From NCBI GenBank assembly GCA_016840465.1, contig JAEOSH010000018.1, positions 1 to 31,500 of the forward strand: DNA of 31,500 bases, given 5' to 3'. Made by a program: the position numbers and the translations under genes. The DNA comes from Candidatus Baldrarchaeum yapensis. GTDB taxonomy: Archaea > Asgardarchaeota > Baldrarchaeia > Baldrarchaeales > Baldrarchaeaceae. Positions 1 to 31,500 of the stretch are shown here, piece after piece; positions within the stretch are counted from its first letter, which is position 1; each line of letters starts with the position of its first letter. The notes below the pieces were generated by a model. The model saw nothing but the letters and a program-made list of their open reading frames with translations, searched no databases and had not been told where the DNA came from.

Positions 1-1
1 G

Positions 2-277
2 ACCCTGGAGAGAAATGCCCTTCTGCTCGCCAGGCCGAGGAGGGCGTCACGCCGGGGGAGGCGGTGGGGGTGGGGCGCGAGGTACGAGAGGGTCTTCGAG
101 GCACTCAGGCACATCTACCGGCACAGGGGCGAAGGAGAGCGCTTCTGCTCGAGGCTAAAGGCGAGGCTCAGGAGCTCGCTGAGGTACGTGCTCGTTGAGA
201 GCGCGGACGCCTTCGTGAAGTGGTTATCACTCGCGATGAATATAGAGCGGATCGCAATCGGGAAGACGGGCGCGTGA
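2..277 (+). CDS. 3' end of an unidentified Arg-rich protein truncated by the window edge (possibly transposase-like)
   Basis: Open frame from the edge, absent from the ORF track, ending in TGA at 275-277: ...ARYERVFEALRHIYRHRGEGERFCSRLKARLRSSLRYVLVESADAFVKWLSLAMNIERIAIGKTGA*. GC-rich region unlike the rest of the window. Confidence 0.4.
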   Translation, partial: TLERNALLLARPRRASRRGRRWGWGARYERVFEALRHIYRHRGEGERFCSRLKARLRSSLRYVLVESADAFVKWLSLAMNIERIAIGKTGA

Positions 278-481
278 CTCGGAATCCGATGAGGGCAGAG
301 GGGCAGAGACGGCCGGCGACGCGCGTACCAGCGATCGACGTCCCCGGGCCGATGTCTAGCCGTGAGTGTTTATGTTGAATTTATTTATGAAACAGCCTCG
401 GTCAGTTGAGAAAAATTTATCTACTTTGCGTTTTGATTAGCAACTCGCAGATGACCACAAAAAAAAATACGGAGGTAGAGT

Positions 482-661
482 ATGAGTTCGGAGTACAAGC
501 CACCGGTTTGTAGTTCCTGTGGAAGGCCTATCCTCGTTGATGAGGCATGCGTGAAATTCCCATGCCCTAACTGTGGACAGATAATACTATGGCGTTGTGA
601 GAAGTGTAAAAAGTTGACTCGCCCATACAAATGTCCCAATTGCGATTTTATCGGACCATGA
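482..661 (+). CDS. Small zinc-ribbon protein (archaeal Zn-ribbon RNA-binding/HVO_2753-like, COG2888 type), 59 aa
   Basis: Not in the ORF track. ATG at 482: MSSEYKPPVCSSCGRPILVDEACVKFPCPNCGQIILWRCEKCKKLTRPYKCPNCDFIGP*. Four CxxC knuckles; directly upstream of aEF-1beta, the usual archaeal arrangement. Confidence 0.85.
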   Translation: MSSEYKPPVCSSCGRPILVDEACVKFPCPNCGQIILWRCEKCKKLTRPYKCPNCDFIGP

Positions 662-662
662 G

Positions 663-938
663 GTGGTAATAGTGGGGAAAGTTATTGCAATAGTTAAGAT
701 ATTTCCCGAGAGTACTGATGTCGATTTAAATGTCATGCTTGAGAGTATAAAGAAGGAGATAGGCGGTGATGCAACGATTAGCGATACTAGGATCGAAGAT
801 ATAGCATTTGGGCTCAAGGTTCTGAAACTCGCATTAATAGTACCGGAGGTCGAAGGAGCACTAGAGGGAGTCGAAGAGAAGATTAGAAATGTAAAGGGAG
901 TCAGTGAGGTCGAAATAGAGGGAGTGACAAGACTATAG
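663..938 (+). CDS. ef1b: Translation elongation factor 1-beta (aEF-1beta)
   Basis: 91 aa, GTG start, typical aEF-1beta sequence (VIAIVKIFPESTDVDLNVMLESIKK...DIAFGLKVLKLALIVPE). Confidence 0.9.
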   Translation: MVIVGKVIAIVKIFPESTDVDLNVMLESIKKEIGGDATISDTRIEDIAFGLKVLKLALIVPEVEGALEGVEEKIRNVKGVSEVEIEGVTRL

Positions 939-1039
939 AGCGGTACTGTATTTCTTGTTTTGCATTTTCTTCTTTGTCAGATGATACTTAAATTCAGTTA
1001 ATGGTTACGATATAATAGTCTGCCTTGCCAAATGATACT

Positions 1040-3250
1040 ATGAGTTTTAGGGAAAACATCTGGAGGACGGCCTATTTGCAAGAGTGCAAGTTGAGAGTGG
1101 CAGAGGCAAAGCAAGAGGATGTAAACAGGTTCGTTGTTAGAATAGACCCTGAAGTCATGGACATGCTCGGAATAAAAACAGGAGACATAGTTGAAATCGT
1201 AGGAAGCCGATCCACGGCTGCGATTGTATGGCCAGCGTATCCGGAGGACTGCGGACTGAGAATTGTACGTATGGATGGTACTATTCGTAAGAATGCAGGT
1301 GTGACGCTCGGAGGAACAGTTACCATAAGGAAAGCGGAAGAAAAGGAGGCTTCAATAGTAGTTTTAGCGTTAATTTCACCTCAAATTCACGGTATTGACA
1401 AGGATCTGGTTACATATGTTAAGAGAAGATTGTTAAATTGTCCATTGACGAGGGGAGATCACATAGTGATACCGTTGCTGAAGCGATCACTAAACCTGAT
1501 GGTAGTTAGCGTAAGACCGGAAGGAATAGTTGTGGTTACCGATAGTACCGAGATTAAGATAAAGGAGAGGCCAGAGGAGGCGGGTGAGATACCATACGTT
1601 ACATATGAGGATATCGGAGGCCTCTCTGACGTCATTCAAAAGATACGAGAAATGGTTGAACTCCCCCTCAAACACCCGGAGTTATTCAAGAAGTTAGGAA
1701 TAGATCCCCCTAAGGGAATCCTTTTGTACGGCCCTCCCGGTTGCGGGAAAACTCTGATAGCGAGAGCCGTTGCGAATGAGGCTGATGCCTATTTTATAGC
1801 AATAAATGGTCCTGAGATTATGGGAAAGTTCTATGGGGAGTCTGAGCAAAAACTTCGCCAAGTGTTTGAAGAGGCTCAAAGAAACGCGCCTTCCATAATA
1901 TTCATCGACGAAATTGACGCAATAGCCCCCAAGAGGGAAGAAGTTACGGGTGAAGTTGAGAGGCGTGTTGTTGCACAATTACTGGCGCTGATGGACGGGC
2001 TTAAGACAAGAGGACATGTGATAGTGATAGGTGCAACCAACAGACCTAATGCGCTGGATCCGGCACTTAGAAGACCTGGTAGATTTGACAGGGAAATAGA
2101 GATAGGAGTTCCAGATAAGGACGGGCGTTATGAGATTCTAAAGATACATACACGTGGTATGCCCCTTGCGGAAGACGTGGATCTGAGAAAAATAGCGGAG
2201 TTGACAAACGGGTTTGTGGGTGCCGATCTGGCAGCACTTTGCAGAGAGGCTGCGATGCGTGCTCTTAGAAGGTACCTTCCCATGATAAACATGGACGATG
2301 AAATAATACCGCCCCATGTGCTCGAAAACATAAAGGTGACGATGAAGGACTTCTTAGATGCTCTTAAGGAAGTCCAACCTTCTGCAATTCGGGAAATCGC
2401 CGTTGAGGTCCCGGCGGTCAAATGGTCTGATATAGGAGGACTGGAGGACATTAAACAAGAGTTGAGGGAAACTGTAGAGTGGGCACTTAAACATCCCGAG
2501 CGCTTTAAGCGAATGGGCATAGAGCCTCCCAAAGGAATTTTGCTATATGGACCTCCAGGGACGGGTAAAACCCTACTTGTTAAAGCGCTTGCCAACGAGG
2601 CAGGCGCGAACTTCATTTATGTAAAAGGGCCCGAGATTCTATCGAAATGGGTGGGGGAGTCAGAGAAAGCAATAAGGGAGATTTTCAGAAAAGCACGTAT
2701 GATCGCGCCCACGATAATTTTCTTTGACGAAATAGATGCAATCGCTAGAAGACGTGATACAATGGCATTTGAAAGTCCTGCCATTGAAAGGATAGTTTGT
2801 CAACTTCTTACCGAAATGGACGGGTTACAACCGTTAAAGGAAGTTATTGTTGTCGCCGCAACCAGCAGACCTGATCTTTTGGATCCAGCCCTTCTCAGGC
2901 CGGGAAGATTCGATAGGTTGATTTATGTCCCGCCACCTGATAGGTCTGCCAGATACGAAATCCTAAAGGTACTCACGCGTAATATGCCCCTTGCAGAAGA
3001 TGTTGACCTCATGAAACTTGCTGAGATTACCGAGGGATATGTTGGCGCCGATCTGGCGGCGTTATGCAGAGAAGCAGCCATATTGGCACTTAGGGAGAAT
3101 GAAAACATCGAAAAAATCGAATGGAGACACTTCATGGAAGCGTTAAAGAAAGTTCGCCCGACAGTTAATGAGGAAGTCGTCCGTTGGTATAGAAAGTTTT
3201 CTGAACAGTTTAAGTATTCACATCAGTTCCAGTACACTCCCACAATATAG
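1040..3250 (+). CDS. cdc48: CDC48/VCP-family AAA+ ATPase with two AAA domains
   Basis: Two Walker A motifs ([16 protein letters not shown]), two Walker B motifs ([24 protein letters not shown]) and an N-terminal VAT/CDC48 N-domain. The track starts at a TTG at 1025; ATG 1040 ([15 protein letters not shown]) is more likely. Confidence 0.96.
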
Positions 3251-3265
3251 TAGCGGGGTGGTTTT

Positions 3266-3520
3266 ATGAGTACAGGAAGAATTCTTCCACTAAAGATGCT
3301 AATACTTCAAATACTGAAACGACAGCAAATTTTGCGTGACGACGAATTATTAGAATACCTAAACAAGTACATGGGTGAGGTCTCCGCATCTGAGTTCAAT
3401 AGAGCGCTCATGCAACTCGAAATTCAGGGATTGATTCACGTGAGTCCTCTGAAGAAGAACATCAGGAAGATCGAACTTCTGGGACCGGGTAAGGAGTTCA
3501 TGGGCGCAGAAGAAGATTGA
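3266..3520 (+). CDS. Small winged-helix domain protein, function unknown
   Basis: 84 aa, co-directional between cdc48 and the proteasome cluster; wHTH-like pattern LILQILKRQQILRDDELLEYLNKYMG...FNRALMQLEIQGLIHVSP. Confidence 0.6.
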   Translation: MSTGRILPLKMLILQILKRQQILRDDELLEYLNKYMGEVSASEFNRALMQLEIQGLIHVSPLKKNIRKIELLGPGKEFMGAEED

Positions 3521-3537
3521 CACGCACAGAAGCAGAG

Positions 3538-3607
3538 GCGGATCAATGCTCGTCGCGAGGTCTTCATCGCCTCCGTGCTCAGTCTGGGACGGCCACATCA
3601 TCTCCGC
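3538..3607 (-). ncRNA. Candidate C/D-box sRNA
   Basis: Minus-strand GCGGA-GATGATG-...-CTGA(D')-8 nt-GCGATGA(C')-...-TTGA(D)-TCCGC. 5-bp terminal stem GCGGA/TCCGC, 12-nt C-to-D' spacer, TATA-like AAATTTAT on the minus strand about 25 nt upstream (plus-strand ~3633-3640). Confidence 0.45.
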
Positions 3608-3726
3608 ATTTTCCCTTAGAGATTCAGAGAAGATAAATTTTACTATTTGAGTGGCGCACATCACGTCTTGTGATGCCTGCTGGAGGTCTTCCATTCTTCC
3701 ATACTACACCTTTAAACAGTATTCGT

Positions 3727-3740
3727 TTAATATTTAAAGT
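3727..3740 (+). promoter_or_regulatory. TATA-like element upstream of psmA
   Basis: TTTAATATTTAAA in AT-rich DNA upstream of the first gene of the proteasome/exosome cluster. Confidence 0.35.
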
Positions 3741-3826
3741 CTTGAGTACACGTATCTTTGCGGTGTTCCAAAAATATCAAAATCATGAAAACCGACGAGG
3801 TACCCATGGTGTAGGGAGGCATCAAA

Positions 3827-4552
3827 ATGATACCGCCTGCTTTTGGTTATGACAGGGCGATTACCATATTCAGCCCCGACGGCCGCCTGTTCCAAGTAGA
3901 GTACGCAATGGAAGCAGTAAAGAAGGGGGCGACGGCCGTCGGAGTCAAGTGTAAGGATGGCGTTGTACTATCCGTGGAAAAGAAACTCCTACCCCTACAA
4001 GAACCGATGAATGTAACAAAGGTGTTCCAGATAGATGAACATGTGGGAGTTGCAATCGCCGGCTTGACCGCTGACGCCAGAATTCTCATACACTACGCAC
4101 GTTTAGAAGCCCAATTAAATAGGCTTAATTATGATGAGCCCATCTCGGTGGAATTGTTGGCAAAAAGAATTGGAGATATAAAGCAGCTTTATACGCAACA
4201 TGCGGGGGTTAGGCCGTTCGGGGTCTCATTACTAATAGCTGGGGTTGATGATAAGGGTCCCCGCCTTTTCATGACGGATCCAAGTGGTACATTCTGGGAA
4301 TTCAAGGCAGTTGCAATGGGGGCGGGGGCACAGGCTGCGATGGAGTTACTTGAAAAAGAATATAGGGACGATTTAAGTTTAGATGATGCCGTTATGCTCG
4401 CGCTTAAAGCTTTACGTAAGGCGATGAATGGCGAAATAGATTCAAAAAAGGTAGAAATGGCAATCGCGTATCGTGAAACCCGGAAGTTTAGGCTTTTATC
4501 ACCCGAAGAGGTTAATCATTACGTTGAAAAATTAAAGGATAGCAAAGGTTGA
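3827..4552 (+). CDS. psmA: 20S proteasome subunit alpha
   Basis: 241 aa; [34 protein letters not shown] is the canonical alpha-subunit N-terminus. Confidence 0.97.
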
Positions 4553-5289
4553 TGGTTATGAGCGCGATTAGAGGAGAAAAATGGGTAATATTAGAAGGGG
4601 CTGCAATTGCTCGTCTTGAGACCAGAGGTATGAGGTTTGAGGTCATAGTAGATCCCGAAAAGGCATGGGATTTAAAAAGAGGAAAAGATATTGATATAAG
4701 GGACGTACTTAAGGGTTACATAATCTTTGAAGATGTGAGGCATGGCAAGAAGGCGCCTGAGAGCAAATTGAAGGAGATATTTGGAACCACAGATCCGTTC
4801 GAGATTTCAAAAATAATAATAACGAAGGGAAGATTACAACTGACGACAGAGCAGAGAAGGCGGATGATAGAAGAAAAGAAGAAGGCTATCATATCGCTAA
4901 TATCAAAGTATTGCATAAATCCCCAAACGGGACTTCCCCACCCTCCGCAAAGGATAGAAAAAGCGCTTGAAGAGGCCAAGGTTGCGATAGACCCATTTAA
5001 GTCTCCAGAGGAGCAGCTAAAGGACATTATAAAGGCGCTAGAACCAATTATTCCGATAAGAATGGAAATAACCACGTTGAAGATTCACGTTCCTGCAATT
5101 TATACCGGAAAAGTGTATAATTTCGTCAGAGCATCAGGTACCATTACGTCTGAGAAGTGGAATCCTGATGGTTCCTGGGAGGCTGTTGTTGAGATACCCG
5201 CTGGCATAAGAACGTCCTTTATTGAAAAACTCAATAATATGACCAAGGGTCAAGCAAGGGCAGAGATCGTAGGGAAGAAGAAAAAGTAG
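4549..5289 (+). CDS. sdo1: SBDS/SDO1 ribosome maturation protein
   Basis: 246 aa; [25 protein letters not shown] and [44 protein letters not shown] are SBDS hallmarks. Overlaps the psmA end. Confidence 0.95.
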
Positions 5290-5298
5290 GTGATATAA

Positions 5299-6006
5299 AT
5301 GCCGATATTTTTCCAGAATAAGGATATTGTTGTCCCCGGGGATTGTATTGCGACAGGCCCAAATTATAAACCCGGGGTTGGAACGTTCAGAGAGGGAGAT
5401 TCCATTTTCGCGGCTGTTATCGGATTGCTCGAGATAAAAAATGATGTTATTAATGTAATTCCGTTAGAGGGGACTTACATACCGCGTCCCAATGATATTG
5501 TTATAGGGAAGGTGATAGACGTAGCGATAGCCAGCTGGAAAGTTGATATCAGAGCGCCGTATGTTGCAACTCTTCCGGCATCTAATGTATTCGATAGACC
5601 AATAGATCCGGTAAGAGAAGATCCACGGAAGTATCTCGATGTGGGAGACACCATACTTGCGAAGATAGTATCCTTCGATAGAACACATGATCCCATCCTG
5701 ACAATAAAGGAGAAGGGACTTGGGAAACTCAAGGGAGGAAGATTGATAATCATGGAGCCTACTAAAGTTCCAAGATTGATAGGGAGAAAAGGATCGATGA
5801 TAAATATGGTAAAAGGAGAGACAAAATGCAAGATCGTGATAGGACAGAACGGTAGGATCTGGATTTCATGTGAGAGGCCGGAGATCGAGGATATTATTGA
5901 GATGATCGTTCGCAGAATAGAGAGGGAAGCTCACACGACGGGACTCACTGACAGAATCCGCGAGTTTATAAAGCAGGAGATGGGAAAAATTCGAAGAGGG
6001 GAGTGA
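5299..6006 (+). CDS. rrp4: Exosome complex RNA-binding protein Rrp4 (S1/KH)
   Basis: 235 aa with S1 and KH domains ([31 protein letters not shown]), upstream of rrp41/rrp42. Confidence 0.95.
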
Positions 6007-6776
6007 TGCGAATGAAAATAGTTCCTAGGATCAAACAGCAACCAGAGAGGTTGATTGATGAGAACGGTCTTCGCGTCGATGGTAGAAGAGTTGACGAATT
6101 AAGGAAGATGAAAATGGAAGTGGGCGTGCTGAAACAGGCAGACGGATCTGCATATCTAGAACAAGGGAAAACAAAGGTCTTTGTCGCAGTATACGGTCCT
6201 CGAGAACTTCACCCACGGCACCTAGCGTTACCTGATAGAGCACTATTAAGGTGCACATACCGTATGGCATCGTTCTCTGTTGAGGAGAGAAAGAGCCCAG
6301 CACCCTCGAGAAGAGAAATTGAGCTGTCAAAGGTAATAAGGCAGGCGCTGGAGCCGGCAGTATTTCTTGAAAGATTTCCAAAAACAGCAATAGACGTGTT
6401 TATAGAAATAATACAGGCAGATGGGGGAACACGATGTGCTAGTATCACTGCAGCATCATTAGCATTAGCAGATGCAGGAATCCCAATGTCAGATTTAGTT
6501 GCGGCGGTCGCTGTTGGGAAGGTAGACGGACATATAGTTCTCGACATAAATGATATTGAAGATAAGTACGGGCAGGGAGATATGCCCGTTGCACTGATGC
6601 CGCGGAAGAAGCAGATAACATTGTTGCAATTAGACGGAAAATGGACTCCGGAGGAGTTCAGGCAGGGACTCGAGTTAGCGATTAGGGGATGTGAGCAGAT
6701 ATATGCCATGCAGAAGACCGCTCTTAGAAAGAGGTATTTAGAGGTTAGAGAAGAGGTGCTGAGGGAAGGAGAATGA
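6003..6776 (+). CDS. rrp41: Exosome complex exonuclease Rrp41 (RNase PH family)
   Basis: 257 aa; [38 protein letters not shown]...[26 protein letters not shown]. Confidence 0.97.
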
Positions 6777-7591
6777 TGCATAAGATGTATAAAATAGTTT
6801 CCGACATCGAAAGGGAGAGCATGAGAACATTGTTAAGCAAAAGACGAAGAATAGACGGAAGAGGGCTCGAAGACTTTAGAAAGATCGAGATAGAGACGGG
6901 AGTTGTTGAAAAGGCGGAAGGTTCAGCAATGGTGAAGCTGGGAGATACGAAGGTTGTTGTTGGTGTGAAGGCAGAGATAGGCGCACCTTTCCCAGATACT
7001 CCAAATAAGGGAGTGCTGACAGTTAATGCCGAGTTTGTTCCAACGGCTTCTCCATTCTTTGAGCCGGGACCTCCTGATGAGGATGCAATAGAGCTTGCAC
7101 GTGTGGTTGATAGAGGATTGAGGGAAAGCGAGGCAATAGATTTAGAGAAGTTGTGTTTAGTTGAGGGAGAGAAGGTCTGGATATTATTTGTGGATCTTTA
7201 CATATTAGATCACTCAGGAAACCTCTTTGATGCGTCAGCGCTTGGGGCAATTGCCGCCCTTCTAACGACAAAAATACCTAAAGTTGAAGTTCAAGAAGAT
7301 GAAATAAAAGTACTAGATGAAGAAGTGCCACTTCCGATGCGTCATATTCCGGTGTCTGTAACCTTTGCAAAGATAGGAGATAGCATAATCGTGGATCCCT
7401 GCATAGAGGAGGAACAAGTAATGGACGCCTGCTTAACAATAACCGTCGATGAGGAGGGGCACTTGGTGTCGATGCAGAAGGGGGGCTCGGGGACCTTTGA
7501 CGTAAACGATATAAATTACATGCTGGAGACGGCATTGAGGAAGGCAAAGGACCTGAGAGAGAAACTTCCTAAAGTGTCATTAGGTGACTAA
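6773..7591 (+). CDS. rrp42: Exosome complex component Rrp42 (RNase PH family)
   Basis: 272 aa; follows rrp41; [43 protein letters not shown]. Confidence 0.96.
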
Positions 7592-7593
7592 AA

Positions 7594-7872
7594 ATGGGAA
7601 GAACGAAGAAAGTTGGGCCTGCTGGTAGGTTTGGAGCAAGATATGGGGTCAGAATCAGGAAGAGAGTTGCAGAAATAGAAATGGTGATGCGGCAGTGGCA
7701 TAAGTGTCCCAGATGCGGTATACGCAGAGTTAAGAGAATAGGAACGGCACTGTGGCGCTGCCGGAAGTGCGGATACACGTTTACAGGAGGAGCATACTTC
7801 CCAATGACCGCGGTTGGGAAGACCGTACGTCAGACTATTGCGACCATACAGCGGAAGGAACAGGAGAGATGA
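7594..7872 (+). CDS. rpl37ae: 50S ribosomal protein L37Ae
   Basis: 92 aa; MGRTKKVGPAGRFGARYGVRIRKRV...CPRCG...WRCRKCGYTFTGGAYFP. Confidence 0.96.
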   Translation: MGRTKKVGPAGRFGARYGVRIRKRVAEIEMVMRQWHKCPRCGIRRVKRIGTALWRCRKCGYTFTGGAYFPMTAVGKTVRQTIATIQRKEQER

Positions 7873-8468
7873 GCATTCTTATAACTACATCACGACGGCC
7901 AACTCGTAGAACGAGATCTCTTTGTAATGACCTTGCCAGGGTCATTCCTGGTGCGGTAAGGATCAATAGGGGGAAATTGAGCCTAGAGGGCGTTGCCCTG
8001 AGAGCTATAGAGTTAGGTGCCGACAGGATAATCTTGGTGAGCGTTTACAAAGGAAACCCGGGTAAAATGCACTTCTTTGAGGTCAGCTCAGAAACCTTCA
8101 AAAGGTTGGGGCCCGACATGTTGTTGGCTGGAGTCAAATTACAGAGAGATCTCGGTATTAGATCTCTTCGAAGGCACAATTCTCTCGGCGTGGTTACAAC
8201 AGGATCGGCAAACAATGAAATAAGAAAACTTGCAGACGCTCTAGGGTATATTTTGAAGTCAGAGGTATATGTTTTAGACTCCATGGAAAGGGCTGCGGAC
8301 TTGAGGGAAGAAAAAGGGTTAGAACTGATTTTAAAGGTGGAGGAGGATAGAAGGTCTCTTGCTGCATTATCCTTCTACTCACTTCTTAATGAAAAGATTG
8401 TGGGCCCGATAATAAGGGTGAAGAAACTGTTCTGGGAGCCAAAGGTGCTTTTAATTGGAGAGACGTGA
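7869..8468 (+). CDS. Brix domain-containing probable ribosome biogenesis protein
   Basis: MSILITTSRRPTRRTRSLCNDLARVIPGAVRINRGKLSLEGVALRAIELGADRIILVSVYKGNPGKM. ATG at 7869 overlaps the L37Ae stop; the upstream extension in the track is out-of-frame L37Ae DNA. Confidence 0.9.
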   Translation: MSILITTSRRPTRRTRSLCNDLARVIPGAVRINRGKLSLEGVALRAIELGADRIILVSVYKGNPGKMHFFEVSSETFKRLGPDMLLAGVKLQRDLGIRSLRRHNSLGVVTTGSANNEIRKLADALGYILKSEVYVLDSMERAADLREEKGLELILKVEEDRRSLAALSFYSLLNEKIVGPIIRVKKLFWEPKVLLIGET

Positions 8469-8730
8469 GGCGGAAGTCGAGATAGTGGTTGAATACGATA
8501 ATGATGACGATGCGAAGATGCTATATTCGGCGCTTTTGCCTGAGACTATGAGTTTACCTACGGAAAGAGAGAGAACCTTCATAACACGCAAGGGGAATAT
8601 TGTGGAGATACGGATAATTGCAATGGATATAACAGCGCTGAGAGCCGCCGTGAACGCATGCTTGAGGTGGGTAAAAATAGCAGAAGATATTAAATTGCTA
8701 TTAGTTAAGAAGGATAGTAGGAGGGATTGA
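8455..8730 (+). CDS. pcc1: KEOPS complex subunit Pcc1
   Basis: 91 aa of Pcc1 size and syntenic position (after Brix, before prefoldin beta); VEYDNDDDAKMLYSALLPE...ALRAAVNACLRWVKIAED. Confidence 0.85.
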   Translation: MERREAEVEIVVEYDNDDDAKMLYSALLPETMSLPTERERTFITRKGNIVEIRIIAMDITALRAAVNACLRWVKIAEDIKLLLVKKDSRRD

Positions 8731-8731
8731 T

Positions 8732-9094
8732 GTGGCCGAGAGGCTGCCTCCACAAATTCAAAACCAGTTGGCACTCCTGCAACAAGCACAGCAGAGGCTC
8801 GATATGCTGACGGCTCGTAAGCTTGAATTAGAGAGGGAATTGAGAGAAACAGAGTTTGCAATTTCCGAGTTAGAGAAAGTAAATGAGGATGCAGTAGTGT
8901 ACAAAATTGTCGGGGGCTTGCTTGTACAGACGGACAGAAATAAACTGCTGGAGGAATTAAAGGAGAGAAAGGACAGTCTCGAAACGCGGCTCAAGCTTCT
9001 CCAACGCCAAGAGGAAAGGGCCCGACAGCAGGTAAACGAATTGAGGGAGAAGTTAAAGCAGTCATTAAGTGAGAGAGGATATCAAGTATCATGA
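8732..9094 (+). CDS. pfdB: Prefoldin subunit beta
   Basis: 120 aa, GTG start; coiled-coil/beta-hairpin pattern PPQIQNQLALLQQAQQRLDML...EDAVVYKIVGGLLVQTDRNKLLEELKERKDSLE. Confidence 0.95.
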   Translation: MAERLPPQIQNQLALLQQAQQRLDMLTARKLELERELRETEFAISELEKVNEDAVVYKIVGGLLVQTDRNKLLEELKERKDSLETRLKLLQRQEERARQQVNELREKLKQSLSERGYQVS

Positions 9095-9429
9095 GAGAGG
9101 AGGAAAAATTTCCAAGGAAAATAAGTCCTGAGGATATAGAGAGAATATGCACATCTGTCGAGAATGCGATTAGAAGGTTCATACTATCGAAGATTCCAGT
9201 GAATTCGATAATAGACTATGATGTCGTTGTCAATATCACCACGGACAATGGCCTCGACGTTGATATAAAGGTGGACGTTGTAACTTCGCCTTTCATCAAG
9301 TGTGATTTAGATGCGGTCATAAGAAAGGCCGTTGAGGTGGGCAGGGAAAAGTTGGAGAAAATGCTGAGGGAGTTAAAGAGTGAGGCCGAAAGTCCTGATA
9401 GATCTTCTGAGAAGGAACGTCAAGGATAA
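9091..9429 (+). CDS. DUF3194-family protein
   Basis: 112 aa; syntenic position after prefoldin beta; ISPEDIERICTSVENAIRRFILSKIPVNSIIDYDVVVNI. Confidence 0.65.
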   Translation: MREEEKFPRKISPEDIERICTSVENAIRRFILSKIPVNSIIDYDVVVNITTDNGLDVDIKVDVVTSPFIKCDLDAVIRKAVEVGREKLEKMLRELKSEAESPDRSSEKERQG

Positions 9430-10387
9430 TATTGCCATAATAGGGCATAAGAACGCAGATCCCGATGCCGTATGTAGCATGTACGGGTTATATGTATTAT
9501 TAAGACATGTGCTTCCAGAAAATACTAGATTTTTCCTCGCAGCGGAAGACTATAGTAAGTTATCTAAAAGAATCATGACAGAGTTTGAAATAGACGATCT
9601 CTACCTCTTTGATCTCGAGGAGACTCCGGAGTGTGCAGTAATAGTAGATGCAAATAATCTCGAGCAAATAGGTATTCTTAAGGAGAAGGTGCCTCCGGCA
9701 AAGACCAAGATATTTGTCATAGATCATCACGAGCCACATGCGGATACGTGCACATTTTCGGTGGCATCACTAATAATGAACGACCTTGTTTCGACCGCAG
9801 AAATAATTGTCCAAATATACGAGGATCTAAATGTTCCGATGGATTCGAAAACCGCAACCCTGCTGTTGATGGGAGTGATTTTCGATTCACGGAGGTTTAT
9901 ATTAATCGACGATAAGATATTCTTCGCTGTGAAAAAACTGCTGGATTTTGGTGCCGATTACCAGAGGGCATTAGATATGTTGAGGTTGCCAATGGACAGA
10001 TCAGAACGCATTGCAAGACTAAAGGCCGCCTCTAGGCTTTCATTATTTCAGATCGGGAATTGGATCGTAGCTGCATCTTATGTGAGCGCTTTTGAGGCGA
10101 GCGCATGTCGTGCATTGATCGAGTTGGGCGCCGATGTTGCGGTCGTCATTGCTGAGCGTGGTGACGAGCTTAGGATCAGTGCAAGAGCCACTGAGTTCTT
10201 TTACCAAGAAACAGGAGTAAGTTTGGCGGAAGTTATGGAAAGGGTTGGTAGGAACATAGGGGGAAGTGGTGGCGGTCATGTGACTGCCGCCGGCGCTAAT
10301 GGCAAGGGGGATGCTAAGAAAGGATTAAATGAATTTTTGAAATGTATAAGCGAGATGCTAGGTGCTAAGGTTGAAACGCTAGACTAG
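9380..10387 (+). CDS. DHH/DHHA1 family phosphoesterase
   Basis: 335 aa; GHKNADPDAVCSMYGL, VIVDANN, VIDHHEP, and a C-terminal GGSGGGHVTAAGA DHHA1 motif. Confidence 0.92.
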   Translation: MRPKVLIDLLRRNVKDNIAIIGHKNADPDAVCSMYGLYVLLRHVLPENTRFFLAAEDYSKLSKRIMTEFEIDDLYLFDLEETPECAVIVDANNLEQIGILKEKVPPAKTKIFVIDHHEPHADTCTFSVASLIMNDLVSTAEIIVQIYEDLNVPMDSKTATLLLMGVIFDSRRFILIDDKIFFAVKKLLDFGADYQRALDMLRLPMDRSERIARLKAASRLSLFQIGNWIVAASYVSAFEASACRALIELGADVAVVIAERGDELRISARATEFFYQETGVSLAEVMERVGRNIGGSGGGHVTAAGANGKGDAKKGLNEFLKCISEMLGAKVETLD

Positions 10388-10396
10388 GTGTAATCG

Positions 10397-11242
10397 ATGG
10401 CAATAATCGAAATTAGAAATTTGACTTTCACGTATGCCGGATCTGACGAGCCCGCAATTCGAGACATATCATTAAACATCGAAGAGGGAGAGTTCGTACT
10501 AATAATGGGTAGGAGTGGGTGTGGGAAAACTACTCTCTGTAGATGCCTTAATGGCCTCATACCTCACTTTTACAGGGGGGAAATGAAGGGAGATGTCATC
10601 ATTAATGGTTTAAATACAAGGAAGCATACAGTTGCGGAAATAGCACAGATAGTCGGAATGGTTTTCCAAGAACCGGAAAACCAGTTGGTTACGATGAGTG
10701 TCGAGAAGGAACTCGCATTTGGTCCAGAGAACCTCGGAATACCACCTGATGAGATAAGGGAGAGAGTTGAAAGAGTAATTAAACTGATGAATCTCGAGAA
10801 CATAAGGGATAGAGCCCCTTATGAATTATCCGGGGGAGAGCAACAGAAGGTGGCAATAGCATCGGTACTGACATTAGAACCAAAGATCCTAGTGTTAGAC
10901 GAACCGACATCAAGCCTGGATCCTGCCTCCGCGACTAAAATACTTGAAATCATTGCAAATCTGAATAGGCTCTACGGCATCACCGTGGTGCTGATAGAGC
11001 ACAGACCCGAACTCGTGATGCGCTATGTGACAAAAATCATTATTATGGATAAGGGCAGAATTATCATGGAGGGCAACCCAAGGGAAGTGTTTTCTCATGG
11101 AACTTTTGAGGAATTGGGAATAGAGGCCCCGGTTCCGGTAAGGCTTTTTCATATGTTGAGAAAACGGGGACTTGGTAAGATGAACATAGTGCCTATTACC
11201 GAGGATGAAGCTACACGACTTATTTTGGGGTTGGTGGGATGA
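10397..11242 (+). CDS. ecfA1: ECF transporter energizing ATPase A1
   Basis: Walker A GRSGCGKTT, signature LSGGEQQKVAIAS, Walker B ILVLDEPTSSLDP; paired with a second ATPase and EcfT. Confidence 0.92.
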   Translation: MAIIEIRNLTFTYAGSDEPAIRDISLNIEEGEFVLIMGRSGCGKTTLCRCLNGLIPHFYRGEMKGDVIINGLNTRKHTVAEIAQIVGMVFQEPENQLVTMSVEKELAFGPENLGIPPDEIRERVERVIKLMNLENIRDRAPYELSGGEQQKVAIASVLTLEPKILVLDEPTSSLDPASATKILEIIANLNRLYGITVVLIEHRPELVMRYVTKIIIMDKGRIIMEGNPREVFSHGTFEELGIEAPVPVRLFHMLRKRGLGKMNIVPITEDEATRLILGLVG

Positions 11243-12057
11243 TCGAGGTAGTTGACGTCTGGTATAGGTATCCGGAGGGATCGGTCGCCCTTAGAGGGGT
11301 TTCGCTACAGATAGAGAGGGGAGAATTCATTGCAATAATGGGGGAGAACGGGGCTGGGAAAACCACTCTTATAAAGCATTTCAATGGTTTATTAAAGCCT
11401 CAGAGGGGGGAGGTTTTTGTTGATGGCATCAATACGAAAGAAAGTTCGATTGCTGAACTTTCTAAGAAGGTCGGTGTAGTGTTTCAGAATCCGGATCACC
11501 AGTTGTTTTCATCCACAGTTGAAGAGGAGATTATGTTTTCATTGAACAATCTGAATATCGACGCTGATGAGGCGAGAAGACGAATGGAATGGGTACTTAA
11601 GCTTCTGGATCTTGAGAGGTATAGAAAGAGGTCGCCTTTTTCTTTGAGCGGAGGTGAGAAAAAGAGGCTTGCTCTCGCAACAATACTATGCATGAAGCCT
11701 AAAGTTCTGGTGCTTGATGAACCAACTATGGGACAGGACTTTGAACAAAAGATGAAACTTGCGGAATTGTTACAGAACCTCGTTAGGAAGGGCACTACAG
11801 TCGTAGTGGTCACGCATGATGTAGAATTTGCAGCAATGTACTTTCCTAGAGTTGTACTGATGGCTCGAGGGAGGATAATAGCAGATGGGGTGCCGGAGGA
11901 TGTGCTTACAAATGACGAGATTTTAAGAAGAGCCTCACTCATCCCTCCACAGGCGACGAAAATTGCATGGGAAGTTTCGAGGGAGTTAGAAGATTTTCCG
12001 AGAAAAATTATAAGAGTAAAAGAGTTGTATGAGGCCGTGATTTCATTGGTGAGGTAA
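11239..12057 (+). CDS. ecfA2: ECF transporter energizing ATPase A2
   Basis: Walker A GENGAGKTTLIKHFNG, signature LSGGEKKRLALATIL, Walker B VLVLDEPTMGQD. Confidence 0.92.
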   Translation: MIEVVDVWYRYPEGSVALRGVSLQIERGEFIAIMGENGAGKTTLIKHFNGLLKPQRGEVFVDGINTKESSIAELSKKVGVVFQNPDHQLFSSTVEEEIMFSLNNLNIDADEARRRMEWVLKLLDLERYRKRSPFSLSGGEKKRLALATILCMKPKVLVLDEPTMGQDFEQKMKLAELLQNLVRKGTTVVVVTHDVEFAAMYFPRVVLMARGRIIADGVPEDVLTNDEILRRASLIPPQATKIAWEVSRELEDFPRKIIRVKELYEAVISLVR

Positions 12058-12822
12058 ATGGCAATAGAAATGTTTAGAGGATTCGAATTTAAGAGAAGGG
12101 ATACACTCATCCATAGACTCGATCCTAGGACAAAACTCATAATGTCCCTATCGATCCTCGTGTCATCGTTAATCTTTGATAAGATAATACCGTTATTATT
12201 AGTGTTCTTGATTTCCTTTGCGCTCATATCGATCTCAAAATCCGTCACAGAATGGTATAAGAGCATTAAAGGACTTTCGGTGCTCTTCCTAATAATATTA
12301 ATTGTGAACAGTTTCGCATATTCTCTATCATTCGCAATTGCCATGTGCATACGTCTTGTAAATTTCGTAACTGCGTTCTCCTTGTTCTTTTTGACAACGC
12401 ACCCCGACGACCTTGCTCATGCTTTAATATCACTTAGAATCCCCTTTGAAATCGCGTTTGCATTTTCTATGGCCACAAGATATGTGCCGACGCTTGCTCG
12501 GGAGGCACAGATAATAGCGGAAGCGCAGATGTCGAGGGGGTTGGAGTTGCAGAAAGGAGGATTCCTGCAGAGGGTTAGAAATCTAATACCGTTAATAGTT
12601 CCTCTAGTCATCTGTAGTATAAAGAGGGCCCTTTCTGTTGCCGAGAGTTTGGAGTCACGTTGCTTTGGAGCTGTTAAGAAGAGAACATACTTACATGAAT
12701 TGAAATTTGGACTTTGGGACTTTTTAATGTCATTTGCCTTTTTGGGATTAGTGATATGGTCGGCTGTTACCACATTCCTGGTAGGTTATCCAAGAGTATT
12801 CACATTAGAACTCCCAATTTGA
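12058..12822 (+). CDS. ecfT: ECF transporter transmembrane component T
   Basis: Multi-TM 254 aa; HRLDPRTKLIM start and QIIAEAQMSRGLEL plus AESLESRCFG coupling-helix motifs. Confidence 0.92.
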   Translation: MAIEMFRGFEFKRRDTLIHRLDPRTKLIMSLSILVSSLIFDKIIPLLLVFLISFALISISKSVTEWYKSIKGLSVLFLIILIVNSFAYSLSFAIAMCIRLVNFVTAFSLFFLTTHPDDLAHALISLRIPFEIAFAFSMATRYVPTLAREAQIIAEAQMSRGLELQKGGFLQRVRNLIPLIVPLVICSIKRALSVAESLESRCFGAVKKRTYLHELKFGLWDFLMSFAFLGLVIWSAVTTFLVGYPRVFTLELPI

Positions 12823-12975
12823 CATGATGGCATGAAATTTGAGTAAGCCTTTCATGCAAGGATACCCGAGACGTTATGTCCTTGTGTCTGAGGAAAATAT
12901 TGGGGCATGCCCTAAGAAACGTAAAAATACTGTTATGGAAAGTACTGATTGGTACATTATTTCGGGTGAGAAGGA

Positions 12976-13572
12976 GTGGTTGAATACGAGGCTCCCTGGT
13001 GGGACGAAATATATGATCTTACATTAAAGCTTGCGGAAATGATAATGGAGGATGGTTTTAAGCCAGACATAATTGTCGGAATTGCACGCGGCGGATGGGT
13101 GGTCGCGAGACTATTATCCGACTTTCTTAAGAATCCCAATACTGCGAATTTGAAGATAGAGTTTTATAAGGGGATCGCGGAGACCGCCGAGAAGCCTGTC
13201 ATAACGCAACCGGTCTCTGCTGATGTTAAAGGGAAAAATGTACTCATATGTGACGATGTTGCTGATACCGGGCATAGCTTAAGAGTCGCTTTTGAGCACA
13301 TCAAGGAGTTAGGAGCTAAGGAGATAAAGGTCGCGACCCTACATCTCAAGCCGTGGTCGATTTTTAAACCCGACTTTTACGTGAAAGAGACAAGAGCATG
13401 GATAATATATCCTTGGGAAATTAGAGAAACCATCGAGAAAATAGCTTCGGATCTCGAAAAGGAAGGAAAGAGCGAAGAGGAAATCTTGGAGGCTCTGAGG
13501 ACCACAAACATAAAGCCCCGTCTAATAGAATATTTCTACGAGCTTTATAAGCGGCAAAAGGAGAAAGAGTAA
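12976..13572 (+). CDS. Phosphoribosyltransferase (xanthine/hypoxanthine-type)
   Basis: 198 aa, GTG start; PDIIVGIARGGWVVARLLSDFL and PRPP loop VLICDDVADTGHSL. Confidence 0.88.
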   Translation: MVEYEAPWWDEIYDLTLKLAEMIMEDGFKPDIIVGIARGGWVVARLLSDFLKNPNTANLKIEFYKGIAETAEKPVITQPVSADVKGKNVLICDDVADTGHSLRVAFEHIKELGAKEIKVATLHLKPWSIFKPDFYVKETRAWIIYPWEIRETIEKIASDLEKEGKSEEEILEALRTTNIKPRLIEYFYELYKRQKEKE

Positions 13573-13585
13573 TGGTGTCTTTTAA

Positions 13586-14185
13586 ATGCCGCTCATAGAG
13601 CTTTCGGAAAACGACAGATTTGAAAACCTGAGTTTTGTGCTCATAAGTGGAGTGAAGGATGTCAAGATAGACAATCTTACCGCTGTGATAGATAAAATAC
13701 TGGATCTTTCATCGAGAGAAGGTTTAGTGATACAGTTATTCGATGCAACAAAAGTTGCTTCATGGAAGCATCTATTTGTCGCCGCATTGAACGCCTTAAA
13801 GGCATTTAAACACAAGTACAATATTTCGTCTAAGCTTGGCATGGAGATACTGATATTTGCGTCCGGACAGCGCCAAATAAGAGATGCTATTTCGATGCTC
13901 GGGTTGTCGAAGGATACTAAGGAGGTGGCAGTGGTTATACTTGGGAGTGCTAAAGATAAACTTGATAGAGTCCTCAAGGAGATCGCTGGTATGCTAAATG
14001 GAAGAATAGACGATAGCATACTTGAAATATTATCCGAGCACAAGGTTAGGGTATTAAGAGGGACTTTTGGAATATCTGATGAGGAGTTGGAGACAAGTAC
14101 AAAATCACAGCGATTCTCTGATATCGCTGACGCTTTAGTCAAGTGTATTATAAATAGATCATCCCTCTTGGTTGTCCAGAGATGA
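13586..14185 (+). CDS. cgi121: KEOPS complex subunit Cgi121
   Basis: 199 aa; FDATKVASWKHLFVAALNALKAFKHKYNISSKLGMEILIFASGQRQIRDAISMLGLS matches the Cgi121/TPRKB pattern. Confidence 0.88.
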   Translation: MPLIELSENDRFENLSFVLISGVKDVKIDNLTAVIDKILDLSSREGLVIQLFDATKVASWKHLFVAALNALKAFKHKYNISSKLGMEILIFASGQRQIRDAISMLGLSKDTKEVAVVILGSAKDKLDRVLKEIAGMLNGRIDDSILEILSEHKVRVLRGTFGISDEELETSTKSQRFSDIADALVKCIINRSSLLVVQR

Positions 14186-14710
14186 TCATTTTCTCAATTT
14201 CTCGATGGAGAGTATGTCATCGGGCTTTATCACCGATATTCCAGTCCACTTCCCTACAACTTCTACCTGTATTATCCAATCAGGGTTTTCGAGATTGACC
14301 TTGCGGTTTATGTGTTTTGCAATCGCTTCTATTATATCTGTCCTCGATAATGTAGTATAACGCTTTCTTACGGTTATTCTAAAGGTTTCGCTCTCCTTTA
14401 TTCGGTCTTTCGCAAGTTCCGCTGCACTTTTCTCTATTTCCTCTATTTTCGACGGAACAACTACTTCAAGAGGAACATACTTCAATGTATACCTGAACTG
14501 CCAAGGATCCTCCATTGCTCGCTCTTTAAGCATTCTTATCGCCTCGAAGGGGTTCAGCGAGGTCTTTACCGCTACGAGTCCTGGGACTCCGGTTCTTTCA
14601 CATTTCACGCTTCTATCTCCCATTTCACTGAAAAAGTACCATATCTCTGCGCATGCGTCGTTTTCTCTTCCCTTAAGACATGACACGAGAATGTTATAAT
14701 CCTTAATCAC
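14186..14710 (-). CDS. THUMP-domain protein (Tan1-like, tRNA modification)
   Basis: 174 aa; FRITVRKRYTTLSRTDIIEAIAKHINRKVNLENPDWIIQVEVVGKWTGISVIKPDDILS is a THUMP signature. Confidence 0.85.
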   Translation of the reverse strand: MIKDYNILVSCLKGRENDACAEIWYFFSEMGDRSVKCERTGVPGLVAVKTSLNPFEAIRMLKERAMEDPWQFRYTLKYVPLEVVVPSKIEEIEKSAAELAKDRIKESETFRITVRKRYTTLSRTDIIEAIAKHINRKVNLENPDWIIQVEVVGKWTGISVIKPDDILSIEKLRK

Positions 14711-14784
14711 ATCTATATCCTCCTAGTTTACACGTCTATAGTCCCTTTAACGGACCAAGTTATAAGTGAGACCCCTAAGCACAG

Positions 14785-15708
14785 GTGTACATGATGGGTT
14801 CCCCGCCGATAAACGAAATTGAGTGTGTCATTTTAGCTGCAGGAAAGGGCGAAAGACTTGGTGAGATCTCAAAGTACATTCCAAAACCTCTTATACCAAT
14901 CGCAAACCGGCCACTGATATCGTATGTCATTGAGAATGTCAGGAAGATGGGAATACGAGAAATAACGGTTGTTGCGGGGAAAAACTACTCAAAACTTCTC
15001 AAACTGTTATCAGATAACAACGGTATTAGAGTAATAAGAGCGGGGAACTTCGAGAAGGGGCCTTTATTTACATTCTTAGACGCGGAACCTTACATTGAGC
15101 GGCACTACGTGCTGATATTGCCTTGCGATCTTGTCGCAGACTTTAGCTTCTTTTCAGAGTTCATCAGAAAATGCAACATGAACTTTCAGATAAATCTGGC
15201 GGTATGCCGTAAAAGACAGCCCCTAGGAAGCATGAAAATAATACCCGCGAGGATGGCACTGATTTCAAAAGATTTCTTCATGATTTTACATAAGGCCGAG
15301 AATGAGGGATATAAACGCGTGATAGACGCAATAATGCTTGCCGAACAACTAGGTATTGGAGTGAATAGGGTGCCCCTAAGTAGTGCAAAGTGGGTGGACG
15401 TGGACACAATATCCGATCTTTTAAGGGCGCATAAATTCGTGCTTGAGAGAATACCGATGCCCTCAGGTGCTGCATGTGATAGTTGTCTCGACAGAGTATT
15501 GCTAATAAAACCCCTTATTATTGGTAGGAACATAACGTTTTCCGGCCCATCGGTGATCGGACCATATGTTTCCATAGGAGATAACGCGACAATTGGCGAT
15601 TCGACATTTTTGACGAATGTAATAGTCATGGCGGGGGCTCAGGTGGGCGCCGGACTTCTTATAAATAATGCTGTTATTTATAGAGACAGGATTTTCCGGG
15701 ATGAGTGA
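14785..15708 (+). CDS. Sugar/polyol-phosphate nucleotidyltransferase
   Basis: CVILAAGKGERLGEISKYIPKPLIPIANRPLISYVIENVRKMG plus hexapeptide-like C-terminal repeats (IGPYVSIGDNATIGDSTFLTNVIVMAGAQVG). Confidence 0.88.
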   Translation: MYMMGSPPINEIECVILAAGKGERLGEISKYIPKPLIPIANRPLISYVIENVRKMGIREITVVAGKNYSKLLKLLSDNNGIRVIRAGNFEKGPLFTFLDAEPYIERHYVLILPCDLVADFSFFSEFIRKCNMNFQINLAVCRKRQPLGSMKIIPARMALISKDFFMILHKAENEGYKRVIDAIMLAEQLGIGVNRVPLSSAKWVDVDTISDLLRAHKFVLERIPMPSGAACDSCLDRVLLIKPLIIGRNITFSGPSVIGPYVSIGDNATIGDSTFLTNVIVMAGAQVGAGLLINNAVIYRDRIFRDE

Positions 15709-16318
15709 TGAGATGAGCAGATTCCGAGTTCGAAGAGTCTTTAGGCCATTTGTATACAGGATCGCCGAAAGCCTTGCCGAAATGGGTATACGTCCAAATC
15801 ATATAACTGTAGTTTCGCTCTTATCGGCGGTTATTTCTGCGATTTTTATTGCCTTATCAAATGTTTTGCTTGCAGGGATCGCTATATTCATGACCGGGTT
15901 GCTGGATGGAGTTGATGGTGCGATTGCACGCATTATGAATATGGAGACAAGAAAGGGGGCGTTTCTGGACGCTATGCTTGACAGGTACGGAGATGTTATA
16001 ATAATTGGGAGTTTCTTGTTTTATGAGCCAAAGGTTTTCTTTCTCTTCCGATTCGAACTTTGGATTCTGGTGGCGATAATTGGCTCGCTGATGGTTAGTT
16101 ACTCGAGGGCACGAGGTGAAGCCATGGGTGTCCGGTGTTTGGATGTAGGGTTGATGGGGAGGTCCGAAAGGCTGTTTCTATTAACAATTTTCTGCATATT
16201 AGGCTTATTCGATCCGCGCCTTCCATCATTTGGGCTTATATTACTAGCTATTCTATCAAATGCAACGGCTCTTCACAGGATCTTCTTTGGGTTTAGGATG
16301 TTAAATACCAACAGGTAA
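15701..16318 (+). CDS. CDP-alcohol phosphatidyltransferase (archaetidylinositol-phosphate synthase-like)
   Basis: Motif DGxDGxxAR...GxxxDxxxD present: GLLDGVDGAIARIMNMETRKGAFLDAMLDRYGD. The track start at 15668 lies inside the upstream gene; MSDEMSRF at 15701 fits better. Confidence 0.88.
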   Translation: MSDEMSRFRVRRVFRPFVYRIAESLAEMGIRPNHITVVSLLSAVISAIFIALSNVLLAGIAIFMTGLLDGVDGAIARIMNMETRKGAFLDAMLDRYGDVIIIGSFLFYEPKVFFLFRFELWILVAIIGSLMVSYSRARGEAMGVRCLDVGLMGRSERLFLLTIFCILGLFDPRLPSFGLILLAILSNATALHRIFFGFRMLNTNR

Positions 16319-16332
16319 CGTGAGGGGTTCTT

Positions 16333-17088
16333 TTGAAGAAGTTGGAGATATACGGTCTCGAAAAAATACCGATTGTTAAAGAGGGCGATAACGTGGCCGA
16401 GTTGATTGTAAAAGCAGCAGAAGAGGAGGGTGTCGGAATAGAGGACGGTGACATAATAGTCATAGCTCAGTCAATAATTTCGAGGGCAGAGGGATCCATT
16501 GTAGATCTTACAAAGATCAAACCTAGTGAATTTGCTAAAATGATTGCGAAGGAAACTGGTAAGGATCCACGCATTGTAGAAGTGATACTGCGGGAGGCCA
16601 AGGAGGTTGTGAGGATGGGACATGGAGTCATCGTGACTCTTACTCATCACGGAATCGTATGTGCAAATAGCGGAGTTGATAAGTCTAACGTGCCTGGGGA
16701 ACATCTGGTAAGCGTACTGCCACGCGATCCCGATAAGTCCGCACAGAAGATTCGAGAGGAGATAAGGAGATTAACCGGCAAGGAAGTTGCAGTAATAATA
16801 AGTGACACCATGGGGCGGCCCCTTAGAGAGGGAGTTATAGGGGTTGCGATCGGAGCAGCCGGCATCTCACCGCTGTGGGATAGGAGAGGAGATAAGGATC
16901 TCTTCGGGTACACCCTCCAAGTAACCGTTGTGGCAATTGCAGATGAGCTCGCATCCGCCGCCGAACTGGTAATGGGCGAGGCCGATGAGGGAATACCAGT
17001 TGTGATTATAAGGGGTTTTAAGTATCCCCGAGGCAATGAGGGGGCGCGGGTATTAAATAGACCTCGTGAGAAAGATCTCTTCTGGTGA
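16333..17088 (+). CDS. cofE: Coenzyme F420-0:L-glutamate ligase
   Basis: 251 aa; GDIIVIAQSIISRAEGSIVDL, IISDTMGRPLREGVIGVAIGAAGI. Confidence 0.95.
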   Translation: MKKLEIYGLEKIPIVKEGDNVAELIVKAAEEEGVGIEDGDIIVIAQSIISRAEGSIVDLTKIKPSEFAKMIAKETGKDPRIVEVILREAKEVVRMGHGVIVTLTHHGIVCANSGVDKSNVPGEHLVSVLPRDPDKSAQKIREEIRRLTGKEVAVIISDTMGRPLREGVIGVAIGAAGISPLWDRRGDKDLFGYTLQVTVVAIADELASAAELVMGEADEGIPVVIIRGFKYPRGNEGARVLNRPREKDLFW

Positions 17089-17092
17089 ACCT

Positions 17093-18025
17093 ATGATCAC
17101 AGTATTATCAGGCGGAACCGGAACCCCGAAACTGCTGAAGGGGCTACTAAGAGTAATTCCGCAGAGAGATCTGACAATCATCGCCAATACGGCCGATGAC
17201 ATTGAGCTTTATGGACTGTACATATCCCCTGATGTTGATACGATAATCTACCTGTTGGCTGGACTCTTGGATGAGGAAAAGTGGTGGGGAATCAGGGGAG
17301 ACACTTTTCACTTTGTTGAGATGATGCGGCGGTACGGCGAGGAGGCGTGGTTTAATCTTGGAGATAGAGATTTGGCAATACATGTCATCAGAACGAGGCT
17401 TCTTAGAAGAGGCTGGAAACTATCAGAGGTGATAAAGAAAATATGCTCCTCTCTGTCGATAGAGGCTACTATTTTACCAATGACGGATGATAGAGTTGAA
17501 ACACGAATAATTACAAGTGATGGGCGAAATATTCACTTTCAGGAGTTTTGGGTCAAGTATCGGGGAAATATATGCATCAAAGATGTCATATTTAGCGGAA
17601 TAGAAAAAGCGAGACCAGCCGATGGCGTAATAGACGCAATAGAATCATCAAAGGGAGTAATTATAGGTCCCAGTAATCCAATTACGAGCATCGGGCCAAT
17701 AGTCTCCATTAAAGGGATAAGAGAGGCTCTTAGGGATAAAAGTCCGGTTATTGCAATTTCTCCAATAGTTGGCAATAAGCCGGTCAGCGGCCCTGCGGCT
17801 CAACTTATGAAAGCTAAGGGCGTAGAGGTATCCTCGTTAGGAGTTGCGGAGTTGTACAGTGACTTCTTGGACATCTTTATAATAGACAAGAGGGATCAGA
17901 ATCTAAAAGATGAAATAGAGGGGTTAGGGATAAAGGTCATAGTTGCCGATACGATTATGGATAATGACGAGAAAAGGATGCGTCTTGCGCTTATAACGCT
18001 GAAGGCAATGGGTGTGGAAATTTGA
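17093..18025 (+). CDS. cofD: 2-phospho-L-lactate transferase
   Basis: MITVLSGGTGTPKLLKGLLRV...NTADDIELYGLYISPDVDTIIYLLAG; immediately downstream of cofE. Confidence 0.95.
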   Translation: MITVLSGGTGTPKLLKGLLRVIPQRDLTIIANTADDIELYGLYISPDVDTIIYLLAGLLDEEKWWGIRGDTFHFVEMMRRYGEEAWFNLGDRDLAIHVIRTRLLRRGWKLSEVIKKICSSLSIEATILPMTDDRVETRIITSDGRNIHFQEFWVKYRGNICIKDVIFSGIEKARPADGVIDAIESSKGVIIGPSNPITSIGPIVSIKGIREALRDKSPVIAISPIVGNKPVSGPAAQLMKAKGVEVSSLGVAELYSDFLDIFIIDKRDQNLKDEIEGLGIKVIVADTIMDNDEKRMRLALITLKAMGVEI

Positions 18026-18834
18026 AGAGGTTGGTATTCAAAAGTCCTGTTTTTCAGTCGGCGATTGCGGGGGTGGCCGATGGGCATTTTTGTTTTAAGG
18101 CTGCAGTGGCGGGAGCCGGACTCGTGACAATTGGTGGTGTTAGTTTAGATGAGGATAGTTTACATGCAACACGTGAGATAATTGCGCGTGGAAGAAAGGA
18201 ATTTTACTTTGAAATTGACGAACGAGAGGAATTCTTGAAGGAAAATATAAGGGTTGCAAAGAAGGGAGGAAGCCCCGTTGCGGTTAATGTGCGCGTTTGC
18301 TCGTTTAAAGGACTTTTAGAGGCAGGGAAAATAGTTGAGGCGTGTGGTGCAGACATATTTGAGTTAAATGCACATTGTAGACAACCTGAAATAACATCGA
18401 GAGGAGGAGGACAAGAGTTACTCAAGAATCCTAATAAGCTCAAAGATTGGCTTTTAGCCATCCGAGAAGAAATACAAATACCCGTATCAGTGAAAATACG
18501 TGCTAATGTCGGAAACACCCTTAAAATAGTAAAGATGCTTTCGGAGATTCCCGTTGATATTATACATATAGATGCTATGGTTCCCGGGGAGCCTCGTGCC
18601 GATCTTCAGCTGTTACGAGAAGTTTGTAAGTCAGTTGACATGTTTGTTATAGGTAATAATTCCGTAACTGACGGCATCTCCGCATATCGGATGCTGAATA
18701 CAGGAGTAAATGCCGTTTCAGTTGCTAGAGCCATTATGGCATCACCTTCTGCCATCAGCAAGATTATTGATGAGTTGAAGCAGATATTAGGGGAGAGGTT
18801 GCGTCCAATTGTGCTACATCCTGATTCCGGTTAA
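18022..18834 (+). CDS. TIM-barrel flavoprotein related to tRNA-dihydrouridine synthase, F420-cluster associated
   Basis: 270 aa; FELNAHCRQPEITSRGGGQELLKNPNKLKDWLLAIREEIQIPVSVKIRAN resembles the Dus catalytic region; overlaps cofD and cofC. Confidence 0.7.
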   Translation: MKRLVFKSPVFQSAIAGVADGHFCFKAAVAGAGLVTIGGVSLDEDSLHATREIIARGRKEFYFEIDEREEFLKENIRVAKKGGSPVAVNVRVCSFKGLLEAGKIVEACGADIFELNAHCRQPEITSRGGGQELLKNPNKLKDWLLAIREEIQIPVSVKIRANVGNTLKIVKMLSEIPVDIIHIDAMVPGEPRADLQLLREVCKSVDMFVIGNNSVTDGISAYRMLNTGVNAVSVARAIMASPSAISKIIDELKQILGERLRPIVLHPDSG

Positions 18835-19543
18835 AAAACTGTCAGAGGCGAAATCCCGATTGTCCCCTGTGCTGGATAAAAACAGCAGGCAAAAGCTATC
18901 GTTATCAATGTTGCTTGATGTATTATCCGTGGCTACGAGAGTTGTCGATCCTGAAAACGTCATAGTTGTTTCATCAGACATTCAAATCTCTGAATTTCTG
19001 AAAAAAATGAATGTTTCTTTCTTTCACGAGAAAGGCCACGGATTGAATAATGCTATTGAAGAAGCCACGCGCGCACTTGGTTCTTCCACAGAAGCGGTCT
19101 TAGTGCTGCCATCTGATATTCCATTCATGAAATTGACCGATTTATTGGAAATTTTAAACTTGGGGGATAATGATTGTGGCAGGAGAGTTGTAATAAGTCC
19201 CAGTAAAAATGGGGGCACGAACGCTCTTCTGAGGCAACCCCCCGATGTTATACCTTCCATATTTGGGAAGCTGAGTTTCATAAAACATGTAAGAACGGCT
19301 AGAACTCTTAAGGTTCCTGTTTTCATCTACGATTCTCGAACAATAAGTTTCGATATCGACACCATTGAAGACCTCATTGTTGCGATGAAAAACGTCGATC
19401 TTCTCGGTTATCATACCAGGAGGTTCATAAAATCACTAAAGAACCGAATTGATCTTGATAGAGTCAAATTGGGAGAGGGATCCTCCTCTTCCTTCGGCCT
19501 CATCCCCTCTGGTGATGATACTTTTCGTTCTTCGATTATTTAA
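18809..19543 (+). CDS. cofC: 2-phospho-L-lactate guanylyltransferase
   Basis: 244 aa; ILIPVKKLSEAKSRLSPVLDKNSRQKLSLSMLLDVL...VLVLPSDIPF. Confidence 0.9.
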   Translation: MCYILIPVKKLSEAKSRLSPVLDKNSRQKLSLSMLLDVLSVATRVVDPENVIVVSSDIQISEFLKKMNVSFFHEKGHGLNNAIEEATRALGSSTEAVLVLPSDIPFMKLTDLLEILNLGDNDCGRRVVISPSKNGGTNALLRQPPDVIPSIFGKLSFIKHVRTARTLKVPVFIYDSRTISFDIDTIEDLIVAMKNVDLLGYHTRRFIKSLKNRIDLDRVKLGEGSSSSFGLIPSGDDTFRSSII

Positions 19544-19614
19544 CAGTTCCGCTCCACTGTTGTAACATCCTCTATAACCATCGAATACGATAATCGAACT
19601 CTCTCAGAGAGGCG

Positions 19615-19845
19615 TTAAGCTTCCTCTATATCGACCGCTATCGCGAAATCCGGACAATACAACTCACATAGCCGACATCCTATGCATCTATCCAGACGGG
19701 CGGGGACCGGCGGAAAACATCCCCGCTTGCTCCTCTTATTTGACCTGACAAAAACGCCCCTTGGACAAAACTCCACGCACAGATAACAACACTTACATAG
19801 ATTTTCGTCAATATAGATTCCATTAACCTTAACCCGCCTTTTCAT
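19615..19845 (-). CDS. 2[4Fe-4S] ferredoxin-type protein (2-oxoacid oxidoreductase delta-like)
   Basis: 76 aa; CKCCYLCVEFCPRGVF and CIGCRLCELYCPDFAI, two CxxCxxCxxxCP motifs. Confidence 0.88.
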   Translation of the reverse strand: MKRRVKVNGIYIDENLCKCCYLCVEFCPRGVFVRSNKRSKRGCFPPVPARLDRCIGCRLCELYCPDFAIAVDIEEA

Positions 19846-19871
19846 CGCAATCCCTCATAATTACTCTCCGA

Positions 19872-21038
19872 GTGACGCTTATGAGAATTGTGGAAGTACA
19901 AGACCAAAACCCGGTCGAAATGCTTGATGAGCGGGATGTTGATATTTGGAGGTACTGTCCTCACAGGTTAGCCGTGAAAATATACCTAGGCTGTCCGTAT
20001 AGGTGTTTGCACTGTCCCGGGAGATTGAAAAGAAGAGATTACGACAAAAGAATATTGGCCGTGATAAATGCTCCCATAGTCTTAGAGCACAGATTAATGA
20101 GCGCAAAGAGCCATATGCAACCCGCAAACCTGGGCTTCTTTTCGGATCCTTATCAATTAGCAGAGGAAGAGATTGAGCTTACTCGATGCGTTCTGGAGAT
20201 TTTCAGGAAATATGAACAACCATCGTTCATAATCACGAAATCTAAACTGATTCTCAGGGATCTGGAAATTATATCCGATCTTGCGTCCAAAAAACTCATT
20301 GCAGTGGTGGTACCGTCATCTACAATTGACAAGAATCTTAGAAGGTTTATTGAAGGACGCTCACCGCCCTTTGATGAAATTATAGAATTCATGCACCAGT
20401 TACATGAAGAAAAAATACCGCTCGTGGCTCGCATCGCACCAATCTATCCATTTTTAACCGATGATGATAATTCTCTCCGAGAAATGATCCAGGCATTTGC
20501 GGACGCCGGAGCATCCCACATAACAGCAGGGTTCCTGAAGGTATCTAAGAGGTTCTGGAGGTTTCTGGAGGAGGTATTCTCGCGAAGATTTCCAGATTTG
20601 ATACCAAAGTACAGATCACTGTACTTTAGAAGGGGCGTAAGGTCACTTTCCGGACTCAGGCTTGCTGATAGCAAATATAGATACAGAAAGTTGTCTATGC
20701 TGGCCCAGTTCTGCAAGCAAAATAAGTTGACATTTGGCACATGTAAGGAGGGTTTCTTCGCGCTTCACACGAACATTTGTAGCGGAATAAGACTGAGGGC
20801 AAGATACTATCCGTGCCTATACGACTACTGGAACCTGATTGTAAAAAGAGGAGCGGTGAGCGTCGATGAGGCTATACATATAGCACGCGCGTACAGAGTT
20901 TCGGGGAGATATAAGTGGACTCTAAGGAGGCTATGGCAGGAGGGGACTTTCTTTAAGGAGGTAAACGACATTACCGCAAAAGAGCACATCGAGAAGGGCA
21001 TTCTTTATGAGGTGGTGAGTGCGGATGGTAAGGATTAG
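19872..21038 (+). CDS. Radical SAM protein (SplB-like / COG1533 type)
   Basis: 388 aa; CPYRCLHC gives CxxxCxxC after VKIYLG; TKSKLILRDLEIISDLA and PLVARIAPIYPFL typical of the family. Confidence 0.82.
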   Translation: MTLMRIVEVQDQNPVEMLDERDVDIWRYCPHRLAVKIYLGCPYRCLHCPGRLKRRDYDKRILAVINAPIVLEHRLMSAKSHMQPANLGFFSDPYQLAEEEIELTRCVLEIFRKYEQPSFIITKSKLILRDLEIISDLASKKLIAVVVPSSTIDKNLRRFIEGRSPPFDEIIEFMHQLHEEKIPLVARIAPIYPFLTDDDNSLREMIQAFADAGASHITAGFLKVSKRFWRFLEEVFSRRFPDLIPKYRSLYFRRGVRSLSGLRLADSKYRYRKLSMLAQFCKQNKLTFGTCKEGFFALHTNICSGIRLRARYYPCLYDYWNLIVKRGAVSVDEAIHIARAYRVSGRYKWTLRRLWQEGTFFKEVNDITAKEHIEKGILYEVVSADGKD

Positions 21039-21483
21039 GAGGGCGACTGCTGAGGACCTCGATACAATAATTAACCTATGGTTAGCTCTAGCCAGTTACC
21101 ACGAAAAACTTGACTCTGCGTATAAGCTAAGTTCGAGGGCTACTTCTTTTTATAGAACGTTGGCTTCGGATTTGCTCATGAGGGGATTGGTGCTTGTCGC
21201 GGAGGAGGACCGGAGGATTGTGGGGTTTCTTACTGCTGAAATTTTTTACAATCCCACCTTTGTTCCCTCACTTCAGGGAAGAATTCTGGACATTTACGTT
21301 GAGGAAAATTATAGGAGACGTGGGATCGGTTCCCAGTTAGTGAAGGAAGCCCTGAAATGGTTTCAGGCAAATGGTGTGCAATGCGTGCTGGTGAACGTTG
21401 CTGAGCAGAACAAGGTTGCGTTGAACTTCTGGAGCAAGATGAGATTTCGCGTATTATCTCGCAAGATGATCTTGAATTTGTGA
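21019..21483 (+). CDS. GNAT family N-acetyltransferase
   Basis: 154 aa; ILDIYVEENYRRRGIGSQLVKEALKWF acetyl-CoA motif, NVAEQNKVALNFWSKMRFR. Confidence 0.88.
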   Translation: MRMVRIRRATAEDLDTIINLWLALASYHEKLDSAYKLSSRATSFYRTLASDLLMRGLVLVAEEDRRIVGFLTAEIFYNPTFVPSLQGRILDIYVEENYRRRGIGSQLVKEALKWFQANGVQCVLVNVAEQNKVALNFWSKMRFRVLSRKMILNL

Positions 21484-21554
21484 GTCATAATAGAGGAATA
21501 TTCCGCAATTTGCATTCATAGCGTCAATTTCATCGGGAAAAGAGGGTTCTCTTC

Positions 21555-21586
21555 TTGTAATACATTTGTAATACTGCGGTTTACAA
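21555..21586. promoter_or_regulatory. Iterated operator or dif-like element upstream of xerA
   Basis: TTGTAATAC (21555-21563), TTGTAATAC (21566-21574), then inverted TTGTAAAC (21579-21586 as GTTTACAA); repeat start spacing 11 bp. Confidence 0.4.
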
Positions 21587-21619
21587 GTTGTTGCGCAAAA
21601 CCTGGATTTTGCGAGAAGG

Positions 21620-22492
21620 GTGAGGCTCATGGAGCAACCATCCATACCATCGGAGTACCGCACGATACTTGAGGACTTCAAGTCGTATTTGGAACTTTTA
21701 GGCAGGACGCCATTGACGATAAAGGAATATCTCATAGATGTGAGGTTGTTTCTGAGCACGCTTAATGGAAAGGGATTACATGAGGTTACGAAGAGAGATA
21801 TCATGTCGTTCCTGTTATACTTGAAGCAGAAAAGAGGAGATAATAATGTCACAATTGCAAGAAAGTTGAGTTCGATAAGGACGTTCTTCAACTTTCTCGT
21901 CGAGAGCGGGTTCCTTGACAGCAACCCGGCAGCGGATGTGAAAAGACCGAAACTCGAGAAGAAGTTACCCGTCGTCCTGACGCCTGATGAGGTCAGGAGA
22001 TTAATAGACGCTGCTGACAATCCGCGTGACAAATTGATCATAAGGATGTTGTACGTTACGGGGTTAAGAGTAAGTGAGCTCGTAAATTTGCGTGTTGAGG
22101 ACATCGACTTTGAAGAGTGTGTCATTATGGTTCGGATGGGTAAGGGGAAAAAGGATCGTGTCGTTTTCATGGACAAGCAGACTGCAAGGATTCTTAAGGA
22201 GTACTTAAGAGAGAATGGGATCGAACGTGGGAGGGTATTTCCAATTTCGGTAAGAACCGTTCAGAGGATGATTCAAAGGGCGCGCATTAAAGCGGGTATT
22301 CAGAAAAAGGTAACACCACATGTTTTGAGGCACAGTTTTGCCACGCATATGTTGGAGCTGGGGGCAAACTTACGTACGATACAAGAATTGCTGGGGCATG
22401 AACAATTGAATACGACACAGATATACACTCATGTTTCGATGCGGCAGGCAAAGATGGAGTACGAGAAGTTTGAGAAAAATTTAAAGATATGA
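21620..22492 (+). CDS. xerA: Tyrosine recombinase XerA/XerC-D family
   Basis: SAM-like N-domain plus catalytic motifs: TGLRVSELVNL (R), HVLRHSFATHMLE (HxxR), LGHEQLNTTQIYTHV (H..Y). Confidence 0.93.
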   Translation: MRLMEQPSIPSEYRTILEDFKSYLELLGRTPLTIKEYLIDVRLFLSTLNGKGLHEVTKRDIMSFLLYLKQKRGDNNVTIARKLSSIRTFFNFLVESGFLDSNPAADVKRPKLEKKLPVVLTPDEVRRLIDAADNPRDKLIIRMLYVTGLRVSELVNLRVEDIDFEECVIMVRMGKGKKDRVVFMDKQTARILKEYLRENGIERGRVFPISVRTVQRMIQRARIKAGIQKKVTPHVLRHSFATHMLELGANLRTIQELLGHEQLNTTQIYTHVSMRQAKMEYEKFEKNLKI

Positions 22493-22520
22493 GAATGTGC
22501 GGTTCCTTTTTGTCGCTCCA

Positions 22521-23681
22521 TTACATTCTTCTGAGGACGCATCTGTGCGCGACTTGTGGTCCGGTCTCTTGATATTCCTTCTTTGTGATCCACATCTTCT
22601 GGAATGTTTTGAGACTCGCGAGGATGGATCCACCGACCCATACCGAGAACTGTCTTTCTGGAGGAGCTATTACTTTCACTTCCACATCGTATCCCCTGTT
22701 CTTCAAGGCCTGAGTCAACTCCTTTTGCAGTCTCTCCTTCATTCCTGGGAACATCGTGTTCCCGCCACTAAGAATTACGTTTGACAGAAGTTCCTTTCTA
22801 ATGGTTGTGTCACATGCCAGCACGCTTTCTATTATTACCTCATGGAGTGGCGGAAGTTCTTTTCCGATGCGCATCGGATCAAACATCACCTCAGGAGCTA
22901 GGAACCTTTCGGATCCTAGAACTACTTCACTACCGTCAGGCATCTTATATTTCTTCTCCACAGCCTCACGGAATTTCTCTGCATGTTTCATCTCCTTTTC
23001 GAGATCTAGAGCGACGTAGCATAACTTCTCCTTAATGTCCCGCACAAGTTCCTTTTCCGCGCTGCTGATGAAGGAGTAACCTCTTTCCATAAGAAGAGTT
23101 CTCAAATATTCGGTGACATCACGGCCACCAAGATCAAGCCTTTGGACTGCTGGTTCTATGGCGTATCCCTCGTAAATGGGGACCACATGCGTGACACCAT
23201 CTCCTGAGTCGACCACGACACCAGTAGTTCTTCCAGACGCATAAAGTGATAGGATTGCCTGAACAGAAATCCAGAGCGCAGGCACATTGAACGTTTCAAA
23301 CATTATTTCAGCAAGCTTTTCTCTGTTTTTATCCGGGTTGAGCGGAGCCTCCGTTAATAGGACGGGGTGTTCTGATGGGTTAACACGTAATTCATTGTAG
23401 AAAGTGTAATGCCATATTTTCTCCATAGCGTCCCAGTCCTTTATAACACCGTGTTCTATCGGGTACACTAGGCGTAGAACGCCCTTATAGGCCATTGCCT
23501 CCTGTCCGATGTAATATTCACGCTCATAGTGTTCAACATCAGTCATAACGCTACGATACTTAGGGTATCCTATTACCGTTGGAAAGACGCTACGGGGTCT
23601 ATCTTCCCCGGCGAAACCGTTCTTTGAAAAACCAGTCCCGTTATCTATAACTATTGGCTTATAGGGGGGTAATTCTTCCAT
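22521..23681 (-). CDS. Eukaryote-like actin (Asgard/Lokiactin-type)
   Basis: 386 aa from ATG 23681 (track extension to 23759 is 5' extra); Shine-Dalgarno-like G-rich run GGGGGG upstream. Contains [151 protein letters not shown]. Confidence 0.96.
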
Positions 23682-23744
23682 AAATGACCCCCCGAAGATC
23701 ATTTTTTTGGACAATTTCATCCATAAATGTACGTGCGTTGAACT

Positions 23745-23757
23745 AATAAAATTTAAC
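23745..23757 (-). promoter_or_regulatory. TATA-like element for the actin gene
   Basis: TTAAATTTTATT on the minus strand, roughly 60-70 nt upstream of ATG 23681 in the 167-bp divergent intergenic region. Confidence 0.35.
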
Positions 23758-23848
23758 ATGACTTATTTGCATTGTTGATATAGCCTATAGATATCAGATA
23801 GGTGAGTTTACAAGTCCATTCAAACAATAAGAAATTGTTGCACTGGGG

Positions 23849-24547
23849 ATGTGGTGGTTTTTGAGAGCCCGTGCAAAACTTGTCGAAATAGAACGAATGG
23901 TAGGGGACGTAGAGTCCAGAAAAATCATACTTAGGGCTTTATTAGATGGTCCTAAAAGTGGAGTCGAACTTCGTCTTGCGCTTGCACGTGCATTTAATAA
24001 GTCGGTTGATGAAATCTCGGATGCGATGGTGTATTTCAACCTCCAAGTTCTTGAGAAGGCGGGAATCATAAAGAGGTGGAGGGGACACGAGGACTGGAAG
24101 GTGAAGTATGCGGAAATAGTTCCGGAGAAAATACAACAGATAAGGAGGTTTTTCGGAATAAAAGTTCCGGTCATGTGTTTTGCGGGGCTCTCTGATCCTC
24201 TCTATATTCGTTATCTACGGAAAATATTTAGAGAGCATATGGACGTGGCGTTAGAGTGTTATAAGTTCTTCGCGCCCGCGGGGATGAGGGGGCGTATTGT
24301 GGGAATACCTGAGGGTGTCGAAGTGTACTACTTTGATGAAAACCTTACATTTGAGGAGTTGTATGAAAGAATTCGGGGATTGACCGAGAAGTTCATCAGA
24401 GAGTACGAGATAATGTTTGATTTGAGTGAAGGGCCACGGGAGTTGGCAATTATATTTTGCCGCCTAGCGTTGGAGTTTGACTTAAAAGCGTTTTATGTCG
24501 AGAAATTGGATGAAGAAAGTGGGAGGATTATTTGGATAATCGAATGA
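23849..24547 (+). CDS. HTH transcriptional regulator with a C-terminal CARF-like (Rossmann) domain
   Basis: 232 aa; N-terminal ArsR-like wHTH (RKIILRALLDGPKSGVELRLALARAF...DAMVYFNLQVLEKAGIIKRW). C-terminal FAGLSDPLY...MFDLSEGPRELAIIFCRLALEFDLKAFYV resembles the CARF DxTxGxR/K segment. Confidence 0.6.
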   Translation: MWWFLRARAKLVEIERMVGDVESRKIILRALLDGPKSGVELRLALARAFNKSVDEISDAMVYFNLQVLEKAGIIKRWRGHEDWKVKYAEIVPEKIQQIRRFFGIKVPVMCFAGLSDPLYIRYLRKIFREHMDVALECYKFFAPAGMRGRIVGIPEGVEVYYFDENLTFEELYERIRGLTEKFIREYEIMFDLSEGPRELAIIFCRLALEFDLKAFYVEKLDEESGRIIWIIE

Positions 24548-24626
24548 GCCTCAGCGTCTAGCCTGTATGTCATCTACCCGGGAGAGTTGTGTCCCGGGCA
24601 TTTCACCCGAATTTTTCATCATCGGC
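24548..24626 (-). ncRNA. Candidate C/D-box sRNA filling the interval downstream of the aminotransferase gene
   Basis: Minus-strand C box ATGATGA (24616-24622), D box CTGA (24551-24554), flanking GGCC/GGCT terminal stem, C'-like AGATGA, and an internal hairpin CCCGGGA-8nt-TCCCGGG (24577-24598). Confidence 0.45.
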
Positions 24627-24646
24627 CTATATTTGGTTCTTTTCAG

Positions 24647-25858
24647 TCATAATTTTGATATCTTTTTCTCAATAAATGCTTCTATTTTGCTCAATGCTTC
24701 CTTAAGAATCTCTATCGGTGGTAGAAAGACAATCCTGAAATGATCTTTTCCATATATGGGATCAAAGCCTGATCCAAATACCACAAGCACGCCTGCCTCC
24801 TCAAGTAATTCAAATACGAAATCCTTATCACTTCTCCAAATTCCTTTGACTTCTATCTTTGGGAAAGCATAGAACGCTCCTTTTGGCTTCACACATGACA
24901 ATCCATCGATTTCATTGAGGCGCCTCCACACGAAGTCTCTTCGTTCTCTGAGTTTTCTGACCATTTCGGCTATATGGTCCTGCGGTCCTCTTAACGCCTG
25001 TACTGCCGCCATCTGCACTATCGAGTTTGCACATATACGAACTCTTGCCTCCTTTGTTATCGCTTCCTTTAGCCTCTCCAGCCTTCCCTCGGGATCATAA
25101 AAGTAGATATACCCCAATCTCCATCCTGGAACTAGATATACTTTAGAGAAGCCGTTTAAACCGATTATTGGCACGTCTTTTGCGACAGATGCAGCACTTA
25201 CATGCTTTCCGTCGAAAATGATCCTGTCATATATTTCGTCAGACACCACTATGATGTCGTGTTCAGCCGCCAGATCCAATATTTCTCTTAGAATCTTTTG
25301 ATCGTAAACAGCGCCAGTGGGGTTATTTGGATTTATTATAACTATCATCACCGTGCGCTCCGTTATTTTCTTCTCAATATCGCTCACATCGGGTTGCCAT
25401 TCATTATCTTCATCGCAGTGATAGGTTACGGGGATCCCGCCGAAGTATTTTACTAATGATATGTACGGGGGATATGTGGGGCCCGGAACAAGAACCTCAT
25501 CTCCGGGTTCTACCACGGCCCCCATGAGCATGAATATTGCCTCGGAAATTCCGGAGGTTACGATTACATCGTCCGGTTCTATTTTCACTCCGTTAACCTT
25601 CCTCTCTTTTTCTGCTATTGCCTCTCTTAGGTCTGGTATGCCGAGAGAGTCCGTATATCCGTTATAACCCTCAATTGCCGCTTTATACAGGGCGTCAATC
25701 ATATGGCGTGGTGGCTGGAAGTCAAACTTGCACGGATCCCCTATATTCAAATAAATTATTTTCTTTCCTCGTCGTTCCAGGTCTTTTGCCTTGACCACGA
25801 CGTCCCTAATTGCATATTCTATTCCTAGCGCGCGAGGTGCCACCTTCACCATTCTCAT
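24647..25858 (-). CDS. PLP-dependent class I/II aminotransferase (alanine/aspartate type)
   Basis: 403 aa; NPNNPTGAVYD, SDEIYD, GLNGFSKVYLVPGWRLGY PLP-lysine motif. Confidence 0.93.
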   Translation of the reverse strand: MRMVKVAPRALGIEYAIRDVVVKAKDLERRGKKIIYLNIGDPCKFDFQPPRHMIDALYKAAIEGYNGYTDSLGIPDLREAIAEKERKVNGVKIEPDDVIVTSGISEAIFMLMGAVVEPGDEVLVPGPTYPPYISLVKYFGGIPVTYHCDEDNEWQPDVSDIEKKITERTVMIVIINPNNPTGAVYDQKILREILDLAAEHDIIVVSDEIYDRIIFDGKHVSAASVAKDVPIIGLNGFSKVYLVPGWRLGYIYFYDPEGRLERLKEAITKEARVRICANSIVQMAAVQALRGPQDHIAEMVRKLRERRDFVWRRLNEIDGLSCVKPKGAFYAFPKIEVKGIWRSDKDFVFELLEEAGVLVVFGSGFDPIYGKDHFRIVFLPPIEILKEALSKIEAFIEKKISKL

Positions 25859-25952
25859 CTACCTTAAGGGTCTGATTTCAAATACATCTTGTGCCAACTT
25901 ATTAAAGTGATATCACCCCAGTGGTCCCCAGAATGAGACATGGTAGATTGAT

Positions 25953-26510
25953 ATGCCATTGATAATATCGATGCGCCCCAAGTTCGCACGGCTGATATTC
26001 TCGGGAGAGAAGAAGTTCGAGTTGCGGCGAAAATTCGCTAGGGTCCCAAGCGGAACGCGGGCCATAATTTATGCTTCGGAGAACGTTAGGGCGTTTGTTG
26101 GCGAGTTTAAAGTAGGGAGGATTTTCAGGCTACGTATAGATGATTTGTGGGAGTTCGTGGGGCCATATGCAAAGGTTTCGTTCAAGGAATTTCTTCGATA
26201 TTTTAAGAGGTGTACGAAGGGTGTCGCAATAGAGATACGCGATCCATTTGAGTATCCGAAGGCCATCCCGCTGGATGCTGTTAGGCTCGAAATTAGAGAT
26301 AATATGTGGGCCCCACCAGTGGATTACGAGGTTCTTCCGGACAATCATCCCATAATTGTCGCGATAGACAATTACCTCTCAGTCATAATGCAGGACAAAA
26401 GCAGTGAGGGGCGGAATAACAGAAGACTGGTAGCGCGGCCTCATCGTCAGCTTGTGGGGGAGAGGGGAGGAGGGCGAGGGAAGAGGAGGGATCCCGCCAG
26501 AACCAGATAA
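25953..26510 (+). CDS. ASCH/PUA-like domain protein with a basic Gly/Arg-rich tail
   Basis: MPLIISMRPKFARLIFSGEKKFELRRKFARVPSGTRAIIYAS ASCH pattern. Tail after ~26400 overlaps the candidate RNA on the other strand. Confidence 0.75.
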   Translation: MPLIISMRPKFARLIFSGEKKFELRRKFARVPSGTRAIIYASENVRAFVGEFKVGRIFRLRIDDLWEFVGPYAKVSFKEFLRYFKRCTKGVAIEIRDPFEYPKAIPLDAVRLEIRDNMWAPPVDYEVLPDNHPIIVAIDNYLSVIMQDKSSEGRNNRRLVARPHRQLVGERGGGRGKRRDPARTR

Positions 26511-26539
26511 CACAACCTTTGCCAAGCTGACTCGGCCGC
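26435..26539 (-). ncRNA. Candidate structured kink-turn RNA (about 105 nt)
   Basis: Minus strand: GCGGCC-GA-GTCAGCTTG ... CAAGCTGAC-GAT-GA-GGCCGC, a 6-bp stem, consensus k-turn (3-nt bulge plus tandem GA/GA) and 9-bp stem; inner GGCGGGA...TCCCTCGCC pairing possible; TATA-like TTTAAATA about 25 bp upstream. Confidence 0.5.
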
Positions 26540-26561
26540 ATGATAAACTTGTCTCTCGACG

Positions 26562-26569
26562 TATTTAAA
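26562..26569 (-). promoter_or_regulatory. TATA-like box for the candidate k-turn RNA
   Basis: TTTAAATA on the minus strand, centred ~26 bp upstream of the first paired base at 26539. Confidence 0.45.
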
Positions 26570-26703
26570 CATTTCTAAGATGACACTTCCATAATGGCGT
26601 GTTCCTCGAAATTTTCGATTGTTACTACAAACTATGACAACAAGGATAGTAATACTGCAATAAAACAAAAAGTACGGTTTGTTATAAAATACCATATTAC
26701 CGG

Positions 26704-27288
26704 TTATTTCCGTATTTTTTCGCCTTCGTTTTCGCTTAGAATTGCGCCACATTGTGAACATATTATGGGATTCGAGCGATAAACTGCTCCACATAGCGGA
26801 CATTTGATAGTTTTGAAAGCAATAATTGGTGTTTTTCGCTCCTCCTTCCCTCTTTGTGTTATTTTCCTTACAAGGTAGCACGTAACCGCGGGAAATGAGA
26901 GAATTATCCCCTTAACTGAGAGATTCACCACCATCAAAAAGACAAATATTAATTTTTCTAATGATGACAAACTCTCCCACGTGGTGGAGTAGTGATGGAG
27001 CAGATACAGAATTAGGAAGGCTACGAAAAACATTGAAAGCACTACCACGGGCGTAACATTAAAGTTTTGTTTTCTGAAGGCCGCGGTCAGAGCGCATCCA
27101 ATTGTAAACACGATTATTAGAAATTGAGGATCTTTAAGGAAAACAAATGCCCATGATATCTTGAATAGGATCGATTTTACTCCATTACTCACTTGGAATG
27201 GCGTTTGAATGGACTTGTAGTCGTACATCTGTGCGATGCAGAAAAATAGTAGCGATATCACAATAAATGCAAACGCTAGGGTTTTCAT
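26704..27288 (-). CDS. Multi-pass membrane protein with a C-terminal zinc ribbon
   Basis: 194 aa; several hydrophobic segments then IKCPLCGAVYRSNPIICSQCGAILSENEG. Confidence 0.7.
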   Translation of the reverse strand: MKTLAFAFIVISLLFFCIAQMYDYKSIQTPFQVSNGVKSILFKISWAFVFLKDPQFLIIVFTIGCALTAAFRKQNFNVTPVVVLSMFFVAFLILYLLHHYSTTWESLSSLEKLIFVFLMVVNLSVKGIILSFPAVTCYLVRKITQRGKEERKTPIIAFKTIKCPLCGAVYRSNPIICSQCGAILSENEGEKIRK

Positions 27289-27297
27289 GGCGACTAC

Positions 27298-27771
27298 CTA
27301 CTCTACCGAGCGTGATGCTGCACCGCCGAGTGTTCCTCCAAGAATTGATGCGATCACGTATATGAGGATGTTGTCCATGAGGTCGTAAAGCGTTGAAACG
27401 ATTCCGATGTATCCCGAGGGAGGAACATGTGCCCATATTATTGCGGCACAGATTATCGCTGCAATAATCGGTGAGAGAGAGCCCGCGGAGCATCCTCTGC
27501 TTGTACTTCTTGCAAGCATGCCGCCTACCACGGAACTCGCGTACCATATTATTCCTATGACCAGAGTTGTTTGAAGGTCCTCTCCCTGCAACAATAGGGT
27601 TGCTATTAGCGAGAATATGTAGCCAACATGACCGCTAGGGTTATATCCCGATATCCCATTCCTTAGGCTTACGTGTATGACGTTAGGCTCAAAATGCATT
27701 ATTACTGCTACTGTCACCATCGAAAATAAAATTATTATTGCGGAGATAAGCAGCACACGCAAAATCATCAC
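27298..27771 (-). CDS. Small membrane protein, function unknown
   Basis: 157 aa; about four hydrophobic segments; co-directional with neighbours. Confidence 0.6.
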   Translation of the reverse strand: MMILRVLLISAIIILFSMVTVAVIMHFEPNVIHVSLRNGISGYNPSGHVGYIFSLIATLLLQGEDLQTTLVIGIIWYASSVVGGMLARSTSRGCSAGSLSPIIAAIICAAIIWAHVPPSGYIGIVSTLYDLMDNILIYVIASILGGTLGGAASRSVE

Positions 27772-27774
27772 CGG

Positions 27775-28995
27775 TTAGTCGAGTAATTTAAGCGCGCGCA
27801 ATTTATCGAGTAATTCTATTAGTCTTCTGTCTCCCTTCTTTATCAATTCTGATATTATGGCAATTTTCCTGCCAGCAGTAAGGTCGACGATGTTCTGGCC
27901 GCTGAGGACGTCGGCAAGCATATCGAGGACTTCATCATCGACTTTTTCAAGTACTTTGCGCAATTTCAGCATCTTCTCGAATTCTTCGCCGTATTTTTCT
28001 CGCCATCTTCGTTCGTACTCCATAAGTGCCTGTTCACTTGTATCTCCACGACTTACACATTCAACAGCAACTTGACCTGCTATACTTCCGCAAACAATGG
28101 CGTATCCCATGCCTCCTCCGGTGATGGGGTGTACTTGACCTGCCGCGTCGCCGACGAGCATTACTCCATTTGCTACATTCTTCGGATTGGGACCGCCGAC
28201 AGGGATGGCACCGACTCTCATCTCGATGATTTTTGCATTTTTGCACTTTTTGCTTCCGATGGGATGATGCTTCAGAAAGTTGTTGAGGTACTCAAGTGCC
28301 GTCCTTTCGCCGAAGCCCGCGCCGATGCCTATTCCCACATTTGCTCTCTTTTCGTCTTTTGGAAAAATCCACACGTAACCACGAGGAGCTACCTTATTGC
28401 CAAAGTAGAACTCAAGTATCTCGGGATCATCAACCTCGACCCCTATCATTTCATATTGAACTGAAACATCGAGGTCATGCATCTTTATGTACTTCCGCAA
28501 TCCGCTTTTTCTCGCCACGACGCTATTAATGCCGTCCGCACCTATGACGATATCGGCATAAATCTCTAGGGTTTTTCCCATGTGTTTTGCTATAACCCCG
28601 CAGACACTTCCACCTTTCCATACTAGGTCTATAACTTCCGCGCCAACCATCACGTCTGCTCCTAGGTCTACTGCCCTAATAAGTAGTTCTTTATCAAATA
28701 TTCTTCTATCGACAATGAAACCATCAGCCGTTTCCTTTACATAGTCGACGTATTTACCTCCTGGGCTATATACTCTAAATCCTCTGACCTCATTCACAAT
28801 TGCCCTTTTTGGGATTTCTATTTCTGCTATGGAAGGGCCCGTCTTCCCAATAGCTTCGCCACATCTCACAGGAATTCCGACGTGTCTCTTTCTTTCCAGA
28901 ATCAGTACTTTACCTCCCATTCTTGTAGCCGAGATCGCGGCAGAGCATCCCCCGGGCCCTGCTCCTACAACCACTATTTCACTTTTTACACTCAA
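27775..28995 (-). CDS. Geranylgeranyl reductase family flavoprotein (digeranylgeranylglycerophospholipid reductase-like)
   Basis: 406 aa, TTG start; GAGPGGCSAAISATRMGGKVLILERK, PVRCGEAIG, GVMLVGDAAGQVHPITGGGMGYAI. Confidence 0.9.
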   Translation of the reverse strand: MSVKSEIVVVGAGPGGCSAAISATRMGGKVLILERKRHVGIPVRCGEAIGKTGPSIAEIEIPKRAIVNEVRGFRVYSPGGKYVDYVKETADGFIVDRRIFDKELLIRAVDLGADVMVGAEVIDLVWKGGSVCGVIAKHMGKTLEIYADIVIGADGINSVVARKSGLRKYIKMHDLDVSVQYEMIGVEVDDPEILEFYFGNKVAPRGYVWIFPKDEKRANVGIGIGAGFGERTALEYLNNFLKHHPIGSKKCKNAKIIEMRVGAIPVGGPNPKNVANGVMLVGDAAGQVHPITGGGMGYAIVCGSIAGQVAVECVSRGDTSEQALMEYERRWREKYGEEFEKMLKLRKVLEKVDDEVLDMLADVLSGQNIVDLTAGRKIAIISELIKKGDRRLIELLDKLRALKLLD

Positions 28996-29149
28996 GGGAG
29001 ATCGCCCCCACCGGACATACCTTTACACAGATGCCACAACTGTTACATTTCTCCTCTTCTACCACAATTCTGGTTTCGGTGACCCTTATTGCATTCTGAG
29101 GACAGGAGGCTGCGCACCCAAAACACAAACCGCAGAGTTCGGCATTCAC
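28979..29149 (-). CDS. 2[4Fe-4S] ferredoxin, translationally coupled to the geranylgeranyl reductase
   Basis: Not in the ORF track. From GTG 29149: MNAELCGLCFGCAASCPQNAIRVTETRIVVEEEKCNSCGICVKVCPVGAISLECKK*. Frame stays open upstream to about 29203 without ATG. Overlaps the reductase start. Confidence 0.85.
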   Translation of the reverse strand: MNAELCGLCFGCAASCPQNAIRVTETRIVVEEEKCNSCGICVKVCPVGAISLECKK

Positions 29150-29219
29150 CTTAGCGATGTCAATCGACCCCCTGAGAGAATCTGGGTCATAGTATGGGGA
29201 TGGAGTTGCAGTTTAAACT

Positions 29220-30029
29220 TTATGTTTTTCCGGATTGCACTAGGGCTATGGAAATTCTTCTTGCTATGGGCACGGCTATGAGTGTGCCGATTACTGCCTG
29301 ACCAATGTTAAACGGAACTTCGACTATTGCGATTACTTCCATCCCTAGGACTTTATAAAGCACAAAGTACTCGTAAATGAAATATCCCATTACCATTACC
29401 GTTCCGCCGAGCAATGTGGATATGATCATCGCCGTCAGGAGGGGGTCCTTCCTATAGCCAAAGTATGTTATAAGAACCCCTGCGGTCACGGCTATCCCTA
29501 CCCACACGACTTCCGTTAGGAGTATATCGAATGCAAAGAATCGAATATCGAGAATAGGAACTGGTGCATTTGAGGGGTTTATGTAAATTCCCAGGGCTAT
29601 ACTCCACAGGGAGTTGTAAAATGATACCCCTAACGTTATAATCACCGCTGCAATCGCCATCCCGACAACCGGTGAAAACCTTGCTTCCACGGCGCCTTCA
29701 GGCCTTCTAGTTAACTTTTGTATCGCCCATCCGGTGAGGTATCCCTCACAGCCCTTTATCACCAAGGTTCCAGGAGCATAAATTGCGTACCCTGTCGCCA
29801 GATCTGCGAGGGCAGAACCCACTCCACCGGCGAACGCTCCCACATACGGTCCGAAGAGCAGAGCGGAGAGGAAAACTCCTATTTCTCCAACGTTAAAGTA
29901 ACCCTTCGTTGCAACTATGGATACTTGAAAGACCACTGTCAATACAAATACGAGTGATGTCATAAGTGCTGTTATTGCAATCAGCGAACTGCGGCTTCTC
30001 TCTATTACAAATGGTATCATTGGAGTCAC
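29220..30029 (-). CDS. ECF transporter substrate-binding (S) component
   Basis: 269 aa, six-TM-like; FNVGEIGVFLSALLFGPYVGAFAGGVGSALADLATGYAIYAPGTLVIKGCEGYLTG is typical of S-components. Confidence 0.82.
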   Translation of the reverse strand: MTPMIPFVIERSRSSLIAITALMTSLVFVLTVVFQVSIVATKGYFNVGEIGVFLSALLFGPYVGAFAGGVGSALADLATGYAIYAPGTLVIKGCEGYLTGWAIQKLTRRPEGAVEARFSPVVGMAIAAVIITLGVSFYNSLWSIALGIYINPSNAPVPILDIRFFAFDILLTEVVWVGIAVTAGVLITYFGYRKDPLLTAMIISTLLGGTVMVMGYFIYEYFVLYKVLGMEVIAIVEVPFNIGQAVIGTLIAVPIARRISIALVQSGKT

Positions 30030-30856
30030 CCACCTTCGAGTATCCGTTCGATAACTTTCACACTTTCGCGAATTCCCTCGAGATCATGAACTTCAAGAAT
30101 AAATATAGCGTTCTTAACCTCATTATACATTTTGGGTATAAGCCTTTGAAACTCTATGTTTCCCCTCCCGAGAGCAAGATGCTGATCCGATGAGCCGTCG
30201 TTGTCATGTAGATGCACAACGCGTATGCGATCTCTCAGTTTTTTGAAGAACGATAAAAGATCATGGTTCCACGTGTTTGCATGTCCAACATCGTATGTAA
30301 TGAAAACGGTATTAGGCGCTACATCATCAGCTATTTCTAAAAACTCCAGGATCTCTTCGGGAGTTGTCAAGAGGTGTCTGTTCTTTGATCTCTCCTTATT
30401 TTCGATACACACTTTTGCACCAATATCATGGGCCTTTTCGGTTATTTTGATCAACGATAGAACCCCTAGCTTTTTTGCTATGTTATACCTGTGTGGGTGG
30501 TGGTCGCCATGGAGGTACCCCATATGTATGGTTACGTACTCGGCATCCAATATTCTTGCAATTTCGAGGCATCTCAAAGTTCTTCTTAGCGATGCTTCGC
30601 GGCTTATATCGTTGAAACTCGCCAAGTTTACATCTATGTAACTGGAATGGAGAAGGGGACGCATGCCAAGAGACTCGATGGTCTCTCTCAGTTTCAGGAG
30701 GTACTTTTTGTTTGGAGACTGAGGATCTAGATACGGCCACTCACATCTAATTTCGACGTATTTTAAATTCAGATGTGAGTACGTGTCTAATAACTCAAAA
30801 ATTGTCAAACCTGGATCTGTAAGAGTTGCCGCTCCAAGTTTCAACATTCCCACCAA
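30026..30856 (-). CDS. Sugar phosphate isomerase/epimerase-like TIM barrel (AP endonuclease 2 superfamily)
   Basis: 276 aa; HSSYIDVNLAS, VTIHMGY, CIENKERSKNRHLLTTPEEILEFLE, ITYDVGHAN, HLHDNDG, ILEVHDLEG. Confidence 0.88.
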   Translation of the reverse strand: MVGMLKLGAATLTDPGLTIFELLDTYSHLNLKYVEIRCEWPYLDPQSPNKKYLLKLRETIESLGMRPLLHSSYIDVNLASFNDISREASLRRTLRCLEIARILDAEYVTIHMGYLHGDHHPHRYNIAKKLGVLSLIKITEKAHDIGAKVCIENKERSKNRHLLTTPEEILEFLEIADDVAPNTVFITYDVGHANTWNHDLLSFFKKLRDRIRVVHLHDNDGSSDQHLALGRGNIEFQRLIPKMYNEVKNAIFILEVHDLEGIRESVKVIERILEGG

Positions 30857-30879
30857 AAATAATGATAAAAATGTGGAAG

Positions 30880-31500
30880 TTATGAGATATAGAACTGCTT
30901 CAGTGTTCTTCGCGTTGCGTGAGCACTTGCCCTCTTAAGGATTCTTGACATTGATTCGTACATTTTTATGTCCTCTTCGGTGAGGCTCGGCGGGACCATC
31001 TTAAGGGCCTCCTCGAAGTGCCTCATATAGACCTTCTTGGCATTAATGTCTTCCCTCAATGCACATAGCGCTGCCTCTCTGCACACAGCCTCTATGTCAG
31101 CGCCCGTGTATCCCTCGGTTATCTCTGCCAGTCTCTCTAGGTCTACATCTTCCGCTAGGGGCATATTTCTTGTGTGAACCTTAAATATCTCGTACCTACC
31201 GGTTTTGTCCGGTGGAGGTACGTACACGAGCCTATCGAACCTTCCAGGCCTCAGGAGCGCGGGGTCTAGGATATCCGGTCTGTTAGTTGCCGCCATCACG
31301 ACTACGTTCTTAAGAGGAACTATACCGTCCATTTCCGTCAGAAGTTGGTTCACTATTCTCTCGGTGACTCCGGACTCTCCGGCATAAAGCCCACGCTGAG
31401 GAGCAATTGCATCTATCTCATCGAAGAATATTATACACGGCGCTGCCTGTCTCGCCTTCTGGAATATTCTTCTAATGGCCTTTTCAGACTCCCCGACCCC
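30880..31500 (-). CDS. Second CDC48/VCP-family AAA+ ATPase, C-terminal part, truncated by the window edge
   Basis: Frame continues beyond the track start at 31353 to the edge: [59 protein letters not shown]..., then second-region motifs [20 protein letters not shown]. Confidence 0.95.

Follow-up and report, generated by a model that had tools for sequence, protein, structure and literature searches.

A divergent Lokiactin-type actin gene from an uncultured Baldrarchaeia-labelled Asgard archaeon and its wHTH-CARF-like neighbor

The window, as we call the whole 31,500-nucleotide stretch of DNA analyzed here, has an archaeal gene content from end to end, as judged from Pfam and NCBIfam matches and from searches with the neighboring proteins, and includes a proteasome-exosome superoperon and a cluster of genes for F420 biosynthesis (Table 1). 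In addition, it encodes ECF transporter genes, Cgi121 (KEOPS), an archaetidylinositol-phosphate-synthase-like gene, alanine aminotransferase, and geranylgeranyl reductase. The superoperon is preceded by a CDC48 gene and followed by a DHH/RecJ-like gene. The actin gene that is the subject of this work is located between a gene for a tyrosine recombinase and a divergently transcribed gene for a 228-aa protein. The recombinase passes the equivalog cut-off of the NCBIfam model recomb_XerA_Arch (284.9 bits against 220), and the named members of the family to which the 228-aa protein belongs are all from Asgard archaea, in agreement with the first-pass annotation of this DNA, which had described the neighbors on both sides as archaeal. 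No profilin, gelsolin, ESCRT, or Arp genes were recognized among the ORFs of the window.

Table 1. Coordinates of the features discussed, as positions in the window
Feature	Coordinates	Strand	Remarks
Proteasome-alpha/SBDS/Rrp4/Rrp41/Rrp42/Brix-like/prefoldin-beta/DUF3194 superoperon	3827-9429	+	Intact, classic archaeal
F420 biosynthesis genes CofE, CofD, and CofC and MJ0144-type Dus-like gene	16333-19543	+	Clustered
Archaeal XerA tyrosine recombinase	21620-22492	+	Converges on the 3' end of the actin gene; Pfam Phage_integrase, NCBIfam recomb_XerA_Arch
Actin (Lokiactin-type) CDS	22521-23681	-	386 aa plus stop; Pfam Actin and NCBI identity
Divergent intergenic region between the actin and wHTH-CARF-like genes	23682-23860		179 bp, 34% GC
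Shine-Dalgarno-like GGGGGGT (putative)	23687-23693	-	5 nt upstream of the actin ATG at 23681; read from the sequence
Imperfect palindrome CCTATAGATATCAGATAGG	23784-23802		Centered on the region's only GATATC; candidate operator, weak evidence
228-aa protein, MarR-like winged helix (N-terminal) and CARF-like domain (C-terminal)	23861-24547	+	Divergent from the actin gene
Three small genes without family assignment	26704-27771 and 25953-26510	- and +	Between aminotransferase and geranylgeranyl reductase

In the ORF list and its translation, the actin gene is a single unbroken minus-strand ORF of 386 codons plus a stop, without introns. An alternative, longer in-frame ORF begins at the ATG at position 23759; alignments with homologs, however, begin only at residue 2 of the 386-aa form, the deposited NCBI protein is likewise annotated from the 386-aa start, and the Shine-Dalgarno-like element just ahead of the downstream ATG favors that start over the one at 23759. 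The translated protein was matched by the Pfam Actin profile (PF00022) over residues 8 to 380, corresponding to profile positions 5 to 407 of 410, with a score of 442.5 bits against a cut-off of 27, which amounts to full-length membership in the family; the E value of 1.6e-132 excludes a chance match. The gene had been proposed to encode a full-length eukaryote-like actin, a description that the end-to-end Pfam match and the identity of 57-60% to eukaryotic actins bear out, and the three near-verbatim peptides that had been quoted in its support are all present in the translation. An AF2 model of the actin, computed from a shallow alignment of 20 Asgard sequences, reached a pLDDT of 37 and was discarded; identity to solved actins was used instead.

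A search of all PDB sequences returned as the top match 9wc4, the 'HC1 actin' (582 bits, 64.0% identity), followed by dozens of eukaryotic actins scoring ~520 bits. In a collection of 5.8 billion proteins, the actin was 100% identical to the NCBI protein P0001, titled 'MAG: actin, cytoplasmic 2 [Candidatus Baldrarchaeia archaeon]', and the next unfused relatives shared 66-72% identity with it, those with names coming from Atabey-, Njord-, Jord-, Frey-, and Heimdallarchaeia; eukaryotic actins in this collection reached 57-59%. A scan of GTDB species-representative genomes yielded 46 related loci, every one of them in a MAG, with titles that name Asgard lineages in about 40 cases, 'uncultured archaeon' or 'archaeon' in five, and 'Thermoproteota' in one; the closest of these loci (73-74% identity) belong to Baldrarchaeota MAG_95 and Ca. 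Baldrarchaeum yapensis. Across these searches, identity to actins of Asgard MAGs ranged from 66 to 74%. The genome to which the window belongs was not among the representatives scanned, so that the taxonomy of the host is based on the NCBI label of the identical protein, on its relatives, and on the genes of the window; all are consistent with the Asgard or Asgard-adjacent host that had been suggested for this DNA. The gene is correctly read as an Asgard actin but was already known, its sequence having been deposited and annotated in NCBI. Separately, about 20 very long proteins from outside the window (roughly 600-1,800 aa; P0169, P0181, and P0184 among them) carry an actin domain, C-terminal in most of them, that is ~50% identical to the query; the one that was looked up is an uncharacterized protein of the cloudy catshark, Scyliorhinus torazame.

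Phylogenetic placement was assessed by neighbor joining (NJ; Kimura distances, 300 bootstraps) on a sample consisting of the query, 31 Asgard actins, and nine conventional eukaryotic actins (animals, plants, chytrid, and dinoflagellate), without Arp, crenactin, or MreB outgroups. An exhaustive representative search recovered no canonical Arp1/2/3 or crenactin, yielding mainly eukaryotic actin-like proteins that were fused, truncated, or divergent. The conventional eukaryotic actins were split from the query and the Asgard actins in 100% of the 300 bootstraps; the query was not nested within the crown eukaryotic actins, the position that the first-pass annotation had named, together with read-coverage breaks at the gene borders, as one that would overturn its reading. 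In an earlier tree that included unlabelled long-branch sequences, which were left out of the final one, the bipartition uniting the query with the Asgard actins received 48% bootstrap support. The branch of the query is long: in 24% of the NJ replicates it was sister to the Baldrarchaeota actins, and in 75% it fell outside all other Asgard actins. Among the sampled Asgard actins it diverges most, with a median identity of 70% to the others, compared with 80% among those, and has the lowest identity to eukaryotic actins in this set (58.8%).

Rare sequence changes, namely indels and motifs, appear from the alignment to settle the placement where distances cannot. The query has several motifs confined to Asgard actins and the 2-residue insertion in the D-loop region that is found Asgard-wide, the eukaryotic counterpart in the alignment being RPRHQGVMVGMGQ--KDSY. 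Furthermore, a 3-4 residue insertion (ALKNRGY-D/ALAERGITG) before VEVK is common to the query and the Baldrarchaeota actins, as are the motif GPQV and a second motif, and among the sequences displayed these Baldr-type features occur only in the query and the Baldrarchaeota actins. The nucleotide-binding motifs are intact, including DNGTG, phosphate loops 1 and 2, the Q residue corresponding to Q137, and the adenosine-pocket LSGGNTM, in which the motif SGGTTM carries a single T-to-N change, and the histidine of IEHG is intact as well. Of the 15 residues of the Lokiactin-specific antibody peptide ab2, 14 are found in residues 19-33 of the query, and 11 of the 15 residues of the Lokiactin antibody peptide ab1 match the query (PMC9834061). 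Against this conserved background, seven sites at which the other 40 sequences all agree are altered in the query (K66, W137, P177, V179, L212, T293, and I303, in query numbering), a one-residue insertion is present at position 238, and the C terminus (HRCVLRRM) is longer by 4-5 residues.

Comparison with characterized actins places these features in context. Similar to the Lokiactins of 'Ca. L. ossiferum', the heimActin of LC3 (PMC8410842), and the HC1 actin (9wc4), the query combines a full-length actin fold and ~60% identity to eukaryotic actin with a D-loop region that is longer by two residues, the FQKMW(I/V)TKKEYQE signature, and an Asgard genome. It differs from them in being more divergent (74% identity at best), in the seven private substitutions, and in the longer C terminus. 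The Baldrarchaeota actins (Ca. Baldrarchaeum yapensis Yap30.bin4.67 and MAG_95; L009-L011) share with the query the insertion, the motifs, and a divergent wHTH-CARF-like neighbor; they differ from it in sequence, at the identity given above and with joining in only the minority of NJ bootstraps noted, and in an intergenic region of ~425 bp rather than 179 bp. Conventional eukaryotic actins (beta/gamma cytoplasmic actins and Acanthamoeba actin-1, 4efh, the last 60.7% identical) are 57-61% identical to the query and co-linear with it throughout, with conservation of the phosphate-binding loops, Q137, H73, DSGDGVTH, and SGG(N/T)TM. In contrast to them, the query has the D-loop insertion, a different hydrophobic-plug sequence (eukaryotic FLGMESCGIHET), P in place of H173, a different C terminus, and an intron-less gene set among archaeal genes. 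Crenactin of Thermoproteota and MreB have the actin/HSP70 superfamily fold in common with the query, which scores far below the thresholds of either family.

The gene on the other side of the intergenic region encodes a protein with no Pfam match above cut-off, only weak wHTH matches, and no Pfam or NCBIfam CARF model. Its AF2 model has a pLDDT of 91.9, and Foldseek comparison of this model with the PDB related the C-terminal half to the CARF domains of Cam1, Csm6, Card1, and Can2 (E values of 2e-5 to 1e-3) and the N-terminal half to MarR-type winged-helix regulators. The family is small, comprising 18 clusters of proteins of 220-255 aa in word-indexed searches of the protein collection, and adjoins actin genes, in most cases divergently oriented, in about seven Asgard lineages (L009-L011, L016-L019, L029, L045, L048, L050, L055, L056, and L059). 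In particular, divergent arrangements were found at three Baldrarchaeota loci (48-50% identity to the protein encoded in the window), six Jord/Freyarchaeia loci (40%), a Thorarchaeota locus together with one related locus (25%), and L055 and L059, and a co-directional one at a single Helarchaeota locus. Elsewhere, and away from actin, P0295 is encoded next to ComA/ComB-type genes and P0290 in a TnpB-containing region of small ORFs, one further case stops at a contig edge, and 35 of the 46 actin-anchored loci have no family member near the actin gene. Because the neighbor in the window is so similar to the gene in the same position beside the Baldrarchaeota actins, the loci themselves can be argued to be orthologous.

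Taken together, these observations argue, with a probability of roughly 0.9, for a Lokiactin-type actin of an uncultured Baldrarchaeia-labelled Asgard archaeon that was inherited vertically within Asgard and would, by homology, polymerize. The integrity of the gene, its family membership, its archaeal context, and its position outside the eukaryotic actins are direct observations. The protein has every Lokiactin-defining feature that could be tested, that is, grouping with Asgard actins, the clade signatures and indels, and an Asgard genome, and lacks those of crown eukaryotic actins and of crenactins. Lokiactin is described as conserved in all Asgard classes (PMC9834061), and Baldrarchaeota are among the Asgard lineages with close actin homologs (PMC8410842). 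In 'Ca. L. ossiferum', which has four actin homologs, Lokiactin is the most highly transcribed of them and forms filaments that scaffold the cell (PMC9834061); purified actin of Heimdallarchaeota LC3 forms thin filaments in vitro (PMC8410842); and in HC1, a cultured Hodarchaeales strain, an actin antibody stains filament-like structures that reach into the protrusions, such structures having been seen in strains HC1 and SC1 (bioRxiv 10.1101/2025.02.26.640444). By analogy with these relatives, ATP-dependent polymerization, a cytoskeletal role, and regulation by profilin and gelsolin would be expected for the query as well. The protein would bind and hydrolyze ATP and is predicted to assemble into double-stranded, F-actin-like filaments, which would scaffold the cell body and protrusions, as in 'Ca. 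Lokiarchaeum ossiferum' and the Hodarchaeales strains HC1 and SC1.

The alternative that survives best, while still improbable, is that the gene encodes a divergent paralog with an ARP-like or otherwise altered function, with the main cytoskeletal Lokiactin encoded elsewhere in the genome. In its favor, the branch of the query is longer, and its identity lower, than that of any other Asgard actin sampled, private substitutions occupy sites that do not vary elsewhere, the C terminus is extended, and several actin homologs are frequent in Asgard genomes, as illustrated by the four of 'Ca. L. ossiferum' (PMC9834061) and by the Borrarchaeum MAGs, which have two actin loci each in the GTDB-representative scan. 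However, identities of 59% to conventional actin and 66-74% to Lokiactins lie within the Lokiactin range, the ATP-binding motifs are all conserved, and both the Baldr-specific insertion and the syntenic wHTH-CARF neighbor are common to the query and the Baldrarchaeota actin locus.

Far less plausible is a eukaryotic actin introduced by contamination or chimeric assembly, an idea to which the long near-verbatim stretches in common with eukaryotic actins and the automatic NCBI product name 'actin, cytoplasmic 2' might lend themselves. Separate ENA, NCBI, and Logan records contain at least 16 contigs that encode the exact actin protein, and the same gene junctions on both sides of it recur on contigs of these records; eight loci read from them have the same flanking genes and are 99.96-99.995% identical to the window. 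The first-pass annotation had likewise argued against contamination. Moreover, the GC content of the gene (0.464), its GC3 (0.482), and its codon usage all fall within the range of the window, introns are absent, and the nearest relatives are Asgard rather than eukaryotic, with the bootstrap split described above. Recent horizontal transfer from a eukaryote to the archaeon, for which the ~59% identity to eukaryotic actins could be cited, is just as implausible: identity to animal, plant, chytrid, and dinoflagellate actins is nearly uniform at 57-60%, so that no donor lineage stands out, and the query has the Asgard-specific indels and conserved local synteny with Baldrarchaeota. Thus, the recurring junctions, the matching composition, the tree, and the indels lead us to reject chimera, contamination, and recent transfer alike. 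Finally, the idea that a prokaryotic protein of the actin fold, such as a crenactin or MreB, was mistaken for actin can be dismissed, given scores of 73.9 bits against a cut-off of 630 for NCBIfam crenactin, short of equivalog membership and contrary to the placement among crenactins that had been named as a refutation, and of 12.8 bits against 515 for MreBH, and given that the best 60 PDB matches are the HC1 actin and bona fide actins, all above 518 bits; the weak, sub-threshold NCBIfam matches to crenactin, MamK, BeeR, and salactin arise because the actin fold is common to them.

As a Lokiactin-type actin, the query is distinguished solely by its above-average divergence within the Lokiactin clade. 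Asgard actins are central evidence for a dynamic actin cytoskeleton that predates eukaryotes, and the gene described here supplies one more, rather divergent, case from Baldrarchaeia, a group that has been little sampled; it bears out published work without introducing a new principle and could be of use as an additional data point in actin phylogenies and in comparative biochemistry.

The recurrent pairing of actin with a wHTH-CARF-like gene might merit follow-up because, to our knowledge, no account exists of how Asgard archaea control the expression of actin. The literature was searched for HTH or CARF regulators encoded beside actin in these organisms, and no relevant paper, nor any on this pairing, turned up. 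The closest parallel is provided by the Csa3-type CARF-wHTH transcription factors, which, similar to the neighbor of the actin gene, combine a CARF-like Rossmann domain with a winged helix and are encoded beside a palindromic element in the promoter region. Compared with Csa3, the domain order is reversed in the neighbor, with the wHTH preceding the CARF-like domain, and the genomic partner is actin instead of cas genes.

Exactly one GATATC is present in each actin-wHTH intergenic region at 12 of 12 loci from five lineages, against an expectation of ~0.1 per region, and is located, as aligned, 104-226 bp upstream of the actin start. In Baldrarchaeota, GATATC lies inside a 26-bp near-perfect palindrome, CGATATAGATGATATCGTCTATATCG, which at L010 is ~104 bp upstream of actin. 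At several Hod/Heimdall loci whose actin gene is not accompanied by the neighbor, a related element, CGATATCTG, is found 110-136 bp upstream of actin. When motif sharing over the five lineages was compared with mononucleotide shuffles, p was ~0.05 for 9-mers, 0.07 for 12-mers, and 0.14 for 14-mers. A conserved operator is therewith a weakly supported lead, suggested by the intergenic sequences. We put forward, as a hypothesis and not as a result, that the actin and wHTH-CARF-like genes form a regulatory pair: in several Asgard classes, Lokiactin might be coupled to a dedicated wHTH-CARF-like sensor-regulator that would bind the GATATC palindrome ~100-200 bp upstream of the actin start and adjust actin expression in answer to a nucleotide, a scenario that we regard as tentative and, on balance, rather doubtful. 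The candidate ligand of the putative regulator would be a small nucleotide, such as cyclic oligoadenylate. If true, an archaeal actin cytoskeleton would for the first time have a transcriptional control circuit proposed for it, and a CARF domain would be employed outside CRISPR defense.

Two further observations concern variation among the strains represented in these records. The three small genes between the aminotransferase and the geranylgeranyl reductase, which encode proteins of 185 aa (with a weak ASCH-like match), 194 aa (with a C-terminal zinc ribbon), and 157 aa, are kept in all strain variants. Some variants, by contrast with the window, carry a 7.4-kb element inserted just upstream of xerA (L001 12090-19471; L004); this integrative element is therefore polymorphic within the population. 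No tRNA genes are present within the window, indicating that the element does not target tRNA genes. Its cargo consists of a 458-aa tyrosine integrase, a MazE-like antitoxin, a NikA-like protein, a zinc-finger protein, and a 731-aa protein of unknown nature, and it is bounded by 14-bp direct repeats, TCCAGGTTTTG(T/C)GC, the empty site being represented in the window by positions 21593-21606.
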